DNA of 62,947 nt, filler included, from Choristocarpus tenellus KU-1152 (taxonomy: Eukaryota > Protista > Phaeophyceae), in the NCBI GenBank assembly GCA_964200185.2. It is 9 parts of 9 records of this genome, joined end to end, with 100 filler letters (N's around TTAATTAATTAA, not from the genome) between each part and the next. Parts side by side here need not be neighbours in the genome. Positions count along the whole stretch, not along the records: positions 59,558 to 62,947 come from CAXNAD020020363.1; 8 more parts are not named here. One strand, given 5' to 3'. The notes beneath the pieces are model-generated. The model saw only the letters and a program-made list of their open reading frames with translations. It was not told the origin of the DNA and searched no databases. Below are positions 1 to 62,947 of this stretch, one piece after another (position 1 is the stretch's first letter; each line of letters begins with the position of its first letter). The position numbers and the translations under genes are program-made.

Positions 1-6
1 CCATAT

Positions 7-174
7 GACACATAGTATCTGGGCGGGGGGGGGGGGTCTACACCAGGGTGCCCATTTGGGCCATAACCAGGAAAAGTGTACTTTCATTATCCGTCTGACA
101 TATGAAATCAAATCATCCAAAAATAACGACATAAAAAAATTGGACCAAATGGACAGCCCCAGATACCTTGAGCC
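7..174 (+). mobile_element. MITE family B copy (G-rich, ~175 bp)
   Basis: Termini GACACATAGTATCT...AGATACCTTGAGCC; interior homologous to 32609-32785, 52753-52929 and 61534-61705; 3-bp TSD TAT. Confidence 0.85.
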
Positions 175-699
175 TATAAGTACACAGAATGCTGAAGCGG
201 GTGGTTTGAGTCAAACCTGGAAGTAGAAAGTGTTGCATTAAAATTATCTCAACAAAGAAAAAATGCTATTTTTTACAACTGTAGCAAGAGCCTTTGCTGG
301 TTTGTGGTGTCCCTTTGTGTATGGAAAAGAGGAATATCAAATTTGTATACACTAGTGTGTACATTTAGCAATGAGATTGAGTGTATTGCACAGGGTAAGG
401 AAGATGGCTCAGAATGCAAAAGGGTTCAAACTTGCCCACCTCTCAATTGGTTTGGCTCTTTCGGTTTACAAATATAGTATACAACATTAATGGAGGCAAA
501 AAATGCACTAATTTGCAAACTAAGCTTTTCCATCTGCCCACAACAAAGGGTTATCAAGAATGCTGGTAGAAAAATGGGATATCGTTCTCTACTGACATGT
601 ATTGATCAAGTGATAGGAGATGGTGAACATTAGTAACTGTGTTTGGTAATATCATGATTGGTAGTATTGTTCATATGATTGCTACGAGTGCTGTGTGGC

Positions 700-1380
700 T
701 TTGTTGGATGTGCCAACAAGCAAATGCTATAGATAAGTCCTGTTTAATCATAGGAAAATCAATCATGACTGTTGTTTCGAGGAGGATCATGAACGACAAC
801 ATTTGTTACAGCACGCTCCATAGCTTACCTCCACGGGATGCACAGCTCCAGTCCACAAGCATTTAGATGGCGCTGATGCACATGCAGGACCCCTGATGTA
901 AAGTCGTCAAGTATGCTAGATCTCTCGCTTGGGTTGTTCCCTTTGTAAGTATCAATATCAGCATATAAAAGGAACTGGCAACGATGTACGACTTGGGGGC
1001 ATGATAATGACAAAATAATAAGTAAATAGTCAAGAAGTACAAATATATAAAATCTAGGACACACAAGGTCATGGTGGCGTTTAATAAACCGGCATTAAGA
1101 TCTATCGCTTGTGCGGTTGTGTGTTTCTTGTGAATGTTTGTTGTTTGAAATAGTGTTTTTGTGGAGCATTGGTTCGATAGATGTGTCCTCATGGCGTGAG
1201 GATTGACTGAAATATGGTGATGAGAGGGGGAGGACGAAAGTAGAGAAGAGGAGTCAAACTGTCCTAGAGGGCGGTAGTTTTGGTCATTTTGTCGTTAAGC
1301 GATTTATAAGTGTGATTGCCTGGCACCTCATCTTCATCGCCCAAATTCAGGTGACCCTCATCATTATTCTGTGGAAATAG
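700..1380 (-). pseudogene. Degenerate SF2 (RecQ-like) helicase fragment
   Basis: Joining minus-strand frames gives DEGH (DExH-like, ~1360), then IDTYKGNNPSERSSILDDFTSG/CISA/NACGL..IP, then TNVVVHDPP. These resemble RecQ motifs II and IV-VI in order. Several frameshifts; recognised by eye only. Confidence 0.5.
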
Positions 1381-3208
1381 AAGAAAAGACCCTTTGGGTG
1401 GATGTCTTATCATTGGATTGAAGGATGTAGGGAGGTGAAGATGCAAAAAACCCAGCAGTAGTGTAGAGTGAACCACCGTTGGTGATACACCTTGGGGAAA
1501 AAAGATTGGTAAATCTCCGTGTGGTATGTGTACGTGAAATGCGCTTAGGACAAGAATTGTGAGCCATACACCGGGATAAATCTTGACCAGAATATGTTAG
1601 AGGTGTACGGTCAAGTTGTAATATTTGTTGCCTATGAATGTTTTATGAACTATACACACACCTCCAACAGTCGATATTCCTGCTCTTCTGTCTCCACATG
1701 CTTTTCTTCCTTGTCTTCTTCTTCATCTGACATTGTCCTCTCCAGCTTCGAGATACGTATTGCTGAACATACAGATCACTTGAACCCACGGAGCCACCCT
1801 CACTTCATGATGTAACTATTTCAAGAAGCGAATCAAGCATTTATTTTTTTCTTACAAAAGAAAATTGATTTAGTCTGCAACATATTATTCATAATGGTTC
1901 GGTTTTAACATGGTGACATGCAAATGTACTTGGAATATAGTGGCATCAGAAATTTAGTAGCAGCTAAACATCATGATCTAAGGTTGATTTCATAGGTTCG
2001 AGCTATCTACCGTACGTACGTACCACAATGCATGTCCATTAACAGAAAATGCTGGAGAGGATAAATGTCAGAATAACAAGAAGACCGTTAAGGAGAAAGA
2101 GTGGAGTCAGAAGAGCATTAAAAAACACCAAAAGTTGATGAGGGAGAGGGTCAATGACACCAGATCACACGAGTCTAATCACTATATACTACTGTGAAGA
2201 AACATCTATTAACATGAAACACGAAAAAATCATAATGGAAGAGGAATAAACTCACACAACCCAAAGAAACCATCACGAAAGAGGAACACTATATACTCTG
2301 GAGTACTTGACGTCATAAAACAGATCACCAAATTAAAAGTATAGGGATAAGCGTGTAACACCACAAAAAAAGTTATCATACAGGAAAGTATTAAATCCAT
2401 CCAGAAAGCACCACCCATCACCTCAAAGTTGTTCAGCTGAAAGTATCATTATACATAAAAGAATGGACAATGGTACACCACACGCACAAAAAAAAAGAGT
2501 AGAACACATACATCCTGCCCTGCCTCATCAGCTTATTTAACTTCTCCAGAACCAACTTTTCACAGGTTCTCCCTAATGTTGTTGTAGTTTTGTCTGTAAC
2601 ATGTTGGACATTCTGTTTCTCCTCGTCCTTCCATTCTGAACCTCTCCCAGGTTCCTCAAGGTAGTCGGGTTGGTATCTCAACAAAATGCTCTTATAACCA
2701 CCAGTACAGCACCCTGCCCTCTGGTATTATTCTGGAGACATGTCGTGGATGTCGTTGAGGACATTACGGCGAAGGTGTAGGAATGAGAATCGCCTGAAGA
2801 GGGATGACACAGGGAGTTGGTTGCATGAATAACCGATCGAAAGTATACCCATCAATTGTCAGTTTTGACTAGCCGCAATTTAATCGAGTTCCTACGATTC
2901 ACAACATGGTTTGTACGATCCGTCCTGGCTGTCACATGAATTTTGGGAATTCAAATCCAGATTTTTCCATCTTAAAAAATCGATGTTGTGGGAGTTTATA
3001 TATGTGAAATTCGCATTTTGATGGAGTTAAACGAGGTTCAAGATGGACATACATATAGACGTTTGTTGTAACTTCGGTATAATAGTGAAGGTTTACGTGA
3101 TGTAGAAAATGGCTCTCTATCTTGAACAACATCAAAGAAAGTCGCGAAGTGTCTGGACTATATATCATAAGGCACCATTATGAAACATGTGCATTATTTG
3201 CATATATC

Positions 3209-3790
3209 TCATGTTGTCCAAGTGCACCAGTTGATTATTGGCACTCCCTCAACTCTGGTGGCTGTGAGCACTCTGAATTCCTCCAATACAAACATTATCT
3301 TTTCATTTGCATCGAATTGTCCCCTATTATAGCTTGAGTTCTTCGTCTTGTTCCACTCTATATCCTCTTTCTGATGAGTAGTGAAAGGAAGGAACCACAA
3401 CAAGTCATAATGGGACGCGTCTGTTCTCACAATGGAAAGAGTGTTCCCCTTTTCTCTCCTTCCTCAACACCTACCTCTGAAGTAACTTGCCATCTACCTG
3501 GGCTGGCGTGTGATTCAGTTTCTAGAGCATACGTAACATTGACAACGGATAGTTGCAGGTCCATCTTTGTACTCATACGTGGTTTGGTGGTAGAGGTCAC
3601 ATTCGTGTGGACCGAGTGGATGTGAGATAGTACCAGAAGTCGCGATCTGCCAAGCTGAAACCTAACTCCAGTGAGGTTTATATGCAACATCTCTCCCTTG
3701 CTTACACCAACCTCGTACATTAGATAAAGAAAAGGAGGCAAAATGGTGGGAGTGACAAGAGTTGATCCAGCCTGTAAACTGACCATTCAC
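3209..3790 (-). pseudogene. Degenerate paralog of the C-terminal domain of the Sola2-like transposase at 29347-30169
   Basis: FLPFTTHQKEDIEWNKTKNSSYNRGQFDANEKIMFVLEEFRVLTATRVEGVPII aligns without difficulty to FLPFTVHRKDTIQWNARHNSSYGGMFTAGDEIVSVTEDFQVLSASFVDGVPII (29990-30150). Stops and frameshifts upstream. Confidence 0.6.
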
Positions 3791-4549
3791 ATTTGCCTAC
3801 GTTGATGAAAAGCCCTAGTTTTTTAAACAGGGATCACTAGAGAATCGTGCGTGCAGAAAACTCGCGCGAAAAATGCAAACGGCGCTCATGCCTACCCAAA
3901 ATAGTGGTCGTTGTGAGCTTTGTAACCTCTATTTCTCTTTGCAACAACAGTCACCAGAACGACAGGACATTATTTTGGGTTCCCATATACTTGCATGTTA
4001 AGAAAGAGCACGCAAAAAGTAACACATGCCCTTCTCCACATTAAAGGTCCAATTGAGTGGCTTTGCTTCGCTTTGCAATAGCAGTGCTGCACGGCGAGCA
4101 TATAATAATCTGGTCAAAGGGAGAGGCCACATGGCTCTCTGCGAGCAAAACACTACATCATATGTGCCCTGTTGTTAGACACATTAGATACCAATTCTGA
4201 ATGTACTGGGTCAGTCAAAAACCTCTTCATGGTCAGTTCATGTTCGGTCATTTGACCGTAATACCATTTTGCCACTTCAAGACAAAACCCCCCGTTTCTT
4301 CTGCATACACCTCTTCACCAGCTGTCTTTCAAAATTCTTTGACTTCTCTCAAATGATTAAATAGCTACAGTAACGTTTGGACCACTATTTTAAGGATTTC
4401 AGAGTCAACCTAAATATACCCCACCCATGAACTATATAGTACTTCTTCAATTTACATTTCTCATAGTGTATACCAACATAACTTCCGTCGCAATACAGAT
4501 GCTCTATACAACATACTAGCACCCATTCAACGCCTCTCTTGCTAACCCC

Positions 4550-7500
4550 CTACCACGATGGAAGTGAGGACCTTGTCTGGCGCTGTCTCCTATTTCTATC
4601 CCTTTCACCTCCATCTACACTTCTATTCCCCCCCTCCATGCCACCATCATCCAGGAGGGAATCCCTGCTCCAGTCCAACTCCCCATCGGAGAGGGACACT
4701 CTGTTGCCCCTTCCCGATGTCTTAAAGCACTGAGCCAGTTCCATATCCTCTTCTGCCCGCAAACGTACATACAGAACCTGCTGCTCTAGACCCTTGGCAT
4801 ATACTGTGACAAGAAGTCCTGTCACGACTGTCTGTATGTTGCCAGTTGATGAAAAAAGCAAGAGAAGATGGTGTGGGTTGGGTCGGGGAAAGGCATATGG
4901 GAAGTTAGGGGATGGAGGGGTGACGTATTCCATTTCAGTCCTACACTGTACTCCATCTATATCTCGTCTTACCAATCACCCTACCACCAGAGCAATGATC
5001 TGCTTCCTAGACAGCTATATGCTACACATACGGTACGTAAATGCAACAAAGAGCTGTGTGCCCAATTGCGGGTACCAACTTTACCCAAGCTAAGTGCATT
5101 TCCACAGGTCAAGCGTTTACAAAGCCTCAGCATATGCCCTTACGACTTATCATGTCAAAACTAAGAGTAAGAGTAATAACCAACAAAAAATAGTGCTTTC
5201 AAGCAAGGTTGAGAAGGAATGGGGAGTGCATGAAAAACAGAAATTCACCAATATGGTTGGCATATATGTAGCATTAATCCAATCAGATGCATTCACCCTT
5301 CAGCACCCCCTAATCTCTCAATCTTGTTATCATTCTGACCAGCAAAAAAGCATCAGAAAAACGAAAAAAAATTGTACTCAACCCCCCCACCTACCTAGGC
5401 TTGACACCACACTTGATAACTCAATCATCACAGTTCCAAAACGTGACCTCCTCCTACCAAGCAAAGTATGTAACTCTTCGTGTAACACACTCCAATCTCA
5501 TACTCTTCAAAATAATTATTTTTTAACGTCTGAAAGTGAATCTCTGCTATGGGAGTAGGGTATGCCGCAGTTCTCATGCCCTTCATGGGCGCTAACACAA
5601 ATCCCTTCTACTTACCACACCTCCCACCACTTCTCCAAGCTGCAGAGTTGTGCCTAGAAATATCATTGTCAAAATTGTGGTGCTTGCTGGTTGCAGTGTG
5701 CTGTGTTGAAGGGGGTGCAAAGTGAAACCATCACAGAGAAAAAAGGTGAACCAATAATGGCGTGTCATTACGCATATGTTGACTGAAGGGTGACCAATGA
5801 AAAGGGAGGGTGAGAATTTCAATCAAAAACAATGAGACCATGATTACACGTTGCTGACTTCAACAAAAAAAACACATACATATTCTTCCCCAGTGCCATA
5901 TCTTCTCACATATCATTGCCATTGCTTGAAGACTTTTGCTATGTTTCATGTTCCTTGCCAGATCTCCAAGTCCAAATCTCATTGGACAAAAAGGTCACGG
6001 TTTCGGTCTGAATTCTCCCTAAATCACTTGCCCAATTGAGTGTACAAGTACCCTGGACATGCACCTTGTTCAGCTTCCCGTGCCCCCCCTTCAACCTACA
6101 AAGATACTGTCAACAAATATCGGCAACACAAAAGTAACAAAAACACCCCCAAAAACAAATACTAAGCTTTTCCGTAACTAGCTATAAATCAAAGGGTTGT
6201 GGATAGCGCATCAAGACAAGGGCATAAATTGAAAAATAATATAAAGGCAACACACTGTACAGGGTGGGGTGCCGTCATAGACACACACAGATAGAGTGAA
6301 CAGTTAGGCTACATGTGCAAACCAGGGGTGAACAAAACACACATACATGCACAACAGAGGGGACACGGGTACTGTGTTTCAGCGGATTTTCAGCAGAAGA
6401 TGCCCTGAAATGCCTCTCTTTCTTGTCTAAGACAACATTGTTAGGTGTGCACAAACAAGACTGTTTCTACCTCCACTTCCATGGAAGAACGCGTGTGGCC
6501 AACTTCTTGCACGCTATTGAGTGTTTATTCTTTGCAGTCATTGCAGGAACAACTGGTCGCTAGGTGCCAAAAATAACAAGCAAGCATATCCTTCATGCAC
6601 AAGAAGAAAAACATGTGATGGCTGGAGCATTGTACACAAGGCCTCCTTCATCTTGGTGATTTCACTACTAGGAATCATCCTTCCAACCTACTCATGACCT
6701 GTCCATCTCCTACAGAAGCACACAAATTCTTGCCCATCCAGAATGGATGTGGTACTCGCCCACCCAGGATGAAAGGATCTTCTCATACATTTCATCCTTC
6801 CCCCTTAAAGGTCTACAAACAAAGCCTGTACATCTGGACAACAACGTAGTCTTGAAAATCTCATCTTATATGGAGACCAATACTCTACAATACAACCACA
6901 TGTGCTGGGTCATTCTAAAGCTTGTATGACTGAGTGCAGCACTTCACAGGAAAGCAGAACACATGAGCAAAGGATAGCGTATTGAGCTATCCCACAGCCA
7001 GACAACAACCACAAACAGGTGCATGTGCTACCAAAATGGTCCCAATGCCCAACATACAGAACAATTTACGCACGCCGTTGAAAGTAGCACACCTCAGCAC
7101 AATCAAAATTGTTGCACCACATCATTATCTGCTCCTGTTTGTTGTTTTCCTACCAATGTAAAATTAATGATGTGGCATGCTTCAAAGCATGCAGTTTAAG
7201 GAAAGGTTGTTGGGTGAGTAAGTACCAAGTGTCGGCGCAAACTTTTTTCTAATCAAAAATATGTCATTTTGACCCACTCATTAAAGCAACGACAATTAAA
7301 TAACCGGTTGCACCAATAAGACTCACGCATAGACCACTGCTGTCATAGGTGACACAATGTTGATGGCCCAAGAATATGCATTGTATGTGTACACTGTTGC
7401 AAGCAGAACCATATACACAAGCGCTATCCATGGCTTTGCAGCACAATCCACATAGATGTAGAGAGTAGAGCATTCAGGGGATAGCGTACCGAGAAAAGGG

Positions 7501-8167
7501 AGATTGTGCAAAAATTAGTGAAGGGTAGGGTTGAGGTTGAAGGTGGGATGTCAGAGTAGGGAGAGGGCAGGGATCGTATCGAGTCAGGATCACGGGAGTA
7601 GGTGTAGAAAGGGTATACATCCGGTGGATGAGAGGAGGGGGAGAGTATTGATACTTTCAAATACAGCGAGGTCTCTGCTTGGAAATGTTGAGTGGGAATT
7701 GTTGATGATAGTAGTACACGCCACTTCAGACACTCAAGGCAATTGCAAGTTTCAACATATTACCAAAAGGGGGAAACATGCAACAGGACACAGAGGACAC
7801 ACACATTTGTCTCTTGTGTGTGCAAATTCATTCACCTCTCGCATGAACACACTCATGGCAGAACTCCAACAAACTCACCCCCCAACAAAGCCCAGGAGAA
7901 TAGATATCTTCCATACTGTAGTCAACCCCCCCTCCCCCCCACCCATCCCCATGTCCAATCTCACCTCTATTTTACCAGTGAGAAGGAAATCAACAGGTCT
8001 CACACCTGAGAAGGCGCATAGCAAAAGCGTGAAAGATGACCCCACCGCATAGTACCAAGCAGTGACCGTGGCCGGGGGGTAGATGGCCAGCATAGGTTTC
8101 TGGGACACTATTAGGGCTGCTATGGAGAAGCACTTCCACAAATATAGACGTGCATCCATGATTTTGT

Positions 8168-8200
<33 letters not shown>

Positions 8201-11200
8201 GAAAGAGATGAACAAGCGGTACCCAAACATTGTCCAGCCAGTTATGCAGTCACCATTACCCACAGGACGGGGGGGTCAGAGGAAGTGGGAAACAAGGGTT
8301 GAGATGAGGTGGAGTGGAAAAGGGTGTGGGATGGGAGGGGAAGGGGCTCTACGAGCAGTTACTCCAGTAGCAGATGTTCACCAAGAACAACTATGACCAG
8401 TAACGGTGAAAATATTAGCACTATTGTGAAGGGATGACTGTTTATTTACTGGTATTGACATTCAAAGGACTCCCCAAGGTCTACTGGGGGGAGAAGGTGG
8501 GACCTGAAGCTTTCTTTTCTCTACTCCAGTTAGGTAGTGGCACAGCTAACTGAAGTAGAGCTTGGTGCTTCCTTTTTGCAGGCAGGAACAAGGAAGTTAT
8601 CATTACTGGACTTGTCTCTAAGAAAAATATACGAAAACACCATGAAAATCGCAGTTAATTAATGTGTTCCAACATATGTGACTTGCACTGTCATATATAC
8701 AATAAAATCAAGGCACCAGAATGCCGCACAACACTTCACTCACACGTGAAAGAAGCAAGGTCTTCGCTCAAATCCAACCATGCTTCACTGACTTGAAAAA
8801 TTGGGCACCACCACCATACCCAACCCACTTTTGCCTGGCTTCACTCCATATATACTTTTATTTTCCTGAGAAATTGGAGATTGCTGCTGAAACGATACTG
8901 TCGGGTTGGTTGATCGGTACGATAAGCTTAGTATACCGCTGATGGTACAAGCTAATCCAACAAACCTTTCTTAGTTTCTTCCACATTGATATTGTGGACT
9001 AAACTATTTACATCCCTGAAAAAATATTAATCTGAGTACACGATCATTTCTGCGGACTGTACCTCGGAGGTGTAAACACTTTGAGGGTACATGTATTGCA
9101 CGGTACTCAAGTACTTGTAACCTGGTTGGTGAAGCTGACTACATCATGATCACAAAGAGGCCGGGAGGCTGTAGGGCCCATACTTACTAGGGAAAAGTAC
9201 ATCTTTGGAGTACTTGACTGCTCATTCCTTACAGCACCTCACTCATGAGTTTCAATTTTGTGGTGCCACCTAAAAAAATTGGCACTGTGAACTTGTCATC
9301 CAGCTTTTCCATCAAACAGGGCGGGAAACATTGCATGTGGGATTCTATGGGAGATCCCAAATATACCTTAGGCGGCTAAGGATTTTCAGTCGTTCAGATC
9401 TGCCGAAATTTACAGAGCCAGCATTCTCCCTATCAGTTACCCTTTGCCTGAACACCCATGATTGCACAGGTTAATGGGCCTCCTATGCTTGACCTATCTG
9501 TGCAGTATTACTAATCTGCATGCTGAAAAGGGCTTGAGAGTAGCATCTGGGTCCAGTAAACGTACCAACAAGTATACGCCCAACCTAGGGGATACACATC
9601 ACCTCTTCGAAATCACTCCAGATTGAAAATAAACACTATGCTACTACGGGTTACCTTTCGTAGAGCATGATTCCTGGCCCCCAACTCCCAATCTTCCCAA
9701 TCTCCTCCCAATAGCTTAGGGTTAGGGTTAGTTCACCTGCCACGATAAGAAGATGCAACCAATCCATCGACTGCTACCCCTGCCCCCCTCCCCCGTACTC
9801 TCCTCATCTCCACTCTCCATGTTGCTATACTCCAAGCCCACTGCCCCAGTCACCGAGATAATCACCCCCAGGCACTTTAGACTAGACATGCCCTCCACAC
9901 CTGTCATGTAGCTCATTGCCTGGTTCATGTTCATGAAGGTGAGGGGGGGAAGATGCTGGTGGAAGCATCAAAAGGTGGCAGTCACTACCAATAGATGAGG
10001 TCCAGAGGGGTGATTCAGAAAAGAAGTGAACACCACCTGAGGATTTCAACACATATATGCCAATACTAGCTCAGAAAAAGTGCGGTAGTAGGGTAGTACT
10101 ATCTAGAAGTATGCCAGATCCTACCTGGGGTTGTTTTCAACAAGTTCCTACTCGTATATCCCATCTGTTTGTGCCCATTACAAGGTACCTTATTATGGCC
10201 AATTACCGGAATTCTTACACACACAGTGATACCCTACTCCGAAGTGAAGGCTTACAAACTTTCCAGATCTTTCTTAACCCCTCTTGAACACATTGGGTAT
10301 ACTACTTTGAGTGTCGACAAGTTAAAGCTACTGTAGCAGACACCTTAACCCCCAAGCACTCCAATACAGCAATCAAGGTATTCTCTCTCTATATATATGC
10401 ATCATACTATTATGGAAGACAACACAAACCAACACTCATAGTACGCATTGTCCACACACACCTCACTAGCAATTCAACCATCCATCCATCGGCATTGCAT
10501 TATCATCTTCATCTACCCTACCATAAAATCCTCAAAAAAAGCTTACCATGGCTATGACTGGGACTGAGGGCTGCATCATCCCAAAAGCCTCTGCACTCAA
10601 GTATCTGTTTGTTATGCATTATGGCCAGATGTGAAGGTTGAAGACAAACTGTTGGTGTTTTGTGAATGGCGAGGAATGATAATGTGGTCAGACAAGTTCA
10701 TATGAACTACAGGTGAGTGAAAGATATCATCGCATCCACTGTGCTTGTGTCTACTGGGGAGAGACCTGCAACACAGAAACAGTATAATCATAAAGTGGCA
10801 TAACACTTCCAATACATCTCTGTTTCCATGAACTCACTGCAAGGTCAAGATGCAGCCCACCACATTGCCGAAGCTGGCCAGACCCATAAAGATGAAGTTA
10901 CCAATGTGAGCCCTGTCCAATACCACTCTCCCATCCATTCTGAAAAAGGTAGGATGAATTGGAAATGTAGGTACGCATGGTACTTCATGAACACAGTTTA
11001 GTTGTGGTTGAAGGCAAAGGAGGGGAAATTTCTTTCTGAAGCTTCAATTCATTGACTGCCTGATAGTGGTAATGAAGAGGTAACAGCTAGTTGTGATGGG
11101 CTACCTGGATGGTACACACAAAGGGAAAGTGGTCATTCAGGTTCCCTTCCTACTAATGATTTCATGAATATCGATGGGGTGATTACTAGTGAGCAGGTAC

Positions 11201-12150
11201 ACACGCTACAATAGTCACAACGCTGTTATGACTATGTGATAACTCCACAGTTGGTGCTACAGACAGTGCAACAGTACTTGTATGGCATTTGCCTTAGGTA
11301 AAAAAATCCATTCCTTAACAGACACAGTAACGTTCTCAAAAGTATGCTGAAGTACCTAAGTCTGCATTGCGACCGCCCTCCTCTTTCTTTGGTCCCCCCA
11401 TCTCGAAGGAGCAATACATTTCACGGAGAGGTGTTGACGATTCATGGTTGCAACGCAGACTTTGGTGAGCAAATGTGAGAGCGATACTTCTAACTTCACT
11501 GTACTATGGTGTGTAGCTGATGTATTAATAGCAGGAAAGGCAGATTTGTCAAATACAGTGATTTGCCCAAGCTCGACTTCGGGAACTCCTAGATCATAAG
11601 TCCCAATTCCCTGCGTGGATAAAGTCCATGGCCGGGAATAGGGAATGTTTCTTTCTCTCAACCTTCGTGCGATGACGAACATGATCATGGTCGCTGCTCC
11701 CTCCCTCGACATAGCTAACGCAATAGGGTTGACCCCGCCATTGAGCGCAACTTGGGCCAGCACATGCCAACCCGAGAAGACAACCTTTCCGACGTGGGGG
11801 TAGAAACTTGAGATTCTGAATAGTAAGTAGTGAGGTGGGGATGAATTCCACGCTTTAGCTGTTGTAGAATAAGATGACAAAGAGTCAGGTGCATTGAGGT
11901 GCTGCTGGCCAAACACTTAGTTTTTCGTCTGGACTTTACTATTCAGGTAAGATATCGATGCCAAGGCACAACGTTTCCCACCACACCAGAATTTACAAGA
12001 ACAGGCGACAAGAATAGAGGGTTCAATATATGAAGGACATAGATATTAGGGAGATACCTGAATTGAAACCAGAACAGCGTGTACCAAGAAGTTGGAAGTA
12101 TTTAAATGCTTGCCCTTGTTGTTGGCCGCCCCAACATCCTGCCCGTTCAT
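4550..12150 (-). CDS. EamA/DMT-superfamily transporter (WAT1/nodulin MtN21-like), complete, 9 exons, 399 aa
   Basis: Exons 12150-12058, 11784-11663, 10939-10838, 10604-10547, 9919-9737, 8132-7965, 7433-7327, 5700-5616, 4831-4550. All introns are GT-AG with matching phases; 1200 nt total. Protein MNGQDV...SIQVVFSGWHVLAQVALNGGVNP...LQYLSAEAFGMMQPSVPV...QKPMLAIYPPATVTAWYY...ATLQPAST...; about ten hydrophobic segments in two EamA-like repeats. Confidence 0.9.
8170..8198. repeat. (CA)n microsatellite
   Basis: Seen directly. Confidence 0.95.
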
Positions 12151-12393
12151 CCTTCAGCTGGACAGGAAGGTAATAGGATGTGGTATGGCGAGAGTGGAAA
12201 CCTTGATGACCACAACGAGAATATCGGAGGGTTTGTAAATTATATATGATAAGCATGAGAAAGTTGTAGATGTTGACAAGTTTCATGATGATATGATCAA
12301 ACCAAGATATTTACTTGCTTTTTGGTATTTGGATTGAAAGTTTGAGAGAGAGAGTCTGTCGGAACAATTCTGTAAAATATTGACTAAATCCTA

Positions 12394-12925
12394 TCCCTCA
12401 CAGGAATTTTCAATCGAAATTTTTGCTGCCAAACACTGTCGAAACACAAACGCAATAGAACGACTATCCATCATACAGTAGGTGCCCCTATTTTGGGCCA
12501 AATATTATGAACCAAATCAAAAATATTCAATTTTGTATTGCTTTTTTCAACATGATAAACAAAATAGTTTTTTTTACCGAAATTCTCGTGTTCGAACGAT
12601 TTGGCACAAACTCCCAGAGATATTGACGCGAGTTTGGCGCGCGCGTAAAACATTCTCGATCCCTCAGAGGAATTTTCAATCGAATTTTTTTTCTGCCAAC
12701 CATTGTCGAAACACAAACGCAATAGAACGACTATCCATCATACAGTAGGTGCCCCTATTTTGGGCCAAATACTATGAACCAAATCGAAAATATTCAATTT
12801 TGTACCGATTGTTTCAACATGCTAAAAAAAAAAGTGTTTGTACCGAAATTCTCGTATTCGAACGATTTGGAACAAACTCCCAGAGATATTTACGCGAGAG
12901 TGGCGGCGCGCGCGAAAAAATTCTA
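12394..12925. repeat. Two tandem ~265-bp direct repeats upstream of the EamA start codon
   Basis: Unit starts ATCCCTCA(C/G)AGGAATTTTCAATCGAA at 12394 and 12659; near-identical throughout. Confidence 0.9.
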
Positions 12926-13035
12926 GCGAAAAGTGCCTTTCTTCCATAATCATGACCACACAGCAGTACAGTACGTTGCTGGTAGGGGAATAAAGTGGAA
13001 GCCATGCCTTGTGCCGTGGGAAACCTCTGCAAGAT

Positions 13036-13135
13036 NNNNNNNNNNNNNNNNNNNNNNNNNNNNNNNNNNNNNNNNNNNNTTAATTAATTAANNNNNNNNN
13101 NNNNNNNNNNNNNNNNNNNNNNNNNNNNNNNNNNN
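13036..13135. other. Assembly spacer N44-TTAATTAATTAA-N44 (also 18257-18356, 27802-27901, 31209-31308, 35569-35668, 38342-38441, 41672-41771, 59458-59557)
   Basis: Identical 100-nt all-frame-stop linker eight times; an artefact, not biology. Confidence 0.98.
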
Positions 13136-13207
13136 ACCCAAAAATCGCGACATAAAAAAATTGACCCCAAATGGACAGCCGCCACCCCCTCCCAGATACT
13201 TTGAGCC
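13136..13207 (+). mobile_element. MITE family B, right part (cut by gap)
   Basis: CCAAATGGAC-17 bp-AGATACTTTGAGCC end. Confidence 0.8.
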
Positions 13208-14054
13208 TTTTGCAGATGCGTCAGGGAAATTCCAAACCTATGTCACAAAGGAGTGCTGTCAAAATAACAGTGGTCGATAGTTCAAGAGGTATCCCTGCTT
13301 AAAAACACTTGTGATTTGAAGACTAACAATACAACAATGCTCCCTTGTAAATCGATGACTGCAATATAATTAATGTACACATTGCTATTCTTCTGACCTA
13401 GCTTACCCGTACAAAGGCGGGCGAGGACGTAGGGAAGCACCCCAAGAATCTGACAGACACCTTGTTGTCCACCCTTATCTCTCTACATCGAAACTTACGA
13501 CACAATTGGAGAGAGATAGGTAGTTTCGAACATTTTTGTCTCAACTAACACTATATTACTTTGTCGTTCTGGATATATATGGAAGGGAAAGATCAAAATG
13601 TTATGTATGTATAAGAACAAAATAACACATGAAGGGAAAGTTTACGAAGTAAGCTGAGTTTTATGGGTGGGAGTTCTGGTTGGTTGGGGGCACAGGGCAA
13701 GGAAGGGGACAAGAAAGAAAGAAAAAATATCAAGGAGGGAACGAAGAGTTAAATATTGAGTGGTTGAGAGAGGGAGGAGAGTGGTTAAGAAAATAAGTGG
13801 TAGGCGGAGGCACAAGTGGAGAAGGAATGGACACTATTGAATCGAAGAGGAAACCTGAGGCTGGGGTGGCAGGACGAGGAGGGCTAGATCAAGAGGACCC
13901 CCGAGCAAGCTTTCCCGCCCACCCACCCTGTCACTTGCTCACGACTGACTTGGATTTTTGGGTGGGAAGGGAGGTCAAGTTCGGGCGGGGTAGATGTCTT
14001 CTGACTCAAAGGCATGATATGAAGGGGATCATGAAGGGGGGTTCTTGGATTATT

Positions 14055-14410
14055 GTGGAGTGGTGTTGAGTGGTGTGGGATTGAGTGATGTGGGGTTGAG
14101 TGGTGTTCAATGGTGTGGTGGAGTGGTAACTGGGGTGGGGTTGAGTGGGGTTGAAAAGGGTTGAAAGGGGTGGTAGAGTTCAGAAATCAGTGGCGAAAGG
14201 GGTCGCACTGGTTTGTCATAGGATAGGGGGGTGACTGGAAATCCATGACGAAGGGGTCGCACTGATTGATTGGTCATCGGATGTGGGGGGTGACGGAAAA
14301 TCAGTGGCGAAGGGGATTCACTCTGGTTGGTCATCAGATGTGGGGGGTGACTGGAAATCAGTGGCGAAGAGGTCGCACTGGTTCACAAGGGTTGATAGGA
14401 TGTGGGAGAA
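14055..14410. repeat. GTGG(T/G)GTTGA-type simple repeat followed by a ~58-bp minisatellite (about 4 units)
   Basis: Recurring AAATCAGTGGCGAAGGGGTCGCACTGG...GATGTGGGGGGTGAC. Confidence 0.85.
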
Positions 14411-15813
14411 AGGGGATAGGGAGAAATGCAAACATACTGAAAAAGTTAACAATCAAGAATTCGTGAACAAAACAAACGATTGCTATCAAAATGCCGTAAT
14501 AAAAAATTGCCTAAAATTGTGTTACAGACTCTTTCCAAAAATCATACATTCTGACACTCCCATTCCGAGGTTAGCAATTGACCAATTACATCGCATTATA
14601 TTTCGCACACTGATTAGACGACTAAATTATTTCACTATCACTTAACCCTAACCCTACTAAATATGTATGTAAGATAGGCCAGCCATTCTGTCCTGGTGAA
14701 AGGAAAGCACATATCTCCAAAATGTTAAGAGAAGAAATGATGATAATGCAGAATAGATGTACAAGAGGGGTGGTAATAGAAAGAAAAGAGGTGCTACATC
14801 AGTGTAAAGTGAATATATCAATTTGGTATTCCTTATGGGAGATACTTGATGTCAGTCGTTCAGTTCAAAACGGTGGTAAATGAATATTGGTGTAGGTATA
14901 GGAGGGTGACTTATGAACACGATAATGCACACTGCTGTTGAAAAGAAGGCACGGTATTTTGGAGAGGATGTCACACTAGTACGGAAAAGGCAGATATTAT
15001 ATCCGTGAGATGAATGGGGGGTTGATGTTTAAGAGAGGTGAAGCCTGTATCGTTTCGCTGAGGATATGAGCATATGAGTGGGAGTACCTACAATAGAACC
15101 CTAGAGTACTACTCCTAAAAAGGGGAAGACTTCTGTGTCCAAGACCTGGTGAGATTGTCCCACACAGTGTTTTGGAAGTATGAGTCTGTATAACTGGCGG
15201 TGCAGTAGAAGATCCCATTTTTTTCCAAATCGGCCATTCTGAACATGTTGAACATGTGTAAGGTGAATGAGTGCAAAATTATGCATTGTGAGGACTGCAA
15301 TGGGGGGTTGATGTGAGATGAATGAGATATAATTTGAATGAATATTCACTTTGAAAATGTATTGCAATGGAAGTGAAAGGACATGGTATGATAAAGTGCC
15401 TTCGAATGTGATCGAGATTTCTTGAATTTGGAAGGAGCATTGAAATGCTGTGATACGGAGATGATCAACAGATCAAATTAAACGATGCACGGTGCAGAAA
15501 TTGCAGAAGGGTAAAGGCTATACGAGGTGGAAATGAAATACTATATGAATGGCTATTATGAAGCTAAGTGGTTGTAATGCAATGATAGTGGTCATTGTCT
15601 GCGGATCAACTGGGCGAAATCACTAGGATGGCCGATTACTATGAGCTCTCTGTGTGCTCCACCAATGCCTATTTGGTAGTAGGTACAGAAAATTTTGTCA
15701 AAGCTCAACATGATTCGTTTGGTTAATATTTTTTGGTATCTGGCAGACCCTGAAAATTTGACACTATTCACGAAGGAAACGGCCTACACCATTTCATTTT
15801 TTTTTACACTGGA

Positions 15814-16189
15814 GAGGCAATGTATCTTAGAGAGTAGAGCCGCGTCCATTTGGGGTCAAGGGGTCAAAATCCAATGTTGCGATTTTGATGTAATTTTGGT
15901 TATCGTGTTTGTTAGGAAGTGTCAATATTTTTATTATTATGCCCTCTGACATTCTTATGTTTAGGACATTTTATATACATACACGTATGTATATAGTTTT
16001 CATTGGTTTCCCCCTGACACATCTGCAAAGTGTCAATATCCTAATCCAGGACACACCATTTCTTAACGTATACATTATACCGACTCCGAAATATTTTGGA
16101 GTAGGAAAATGTCATAAAAAAACCCGAGGGAAGCCAAGCCCCAAATGGACAAACTGGACAAACTCGTACCCTCTAAGATAGTTCCCCTC
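15814..16189 (+). mobile_element. MITE family A copy with internal insertion or duplication
   Basis: GTATCTTAGAGAGTAGAGCCGCGTCCATTTGG...CCAAATGGACAAACTGGACAAACTCGTACCCTCTAAGATA; about 110 bp longer than other copies. Confidence 0.85.
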
Positions 16190-16254
16190 AAGAGAGTGAG
16201 AGAGTAAACGTTTTACTACCTTATCAATCCAGTCATCTCCGCAAGAATGGAGAA

Positions 16255-16760
16255 TTTCGTGATTGATTAGTAGCCCCAACTGAAGTTCAGGGTTTAATCT
16301 TACATGCCCTACATGACCATAAAGTTGCAGGCCATCTTGCGTTCAAGCATATGGTTGATTGAGTAAGAGACAGATTTTGGTGGCCGACCTTTACGTAAAG
16401 ATGGCAGAAATTGGTGTGAAACCTGCCAGTCATGTCAGAGACGTACGGCCACCCATGCTCCTACTCCACTACCTACAGGATATATGCCTGTGACATACCT
16501 CTTCCAACTGCTTGCTATTGATCTAGTTAAGTATAAGATCACATCAGATGGCGCAAAATATGTGTTATCCTGAAGAAAAAACCGTGCCTAAGGCTCTTGT
16601 CCATTGCCTTTTTTCCAAATGTTTGGGAATAATCTCTTGGGAGAGTTGTGTATAATATACATTTATAATAAAACCAGGACTACATCATATCGACGCCAAG
16701 GTAGTAGCATATGTGAAACAATTCATTCCACGATGCACGGTATGCTGGCCATGTAAAACG
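16255..16760 (+). mobile_element. Ty3/Gypsy integrase remnant
   Basis: LHALHDHKVAGHLAF...RDRFWWPT..KD..NWCETCQSCQ (HHCC zinc-binding domain), then FQLLAIDLV.Y...DGAKYVLS (rve start); stops and frameshifts. Confidence 0.85.
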
Positions 16761-18356
16761 CTTGGAAGGCCGATGTAAAGTGGCAGTTCACGTGACCAGA
16801 CTTTAACCCCATAAAGAAAGTGGAGCAACTGAACCTGACATGGATGGCCTTAATTCACTTTTCCTAGTGTGGGTATTATCCAAACCAGATATTGATCAGG
16901 AGTCAAGGACACAGCCAACAATTGGGTCATATACTTCACAGGGAATTATTGACAACAAGCGTGGTCTGGGAGGAAAGACCTCTTGCAATTATATGTGCTG
17001 GCTTTGCCTTCAAGGATGTTCACCAGCCAGTGATGTATGGTGCAAACCCGCTGAAATACCTGAATGTGTAGAGATAATCGTAGGCTATAGGGAATAGAAC
17101 AAGTTGGATTTCCCTGGTGTAAATCCATTGTCCAAGTCACTTGGCATAAATGAAAGGCTCCTTCCCTTAGACCAGTCAAAGACTTGACTTGTGCCTCCAA
17201 CTGAATGCTCACCTACAGTAACTTCGCCTTCTCTGATAATCGTGATAATCTTCCTTGTGAACCGCATCGTGCAACAAGTTCCTCTACACTAGTGGGTTGG
17301 CTGGTCTGGTGAGTTCCCCATGGAGTCAAAGAAATCGAGAGGTAACCAGGGTGCTTACAAAAATGTGCAAAATTCGTATTTTTTACAAACACATGTAGGA
17401 TAATTTATGATCTGTGTTGAAACGTTTAAAACAATAGAGAAATCAACGCTCATTAGTCAAACCTAGCAACTTTATCCATGAAAATAAGGGTGAATAGCTA
17501 AAGATTAAAACTGACTTTATATGCGAAATGGGCAAAACCTGGGTACCCCTCGTATACTTTGACTCCATCGTGTCCACAGATAGAGAAGATATTTCTCCGA
17601 GATTGACACTGATAAATTCTTGAAGATCATGCAATGGCTCAGTCCGGGTGATATTTTGAGCTTATATCTATCAGGCGACTCAGACATGTGGGGTAGAAAG
17701 ATAGCTCTTATCAGGAGACACAAACACAGGTTGGTCCTGTGTGTGATAACTGTAGATACATCCAAAATATTTTACCGATATCAACAAATGTGCATACAAC
17801 AAATATAATTAAAACAAACTTTTCTGATTGTCCAGTCTTAACTAGACTTGACGGTAAGAGGTAAAGAATTTTCCAGTCACTCGTGACACTGTCCCCCCAC
17901 GACACTCCTAAATAGATGACTTGATGTACCAAAGCTGTGGTGATACTGAGAGCTTCATCCACTCAGATCCCCAGGTGCTTGTCGGAGATAGGCTGGGCCA
18001 AGCCACTTTTCTCCCTACGCTTTCTACCGTTTCCCACAGATTTTCCTACCTTGGACTAGAGTGCGACCAAGGGCTGATCACCACGAGTGCATCACCTTTT
18101 CTTTCTTTCCTTTTTCTATCATGGAAAGACACCCATTTGATGTGAAGTGCTGGTGAGCCACCTTTGTGTTCGTGTTGGATGGAATCCACACTGGGGGGGG
18201 GGCAACTGTTACAGGCGAATAGAGCGAGTATTTCTTTTTGTATTTCAACGAAGTGCNNNNNNNNNNNNNNNNNNNNNNNNNNNNNNNNNNNNNNNNNNNN
18301 TTAATTAATTAANNNNNNNNNNNNNNNNNNNNNNNNNNNNNNNNNNNNNNNNNNNN

Positions 18357-18769
18357 GGCATCACCGTGATCAAGAGTGGGGGACACCACTACGTGGACCC
18401 TCACAAGAGGATCTCAAACACGGTTGTGAGCCAGGTGTACCCTCACCAGCCACTTGAGGTCTGCGGCATCCCCAAGGCAGACTTTCTCGATATACTCTGC
18501 CACAAGGTGTGCCACCCGATCGGAACCACTATCCTGAAGTCCGTCGCGATCACGCCGGACATCAAGACAGATTCTCGGCCTGGAACCTGGCGTCGGCCAT
18601 CGTGAGACACCCGGCAACGTCTGATGCCCAGACTCGGTTCACTGCCGTGAGGAGCCTCCTGTCCGCGACGAGCCTTACATGCGCCAAGTTTTTCAACACG
18701 CTTAAGCACCTAATACAAACTCTAGCTAGGGGAGGCGCAGCCGGACTGTTTTGTTTTTTTTCCACTTGA
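18357..18769 (+). pseudogene. GC3-rich, apparently intronless coding fragment of unknown function, one frameshift
   Basis: Overlapping ORFs 18366-18605 and 18509-18769 join by a 1-nt shift near 18567; CpG-rich compared with the flanks. Confidence 0.4.
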
Positions 18770-19989
18770 TGCTATTGTCCCATTATATCACTTGTAATGT
18801 CCCACTAATCTACCATAACACACCGCTGTGTACGTTACTACCTTGTATTTGTACTAAACTAAAGATTAACGTACATATAAGCTATGTTGTTTACTTGGAT
18901 CAGCACAGATAACGTAAGGATAACACTAGGTTATTCGACACAGCCACTAGGTGGTTGCTAAAAAAAACCTAAAGTCCCCACCTGTGCAGTTGCAGAAGAA
19001 AAGACTATTTAGGATACAGCTGACGTACCTGCCAATGAGCCAAAGTAGACGAGAAATACCCAGGACTTAGTCGTTTTGCATTTTAAGCCAGTTTTTCAAT
19101 AATTTTCAATTCACTCATACTTTTATTTATGACTAGCTAAGTTTGACTTGAGACTGTTGATTTCTCTATTGTTTGAAACTTTTCGAAAGAATTATGATAA
19201 GCTCCTACAAAGGTTCGCAAAAAAGTCCGAATTTTGCACACATTTGTCAGCATCCTTACAATACAACTCTGAGAACCTCTTGTTTACTTTGACTCCAATG
19301 TAAATAATATGGCATCTTCGTGCACAGATAGTCAATTTGATTGAAGCTACTTCGGAAATGTTTCCACCCCCTAAACCAAAGGTGTTGCCAAGAGGGTCGT
19401 GATCGAGTGACCAAGCCCGAGCAAGCTTCTTGGAGATCTGAGAAGAGCAGGAAAGGGAATAGAATAAACAAAATACAAGCCTCCAAAATGTCATTATCAA
19501 GAATGCATTGAAGGTGGTTTGCTAGCAGGTCAAACAGGGGAGGACAACCTCCTGACAGAAGTTCGTTGACACTTACAACAGGAAGATGGAAGATTGTATG
19601 TGCTGTTGGGGTTGAGGTGGTTTCTATCAATACCTGGAAGGGTATATATAAAGTAAAAAAAGGACCAGGAAGAGTGCCTCCAAATATATCTGTGGTGAAT
19701 CTGGCATACTACTGTGAGAGCAGGCACTCTTCAAGGGATGGTGTAGATAATACTTCAAAGTGCTCCAAATTGACAAGTTAGCTAACCTCAACCCCCATGG
19801 TGCCGGAGCCCTTTAAAGAGGACGTGCATGTATGGTACTCGCGGATGCACAACACTGGTGGGAGTTGCTGGAGCAATCTAGACAATGAGAAATGGGAAGA
19901 TAATGGGTCCAGATAATCTACCAGTCGAGGTCCTGAACCTAGATTATCCTCCAGAGTTTCCACAAGATTGTGTTAGCCATGTGGGACTA

Positions 19990-21530
19990 GAAGATGTGAC
20001 GCAGGTTTTTTGGAAGGTTGCATGCTCCACAAGAATATGGATAAGACAGACTGTATAACTGCAGAGGCATCTAATCGGTGGCACATGCTGGCAAATCTCT
20101 TCTCTATGTCGTTGCATGGCAACTGGAAGGGTACCTTAAGAGGAGAACATGCTCTACAATGAACAGATTGGTTTGAGTGCTAGACACATGACACATGGTG
20201 GATATGATGTGCACCGTATATTCCCTCCAAGGGCTCGGCTGGGAAATGCATGTACCTCAGTCCATATGTTTCATCGACCTACAGGTAGCATATGAAGTTG
20301 TAGACTGCATCTTCCATGGACTGTGCTTGCTAAGGTTGGATTGCCCGAGAATATTATCTCAGTCTTCCATCAATTCCATAATGGGATGGGGCCTGCATCA
20401 GCACAAATGATGGAGAGTGTATGGATTAGTTTGAGGTCGGAAAAGGCCTTCAAGACGGATATGTTCTTGGTCCAATTCTCATCATCTCCTTCACTGCAGT
20501 ACTAAGTGTAGTATTCAAGGAGTTAAAATCTCACCTGACCACCTCCAAAGATCTTGTTATCATAAAATGAGCTACCATAAACGCAGGTCAGAGGAGGGGG
20601 GGCGACAGTTAATGGAGTAACACTTGAGCAGATCCTGTTAGGTATACATTATGCTGACTTTGTGGGCATTTTGTCTAAGACCCAAGAAAGATTTGGCCAG
20701 GAGAATGATAGTGATAATGAAGGTGGCCATATCATTCGGGCTGACAATGTCTAACTTAAACATTGGAGTCCATGTGCCTTCAACCTCCCAACAAGACCAA
20801 GGACATAATTAAAATCCAGACTTTGGGTCAACACTACAAGCAAACTGACAATTTTGTTGCCCTGGAGACACCATAGCTGATGAAGCCCTTATCACCACAG
20901 AGAACAGTCGACGGGTTCAAAACTGCCAGGGCCCATTTCTGTGTGTACAGCCGAATGCTCTATGACAGGACCAAAGGTGTACCACTCAAGCTTAAGAGTT
21001 AAATGCTTGAGACTGAAATGCTTAAGGTTCTGCTATATGGTTGTGTGACATGGATACTCTGTCAGGTCTACTATATGAAGCTTCATCCCCAACACCTATT
21101 CTTCCTCTCTTCGTAGGATTTTGCATATGGTAACGCACTGCTTATATACTGTCCTAGAAAGACACCCTCGTGAAGATTGGGCGTGAAAGTATCAAGGTGA
21201 CTGTAAAAAACGGAGACTCCTGTTCACAGGCCCAATTGCATGGATGATGGATAAGTGACTTCCCGAGGTGTTGATGTTTGGGGAGCTTCCAGACGGAAAA
21301 CGGAAGCAAAGGTGGACAGGAGAAGGACTTATGGATGTGCCATTAAGATGGTCTTGAGAAGTTTGGGACCACAGTTGAGGGATGGAGTACAAGGGCAACG
21401 AGTCAATACAGATGGTACGAGTGTGTGGTTGGCGGCATACAAGCTTCATCTGAGAGTGGCATTTCAAGGAAGCTGTGATAGCTGATGATAAGCTTAATGC
21501 TAAAGCAAGAACTATTAAACGGGGCAGCCA
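19990..21530 (+). mobile_element. Degenerate non-LTR retrotransposon (RTE-like LINE), RT and C-terminal region
   Basis: NCRGI..VAHAGK, DMMCTVYSLQGLG..VPQSICFIDLQVAYEVVD, SVFHQFHNGM, YADF (YADD-like), LLYGCVTWT, KRRLLFTG, VLMFGEL motifs in order with many disruptions. Confidence 0.88.
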
Positions 21531-22089
21531 AAGCAGATCAAGGCACATGCACACCCACCGCTGCTTGCTGAATACTGTTTTGCTCATTGTCTTCCTCTTC
21601 ATCATGGGCTGGTTATATTTGTTTCCTTCTTTCCTCTCCTCTGTCTTCTTTGTGTGGGGTGTTGTGACACAGAAATTTTGTTTATTTTCCCCCTTTTCTA
21701 GACCTTGTAATGTGTGACAATACTACTATGTCCTATCCCACATATTAGGTGTTAGTGCATCGCACCAGGATTTCTCTTCGGTAATCTTCGTAGATACACA
21801 AGAGTTCTTCCTCTTTTCTTTATTGTTTGTTTTTCTACCGCAATATATTTTTCTTCTTGTTTACAAATCAGTGTAGATTGCTTTCTTCACTGTTTAATAC
21901 TCATCCACAACACTGGGACCCCTCAGACTAATGCAGGTAATGGTAAATATTAAAATATAACCTACTTCGAAGTAGTTAATATTACTGCCACTGTTGTATT
22001 ATTACTGTTACTATTATTGTCATTATTTTTACTATCAATATGATTATTATGAAATTTGCTGTAAAAGCAGCCACAACAGTCACTAAACA

Positions 22090-22930
22090 CACACAGCACT
22101 GCCTTCTGAGGTTTGGGTTAGGAATGGGCTCTGACCTGGGATATCCTCCTTGGTACTGATGGTGGTATCTATGTCTCACTTGTGAGTGTAGGGATTTGGC
22201 TGATTTTCTGATGCATAATTGTGAGTGGAGTTATATCCTCCTCCCTGGACTAGTTGTGGCCCCTTAAGCTGGAGGTGATACCTAGTTTGTTTTTAGATGT
22301 GACATTTTCTGTGACTCCTCTTTTTTTCATTTTTTCAGCAATATTACGTCTCTGAATTCCCTCTTCTGCTAGATACTATCTTTGTCTATTGCCTTTCTGA
22401 CCACGGGTTTCGAGCATGTTAAATAGGGTTAAGGGCGTTTCTTTCTCCATAGCAACATCTCCAAAATGTTTGCACATAATTATAACAACCATACATCAGA
22501 CTGATGTGCTATAAATCAATCGTTTAATCATAAAACCAATTATACCTATCTGCAAACGGATCCAAGAGTTCCCTGTAGGCCACCAAAGACCACTCAGAGT
22601 CAGAGGAGCACAATGTATGACAGCAGTACAATAGTTGGAGCTGTCCTAAACTTACACTACTCTGTTCAATAGCACTGAGGAAACCTAGCAGTACTGCAGC
22701 AATGATTCCGAAGTTGCTTCTACTATTTTCGCACCAGAATCTAGTTCCACTTGGAGTACTATGTAGAAACACCTGGTACTATACAGGGTTGCAGAGATAT
22801 ATACTCCGGAGTAGCATATAGCGCTAGTATTGTTCCTGATGAAGTAATCTATCAATCCTACAGTTGACCCTACTACTAATAGCAGCAAGTAGATTCTCAG
22901 GACCACTAGGACTGGCAATGTTCCTAAGTC
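22090..22930 (-). pseudogene. Degenerate unknown reading frame
   Basis: ORF 22524-22772 continues in frame past isolated TAA/TAG codons (YNWFYD*TIDL*HISLMYGCYNYVQTFWRCCYGERN...); no family recognised. Confidence 0.3.
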
Positions 22931-24052
22931 CCCCAGTGCACACTATACTTGAATTTCTGATAGTACTCCTGATGAAGACTACTACTACTGCTGCTACCAG
23001 CATACAATGGGCCACATGGTGCAATATGTTACATCACGAGCACTGCTCTAGCACCTGCGTCAAACACAAGAACATACTGGTTGATCTTTTTGCGACTGAG
23101 TGCTTCATCACGACAAACAAAGGAGGAAACAACACCTTCGCTTTTTTGACCCCATAGAAATGCAGTGCCCACTTTTCTGTGGGTTACCCATTTCTAGTTT
23201 TGTTTTCATTCCATAATTGTTTTGAAACTTTAAGGAAGCACAAATGCCTGTCCTCGCCACTGCCCACAGTCACCTTTTAAAAGTAAGACTATCAACATGC
23301 GGCGTGTTACACATTCTTACACGGCAAACACCTGCCAGTACTACTACTGTCCATGCATCGTGACCTCCAACATTGACTCGTATAGTTCGCATTCCAATGC
23401 TGGGAGGGTACATCACACATATCTGAACCTTAGATAAATGGCAAATAGTAGGATTTGACATGAGTACCTTCCCTAACCATCCAGCAGTGTGGAAATCTAC
23501 ACATTGACTGTCGGTGTTTATTTCCTTGGTGGCGGCATGATATTCTTGTTCCCTCGAAGGGTCGACTTACTTCCTCTTCAGTTAGTTGCACGTGTAAATG
23601 CTGCTGCTTGTGGAAGATGGTGGTTTCCGACTATTGAAGTTCTCACCTGTATAGCTAGGCGGAAAATCCTATGGCACATTCTACCACAATAATGTAAGAG
23701 AATACTTAGTTCACTACTAATCGTCCTTTCCTTCTAGTACACTCACTTGCTCATGTTAGCTCGGCATCTTGTGTCTCAAAACTCTTATGTGTTTTAGCTG
23801 AGAGCGACTGTTTTCGTCTAGGTTTGGTCGACAACTTTTAGGTATCCCAGCAAGAGGTGCTGGCTATTATTTCTTGTGATATGTTTGATGTTGCTGATAA
23901 CGTTTTGCGAGACAAACCTACTTTTTCCGAGCGTTTTGTTTTTGTTTCTAGCCATTGCTGCTAATTCTGTTTTTTTCTGCTTGTTATGTGAGTATAAATT
24001 TTGTGAGGGATGCCAATTTGATACACAAAGGAGGTGGTACATATCACACGAA

Positions 24053-24311
24053 GAGTGAAAGTATCATAGAGGGTAAGAGTTTTGCCCTGTTTGTCCCTTT
24101 GGGGCTTGACTTTCCCACACGTATTTTAATGACATTTTCCTACTCCGAAATGTTTCAGAGGAGATAAAATGTATACATTATGAAAAGGTGTGTCCGGAAC
24201 AAGGATATTGACACTTGCTAACAAACACAATGCCCAAAATTACATCAATATCGCAACATTGGATTTTGTCCCCCAAATGGACACAGCTCTACCCTTAAGA
24301 TAGATTGACTC
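24053..24311 (-). mobile_element. MITE family A copy
   Basis: Full TIRs; flanks CGAA/TGAA (4-bp TSD with one CpG transition). Confidence 0.88.
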
Positions 24312-25088
24312 TGAAGCTTTCATGTCTTTTGTCAAGATAGTTTTTTGGGGGGGCTTGACTCTTTTCCATAGTCATCATCCCGTGACCCTCATCCTTGCTT
24401 GATGGTAAGTGAAAGTACAATAGATAACTTGGCTCACTATATTGTGAGTGGGGTGTTTGGAGTGTGAGTGTGACCCGACTGTTTACCCTGGAAGCGTCAT
24501 GCCTCTTTTCTGCTTTTTGTCCTTAGGTTTCACTACTGCATATGGGTGGTCAAAGTGTCTGGGGGGTGTGTGCTGATGTCCGTTTACCTATTTTCAATTT
24601 TCACTTTTTGGTGTGATTTGGTCACACTTGTCGGATTTGAAATGTCAGGAAAAAGAAGAAGACTGTTGGTTAGGTTCCTTTCTGCCCTTGCGTACGCAAG
24701 AGGAATGGGACTATATGCTACCATTTATTTGGGTTTGGTTAGGAGTTTCAACGTTTGCATGTGTCGGATTTGGAGTCTGTTCAAAATGGACTGTTGGTTT
24801 ATGTATGTGGTCATGTAGTTACGATAAAGAGTAAGAGATATGGGCTAGGTTGTTCCAGGGCTGGATATTGGTCTGTTTGCATGAGTGGGATTTGTTTGAC
24901 ATATAAAGGCTATCGGTTAGGGTGTATTTTGTCACTGTGGGATGAGGAAATGAAAAAAAATAAAATGAACTATTGGAATGTTGTTTTTTCGTTTATTTGG
25001 TTGCCTGAGTCGTGTGCAGTGTGTACACAAAGAGGACTGTCAACTTGGACCTGTTCTCCCCGAGTGTGCACGAGGACCATGACATATA

Positions 25089-25240
25089 GAGTCAAAGTAT
25101 CTTAGAGGGTAGAGCATTGTCCATTTGAGGGTCAATCATCCAATGGACTGATTTTGATGTAATTTTACCTACCGTGTTTGTTAGGAAGTGTCGACATCCT
25201 TGTTCCAGGCACACCTTTCCCTAACGTATACACTTCACTC
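25089..25240 (+). mobile_element. MITE family A, left half
   Basis: GAGTCAAAGTATCTTAGAGGGTAGAGCATTGTCCATTTG...; homology is lost after about 150 bp. Confidence 0.8.
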
Positions 25241-25618
25241 TATACCATGTACAGTTTGAAATGCAATACTTCATCTATTTGCGTGCATATGTTAGATTTA
25301 GTATGTAATAAGACATGGTTGTCGCTGAGGGTGTTAGTGTTGGAATTGTTGGTATGAAGGAAGGGAAAAAGGTCGGGTTCTGTTTTCAGGTTAATGCATT
25401 ATATCTCTATGTGAGAGATATCTGGAGGTATATACGAGTGGTTATTGGTCAAAATCTATTGCCGTACGTTTCTCTGAAAGTAGTTCAAGGTGCACTTCCG
25501 GAGAGGTCCTTGGTTGGTGTCATGCTCAAAAGCATCGTGCGTGGAGTTCAGTATATGATCCTCCAAGATTCAAAGGATGACGAGATTGGTTCTAGTTTGT
25601 CGAAACTTGGACAAGCAT

Positions 25619-26115
25619 AATAATGAACGCAAAAAGACCACAGACCTAGTCACCTCCAACCTCAGCGTGACGTGTACGATGGACCTCGCCACATCCGACT
25701 TCTTGACACAGAGGTACAATGCCAACCTTCTAAACAACGGTAGAATGGAGTCTATATCCCTATTGTCGCCATTATGGTCCGTGCCCAGGCTGCCATTAGC
25801 AATGTAGTTTTCAAGTAGTTTGCCATGGGGCACACTAGAGGGCACGTTTCCCCTACGCATGTCGGCTTCAAAGTCGCTTATGGTTTTCCATCTCGCACAA
25901 AGTGAAAACGGTAGCCCACTCAGCATCCCCGCGAGCCTATCGGCGGCGACCTGTGGGTCCGGCCCCAGCTTCAACAACATGGTCTCCACTCTACCGTTGT
26001 TGAGAAGGTTGGTGTTGTACCTCTGTGTCAAGAAGTCAGATGTGGCGAGGTCCGTCGTACACGTCGCGCTGAGGTTGGAGGTGGCTAGGTCTGTGGTCTT
26101 TTTGTGTTCATTATT
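25619..26115. repeat. Long inverted repeat: 132-bp arms (25619-25750 and 25984-26115) with a 233-bp loop
   Basis: Hand alignment gives 9 mismatches in 132 bp and no indels. Confidence 0.92.
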
Positions 26116-26417
26116 TTTTGTACCTGTGGCCGGCTGTCCGTGAATGTAGAGGGGAAAATGTCAGGACAACAGTATCAGGTAAGGAGAACGATATAGACGT
26201 GGCGTGGATGATGTTGTCAGCCCAGCACAGGAAGGGTGTACTTGTACGAACAATGATGGACTATGTTATTAATGATGACAGGATCTGTACGGAGTGCAAG
26301 GTTCGTGTCCATGTGTGGGCTATGCAAACACGATATGAAAAGGGCGTAGCGATGCTGTGGACATGAGTACGGCGTAGCACCTTCCTCAAAGGCCGCTATT
26401 TAGTAAAAAAAATCGAG

Positions 26418-26742
26418 CACAGATTAATGCTTGATATATGGCAGACGGTGATTCATGAGTTTCATGTGTTCTGTCGAATGGTAAAGGCCATCAATATCCA
26501 AGGTGTGGCGAAACTGTTGGGGGGGGGGGGGGGGGGGGGTGTCGATTTGAAACAGTAATCCTGAGCAGTAGAACATAATGTCAAATCTCGAAAGTGAAAA
26601 GTGAACATGAAAGGAATTTACGCACCAACCCGAGTTAGATGTCAGGAGGGCAACCATGCACAGGTTTATGCTTGACATATGGCAGACAGCGATGAATGAG
26701 TTTCATGTGTGCTGTCGAACGGTAAAGGCCATCAATATTGAA
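26418..26742. repeat. ~83-bp direct duplication (26418-26500 and 26660-26742)
   Basis: ATGCTTGA(T/C)ATATGGCAGAC...GGTAAAGGCCATCAATAT occurs twice. Confidence 0.85.
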
Positions 26743-27152
26743 AACACAGCAAGATTATTGAGGGAGTGTATGTCCATTTCTGATGTGAACCCTCTTGGAA
26801 ATGTTCCAACGGTATCGAAGCCCTTACTCGCGCGTATCAAAGGTGTCACCATGTCACCCTGGACAAACAGATGTTGTCGTGCGTGAAATTGCATCGTGGA
26901 ATCTTGCTTTTTATTTGGATCAGTTCTCTGATTACTCTCAACATAAGTGACTGCAACACATGTTCCAATTTCGGAAAAAGGTTGGGTCGAATTCGCTGTA
27001 GCCATTTCGGATTAAAGTCGTTGGATTGGTTCTATGTTGATTGACGTGTGCGATGCGAGGTGAAATCTATAAATGGCGTATTGGGGTTAGTGTTGAAAAT
27101 GTGGGTGATTTTTTTTGGTTAGGGTTAGGGTTAGGGTTGATATCATGGGTGC

Positions 27153-27400
27153 TAGTCGACATATCTTGGGGGTAGGGCTGCGTCCATTTGGCGGCCGAAT
27201 TCAAATGTTGCATTTGAATTGTAAGTCTTCCCATCTTCATTGTTTGGAGATGTTAATGTCCTTTTTCCGGACACTCCTTTCCATAGTGTAGACATTGTAC
27301 TTATCGAAAACATTTTAGAGTAGGTACAATGTCACTCAAAACGCGCGGGCAGCCAAGCCCCAAAGGACAACCGGCGAAAACGTCGTGCCCTGTAACATAG
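27153..27400 (+). mobile_element. Old, diverged MITE family A copy
   Basis: Colinear but more diverged: TATCTTGGGGGTAGGGCTGCGTCCATTTGG...CCAAAGGACAACC...GTGCCCTGTAACATA. Confidence 0.75.
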
Positions 27401-27801
27401 GGGATCAGATCTGAAAAAGCTGGTTTTACCACTGCTTGCAGCTGGGGGTGTGTACACGGCTGTACAGGTAATAAATATAGGACATCGGATTTGAAAATGC
27501 TGGTATTACCACTGCTGACAGGTAGTGTGTACACAATTGTAAACGCAGAAACATACAGGGCATCGAATATGAAAATGTTAGTATTGCCACTGCTGAGAGG
27601 TGGTGAGTGCACGGTTATAAAGGTAACAAATACAGGGCATTGAATTCGAAATGCTGGTATTACCACTGCTGGCAGCTGGGGTGTGCACGATTGCAAATGA
27701 AAAAAATACAGGGCATCGAATCCGAAAATGTCGGTATTACCACTACTGGCAGCTAGGGTGTACACGGTTGCAAATGAAAAAATTACAGGGCATCAAATCT
27801 G
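27401..27801. repeat. ~77-bp minisatellite, at least 5 units, runs into gap
   Basis: Unit AGGGCATCGAAT..GAAAATGCTGGTATTACCACTGCTG.CAG...TGTGCACGGTTG. Confidence 0.9.
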
Positions 27802-28299
27802 NNNNNNNNNNNNNNNNNNNNNNNNNNNNNNNNNNNNNNNNNNNNTTAATTAATTAANNNNNNNNNNNNNNNNNNNNNNNNNNNNNNNNNNNNNNNNNNN
27901 NCAGTCTGCTGCCAGGAGACTGGAACTAGACTGGGTGCGCATGCCAGGAACCTCATCCCTAGTGGATACAATCAAGGTAACCAAAACTCAGTATACCTTG
28001 AGGGATCCAACACCAGAGGAAGAATGGTGCTACCGCAAAGATCATAAGGTTCCTCCCGGACAGACAATCATCACAAAGGTAGGCACACTCCACATGACGA
28101 CTCCCCCCCCACTCACAAAGTTCGGCCTCTGCTTGCCACTGGCGACAACCACAACACATACACTCCTTGCTCACATATGCAACAAATACTCAATGTGTAC
28201 CGTTCGAACTTATGTCACATCCGTCACTCTCCTCACACCGACACGACGCGCAGCGTCAAGATAACACATACGCACGTATGAAATGACTGCACAGATAGT

Positions 28300-29145
28300 C
28301 TATACATCCTTACATCCATCGCCACCTATTTTGTACAAGTCTGCCAATCGGCAAAACTCGCGCAGAACTCCAACTTCTTCTTTTCTATCCACTGTCAACG
28401 TTGACCATATACCCATCGCTTGTTGCAGGAAATCATACCACATACACTACATGCATGATTCTCCCTGCACTCTAGACCTGATCCCTTCTTGCCACCCCCA
28501 TCAGTCTGCACCCTCCCGCCCCTTGATAACCCATACACTAAACACGCAATGGATATCATTGATCCATTATGTCACATCCGTGCTTTCCCTCATACAGACA
28601 CCACGAATCACATGATAATCGCACATACGAATATACTAATCAACCGCACACCATCCGATCACACTTGCAACCATCGCCCTTGATTTAGAACGAGTCTGCC
28701 AATCGGTAAACCAACCCGAAACTCCAAGTTCTTGTTTCCTTCCACATAACAACGTTGGCCATATACCCATCGCTTGCTGCAAGAATATATACACCATGAA
28801 CCAAGTGTATGATTTTCCCACTCACAATAATTAATCCCTGTTTGCAACTCGCGACAGTCTACAACCTCCCGCCCCTTGCCAACCCATATATTCCACCAAG
28901 GCAATAGATTTCGTCGACCAATTATGTCACACCCGTGCATTCCCTTCATGCCTACACCACGAATCACATAATGATCGCACATACGAATTTCTTAATCGAC
29001 CGCTCAAAGTCCGTGCATACTTGGAACCATCACCCTCTATTTTTCAAAGGTCTGCCAATTGGCAAACTAACACTAAACTCCAACTTTTAGGTTTCATCAC
29101 ACACTGTCATTTATAATTACTAAACACTTGTTACAGGAATAGGTA
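28300..29145. repeat. ~355-bp tandem repeat, about 2.4 units, inside the transposase intron
   Basis: GTCTGCCAAT(C/T)GG.AAA at about 28339, 28694 and 29050; ACACCACGAATCACAT twice. Confidence 0.8.
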
Positions 29146-29363
29146 GCACAACTATTTACAAACGAACGCCATCACATCGAATCGGTCGCAGCACACTGCC
29201 TCAGTGCCAACACTGACTCCAACACGTACCACCCCTCCCCTTATACGCACAATCACCACAACCCTTAGGATTAGACGGACAGGGACGGCAGACAGCACAG
29301 TAACACGTGGACGAAACTTCTTTACATCAATATGTTCTGCTCACAGGAGATAGTCCACCTTCC

Positions 29364-29633
29364 GAGCGAAAGTATCTTAGAGGGTACGAGTTTTTCCTTG
29401 TTTGTCCATTTGGGGGTTAGCTTCCCAACGGGTTTTTAATGACATTTTACCTACTCCAAAATGTTCCGGAGTAGATAAAATGTATACAGTATGACACGTG
29501 TGTCTGAAAGTGTGTCTGGAACAAGGATATTGACCTCTCCTAATAAACACGATCGACAAAATTACATCAAAGTGCAACATTGGATTTGGGTCCCCATATA
29601 GACGCGGCTCTACCCTCTGAGATACTTTGACTC
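29364..29633 (-). mobile_element. MITE family A copy inserted in the transposase exon
   Basis: Full TIRs; perfect 4-bp TSD TTCC. Confidence 0.92.
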
Positions 29634-32608
29634 TTCCGTTTTATAAGATTGACCGTGCGGGACGACACGACCCACGTGTCCTCAACCTCAGTGGAATCAA
29701 GTCCATGCGCAGTTTCTTCACTGGTCGGCTCACCACCGGAGACTCCTGTACATTGATATACATCGAACTGTTGTGCTACTGCACAAACTGTTCCATCGGC
29801 AACCTCGCCCAATGCAGGTGGCAACTAACCCATGTGCCCCCACTTAAGTAGATAGATCTCGGATTTTCCACGGAAGTAGGAATGGGTGATATGTATCTGA
29901 GAGGTCAGCTATCGAGGAAGAAGAGAAAGCTCGCCGAGGGGAACATATGCATTGCGCGGACGTAGCTATCGGAGTACAATGGTATAGAGTTTTTGCCATT
30001 CACTGTCCATCGCAAGGACACGATTCAATGGAACGCCAGACACAACTCCAGCTACGGAGGGATGTTCACTGCTGGAGATGAGATCGTCTCTGTCACTGAA
30101 GACTTCCAGGTGCTGAGTGCTAGCTTCGTTGATGGTGTGCCAATTATTCACATGTCACGGACAGACAAGGTGAGTAATGCGTTTTATTGCTTCTAACAAA
30201 ACAATGCCCCACACAATGAATCCAAACTGTCCATATACAGATTTCATATATCCCCTTAAATTCCCTCTAACCAACATAGATTCCTCCCCTAATGTCCAAT
30301 CCTGACATCCAAACTAGTGTCATTTTCGTTCTCTCAATCTGCAACCGCCAATGACACCTTTCACACAACATATCACAACGTACGCAGGGCAAATAAGCGC
30401 GTCCAATACATTAATTTCACTGCCTAAGTGTATCCTCTCTCATACATAAAACGTTTCGTTTCTCAAAAATCAACAAACAATTCCAAGGTCAATTTGTTGT
30501 AGCAACATTAGACTGCCGTATCTTTCCTAATGTGGTGAAGTCTAAACATTGTCGGTGTTATGAAGTACAATGCAATACCAGTAGTTCCGTGTTGACCATC
30601 CTGCCTTACATGCCCCTTTCCTGACACCAAATCAATTCCGTTACCCTCCTGCCCAACTCATGACAGCGATCAATGGATTTTTCGGATCACATGGCTACCT
30701 GTGCCAAATCGGTCAAAACCTTTCAAGACCTAGAGATCAATGGGCCAATCCCTCTGCAGGACTTTGTGAGCAAATATGGACTCACTGTTGGTCCCGAAGA
30801 GGCTTCTGAGTAGACAGGAGGGGGAATGTATGGCCATTTGGTACAGAGTAGTAATGTTCCCGGAATGTTGGCACAGCGCAGCGCAGTGTGTCCCTTAGAA
30901 TACCTGCGGTGGCTGAGATTGTGTGCTCGTTCTTGTTTGTGCTGTTGGTGTTGTGAAACGTAGAACACGTTCTCATGTGTAGTTTCATGGGGTTGATGTG
31001 GTTTTCTGACTGGCCCTCTCCCAAGTCTCTGATGGGAGGTGGATGTACTCGTTTGAGGTATCCTTATAAGCACTACTTCAGGGTGTGTGTTTTATTATTG
31101 TATGGTGGTGAGGAGTGTTGGCCTAAGTGCGTCATGGCTACATGTGCACATGCTAGGTACACACGAATCTGTGTCGATGATGCCATTGTCATCCCCTTGG
31201 GGATGTAGNNNNNNNNNNNNNNNNNNNNNNNNNNNNNNNNNNNNNNNNNNNNTTAATTAATTAANNNNNNNNNNNNNNNNNNNNNNNNNNNNNNNNNNNN
31301 NNNNNNNNACCCCCCCCCCCAGATACTTTGAACCTCATCTTGGAGAGACGTATCACCATACCTGCCGAGTGAATTGTAGGATAATACGATAGTGCAAGAC
31401 ACTAACATGTGACCCATACTTGGTAGTAACGGTTGCAGTACACCTTTTTGAGCCAACACCAAATGTACTCTGACAGAGCACTGAGGGATATTGATCTGTG
31501 CTAGACATGTAATCTTCAGAATACACATCCCTCTTAGCCTTCAGAATTCACACATACTGTCTGTACGAAGCAAGAAGAAGCTTCATATGTACATTGACAC
31601 ACACAACCATGATGTTTACTCCCTTCGGTTAATATTAACTTGTTCCTTTTCTCACTGTTGTGTACAGGGCAGATAGAAGAGGAGATGGACTTGTATACAC
31701 TTTCTGCTAGACCCTCTCTAGCACTAAAAAAAATGACTAACAGTAGTTGTGTATGTATCTATTGCTGTGATTTGCACAAACAACTAAAATTACGCTTGAA
31801 CTTATCCTTCACAAACAAAACGACGGTTGAAAACTTGTGCGTCGCCTGTAAAAAGAGACAACCTACTAGCATTATATCAAGTCAGCTGTTCAACCTACTA
31901 TCACACGTGTAGTTCAGAGGAAAACGTGCTACTGCCGCCTAATATGATACCCCACCACCAGCTAGACAGAAGAGACTGTTTTTAGTGCAACAGGCATCTC
32001 AATTACATACCATACATTCTTCAGTGAGTGAATCTCAAGGAGAGAGTGAGGGGTCCTTCACAATCGTTTTTTGACACGTCTTTCATGTAGAATACCGGGT
32101 GCCAGTGCTTCTCTGCTCAGCCAGAAATATTGTAGGCGATACCATGTTGCCTCAATCTTTCTCATGAGATCGACCCACGAAATAAGTGGAGTGGAAGAGA
32201 TCCCCTTATATAGTATGATATGCTGCAATGGAACCAGCCCACTTCTTTACACTTCTTGTTAATGTGCACTCCTCTACAGAGTTGCATTCCTTTGGAGTCT
32301 AGGTAGAAGGTGGATTCCTCTTGACGGCTTGACTCTGTGTGATTTTGCAAGGCCTGATGTCCGTCATTACTGATAACACTGTGAATGGCGAAGCTGAACT
32401 GAATCAATGGTGCCATCTTGCTATGAGATGAAGCAACAGAAATCACTGTCTCTCTTGGAACGACCCTTGTGGTACTGGAGGGAGAAGGGCAAGGGTTGCG
32501 GGGAGAGCTGTTATGTGGTTGTATGTGGAGGTGGGTCCCAGGTTGAATGTTGGTAGAAGATGTGGAACCACTCACGGTGACTCCTGATAGGGTGTACTCA
32601 GAGGCAGT

Positions 32609-32785
32609 GACCCAAAGTATCTGGGGCGGGAGGGGGTTCTACACCAGGGTCTCCATTTGGGCCATGACCAGGAAAGTGCACTTACATTATCCATCCAACG
32701 TATGCAACCAGATCACCCAAAAATCGCGACATGAAAAATTGCCCCCAAATGGACAGCCGCCACCCCCCCTGAGATACTTTGAGTC
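32609..32785 (+). mobile_element. MITE family B copy
   Basis: GACCCAAAGTATCT...AGATACTTTGAGTC; 4-bp TSD CAGT. Gap-truncated or partial ends of this family also at 31309-31334, 38442-38484, 41574-41650, 59433-59457 and 62858-62908. Confidence 0.92.
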
Positions 32786-34176
32786 CAGTACGGAATGTTT
32801 GTTGTCAATTGGATGCTATATTAGGGAGAACAGTAGTTAGAGAGAATGTGTACTCATTACAATGCTCGGGAGTAATGGCAGTATTCATGCCTCTGAAGGT
32901 GAGGAGATGCATCATGGGCGGGAGGGGGAAAGATGCACCGCATTTTAGATTTTTTTTCCTGGATAAAATTTTAGATTCCAAAGCGTTTACATTTCTCGAT
33001 TCCTCGACAGTGCTCAAGAGAACTAGAGCAATCATCCGCACTTGTCTCTCTGGCGGAGCATTTGTCTTGCGCGACTGTCCCTAAAATTTTTTACTACACA
33101 TATATAATATACTGTAAAATCTGTTTGGTTTATACTTTTTGCAGGTTGTTAGGTCCAATGTGTTCAAGACGGGTACAAGAAAACGATTCAAAGCAAGAGC
33201 ACATGACTAGCTGAGGCGACACTGAGAAAATGTCCTTCACGCTGCACCATGAACTTGTCATTTTGAGTCACCTTGGGGTTCATGACAGAGTAGTGAAGCC
33301 GATCTGAGAAGGTAGTCACCTCTAATGCGCCTCCTCTCAGGTCCTCATACACCAAATGTTTCTCAGCCCTGACACAAGGTTTAGGGAGTAAACGTCTGCA
33401 GTTCAACACAACCAGGTTCTTGACTATTATGTCATCATTTGATGTCTTCACAGGGTCCTTTTAAGGTTGAATAAATTTTTTTTTCTGCCCTGATGGGTTT
33501 GTCGCCTATTGCTTAAGGTTGAAAGTTGTTCTGCAGGGTGAGCAACACCTTCCCATTACCCACCACACGCGAGGACCATGCCAATTTAAACAAGGAGAAA
33601 ACAAGGAAAATGACAAAACAACAACAACAACAACAACAATAATAATAATGATGATGATGACGATGATAGAAAATGAACTTGAGGAGCATGGGACGTGATG
33701 TAAGAGAGAACATTTTACACAAATGGAACATATGTTTGACATAAAAAGACCCCCAATAGGATGCATTCACCATACCACCTACTGCATCTCCTGTATCTCC
33801 TCAGTCTCACTATATATTTTTTTATCTTGGCATCTCTCAAAACGCCTATGTAGTGTGTGTGTGTGTGTGTGCATGTTTGTGTAAGGTGATTTCTTAACCT
33901 GTTGTGTACAAGGCATTGTCTTCAACTCTGGTAGGATGTGTGATTTCTTACATGTAGCAACAAGTTCCTATCATATCAGTTTGGGTATTTTTTTTCTCTT
34001 TTTTTGGGGGGGGGAGGGGGAGGGGGGGTTCTTTTCATATCAGAAATGGCTCGCAAATCACTGCGGCCATACAGTAGGCAGGGAGTAAGGGGCACATCAA
34101 TCAAAGCAACGGACTGTTTTGAATTTGGTTTCAGTGTTTGATGTGAAGAACAGACAGGGGTAATCGATATTTTGGT

Positions 34177-34468
34177 GAGTGAAAGTATCCTAGAGGGCAC
34201 GGCCGCGTCCATCTGGGAGTCAGAATCCAATGTTGCCATTTTGATATAATTTTGGCTATCGTATTTGTCAGGAAGTGTCAATATCCTTGTTCCAGACACA
34301 CCTTTTTTCATAGTTTTGTACATGAAACCTACTCCAAAAAGGTATACATTTTTACCAATTCAAAAACATTTTGGAATAGGCAAACGTCTTATATAACAGG
34401 TGGGAAGCCAGGCCCCAAGCGGACAAACAGGGCAAAACTCGTACCCTAACCCTAAGATACTTTTGCTC
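34177..34468 (+). mobile_element. MITE family A copy
   Basis: Full TIRs; 3-bp TSD GGT; right TIR altered to CCCTAACCCTAA. Confidence 0.88.
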
Positions 34469-35668
34469 GGTCAACATGGAGAGGGGGAAGTACTGTGTTT
34501 GCTAGTTAGGAGGGGGGGAAAGGGATATCGTATCTTATTCAAGGACCGGGACCCATCAATGAACCCTAGGCATTGGCCGCACCTCTTTGTCTCGTCTGGT
34601 GGTTTTGTTGGAGTTTGATCTGGGTTGCTCACTGTAAAAACGTTGTGCAGGAAAAAATAATAACAGAAGGGGGTCCATGGTGGAGAGCGGCATTGTTTGG
34701 AAGGTAGGGAATGAGATGAAGGAACCTTTGGAACAGAGGGTGAGACACGGGGTGTGCATTGGGATACCTTAGGACAACAGGTTTGCCGGGTTGTTGCAAA
34801 ATGGGTAGCTAATTCACAGTAGGTTCTAACACTCATGATTTCAAAACTTAATCAACCAATGATACTCCCTTGTAGAAGAGACTGGCGATGCAGCTCTAAA
34901 GCCTTGCCAATGATGAGGGGGTTGGGTACATCACACAGAGAGCAGCAACTAAACCCAGTGTGGAAAAAAAGAAGCCTACATGCCATGTCGAGTTAGTACA
35001 GTATACTCAACACCTACACTATCCTCTGGACCTGATATCTGACTCGATTTTATAGGCCTGACTGCTGGACCTTTTCTCTTTGACTGTTGATTTCTTATTG
35101 CATTCCTTCCTTGTTATGTATTAATGTCCTATTCTTTATTTGTTTCCTCTCTCTTTTTTTTTTCTCTCTATTTTTTTTCCATGAGTGGTATTTTTCTTCA
35201 TCTCTGCTTATTTTGTTTGTTTTTCAAATGCATATATTTTTCAAATACATACATTTTTCATTTCTCATTTTTTTTTCTGACCATGGGTTCGAGTTGTGCT
35301 GTACATTGCTTTTTTATCCGTTGCAACATCTCCCAACTTTTTAAGTATCTCAATTGCACGATGCATCCAACTAATGTGTGTTAACTAATCAATCGATCAA
35401 TCAATCATCCCCCAAGTGGAACCCCCTCAATGTTAGTGTGATATCACACCAAGGTCAACAAAAGAACCTTGATAAAAACCTTTGAGTGGGAAAGGAAGGA
35501 AATCTGGAGCCGCCCCCGTCCCCCCCCCCCCCCCCCAAAACACCAAAATTTTTAACAGAAAACAATTTNNNNNNNNNNNNNNNNNNNNNNNNNNNNNNNN
35601 NNNNNNNNNNNNTTAATTAATTAANNNNNNNNNNNNNNNNNNNNNNNNNNNNNNNNNNNNNNNNNNNN

Positions 35669-36565
35669 CCTCCACCCCCCCCCCCCCCCCTTCCTCCTCC
35701 CTCCCTCCTCTTCCCCCACGCAGGCTTGGGATGTGACCACGTAGAAGCGAGTGCTGCATTCCCCCTGTCAGGTATACAGCAGAAGGAGAGCTTAGCCCAG
35801 ATACTACAGGCACCACCACTGACAGAGGAGGTAGTACTGTGCTCAGCTGGGGCATACAGGTCACGTCCCCCCCCCCTCCCCCTAACCCCCCTCTGGAAAC
35901 TCCCTCATTTGGTATTGACAGGGAACAAGGAGTACTTTCTGATGATTTGGGCCGTGACAAGTAGCACGAGGCTTGGGTGGGGGCAGGGGACAGGGCTGGC
36001 ACACAAACTGGGGGTGGATGCAGGGGCCCTTGTCGACATGGGAGAGGACTGGGGTGTTCATTGACAAAAGGAGGTTTGGGGGGACTTGAGTTTGAGGGTT
36101 CTAATACTGCTGCAGTCTCCGTCACCTCTTCCATATGTCTCATGCATCGACCATGCTTTCGAACAAGCCTCTTGCATCCGGCCAACTCACAACGCTTCCC
36201 CCCTCCATGCTTTATGCACAAGGAGTCATCCCCACCTTGAGCACTTCCACATTACAGTACCACATCGGTTCGTCGGGTACAGAAAGATATCGGGGCGAAT
36301 TGGGGAACAAGGGACAGGCAGGGCAGATTGAGATGGAGATAAGTGCAGTGGAGATGAACAAATGGATGGGCGAGGGGAAGACAGGCATTGAGGTGGTGTG
36401 AGGAGGGGGAGGACAAAGAGGTGATGCAGAGGTGGGAACAATGCAAGAGAGGTGTCTTACAAAAAAGTGACAAAGGCAGTAGTCAGTTTCTGAGCCCAAC
36501 ATCCTCCCTGCAAGGGCTGTCAAGAGTTCAAGGGGTAGATGACCTTCCTCGAAACCGGAGAGAGC

Positions 36566-36602
<37 letters not shown>

Positions 36603-37736
36603 TAACTGGCCAAAATACCCTGAACTACTTCTGACTACATGACAACGCATGCCTCTCCTTTCCCTCTCTTCCATCCAACCAGCAAAGGAAAAGTCGTGCC
36701 CTTTTTATTTTAGTCAGCAGGACAGCGTGGTGGCAAAAAAAAAAAGTTGACGGTATAACAATTTCCCAACATACCATCGATTGTCACCTTTACACTTCTA
36801 CACTTTTACACCATCCAGCCAAACACTGGTGCATTTACAGCACAATTGCTGAAATCAGCATATTTTCCAGCAGCCACTTCGAAAACGCCTCAGCTTGCAC
36901 TACTCAACCCCTGACCCCCAGCAGGCAGGTACACATTTTTGAGGGGGTTGGGGTGGGGAGGGGGGGCGCATGGGTCAACTATAACTCCATATCGCCAGAA
37001 CGCCAGCACAGTGGGTGTTGTACTCCTTTAATGGTCCTCTGCCGAGACAGGATATGGGAATAGGTGTTTCATTCAATAGGTGCTTCATTCACTAGGTGTT
37101 TCATTCACTAGGTGTTTCATTCACTAGGTGTTTCATTCACTAGGTGTCTCATTCACTAGGTGTTTCATTCACTCCCCTTCAAAGAGCGCCCCTCAGGGAG
37201 ATTGAATAGGAGGCGGCCTGTTAGGCATGAGGTGAATCTTCCCGCATTGACAGGTCACAGTAGTTACAACTTACACCAACGCACACTAAAAGGCATAAAA
37301 ATTAATACATAAAAATTCATTTAAAAGCGACATTGATTCTTCCAACCAACCGAGAGGGGGGTAAAAAAAATAACACACAGATTAAAAAAATAAAAGCTAA
37401 AAAACCACACAAAACACACTGCGAACAAAAATCTGTCCCCCACGAGGCAGTTACAAAGACACCACTCAAACAAAGAAAAAATAAAGTAGTTCCCATGATC
37501 GTAGACCTGACGAACCACGCCCCAATTCTCAGACCCACAAAATTGCCATCACCCCACCTCCCCATCACCCCCACCCCAACCGATGTGTGTATACACACCT
37601 TGTTCTACATCCTTCAATTTGGCAACGCCTGCCTCCTCCGTGTCCCTTGCAAAAGAGCCCCCCCCCCCCTGCGCCCCCTTTCGACAACCCTCAGCTTGAC
37701 ACCGCTTTCCCCCTCCATGCGCTACACAAAAGCCTC
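35669..37736 (-). CDS. WRKY19-like C-x2-HGGG-x-RC zinc-finger repeat protein (partial, 2 exons)
   Basis: Exons 37736-37599 (GFCVAHGGGKRCQAEGCRKGAQGGGLFCKGHGGGRRCQIEGCRTS) and 36243-35669 (AQGGDDSLCIKHGGGKRCELAGCKRLVRKHGRCMRH plus a Pro/Ser-rich tail). The phase-2 junction is consistent; there is one frameshift in a G12 run. Confidence 0.8.
36566..36600. repeat. (AAT)n microsatellite
   Basis: Seen directly. Confidence 0.95.
37061..37173. repeat. 16-bp minisatellite TAGGTGTTTCATTCAC x7 (intronic)
   Basis: Seven head-to-tail units with no spacers. Confidence 0.95.
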
Positions 37737-38606
37737 CTGAGTGGGGAGATGATCACAGATGGAAATGGATGAGATCAACGTACCAAACGTGGGTGGGGCG
37801 CATTCATCAGGTGAAAAGGGGAACAGGGAGAACAGAGATGGGGAAGGGGGCAACACAGGCAACACAAAACTTTAGAGCGAGCGAAAAAAGGCCGATTGAG
37901 CACACACAACATGACTTCCCGATAATTCTTTTTTTGCCAAAAAAAAGTTACAAAAACTCAAGGGTTACCGGGGGGGGGGGGGGGGGAAGGGGGGGAGCCC
38001 CCCCCCCGCCCCCCAAAAAAGGGCCNNNNNNNNNNGGAGAAGGGTGGGAGTCTCTCTCCAGTCTCCGAGAAAAGGGCATCAAATGGTGAGATAAATACTT
38101 GACAAACACAGAGGTTGGAGGATCGAATCCAGGCTGGACCACTTTCCTGAATACCTACAGCAGGAAGAAAATATAGATCATGGGGGGAGGGTCTGGGATA
38201 CACAGCCTCGATGGGAAACACTAACAAGGAAGGACACCAACTGCCCAGGGAGACCTTGTGATTAGAGGGGTGATGCACCACGGACTATGCCGGGTAGCTC
38301 TCTAGCCCCTGATGTTGCCAACTATTCAAATACCACTGTTCNNNNNNNNNNNNNNNNNNNNNNNNNNNNNNNNNNNNNNNNNNNNTTAATTAATTAANNN
38401 NNNNNNNNNNNNNNNNNNNNNNNNNNNNNNNNNNNNNNNNNCCCCAAATGGACAGCCGCCACCCCCTCCCAGATACTTTGAGCCACTGTTGTGGTTTGGA
38501 CTGGAGGGCCTGTGCCACCCCAGCCTAACCAACCTTGGTCGATGATCTCGGCGAGATCCTCAGCAGGGTTTCCTGCAAATACCATTGAGTGGATTGGTGT
38601 TCACAG

Positions 38607-40582
38607 AGCCTGCATGGTTGGGACCTATCTTCATACACCCCTTCAAAACAACTCGGTCGCCTCGGTCTAGTCCGCCACCTCTCTGATCCTCTCAAGTACC
38701 TCACATATATATGTCTTCTGCCTGGTACGTACTCGAACTTTGGTAATATGTATCTATACCCAGTGACATATTGCAGATGTGTCATGGAGGCAACAAGAAG
38801 AGCATGAAAGAGAAAAAATGCAACAAACACGACAGCAACAGTTCCTAGGTTAGAAAAGACTTTCTGACAAACCAATACGATTTGCACTTAATTTGAAAAC
38901 GAGAAAACAAGAGACCTACAGAGATAAATATAAATGAAACGACTCCTAAGCTAGTGATATGAAGGCGGTCTGGAAACAAGGGAAGAGTCCCGCGAGTCAG
39001 GCGAGCCACATCTTCTTTCCCATTGGCTTGGTGCCTCTCTACCTTGATGCCACTGGTGTTGTTACTGAAACAATCTGTCGCAGGAGTGCCTTCACTACCC
39101 TCTTCCTACTAATCCTCCCACCCTCCTACCACCCACTACATGAGTCGCTAGGTCATCCAGGAACTGGTTTGGGTGTGTATATATATGGAGTTGATTATTT
39201 CTCGAGTTTTGTGATCAAGGACGTATCATACAGTTTGAATCAATACGTGCCTTGAGAGTGGAGAATACGAAGTTCATCAAACGTGAACAGTCAACCTTCC
39301 AGATTCCTGGTCTGCTTGTCTGCTCCCCACCCCGTCGTTCACCCACCTGGGAACCCATCATACCTGCTCAGTGTTTTATTTTGGCAGTTAGAAATTCTTG
39401 CTCATCTCTCTGTGGGTTGTGCTTTGACCTAGAGCAAAAAACAGATCCTCCCGCCAAGGCTTACAGGCTTCAAACGGAGAAAGGGGAGTGGGGCGCTAAG
39501 GTCCAGCAGGGTGGGTACGAAGGGCTTGCAGAGGCTATGAGCGGTTTCGGTGGTGGTCACGCCGATCTCCTTGGCCTGGGAGTTGATGTGGAGGTGATGA
39601 ACCAATTTGATAAGTTACAATACTGACTTGGAACCTCAAGAAACCTGCAGTATGTTCCTCACGTTTCCAGGGATATAAGTGTTTGTCGTCGACCTCAGGT
39701 ATAGCAATAATTAATCTCTGTGCCCCAAGCTCTGTTCGTATGGCTCTGCAACGTCCTGCCTCTGTCGTAGCTGATTCCTTTGCTCTATTTTTGCAATGGG
39801 CGTGGTGTACCGTGTAGGAGGAGCAGGGTGCTGGCCAGGATCCACAGCAGGGTGGTGACGGGGGACGGGGAGCGAGCAATAGCCGAGAAGGTCGAGGAGG
39901 TGGGAGGGGCGTTGATGCAGATCCTCCCTCAACACCACGCCTCGGTGAGAGTTGGAATCTAGTAGTAAACCTCACATTGCCATTGGTTGAGAGTTCAGTC
40001 ACCTGGCTTGCAAGAAACAAGAACCTCAACCTCAGGGTAATTTCTGTGAACTGCACAAGAGAAGATGTACACGTGTTGGGGAGGCGATGTTCTCAGCAGT
40101 GTCTCGCATGAAGCGCACATTGGCTAGCGATATGTCGCTACTTTATCGTTAGGGCCTCCTTGTAGTGACAAGGGGATAGTGGCATCCATTAGGGGGGGGA
40201 GCGCGAAGCCTCATGATTTGAAGAGTTGAAGCGTATTGGAGGCTGGGTATGTCTAATCTCACGTTCCAACATCAGAGTATTTGCCCCGTACTGGTCACGG
40301 CCTTCGATCGGTCTGCTGCTCAACAAAGATTAGACCCTCCGACTGCTGTCATTACCTTACGTCGACAAACGCTATTCCTTGACGCTTATATGTGCGCGCG
40401 CACGCACACACATTGATTAATGTCTGTGCTGCTGGAGGTATAGAGTTCCTGCAATAACAACTTGAATTGCCTTCCAAATGAACATTTCTATGTAACCGTA
40501 ACAGACAAAACTGGAGGCAAGTCATACAAGGGCTTCTCTACCATCTCCTTCAATGCAGCAGACGGCGAAGACAACAATGTTG
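38607..40582 (+). CDS. Four internal exons of an unidentified gene
   Basis: 38607-38724, 39433-39593, 39818-39944, 40505-40582; AG/GT boundaries with phases 1, 0, 1 consistent; SLHGWDLSSY...LLPEQKTDPPAKAYRLQTEKGEW...DKTGGKSYKGFSTISFN. Separated from UGGT by a gap and not recognisably UGGT. Confidence 0.5.
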
Positions 40583-40874
40583 GTAAGATGACAGCCGTGC
40601 AACCAGTGTGTTGTGTTCGATAATTTCGAGGTATTCATTTGTATCATACTGTCTCCACCCGTGACAAAACACCCTATGAGATCATGGTTGGGACAAGTTG
40701 GATCGGGGCTAGTTGGATGGAGACAACCTGGGCAGCTGTAAATGCTGTTCTCCCTTGTCCCCTATCATCCCTTTTTACAGCACACTGCATTGCTGGACAC
40801 ACATTGGCGATGGCTTTGAGTGCAACCGCAAGCATGTACATGTACAGATTATATTTTACTGTTTCTACTAGAAC

Positions 40875-40876
<2 letters not shown>

Positions 40877-40913
<37 letters not shown>

Positions 40914-40920
40914 TGTGTGT
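40877..40920. repeat. (GT)n microsatellite
   Basis: Seen directly. Confidence 0.95.
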
Positions 40921-41812
40921 TTAGGTAGAGTCTGATTCAAATTCTTTGGGGTAAAGAGTTAGTCAAAGGCTCTGGGATGAATGACCTAAAAATAATTGTC
41001 CTACATCTTTTTTTTTCACTTCCTTTTGCTTTTTCCAGAAAAGGGTTTGATGTGATATTCCTGTTAGTAGATAATGCAGTATTGTGGTGGCATCCCTCTT
41101 GTCGTACAATTGTTTATCCACACCTAGTAGTATCTGCTGTGAGTCTTCACTTTATTTCGATGTGGACTGAAGACATTAGCCGTATATCTGGTTACTTCCT
41201 CTCTCTATTATCGTTTCAATCAGTTTGTGGATTGGTTTTTGTATGACACTGGGAAGGCATTACTTGCAGTTTCACAGCATGTAGCGCAGAATAGGTAGAC
41301 TAAGTCGAATTTCACTGAGGTTTTAGGGTAACCTCATCATGAATTTTTACAAGACCCCTACAAGAGATAGTGAAAGTCTTATACCATCTCGTACATTTAT
41401 ATAGCGTGCCCAGCAAACTATTGGAACTGGTGCTGAGCAGAGGAGGAATACAAATGCCACAAAACCCTACCCCTAACCCTAACCCTAACCTGCGATAGGT
41501 ATTATTTTAATTTGACCATACAAAGAGGCTGCTGTGTTTTTGTTTGTGTGATCAGGGCTCACCAATAACCCTGTGGTCAAAGTATCTGGGGGGGGGGGGG
41601 GGGGGGGGGGGGGGTGGGGGGGGGGGGGGGGGGGGAGGAGGACAACGCTGAGCCCCAGTCCCCCCCAGACCNNNNNNNNNNNNNNNNNNNNNNNNNNNNN
41701 NNNNNNNNNNNNNNNTTAATTAATTAANNNNNNNNNNNNNNNNNNNNNNNNNNNNNNNNNNNNNNNNNNNNCCACCACCCACCACCCACCACCCCACTGT
41801 GTGACAACTTAG

Positions 41813-44800
41813 ATGTGGAATCTTACCCTGGCAGAGGGACGGGCATCCGAGATCTATACCCTGGTGGATTCTGGATCTGGAGATAAGAAACGCTCTAAGC
41901 GCCGTCGCAATACCTTCCCGAGGGATGGGGTGGCATCATCGAGTCAACAGGTGGCTGTGAGGGACTTCTATAGCAGGTACTTGCTTAGAAGGTTTGTATC
42001 TAGGAGATGGGTGAGGTATGTGGGACTTGAGAAAGAAAGGGGATCTATGTGCTATTGAGTAGTTTGAGCTCTTGCGTATATATTTTTTTGTATTTTCCAC
42101 CGAGTGCTGAAAGGAGAGAGATGCTCACTGGGCTACTCTGCTGAGTCAGAGTATGTTATGTGTGGTTGACATATAGTATCCTACAGGGGAGGTTCAGGTG
42201 TCCATTCAGGGCCTGTTGAAGTTGCAGCGATTTTCATGTATTATTTCACCTTAACGTACTTTCCTTTTCCATCCCTAACCCTGAACCAAAAATAAAGGAA
42301 AATCGCCCTAAAAACGGGCATCAAACTGAGGAATCAATCTTACATCTTACAACACTTTATCAATCCCCAAATGTACAATATGCACCAAACACCCCCACCC
42401 ACCCCCCACCCACCCCACCCACCCCCTAAGATACTATGGGTCGTTAAACAATCTTTTTTTTATTAATAAGAGATTATGGTATGGGGGGTGGAATGAGAGG
42501 GCAGGGTGGTAGTACTGCTTGCCTTCCTTTGTCTCTCAGAAACAATTTGCATCACCTGTGCGAGTCTGGTGGAGAGATGGTGGCCATGCTTGTTCCCAGA
42601 GCATCCTTTGTACTTGCATGTGGGAGGGGGGTGTTTTGAGGTGGCATAGTAGTGAGGTTAATACGTGGTGTGAGAATTACAGACTACAGCTTTATGATTA
42701 CTCGCTGCATTGGAAGGTAGGGGGGAATGGGGTGGGGGAGGAGGTATGTTATTAGGTGGACCCAACATTCTTCGTAATAGTTCCAGGAAATTTACCTGGA
42801 TTTTTGTTTCAAGGTTGTTGTGTGCTCTATGCAATAGAAGGTGGGAATGGTCCTCACCTTCCATCTTGTAAGTATGAGGAGGAGGACAAGGAGGGCGGGA
42901 TTCTCTATGTTCCAACCTGCCACCTAAAGAATAACATGCCAACCACGCTGACTGCTCCTCCCTCACGAAAATCAACACGCCCAAAATTCGAGGTATGTGA
43001 CCGTTCTTGTACGTAAGAGGCCTGGCATGGAGGATGTGAACTTAATCCAGGATGAACAGGAGGCAAAGAGAGAACAAAAGAGGGGGGGTGCTGATCCCCC
43101 TCATGGAGGCAGTGCTGCAAGCTCCCTATGGTCAAGCCTCAGCAGCCTCGTGGGGATGGGTGGAAGTTCCAAGGAAGAGGAGGCCGACCCAACAGGGATG
43201 GCAGCACAAAATATGGAAGTGCAGTTCGTTGGGGCTGGGGCAGGGGCAAGGGACCGTGTCCATGTGTTTTCACTTGCAACAGGTCACCTCTATGAGAGGT
43301 TTCTCAAGGTGCAGTGGGTCAGGTAGGGTAGACAGGGCATGGGTAGCTTGTGGAGTGTGTGTGTGTCTCTCTCTCTCTGTATATGTAAGCACTGGTGGTG
43401 TTGAGGAGTCTTTGAGTCGGAAGGAGCAGAAGTGGATGGTATGGGGGAGGGGTGCAAGGATAGGATGAATGCCGTGTCATGTCTTTTTCAAGCCCTTGCA
43501 CAGGGCTGCTAGAAGGGACATAAATGCTTTGCGATCAAGGGCGATGAGTCACCAAGTAGGAAGAATTGAGAGACCAACACTGATCGAATGAAAGCCAGCA
43601 CTATGTACCAGGCAGGCGTGGTATGGCAGAGGGCGGAAACAGACCTGTTTGTGGATGGTATGTGGGGGGACTACTTTGAAGTCATTTTGGAGTGGCATGG
43701 GAAGGAAGTGTTGATTGTATGGAGACGTCAAAGCCCCCCTTGCAAATCCCTTCCAAATGAAAAATCCTCGAGGTGACTGCTACAAATTTTCCAAATCCTC
43801 CAGGGGCCATTCGCCTGATGTGGCGATACCTGTGAGATTTTGAAGCCATTGTCTCAATGCTTTGCTTAAAACGATACACTCTCCGCCGATTTTTATTATG
43901 TCCTCTCCCATATTCTCCATTAATAGGTTTGTTTCTCAACTCTGCCCCCATGCACCAGATGAACAGTATTTTGTTGGACTCTCTTCCTCGCTACCATCTG
44001 CCTCCTTGCACTTGACCCCATACGATTTTGTCCCACCCTTGGGCCAACCCTCTACCTTCCACCCTATCCTTCTCCTCTTTTCTCCTCCTGTTCAGTCCCT
44101 TCCTTTTGAAACCTGCCGACAAACTGCCACGGTGTGTGAGTGATGCAAAAGGTGGTATCACCATATTTTTATTTTTTGAAACCGCCCCCCTCTCCTTTTT
44201 CTATCATGTGTTCCACCAAAGGTGATGATGTTGAGTGTTGTGAAGCGGTGTAGTGTGCCCGTCACCTTCTGGCTGTTGGAGAACTTCCTCTCACCTTCCC
44301 TGAAGGCCAGTGCACAGGCCATGGCTGAAGAGCTAGGGTGAGTTTGGCGACCATGGCTCTGTATATTCAAAGGGGAAGTGGAGGTGGTTGGTGATGAAGA
44401 GACCTCTCGATTCCGTTGGCTGGAGTGATATTTCAAGTGTGTTAGAAAAGGTTTGAAGATTGACATATTTTGATTGCAGCTCCTGCCTTTATCCTCTTTT
44501 CATCCCCTTGGTATCCCCCTACAAGTTTGATATCCCTGACTCTCCTGCCTTTCCGATGATGGAATGTGAACAATGAATGAATGGCATTGCCAGATTTGAG
44601 GTGGAGTTTGTGACATACAAGTGGCCAGAGTGGCTCCGAAGGCAGAGTGAGAAGCAGCGCATTATCTGGGGCTACAAGATCCTCTTCCTTGATGTGCTGT
44701 TCCCCTTGCATGTCAACAAGGTCATCTATGTCGACGCAGACCAGGTGCGCTTTAAACAGACTTGGACAGTTGGTCACCTCCCCTATGTGAATAGCATGGA

Positions 44801-47800
44801 TGTGAAATCCTTTGTTGCCCACATACGCGCTTGCCTCACTGATCTGTGTTGCATCAACATGGGGTTTCCGTTTGCAATACACTACTTCTTTACCCACTCT
44901 CCTTGCCATGCTTGGTCCACCTTCCCATTCTTGTACGCCCCTTAAAGATTCCAGTAATATGTATCTTGTTGTGATACCTGTCTTTCGATCCTTATACAGG
45001 GACACCCTTGCCCTATTTCCACTCTCCTTCTTTGCCGATCTACCTCTCCTGTCATCTATATACACTGTATAACCCTCTCTTGAGGCAGGTTGTCCGAGCA
45101 GATCTGAAGGAGCTGTGGGACATGGACCTTCGGGGTCGACCGTATGCCTACACACCCTTCTGCTCCTCCCGGGAAGAAACCCTGGGGTACCAGTTTTGGC
45201 GTGGGGGATTCTGGGAGAGTCATCTTCGGGGTCTTCCCTATCACATCTCTGCACTCTATGTAGTGGACCTATCTGTCTTCCGCAGGATGGCCATTGGCGA
45301 TATTGTAAGGGAGAACGTTAATTTGCCGATATTTCACCCATTGATCACAAGTGGTACCACCTTGTTCCAAATCCCCATCAAGGGAAGGCTTACTGTTGCC
45401 GTGAATTCTTGCGCATAATACTCTGACTGCTGCCTCCTGAAATAACCCTCCCTGCTGCAGTAGTGAGAGTACTTTTCCGGAAAAAAAAAAAACTATTTGA
45501 TGGGGGAAATTGTAGTGATTCCTGAGTGGGTTTTCAAGGAAGAGAGCAGTGTGAGGTGTTAAACCATTGGGATGAAGCCTTGACTTGATGTGGGTAAAAC
45601 TGGAGCGTTAGGTTTCGTACAGTCCCCATCTCCTGTCATATCTTTTCATGCCTGATGCACTCAACAAAGTGACACACGGGAAAGCAACTGTGTACATCGC
45701 TTGTTTTCCTGGGAAAAGTCCCCTGTCCCCTCCTCAATGATACTGTTTTTTGTTGCACTATATTCCGGTCTTGTTGACCACCTCTTATCAAGAAGTGGTG
45801 GGCAAATCTATTGGGACAATGACAAACAGCTGTAGCCTCGGTGGAGATGGGCATGTGTCAGTGCAATGTTCTCTTTCCGACCTCTCCTCGTGTGTGAAAA
45901 TATCGTTATTGGCGTTGTCAGGAGCCCTACCGTATGTGACTCCTGTGTCGGATCTACAACTCCGACCTCGTTTCCTCTCACACATACTGTGCAGTGGTCC
46001 CTTTGGCCATCACTCTCCTCTAACAGAAGTTTATACCTTCTACCACCCTTTTTTCCTCTATATCCTACCCATCTTACACAGCTTCGATCAGTGTATAACA
46101 TGCTGAGCGCTGACCGCAACTCCCTATCCAATCTTGACCAAGATCTTCCCAACTATGCACAATTTCAGGTGAGTCTATATGATCTCTGCGCATTAGCTTT
46201 CCGTTCAGACTGAACCGGGCCATTTGCCATTTGTTACATTTTGGATGCAGGAGAGGGTTAGAGGGGAGCATTGGAGTAATGTAGAGACCCTTTCATGAAC
46301 ATTTCAATAGCTGAAGACAAGAGAACCCTTGAAAGTAAAGCATTTCAATCTCAATTAGAAGGAAGCTGAGAACAAGCAGAGCTTCAGTTGTGCTTACAAT
46401 GATGTGGCGAAGGTGATGAGGCATGAAATAATGAAGCACAAGTGCATACTCTGACCGCGAATTTCCTCCTCTGGCCAAAGAATCATGTTATCTGCTTGTC
46501 ATCTTCCATGTATGTAGAGACACGATTACCAACAGGGTCAAAGCACTTAAGAGGGTAGGGCCACATCTGTTTGGGGTCATAAATCCAAGTGTGCAATTTG
46601 ATGAATTTTGGCTATCGTATTTGTTAGCAAGTGTCCATATCCTTGCTCTGGACACACTTTTCATAGTCGTATACATTTTAGGGTCAGGGTTAGTGTTCAC
46701 ACAGAACACTGAAAAAAGGGGCATAAAAAGAAAAAACGTGGGAAGCCAAGCCCCGAATGGACAACAGGGCAAAATTCCTACCCTCTTAAGTGCTTTAAAT
46801 GCTTTGACTCATAGTTAGTTAGCTACATTGATAAGTAATGAGGTTTGGTAATGGTCACAGTATCATCATTTGAACTATCAAGTATGGAAGCTTAACCAAT
46901 ATCCTGCATGCAGCACTGTTACAGCCACCCCAAGCAGGAGCGCATGGCCAAAGCAAGTTTTGCGCTGCTATCTGAGAGTCAATTCATCTCAGTTGCACTT
47001 TGGTATTTGAACAATATTTCTAGGTGTCGGAAAGGTGTCAGATGCCATTCCAATAACAGTTGTGACATACATTTTGGGGATACCAACAAAGATGTGGGCT
47101 ATGTGCTCCTGCTTAGGTCTGCTGTAGTAGATTGTGCACCACTTAACCTGGGTGTTACCTTTTTCGTAGTCAAGTCTTGTATGCACGGATCAGTTGTTAC
47201 CAGATGCCATTGGATTTATCCTTGTTGGGGCCGAGAGCTTCTTCATGAGACGATAAATTTGGACAGATGTTTTATACCTCCGTCTAAAGATGTCCATGGG
47301 ATAGGTTAGACCTCAGTGTAGACGAATACAGTAGATAGCAATCACTCTTTTACATGAGAGGCACCACAGGGATGTTATACTTCACCCCTTCACCTTTCCC
47401 ACTGATGTGAGGAATATGTTCATTACTCACCTTATGGATATACTTGCTGGGTGCTGAGTGCGAGGCAGGTAAGAACAACTTTAATGAAAGTATATGGAGA
47501 CCACAGGTGGATCAGGTTGAGCTTTTGTCCTTGGACATTCTATAGTTGGTTGTGCACCTGATGTTCGCCAAAGTATTCCATGCTCTCTAGTTTTATCACC
47601 ATGAGAGCCAGGAATTTCCATTCTTGTCTAGTGTATCTCCTTTTGAGACGCTGAAAATAGGTCTACAAGACTCTACTTTTCGGATGTGTGGACAGAGGTT
47701 TCCTCACCAGAGCCCGGAGCTCCATCAGGTGAAACTGGAACCGTCTGTGGTTGTGGAAGGAGATTTGACATTGCATGAAGAAATTCGTGGCTCTGACAAT

Positions 47801-50441
47801 GACGTTTCTGCTAATTGTGGAGATGTCTGAAAGTTACAGACTCCTTCAGAAATTGGAAACAATTTTAGTCTGTTTTTGTCACGCTGCCCTGGTTTTCTAG
47901 GGGCAACATGCCACCAGTCAGGGAATATTAAAGCCAAGCAAGTCGTTTTGAATTTTACTCTTTGGAAAACTGTACCATACTCCAACGTGGTGGCATCTTG
48001 AAGATGAGATTGGTGTACTCTTCTCCTTTAAATGCGAGATCTGAAGTGTTGTAGATTTTTGTGTTGGCAAGTGCTTTGATCAAATAGCATCCTCCCAGAA
48101 GTACTGAGCATCAATTTGAGTTGCATTCTGAACACCGGTGGTCGGAATTGAGATGCAATGAGATTGAGAAGATCGGGGCTCTGAAGTTACTCTGACTGTT
48201 GGATTGGAGATGGGTTTAGAGAGTGGAAAAGCTCACAAGAGGTGGGGGCTGAATAGTGTTTCGTTGTGAATCAGGTCTTACGTATGAACTACATCCGATG
48301 AGGGTAGAATGACCTTCATCAAGTAGGGCAGGGGGTGGAAGGTGACTTCATAGAGCCTACGGCAGCATTGGCATGACTGAGCCTGGCATTTCCAGACTGG
48401 AGTTTCACATATGAAAATGGAAAACAACATTGTGGGTGAAACGCAAAGCAGCTCCCATTTTGAGCTTAAACTACCTCAACCCATTATAGCAGTGAAGGCC
48501 TTCTCTCTAGTTGGCCTGTACCTAGACCAACCTCTCTTGCATCGGTAGATAGCAATGGGGTAGATTTCACCCTGCTTACATGGAATTCAGCCAAGTCAAG
48601 GGGCCCAAAGCATATGTAGAGATATTTTCCGTGTACAAAATATGTCGACTGTCGGTGCGGGCCGTGTGGAATGTGCCCAACTATGTAAGATTGGCATGGT
48701 CACTGGCTGATCGTTCGTGCCCTACTTGGTGACCATCTTCTTTGCTGCGCTGAGATGTGATATCTGAGGGAAATGATGGGGGACTTGGAGCACTTCTAAT
48801 CTTGATAAAGAGTTGAGCCGCGTTTGCTTGGTGTTTGAGACAGATTAACCCTTTCAGTGCATATTTCCTATTGTTTGATGTGACCAGAATTGCCCATACT
48901 ATTTCCATACACTCCAGAGTAGATATAGACAGCATTTCCCCTGTGTCTCATTATGAGTGCCTTAGCAGTGTACACCTAGGGTGTCTCTCCCCTCACCTTG
49001 GATACATACCCCAAGCCTCCTTGCAGCATTGAGCTCTTGTGTTGGTTCAATGATGCAGATGCCTAGTGCTCAGGGAGCCTGATGCATAAGAGAGAAGTAA
49101 CAAGTGGTAGTACCTTCTTCCCTAGCTCTTGGTAAAACTGATTTGGGTAAGGGTTCGTTTGATATGTGTTTGTGATCTGGGTAACTTGAGCTGTTGGCAG
49201 ACCAATATTCTTATCCTGAAGGGGGATGGCAATTGCATCTACCCTAGACCACGCGATTGTTTCTGTCATCTGCTCGGTATTATATGTTCTATGTGGCGTT
49301 GTCACGTGCCTGAAACGGTACTACACTGACATATACCAGGACTGATTACTGTTCCGATTTTGTGCTACCAACTAATCCTTTCATCCTGAGATACTTTGAC
49401 TCACACTCCTCAGGGTCTATGTAACGCTTCCTGCAACACCCAACTGTAGTGGTCGTCATTATGTTCCAAGTCACTCCTGCCTATCGATAGCAATTGAACT
49501 GTCTGACGGATGTCCTATTCTGTTGTCCATTCCTGATGCAAGGTCCCAATATTCTCATTGCCACAAGAATGGCTTTGGTGTGAAAGTTGGTGCAGTGATG
49601 AGACAAAAGTGGACGCCAAAACTATCGACCTCTGCAACAACCCGCAGGTACGGAAGAAGGGTATGCTGGGGGATTGGGTCTCTCTTGTGTATGTTGTTTG
49701 GCCTCAGATACTGCAACCATCAAAGGGCTACTACTATCTAGAAAAATTCAGGTTGAGGTTCATTTTCTTCCTACAAGCACAGTTGCACACTGTAGTGTAC
49801 AGATTTGTCACTGTAGTTCTCTAGTGCAACATTTTCAATATCAAGCATGGCCAATGGACAAGGGAAGGGGTCATAGAAATTACTTTGGTGGGAGCCCTCA
49901 ATTGGAAGTTTGGAGAGGTGTCCAACGTTTGCTACAAAACTATGGACTTTTGAATATCGTTACTGGTGGAATTAACAGCTGCTACCAAACAATTCTTTGG
50001 CCAATCAGGTTGCATGTGGCGTGTTGTACACATGCAGTAATGCCTCGTTCCCAGGTAGAGAACGAGGGTGCTGTTAGACCCACAGGTACTTCACACACAT
50101 TTCTGAGTTTGCACCTTGTCTCCTGAGATTATAGTCATTAACTCTTTCCTCCTGTCTGTGCTGTTTGCCCTTCCTCTACTAGACACTTGCCCATTGTGAG
50201 AGTTGTCACTAGAACATGGCGAACAACGACCAATTGCACCTGATAGCTGGACCCTAACTGCTTGACGAAAATTCCCCTTACACCATTTAACCCGAACTCC
50301 TTGCTTCAGCACAAGGAGCCTAAGCTGGACATGGCCAAGAGAGTCATTAGTGGACCTTTGTTCATGGAAAGCTGGGTAGAGCTTGATGATGAGGTCCGTT
50401 CAATAGAAATCAAGCATAGCATGATCACTGCCGGGGAATAA
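41813..50441 (+). CDS. UGGT: UDP-glucose:glycoprotein glucosyltransferase, 3' part (GT24 domain), 8 exons
   Basis: Exons 41813-41976, 42993-43308, 44222-44337, 44594-44744, 45089-45304, 46082-46168, 49543-49647, 50310-50441; phases consistent. Hallmarks: [99 protein letters not shown]. The 5' end lies in or beyond the gap. Confidence 0.95.
42168..42442 (+). mobile_element. MITE family C copy (different interior, same end motifs) in a UGGT intron
   Basis: GACATATAGTATCC-18 bp-GTCCATTC ... CCAAATGTAC-(CCCA)n-AGATACTATGGGTC; 3-bp TSD GTT. Confidence 0.7.
46535..46810 (+). mobile_element. MITE family A copy in a UGGT intron
   Basis: Diverged TIRs (AAAGCACTTAAGAGGGTAG / CTACCCTCTTAAGTGCTTT); the central hairpin is replaced by TTAGGG-like sequence. 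Confidence 0.82.
46880..49360 (-). mobile_element. Highly decayed non-LTR retrotransposon 3' region (RNase H and C-terminal zinc knuckle) in the 3.4-kb UGGT intron
   Basis: TTDGS (RNase H-like first Asp, ~47745) and, downstream, C....[10 protein letters not shown] (CCHC-like, ~47100); many stops. Confidence 0.4.
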
Positions 50442-52328
50442 GGCAGTGAACAGTCCAGGATAAGAAAGCGAGCACGGGCAGACAAACTGTTCTTCAGGAG
50501 AAAGATCACTTATCTTATCGTTTTTGCAACCTCTAACACCTCCCTGTATGTTCTTGTTGCGGCTATGTGTACTGTGGTATTCCATGTTATTCATTACTAC
50601 TATGGAGCACATATTTTAATACTAGCGATGATGTGCCTTCCTAACTTTATGTGGTGTTCAGTTTTTGGGTGGTGTTGGTCTGCAACATTGTATTTTGCAG
50701 CTTTACACCTAGATGCAGAGGATGTTTCGTAGAAACATGCATTGGATGCAACAAATTGCTACAGTTGTTATGCGGTAGGGTAGGTCTTGCTTTGAGGCGG
50801 GTGTAAGGATCTGTAACAAAGTGCATCATAGTAGCAGGAGAAATTAATTTGGAGAGACAAGTTAGGTGTATTCAGCCAATGGGTCTTAATTGCCTAACCT
50901 GAGGGGAAAGGCGAGATACGTGGAGTTGTTGTGGTTGATGTATTTTGTGTACCTTTGTGTAGAGTCTATCAACTACTTTTCAACCTCTCACTCCAAGGCT
51001 CATTTGATGTGTGCGAAGTCAATAGGGTATGCACTCTTAGGTGAAAGCATACGGACAACATATTTGTATGTGCCATATAATTCTAAGGCCAAGCGGGAAT
51101 CACGTCAGTGATGACCAGTATCATGAGCTTGGGTGTTCTATGTTTCTGGATGATATGCAAACATTCCTGGCCTCAATGATGGAAGCATCCATGCGACTTA
51201 GGTGCCTCTGTCCATGCAAAAAGAAACATACTTTGCAGCACTGGCACCACTGTATTTTCTGTGAAGGACTTGTTCTGTGGATGTATTTTGAAATATGCAC
51301 GACAGACCATGCAGCATGGCTTCTCCTATGTTGTTATCTCATGACCCGTTCTGACTCTTGCATCTAGTTGCAGCAAAACAAGTGAAACCATAATATAAAT
51401 ACCCATCTCGACCTTGAGTCAAACGACTTCGGAGGTAGGCAGAGCTCTATTTTAAGGATGCCAAGGAAGGGTAAAAAGCCTTTTTTTACAATTACAGAAG
51501 GGGTGGTAGCTTAATTATAGTGCCAGTTTGTCTGTAGAAAGGGGGAATATCAAGGCTGCGTGCACTTTTGTGCTCAAAAAGCAATGGCAGATGATGTATC
51601 ACACACATCTTCCGGTGTGCTTTCCTTTCTTAACACTTTTCAGGTATAGAGCATAAGCCATATATGCATGCATTCAGGACTATATTCGATCATTTACTTA
51701 ATTGGTTTCATTGGAGTAAATATATACGACTGAACAACTATTCCTGCCAAAGGTATGACCTCATAATGACTAAATATCAAGTTAGTCAAAGAGTTTAATA
51801 TACAAAATCTATTACAGCTTCAAGGTCATAATGGCACCTACAAAACCGCGATAAAGACACATCACCTTTAGCATCCCCCCCTGGCCTTGAAGGCATACTC
51901 CTTTCTCCTCCTTCCTTACTTCATCTACTACCTGTCCAACCCAATTAGGAATTAATCAAGGCATTCACATACACAAGTCTTAGGAAACATCAGCTTCCTT
52001 AGTGTGCTCTGCAAGGAAGCTTTGTTGATGCTGTACAGTACAACACTGCTCTTATGTTGTCGTGAGACACTTTGTCCGTATTTGTTTGTATGGTCATAGT
52101 TCTTAAGGAGGGAGAGCCTTTCTATGACAGTATCCTATTTCATTGTAAATGTGAGACATTTTTGTGTCTCATGTTTGTGTTCCATGGTTTTGCAAGGGGG
52201 GGAGTCTTTCTATGGCAATACCCTCTTTCAGTGTTTGATTTTGCGTCTGTATTCATTTGTGTTTATAGTTGTGAGGGGGATGAGTCTTTCGTGGCACTCT
52301 CTATTTTTATGATACTATTCGACAATTT

Positions 52329-54189
52329 TGTCTGGGCCTTTAAGTTGTAGCTCTTCGGGATGACCTCTGATTACAAAACAAACTTTTGTGTTGGATTACT
52401 GGGAATATTTTACATCAAAGAACTATGTCTCACCCTTATTCGACACTGTCAACCCACCAATCCAGGGCCGCTGCGGAGGCCGCTCGGTCTACTTCAACTG
52501 ATCTAGCCAACCCGCCTTCCTGCTGCCTTTTTTTATCGTAGTGTGCTCTGTCTCGAAATCGTTCCCCCCCAGCACCCTTAACACCTGATTGTACCTCTTA
52601 AACAGACTCCGCCACACCCTCTTGAGCGTGTCTGCACCGTATGCGTGGAACATGCTTGAAACCCCTTCTACAAGTTCATCAATAGTGCTGTAACACTCTG
52701 CCCAAACTCTGCTCTTCAGAGATGCAAAACCCCCAAATCATTGATGTTGCAAGGCTCAAAGTATCTGGGGGGGTGGTGGCTGTCCATTTGGGCTCAATTT
52801 TTTCATGTCGCAATTTTTGTGTGATTTGGTTGCATATGTTGGATGGATAATGTAAATGCACTTCTCCTGGCTATGGTCCAAATGGACACCCTCGTGTAGA
52901 CCCCTCTCCCCCGCCAGATACTTTGGGTCAGATCCAGCGACTGCACTGATTGTGTCATGAACTTAATGTTTCATCCGTCCTCCATCCCTGCTGTGTTCAG
53001 CTTCTGCACTGTGCCCTTGTCCTTATGCAGCATCGCGCCATCCTGCAGTATGGAGGCCGCCCCGATTCCAGTGCCACGGCATTTTTCCCTTGATTGCTGG
53101 CAACAGCTGCTCCGTGTACCACTCTAGGTACCACTCAGTGTCGACGGTGACGTCGGATTCATACTCCTCGCCCTTCATGTGCTGTGCTGTAGTCCATTGC
53201 ACCTTCTTCCTGACGCAAAGCGCCAAATCCCGATCTTGCCGTCGAAATCATGGGAAGGATCCGGACGTGAAACGGCGGAGATGAACATCACTTTGGGAAC
53301 GTGACCCTTGTGCTGCACCTTCGTAGAGCCCACCTTTTCCTTCCCTGGGAACATGTGCACCATCTCTCCTTCGCGGATTAGGTCGAACGATACCTCATCG
53401 ATACGAATGATGTTGAGGCCAGTCCTGTAGGTTTTACAGTTGAGGGAGATCTGGTCGAGGATGAAGTCCACCCTGTCCTTCTTGTGAGAAAAAGAAAGGC
53501 TAGAGGTGACGCACCACTGAACCCTCACTGCCCCCATGGCTTCGAGTCAGCAATGAACCTTTGAGCTGCCAACTGCAAGGCCCGCTTCAGCAAGCTTCAC
53601 GGAAATTTGGTCTATAGTCAGTATGCAATTACTGACATTGATTTCCCAGATCTTCGGTTGTTTCATTGGCGTAATGTCCGATGAACCATCCAGATCATGC
53701 TTGTCATTTAAGGGAGACGGTATTCCCCCTGTCTAACTGTCCTTTGACACGCGCCCACACCCGTCTAGAGTGTCTCTCTGCCACTCCAAACTCTTTCACC
53801 AATTTAGACCCCATACCCCTCGGGACCCTCTCATGGCTCAGAGGAAGAGCCAATGCGTAACACATAGCAAGTGGAGTCCGACCTTCCTCGGTCAGCTTGC
53901 AGTTCTTTCTCCGAGACGGTGGGCTTTGTGCTGGGGATGACGGGCTTTGGGGGCTCGCGATGGGAGTTGTGAGAGTGTTGTGCGGCTCCATGCTGTAGCA
54001 GGAACATTAGAAAATGTTAACATGCCCCATTCTTTGTTTCATTCTTTCGGAACCATTTAAGAATAGAATTCTTTGTAGAATTCTTTGAACTTCAGTTTTT
54101 CAACGTAAAATATTCCAAGGAACCCAACGCAAAAGTTCTTTATGTAATTGGACATCATCCCGAAGAGCTACAACGTAATGACCCAGACG
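52329..54189 (-). mobile_element. Tc1/mariner element of the DD39D ('plant mariner') type with ~95-bp TIRs; transposase pseudogene 53991-52437
   Basis: TIRs ~52329-52424 and ~54094-54189 (shared GTTGTAGCTCTTCGGGATGA). Motifs IIRIDEVSF, QHKGHVPKVMFISAVSRP, FDGKIGIW, LLPAIKGKMP, LQDGA, QS.D..NINDLG, GGNDF; frameshifts. Confidence 0.9.
52753..52929 (-). mobile_element. MITE family B copy inserted in the mariner transposase
   Basis: Full ends GGCTCAAAGTATCT / AGATACTTTGGGTC; interrupts the SPDLN-like motif. Confidence 0.9.
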
Positions 54190-55182
54190 TGTGGAACAGG
54201 GATTATGTTCATAGTTCTTAATAAGGAGGGAGAGCATTTCTATGGCAGTGCCCTATTTCAGTGTTACTGTGATTTTGCACCTGTATTCATTTGTGTTCAA
54301 GGTTGTGAAGGGAGAGAGTGTTTCTATGACAGTACCCTACTATGTCTATGTTATTGTGAGTCATTTTCTTTTGAATTTGTTCATATATATGTTCATCATT
54401 CTTAGGGAGGGAGAACCTTTCTATGGCAGCACCCTATTTCTTTATGACTATGAGACATTATTTTTGCTTCTCTGTTTTTGTGTGCCATGGTTTGAAAGGG
54501 GGGAAAATCCTTTTGTGACCGTACCCTATTTAGACACGAGTGTGAGACTCTGGTGTAGGAGGTTTTCTCTTGAACGTTGAGTCAAGTTCGGAGTGAACAC
54601 CATGATGATGAGGTGCGAGTGTCACGCTAGCATATTTATTTGTCGTCAGGGCAAACGGTGGAAGAGGGTTCTTCCTCCAGGTTTCCTCCTCTACTGGATC
54701 CCCAATACTGCCTACTGATATGATAGGACCTGGAAGTGATCTTCATTTCATTTCTGCTACGTTCGTGATAGGATAATAAGAAGTGAAATTTTACATCCTT
54801 GCCCAATCATGAGTTCTTCACATTGAAGCAGTTATGCTTTATTATGCTGGGGGGGGCATGTCACAGGTGATGTGTCTTAATGGCGTGATTTCGTAACACC
54901 ATTTTGACCTTGAAGTCTAGATTTTGTACACTGTACTTCTTGACTATATACTTATTACTTAGTCATTATGAGGCCATGCATTTGACACGAATGATTTTTC
55001 AGTCCTACATCTATACCCCAACATTAACCAATAGTCAACAATCGAAGTGAGAGATTAAGCATATCTGACAACATATCCTCTATGGCGTCCTCTATGAGTC
55101 TCATCTACACCCTACAGGCTTGTGGATTGGATTTACATATTCCATCGTTGTAAGCTTGCGAAGCGTTTTGTAACAGGGGGGT

Positions 55183-57803
55183 CCTTGCCACCAAAATCGA
55201 TCCTGTTTTGTGGATGACTAATCACTGGTGCTTAATCACGGACTACTTGCTACAGTGTTTCCTATTCCTGAACTCTTCCATATTCTAGTTCATTAACCCA
55301 CACTTATCTTCTATTCTTCAGAAAAAAAATATGGTATCTTCCATCATCAGATTATTTGTTACAGAATTTACTTTTATACATCAAAAAAAGGCATATTCTT
55401 CACACAATCCTCTGTTTTGAAATTGTAACGACAAAGTAATACATCGATCTCTCTTATACATGTCACGAAAACAAAACCCAGTCCCGCTTCAGGTGGTGTA
55501 GGATCATTGGTGGGATTCACATGTCACAGCAACATCGTTCTCACACTCCCCCACTGTGACTTCGGATCCACATCACCAATGCCATTGTCCAATTTTTCAT
55601 CCAACTCCTCTGCCTCCATATTTAACTCCCTTGCGCTGCCTGCTACCACCGGGCTTAACATAACTTTCCCATCAGCACCTTGCCTGGAATCATCCACAGT
55701 TCTCCCACTTAGGCCTGGTTGCACTTCCTCAGGCATCAAGCCCCCCTCCCCTAAATCTATATATGGGGACTTCAGTGGGGATTATAGACATAGGGAACCG
55801 GTTAATAAGAGTGCTGTTAGCCATAGTGTGTGCCTAAGTCCACAATCCTAGTTGACCCCCCAGACCAGCTACCTATATCATGATCAAGTCTTTTCCTGCA
55901 ATCACTGTATTGACCCGTTCCACTTGCCTGTATAATTGAAGGGTTCCAGGGACAGTGTACCGGTGCCTTACCTTGTGTTCATCCTTCTTACACTTGCCAG
56001 TCCGAATTATTCCACCCATCTTGGCATACTTCTTAACCATTGCCTCGTGGCTATGTCCCAGTTGGTGATGCATTTGATAAATGTCAATACGCATAGCGGA
56101 CCTCACTCCCCCACTCGGCCCCCACGAGGCAGTGACATGTGGTGGAGCCCCAGCTGAGGCCAGCTCATCAGTTGCTACATCATCCTCCTCTGGCATTACG
56201 TTCACACTCCAGCCAACTGCTCAAGATTGACATCGACTCTGCCTATCCTTAAGGTAGGCTTCTCCTCCTCGAAAGACCCCCCTGGGTCGATGGAATTTCC
56301 TGCAACCCCTGCATGGGTATGCTCTCTTGGAGCTGCTACATCCTCCTCGGGCTTTCTTCTCTCTCCACTCGACCTCCCAAGATGGAGATCAGAATGAAAG
56401 TATCTTAGAGGGTACGAGTTTTGCCCTGTTTGTCCGTTTGGGGCTTGGCTTCCCGCGGGTTTATTTTTACGACATTCTACCGACTTGGAAATGTTTACGT
56501 TAAAGGTGTGTCCAGAACAAGGACACATTGACACTTCCTAACAAACAAGATAGGTTAAAATAACGTCAAAATCGCAACATTGGACTTTGGCCCCCAAACG
56601 GACTCGACTCTACCCTCTAAGACACTTGAATCATCAACTCTGGTCATCTTTGAGGCAGGCCTCTCCTCCCCAACAGTCCCACCTGGGACGATGGCATGTA
56701 CTTCAAAACCTCCAAGGGTATCCTCTCTTGTCGCTGATACATCCTCCTCTGATATTCTATTCTCTCCAGTCGTCCTCCCAAGATCGACATCTGCTCTGAC
56801 CATCCTTAAGGTAGGCCTCTCCTCCTCAACAGTCCTCCTTGTGACGATGACATCTCCTTCAACGCCTCCAGGGGTATGCTCTCTTGTCGCTACTACACCC
56901 TCGTCTGATGGACTATTGTGGTTGTGCTCAATTTGTTGGGAAAGTCCACCTAAACCTGTCACCAAAGCCGCCATACCCATGCTAGCTTCTTAAAATTATT
57001 CCACAGTTCACTTTGTTGCACATCAAACTTAATGCAGCTCACTCTTACATGGTCCTTGGACAAAAGAATGTCCTTCCATCCGCCCATAGAAGCACAGGTA
57101 AGGAAGTTCTCTCGAACATTGGATAACCTTCCCCATAGTAATATCTTAACCTTCCCCGTTATCATCGCTGTTATATGGCACGGACTTCACTGGGAGTGGG
57201 ATGAGTCGCTGCAGGCCCTCACCTGCAGTCCTTGCACGGTGCACAGTTCTGCTAACTGCCTCCTCGTCTTCATCCTCGAAACTGGACTCGACTTCCTACC
57301 CACCACATTCAACCGCTGTTGCTGGTGTCGTCCTTCGATACTCTGTGATTCTCGTTACACGTCTCCTGTTACCAATGGCCACCTTCATCCAGACTCCGCT
57401 TCCGATCGATTCACACTAGCCTTAAACCTTAGCATACTTCAGATAGTATTACTAGCTAGCATGTTAAGGAAGCTGATGTTCCCAAGACTTGAGTATAAAA
57501 ATGACTTGATTAATTCCTTATTGGGTTGGACAGGTAGTAGATGAAGTAAGGAAGGAGAAAGGAAGAGTGAGCCTACAAGCCCAAATCCTTGCCACCAAAT
57601 TGATCCTGTTATCTGGATCACTAATCACTATTCACGGACTACTTGCTACAATGCTTCCTATTCCTGAACTCTTCCATATTCTAGTTCATTACCCCATGCT
57701 TAATTGTCTATTCTTCAGAATACAAACACGGTCTCTTCCATCATCGGATCATTTCTTACAAAATCTACTAATAATACACATCAATAAAAGCATATTCTTG
57801 ACA
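55183..57803 (-). mobile_element. Internally deleted Ty1/Copia-like element between ~220-bp LTR-like direct repeats (55183-55404 and 57586-57803)
   Basis: GAG-pre-integrase-like IDIYQMHHQLGHSHEAMVKKYAKMGGIIRTG; PPT-like GTGGGGGAG-TG at ~55545; the direct repeats share CCTATTCCTGAACTCTTCCATATTCTAGTTCATTA. Confidence 0.7.
56392..56632 (-). mobile_element. MITE family A copy
   Basis: Full TIRs; 4-bp TSD ATCA, supported by alignment to the neighbouring uninterrupted repeat unit. Confidence 0.92.
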
Positions 57804-58373
57804 GAGCGCATCACTAGACTAATCGCATTGGGTTTTATAACTACTTCAGTGCAATGGGTCACCTCTTTGCTTCCACATGACTCCAAGCCTCGACACGAAC
57901 CACTCCATCTGAATCAACACAACTTTATCCGATTCAATATTCCAACAGGCTATTATGAACCTCACACAATTCCCCTTCGCAAAACGTGATTCCAGCAATG
58001 TTGAAACATAGATAGCCTGCTTCCTCCACGATTTATACTCCGAGTAGATGCAGTTCGGTATCACCAAATAGTGTCAACCGTTGGCCCGTACCGTAGTACT
58101 GATTCTTTAGTTTGCAAGTAACCGCATGGCATGCATACTGCCCTGCGTGGTATATGATCGTGGCTTGCCGTTGCACTTTCTATGGGTGGTAGGAAGTCTG
58201 AAGCACCTCATAGACATTCAACATATAAACTCAGTCAGCACGTGATACACATGAGTTGACAAAGAATTAGACTTGAGTCTCCTCTTCTTTTTTCTTAGAT
58301 CAAACCCTCCTATCTATCTCGTTTTATTACTTTTTATTGGGAGATGTTGCCCCCTTGTCTGACTTTGAATTCA

Positions 58374-58647
58374 GAGTCAAAGTATCTTAGAGGGTAGAGC
58401 CGCGCNNNNNNNNNNGCCCATTTGGGGGCCAAAATCCAATGTTGCAATTTTGATGTAATTTTGGCTATCATGTTTGTTAGGAGATCCCAATATCCTTGTA
58501 CCGGACACTCCTTTTCATAACGTATACATTTTACCTACCACGCCGAAACACTTTGGAGTCGGTAAGATGGCATTATAAACCCATGGGAAGCCAAGCCCCA
58601 AATGGACAAACAGGTAAAAACTCGTACCCTCTAAGATTCTTTCGCTC
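58374..58647 (+). mobile_element. MITE family A copy
   Basis: Full TIRs; 3-bp TSD TCA; short N gap inside. Confidence 0.9.
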
Positions 58648-58801
58648 TCACCCTACAACTGTGTTTACCTCTACACACATCAGGATGGTATATATATATG
58701 CAGTATTATTGCATCCACAAGCCTCTACTGAGAGCACGCATCACTATCCAGGACCACAACACTGAATAGTGCTGTACTTCACTGTAGCCAGTCAGCCTCT
58801 A

Positions 58802-59060
58802 GTGTGAAAGTATCTTAGAGGGTAGAGCCATGTCCGTTTGGGGTCCAAAATCCAATACTGCGATTTTGATATAGTTTTGGCTATCATATTTGTTAGGAAG
58901 TGTCAATGTCCTTGTTCCAAACACACCTTTTCATAACGTATACATTTTACCTACTCCAAAACATTGAAGAATAGGAAAATGTCATTATAAAAAACGTGGG
59001 AAGCTAAACCCCAAACGGACAAACAGGGCGAAACTCCTACCGTCGTAAATGCTTTGGGTC
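58802..59060 (+). mobile_element. MITE family A copy
   Basis: Full length; right TIR diverged. Confidence 0.88.
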
Positions 59061-59559
59061 AGATGGAAGTATGGTTACCTTACTTTTTGCAATCGTTTCT
59101 TCCCGCTTTGTGTACAGAATACCACCTGTCCACGGAAGAATTACAAACTCTTGGACGGAGGTGGTGGAAGTCCTCCTGTTGAGTGATGACAGAATTTCAC
59201 AAAACTCAGATGAACATGCTGTGATGACCCTGCTGAGCCATAAACATGTTGAGTAAACTTCCTATGTCTCACTATTAAAAACTCCAATACCTTTATGGGC
59301 TACTATTTTCTAACCTTCAATCACCAGAATGGGTTATTGCAAGCATCTCACAATGTGGGTGGGGAACAGCAAGTGGACTGTGCTTGGGAGAAAAGAGGAG
59401 GTGAAGGTAGCAGCCACAGTGCTCCAGTAGCGGACCCAAAGTATCTGGGAGGGGGGGNNNNNNNNNNNNNNNNNNNNNNNNNNNNNNNNNNNNNNNNNNN
59501 NTTAATTAATTAANNNNNNNNNNNNNNNNNNNNNNNNNNNNNNNNNNNNNNNNNNNNAC

Positions 59560-60669
59560 AATAATCTCATATACACAAAATAAGGTACACTTCACTATTG
59601 TCCTATTTTGCACAGCAATAAGGTTCAATTACCAGAAAACAGAAATCCAGTAGCACAGGGCGAGGCTATTGTTGTTAGTAGAAGCCATTACATAATTATC
59701 AATAGATCATGGGAAACCTCATCTATCCTGCTTCGTGGACAAGGCCTAATATTGCATGCAGAATGATGTAACTACCCATACACATTAGCACACCTTCCTC
59801 ACAGGACATGGGGACAGCTAAACATTTACTGAGGTATACACACGGGTCTCTAGACCTTCCTTTGAGATACACGTCTAAAAAAAAAATCTGGTTGACTACG
59901 TTGATGCTAGTTATGCGAACGATTACTTGGAAGTACATACTATTAAGAGATCATCTGGGTACATCTTTGAACTAGTTGGTGCAGCAATAGCATTATAATC
60001 AAAATGACAAACTAATAGAGGCGAAATTCTCTACGGAGGTGGAGTAACTACTTTGGCAGCTGCTGATCAAGAAGCCATACATCTTGGAGAATTCGCTGAA
60101 ACGAACCAGGATTATCTGATTTTACGAACACATTGATCAGAGAGGACATCCTGGGAGCACTTCATCGAGGCAGCAACAGCGCTTTCTCTCACAAGATGAG
60201 ACACAATCGTGTACGATACAACTTTTCAAGGGAGTTAGCACCTGAAGGACGAATAGTACTAGAACATGTGGGGATTAAGACTCAACTAGCAGACATACTG
60301 ACCTAGTTTGTGGGGGATAGGAATCTTTAAAGAACCACGTATTGCAGTTCATGGCTCAACTGAAATTTGACTAGATTACATAGATATTAGCTTCCTTGAA
60401 TCATCACTAGAATGTCCTCGCCATTAAGAGCATGCAAGAAGTTGTAGGAATATTGGAGTAGTAACGAACATTGCGAATCAGTGCTGCACAAATATGTCAC
60501 AGAAGTATTGGTAGATATCAGAATATCTTATCTGATGTAACTCAAGACAATAATATATTAAGCTTATCGAACGAGTAACTGTACTGATAGCTATCCAGAG
60601 TGACACTCACAATCTCTCACTCTCTCTTCCACAACTGTAAGGACATCTATGTAATATGGTCCTACAACA
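59560..60669 (+). mobile_element. Ty1/Copia RT-RNase H remnant followed by a probable LTR (60440-60669)
   Basis: LIYPASWTRPNIA, AKHLLRY, YVDASYAND, SSGY.F.L.GA, STEVE, DQEAIHL, QLADILT motifs across frames; the LTR candidate is bounded by inverted ends GTTGTAGGA...TCCTACAACA. Confidence 0.85.
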
Positions 60670-61533
60670 TGATGCACGACGTCTAACACGGGACAGTGCT
60701 TAATTCTGGGAGATAGGAAGGTGTACCTGTATCTTGTTCCATCTTTCTTGATATTCCCGTGCCAGTCCTATAGGTGGTGACTTCTGTCTTTGGAAGTAAT
60801 AAGCTAATTTAAAGGAATGACAATTTAAATATCGATAGTAGTGGCTGTCCGATGAAATTTGAAGAAATAACAAGGGAAACCGCTTTTTAATCGTTTCCCC
60901 CTCTTCTTATCTTTCCCACCAGGTATTTATAACACGCTTCAGAATCAAAATTAACGAGAGGTACCCTCGATTGGTGCATTTTATGGGTGCTGACGTGTGT
61001 GCAAAATCCATATTTTTGAAGAAATGCGTATAGGAACTTTTCCGAATTCTATAGAATTTTTTTCAAGAATAGAGACATCTTAACATATAATCCATAGGAA
61101 AAATGATCAATTGCAGAAGATGAAAGGGATGGCTTTAAATACAATGACCATAACCTGAGTACCTCTCGTTTACCTGAGCTCTTCATTGACTTTAAAGTTT
61201 TCGTGTATATATGGTGCCACTTCCCTAATGTTGTATCGCTCCTTTGTACCTGTTGGCACCTATTCAAAGTCCAGTTGGTGCAAGGAGCGCTAGGAGGAGA
61301 TTTGCAGGATGTAGAGGATTGAGCCGAAGATAGTGAATTAGGATGTGTACAGGCTCGTTTTTGGTCCGCACACTCTATGTCAGTCTCCTTCCTTGTACCT
61401 CAAACCCGCCATCATTCTTCATCATTGGTCACCCACAAATAATGTCACATTAGAGTGGGGAGTAAGCAGTTGGTATAGAGGAATGTAAAACAGGAATTAG
61501 AAGTTCGTGGAGGAGGAATGAAGTTTAGAAGAA

Positions 61534-61705
61534 GGTCCATAGTATCTGGGGAGGAGGTCTACACCAGGGTGTCCATTTGGGCCATAATCAGAAAAAGTGC
61601 ACTTATATTATCCATCCGACATATGCAAACAAATCATCCAAAATTCGTGAAATGCAAAAATTGGCCCAATATGGACAGCCGCCACCCCCCCAGATACTTT
61701 GAGCT
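61534..61705 (+). mobile_element. MITE family B copy
   Basis: Full ends; 4-bp TSD AGAA. Confidence 0.9.
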
Positions 61706-61753
61706 AGAAGTCACCTGTTATTGCCAAACCTTCCACAAATATGCATTAATATA

Positions 61754-62012
61754 GAGTCAAAGTATCTTAGAGGGTAGAGCCGCGTCCATTTGGGGACCAA
61801 AATCCAATGTTGGAATTTTGATGTAATTTTGGCTATCATATTTGTTAGGAGATGCCAATATCCTTGTTCTGAACACATCTTTTCATAACGTATGCATTTT
61901 ACCTGCTCCGAAATATTTTGGAGTAGGTAAAATGTCCTTAAAAACCCGTGGGAAGCCAAGCCCCAAATGGACAAACAGGGAAAAACTCGTACCCTCTAAG
62001 ATACTTTCACTC
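61754..62012 (+). mobile_element. MITE family A copy (best preserved, 259 bp)
   Basis: TIR GAGT(C/G)AAAGTATCTTAGAGGGTA; 3-bp TSD ATA; internal 15-bp-stem palindrome at 61895-61934. Confidence 0.93.
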
Positions 62013-62239
62013 ATATTTATTTCAATATCTAATATTGATATCTATCGCACATACCTCTTTCTTTCCTTCGCATTTAAAGTTGTGTCAAATCCACCAACTA
62101 CGTTTGTCATTTGACGTTTATTATTGCTTCTCTATGTATATCGCTCTCTCTCTCTCTCTCTCTCTCTCTTATATTTAACGTTTATTCCCCATTTCCCATC
62201 TTCCACCTTGCCTCTTTTTCATCCTGCTCTTTCGCTAAA

Positions 62240-62700
62240 CTCAGATGATGGGTCTAGAAAGAAAATGCCCTGGAGCCCATTATTTTAACACCGAAGAAAC
62301 TTGAGGGTGACATATATGTGACAGTGCCTCCATCCCCATTCATCTCGTTGTGACGTATAAGTGGAGTTTGATCAAGCAGTGCAAGCCTGCAGCGCCTTCA
62401 AAGCCGCTACCTCTGAACAAGTAAAACCCCCAAATGCTGTAAGCTATGGCCCAAGTGGGATGATGATTGATTTTGTGAGTCACTTTGGTACAAGGAGGAA
62501 TATTGCCCAGTACTTGAAGGGCGAGAACAGGCAGTCCAGTTTGTTTAAGTGGAATAAGATCCTGGCCATTTGTCTTGACCCTAAAATCGAAATCCTTTAC
62601 GGGAGATCCAAAGAAGAATGAGCAGCACAAAGACATTTGGAGGCAGGTGGAGTTGAAAGCTCTCAGTATTGTTGAGGAGGAGCACAGAGCACACACTGGA
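62240..62700 (+). pseudogene. hAT-like transposase fragment
   Basis: LEPII..PKKLEGDIYVT...PFI followed by ILAICLDPK, a motif order typical of the hAT catalytic-domain C-terminal part; stops and frameshifts. Confidence 0.5.
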
Positions 62701-62947
62701 GGCCAATGATAATTGTCCTGTGGTGAAACTAAGCCCACATTGATGCACTGCCTATCTTGAGCGGGGGTAGACCTCCCACAAAACACTTGAGTGGGTCCTT
62801 AAGAACTTCTATTGCAATGTTTGTGGGGAGTTCAACTTGTGGTGGTGATGAGATGTTGACCCAAAGTATATCGGGGGGGGGGGGGGGGGGGGGGGGCTGC
62901 GGCTGTGGTGTTTTGGTCGGCATGATGAGTGTTGGGGGTTAGAGTCG

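Follow-up and report, generated by a model that had tools for sequence, protein, structure and literature searches.

The distance between the terminal repeat and the transposase-binding site of the P element is 9 bp at one end but 21 bp at the other, and this spacing has been likened to that of the 12/23 RSS (PMC7776569). The palindromes of piggyBac are identical in sequence and asymmetrically placed at its two ends, and piggyBat needs one left and one right end; donors that carry a pair of left ends or a pair of right ends are inactive (PMC11707139). In the Lemi1/Emigrant system, a related transposase binds both the terminal repeats and subterminal motifs of the MITE (PMC1636448).

We analysed DNA of Choristocarpus tenellus KU-1152 (Phaeophyceae) from a stretch of 62,947 nucleotides, filler included (the window). 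A preliminary description of this DNA had proposed that different MITE families share two-block ends in which a short spacer at one end and a long spacer at the other are one helical turn apart in length, and it knew of no earlier account of such ends. The last statement needs correction: the P element with its 9- and 21-bp spacings (PMC7776569) and piggyBac and piggyBat (PMC11707139) precede it as described cases of this kind of end asymmetry.

Results

Two elements with two-block ends

The part of the window that was read base by base is the piece at positions 59558–62947 (CAXNAD020020363.1), eukaryote-like DNA with a GC content of ~40% that holds two complete copies; the previously listed copies at 24053, 29364, 34177, 56392 and 58802 and 'family C' fall outside this piece. 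The two copies are short inverted-repeat elements, A and B, that are located within 61534–62012 and have 48 bp between them. Two contig sets of the source organism (X1 and X2) were aligned to positions 61450–62100 (651 nt) at a likeness of at least 80%. These alignments provide pooled statistics, in which the two ends of one element are not linked and summed word depth is not equal to copy number.

The features of element A are as follows.

61754–62012 (no strand): element A, a 259-bp MITE, with edges placed where other copies cease matching in the X1/X2 alignment
61754–61767 (+): left terminal block GAGTCAAAGTATCT
61760–61767 (+): AAGTATCT in the left end, exact match
61768–61783 (+): short spacer TAGAGGGTAGAGCCGC, 16 nt
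61784–61793 (+): left subterminal block GTCCATTTGG, exact match, then GG
61895–61934 (no strand): internal palindrome with 20-nt arms and a loop of 0 (inverted repeat I3, 90% complementary)
61963–61972 (−): right subterminal block GTCCATTTGG, exact match
61973–61998 (−): long spacer, 26 nt
61999–62006 (−): AAGTATCT in the right end, exact match
61999–62012 (−): right terminal block, reverse complement GAGTGAAAGTATCT

The terminal inverted repeat of A (I2) is 23 nt long and 96% complementary, and both termini, GAGTCAAAGTATCT and GAGTGAAAGTATCT, match G-N4-AAAGTATCT. The first 9 nt of the short spacer are identical to the start of the long spacer. The palindrome is also present in the consensus of other copies (loose ends at 61929, agreement 0.71–0.74).

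Element B carries the same two blocks.

61534–61705 (no strand): element B, ~172 bp in length, a MITE that has both blocks, another interior and decayed outermost bases
61540–61547: TAGTATCT in the left end, separated from GTCCATTTGG by a spacer of 23 nt
61548–61570 (+): long spacer, 23 nt in this copy
61571–61580 (+): left subterminal block GTCCATTTGG
61667–61676 (−): right subterminal block, here GTCCATATTG
61677–61691 (−): short spacer, 15 nt, with a C/G run of copy-dependent length
61692–61699 (−): AAGTATCT in the right end

The terminal inverted repeat of B (I4) comprises 20 nt and is 85% complementary. Its left terminus, GGTCCATAGTATCT, matches G-N4-A(A/T)AGTATCT, and in its right terminus, AGCTCAAAGTATCT in reverse complement, the G is shifted by one place from that pattern. 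The preliminary description had assigned the pattern to every full end, which holds for both ends of A and for the left end of B but not for the right end of B. Its spacer lengths for these copies agree with the sequence: A has spacers of exactly 16 and 26 nt, and B, for which ranges of 15–17 and 23–29 bp had been given, has 15 and 23 nt here, the latter being the low extreme of its range.

Abundance and boundaries of the elements

The numbers of contigs that aligned to 61450–62100 were 46,157 (X1) and 31,267 (X2). The X1 word depth was 2.9–4.0 million at the ends of A (61758–61823 and 61956–61999), ~0.55 million in the interior of A, 0.1–0.58 million on B and ~40–160 in the flanks, the depth on the elements being ~10^4–10^5 times that of the flank. 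As contigs with unique flanks have a depth of ~20–30, the number of ends present is of the order of 10^4–10^5. Loose ends of alignments accumulate at 61753 and 61754 on the left (475 and 845 contigs, respectively, in X1) and at 62012 and 62013 on the right (630 and 393 contigs, respectively, in X1), and these stops fix the boundaries of A. The loose flanking sequence of the copies is AT-rich and variable, with an agreement of 0.33–0.36 in X1 and X2.

Open reading frames across A and B had no Pfam match and no protein relatives, and no Rfam family was found; the stop-free frame of 87 amino acids that runs through A returned no candidates when used as a protein query. Having inverted repeats, small size, no coding capacity by these searches, high copy number and sharp common edges, A and B are MITE-like elements of an ordinary kind, in agreement with the preliminary description, which had called them MITEs.

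Raw reads of a second species, sequenced within the same study (X3), ~2% sampled and amounting to 1.9 billion letters, gave a single read on the 651 nt. The MITE group is lineage-restricted, being absent or strongly diverged in the second species. A literature search for the motif strings produced only unrelated primer matches, and the motifs of A and B are absent from the coral CMITE paper.

Conserved blocks and differing interiors

When the four ends of A and B are aligned, the invariant columns are A-AGTATCT, three G's of the inner G-rich stretch, and GTCCAT-T-GG. Three exact 10-mers and three exact 8-mers occur in the correct inverted order within 480 nt. A search for AAGTATCT-N10-35-GTCCATTTGG(G) in metagenomes, viral collections and 596 billion bases of prokaryote genomes yielded, among the matches listed, single and unpaired occurrences and no relatives of the elements; the spacer distribution of these chance matches was flat and represents the null for the pattern in A and B. 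Chance does not account for the two-block ends of A and B.

The interiors of A and B have no detectable repeat in common, and alignment of the spacers of A to those of B showed no significant likeness. That different families share these ends, as had been proposed, is borne out not only by the blocks common to A and B but also by the contigs. The end depth of A exceeds its interior depth by a factor of 5–7, which shows that several subfamilies have these ends in common, although diverged interior contigs lost at the 80% cut may contribute to part of this excess. At loose ends 61929 and 61940, hundreds of contigs carry the right end of A joined to different upstream sequence, and joints of internal deletion and replacement are present among the aligned contigs.

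The right subterminal block of B is canonical, GTCCATTTGGGG, in most other copies, which show two substitutions relative to this copy, A>C at 61668 (97% of the depth) and T>A at 61670 (99%). This prevalence of the canonical sequence favours the view that conservation acts on the blocks as functional units and not on the spacers.

A further short motif recurs inside both elements.

61582, 61638, 61797, 61825 (−), 61855 and 61914 (−): CCAAAAT(C), one mismatch allowed, ~tenfold enriched in A and B

Within A and B, 431 nt together, CCAAAAT(C) is found six times, as against four times in the other 2,959 nt of the piece (Poisson P ~0.001). It lies just inside the subterminal block at the short end of A and at the long end in the B-family consensus. 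The motif may be a further protein-binding repeat, and the ends are probably more than bipartite.

We also considered CCAAAATC, which lies beside the subterminal block, as a marker of homologous ends that would match the short end of A to the long end of the B consensus. We rejected it because it recurs in both orientations inside A and B, and it is more likely to be another repeated site.

Target site and superfamily

Insertion by cut and paste is typically marked by a target-site duplication. The flanks of A at its read-defined ends can be read as ATA/ATA (3 bp) or as ATATA/ATATT (4 of 5 positions). Those of B are GAA-rich and ambiguous, duplications of 3–6 bp all being possible, and an exact 5-bp AGAAG duplication fits only with a shift of the left boundary by 1 nt. 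The lack of a 5-bp duplication, as given in the preliminary description, is not established by these readings. A search for an 8-bp duplication within 3 nt of either boundary found no match.

Fixed targets are characteristic of piggyBac (TTAA), Tc1/mariner including Stowaway (TA), and PIF/Harbinger including Tourist (TWA). Of the alignments at the left edge of A, 475 out of 1,320 in X1 (~36%) cover the A at 61753. With a flank agreement of ~0.35, this proportion excludes a fixed TA, TTAA or TWA target, and the variable base before the left end rules out all three of these superfamilies. The P element superfamily is ruled out by the absence of an 8-bp target-site duplication at the positions searched and by a terminal repeat of 23 nt instead of 31 bp. 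A terminus of the RSS/Transib-like CAC(A/T)GTG type is likewise ruled out: at its read-defined boundaries A has the termini GAGTC.../...CACTC, in keeping with the earlier remark that a CAC terminus is lacking.

Spacer lengths

The long spacer exceeds the short one by 10 nt in A (26 vs 16) and by 8 nt in B (23 vs 15). A difference of one helical turn, as originally claimed, is seen in A but not in B, the short spacer of which varies between 15 and 17 nt because of an additional C or CC after 61684 in 29% (X1) and 31% (X2) of the depth.

In A, a depth of 2.9–4.0 million extends undiminished across both spacers (61768–61783 and 61973–61998), and neither contains an indel that reaches at least 5% of copies in X1 or X2; among the variants listed, those of the long spacer are substitutions at 61981 and 61986. 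As the A-type subfamilies share the sequence of these spacers, the lengths of 16 and 26 nt have been kept by descent, which says nothing about selection. The preliminary description had held that lengths are conserved while spacer sequence is not. This is true of A compared with B, the spacers of which are unlike, but not of the A-type subfamilies among themselves; descent, which it had set against its own proposal, fits the data at least within the A-type group. The long spacer of A aligns to the short one as the same sequence with ~10 nt of indels (p = 0.0005), which suggests that an inverted repeat, at first symmetrical, became asymmetric through indels. Short-type ends of A are about as abundant as long-type ends (2.9 vs 3.2–4.0 million word depth).

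At the left end of B, the depth falls from 575,978 (61560–61581) to 94,642 (61538–61559). Only ~16% of the depth on the left block crosses the 23-nt spacer, so the long spacer of this copy is atypical and the long class is loose. The depth is at flank level in the bin 61516–61537, which indicates that the outer 4 nt of B on the left are absent from other copies.

A third end was assigned tentatively.

62859–62915 (+): putative short end of the B type, decayed, by similarity judged by eye and alignment
62873–62896: run of 24 G inside this tentative end

It reads GACCCAAAGTATAT, C, 24 G, CTGCGGCT and a degenerate block GTGGTGTTTTGG; its spacer would be ~33 nt long, and the element runs off the piece. 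The run of G could be a true homopolymer expansion or partly an artefact of assembly or sequencing.

Two-block ends of unequal spacing are thus confirmed as real, whereas the 'rule' and the 'one helical turn' are partly supported and not established, the evidence for a helical-turn rule being thin and mixed.

Joints between elements and neighbouring sequences

Dozens of contigs join the right end of one A-type element to the left end of another (62012 to 61754), directly or with 1–2 nt between them. The exact joint is found in 67 contigs of X1 and 26 of X2 at a depth close to single copy, and right ends matching B (61702–61704) likewise abut left ends at 61753/61754. Such joints could stem from insertions in tandem or directly next to one another, or from a tendency to insert at the ends of elements. 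In corals, tandem arrays of MITEs have been reported (PMC2872659).

The piece carries other repeats. A different MITE-like element of ~216 bp at 60954–61169 has the ends ACGAGAGGTAC... and ...GTACCTCTCGT, with 32-nt arms that are 72% complementary, and has TTA on both sides, an exact 3-bp duplication that is the signature of Tourist (PIF/Harbinger). A decayed stretch with stops and frameshifts at 59690–60310 (+) resembles, by eye, the C-terminal part of a Ty1/copia pol (...TRPNIA..., ...AKHLLRY..., ...KTQLADILT); two open reading frame pieces of it had no match in Pfam. The motif CCTTGTACC / GGTACAAGG recurs three times (61238–61295, 61381–61399 and 62487–62505), once as a local hairpin (CGCTCCTTTGTACC ... 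GGTGCAAGGAGCG), and may be left over from a further family of repeats. An exact look-up of the 148-amino-acid open reading frame at 62340–62786 found no identical protein on record. A microsatellite is also present.

62144–62169: (CT)13 microsatellite

Discussion

Combining these findings, we consider it probable that A and B represent a lineage-specific and very large group of non-autonomous DNA transposons of the cut-and-paste type that have two-block ends and are mobilised in trans. In the model that we propose, a transposase supplied in trans would read two blocks at each end and could mobilise any interior that keeps them; families with different interiors would retain the blocks because this transposase must recognise them. 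The terminal block G-N4-A(A/T)AGTATCT, together with the G-rich stretch, would probably be cleaved and serve as the outer binding site, and the subterminal block GTCCATTTGGG(G) is the probable site for the DNA-binding domain of the transposase or for an accessory protein. The spacer between the blocks would be loosely constrained. Its unequal length at the two ends (15–17 vs 23–26 nt) most likely reflects a left/right differentiation of the ends of the parental transposon, brought about by indels in an originally symmetrical inverted repeat. Differing spacing would give the two ends an unlike geometry in the synaptic complex and, by analogy with the P element and piggyBac, may help the transposase to tell them apart.

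A stricter reading of the same asymmetry is that a short end must pair with a long one, at ~16 and ~26 nt, one helical turn apart, in the manner of the 12/23 RSS. Both complete elements of the piece do combine one short with one long spacer (16/26 and 15/23), the two types of A end are about equally abundant, the length classes persist in A and B with spacer sequences that are not detectably alike, and comparable requirements exist elsewhere, namely the unlike ends of piggyBat and the 9/21 spacing of the P element. We nevertheless regard such a rule as doubtful. The pairing is seen in two elements. The difference in B is 8 nt and not 10, its short spacer ranges over 15–17 nt in ~30% of the depth, and most B-family contigs fail to align over its 23-nt long spacer, which makes the long class loose. 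The possible decayed end with a spacer of ~33 nt would widen the range further. In A, constant length is explained by descent, given that the spacer sequences are common to the subfamilies, and the two ends would be equally abundant in any family that goes back by copying to a single founder. We also think it improbable that the elements constitute an unclassified group of eukaryotic transposons in which a true ~16/~26 synapsis rule for unlike ends operates across families with diverged spacers.

The opposite reading, in which an indel of ~10 nt in one arm of the founder's repeat hitch-hiked and the transposase tolerates a wide range of spacings, accounts for the long spacer of A being its short spacer plus indels. 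It also accords with the lack of indels at or above 5% in the A spacers over tens of thousands of contigs, a pattern that a young family should show, and with the freedom with which homopolymer slippage alters the short spacer of B, perhaps greatly in the copy at 62859. However, B too has a short and a long end despite its unrelated spacers and interior, and spacing matters in the best-studied transposons with two-block ends; a purely neutral origin of the asymmetry therefore appears unlikely to us. Differentiated left and right ends in a trans-mobilised MITE group remain our preferred explanation.

As it stands, the locus documents a new MITE group that is restricted to its lineage, is very successful and has clear two-block ends. 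Should the asymmetry be obligatory, the group would form a natural data set, with thousands of independent insertions and several families that have different spacers, for testing the means by which transposases tell a left end from a right one. This question is relevant to how the 12/23 rule originated and to the engineering of transposon vectors. If a true unlike-ends rule did act on tens of thousands of MITEs, it would constitute a counterpart of the 12/23 rule that evolved independently.

Among the described systems, the P element resembles A and B in having a terminal repeat and an inner site at unequal distances. It differs in its 31-bp repeats, which start with CATG, and its 8-bp target-site duplication, neither of which is found in A or B, and in its spacings of 9 and 21 bp compared to 15–17 and 23–26 nt. 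PiggyBac and piggyBat share with A and B identical subterminal sequences at unequal distances from the left and right tips. The termini of piggyBac are CCC...GGG and it inserts at TTAA, whereas A and B have variable flanks and the termini GAG...CTC. RAG signals, Transib and ProtoRAG also combine two conserved blocks with spacers of two length classes, but A and B have neither a CAC terminus nor similarity to the heptamer or nonamer, and their length classes are looser. Like Emigrant/Lemi1 (pogo-like) and MITEs generally, A and B are short, non-coding and high-copy, with common ends and interiors that are not common. Emigrant inserts at TA, and in this it differs from A and B, which have no fixed TA flank.
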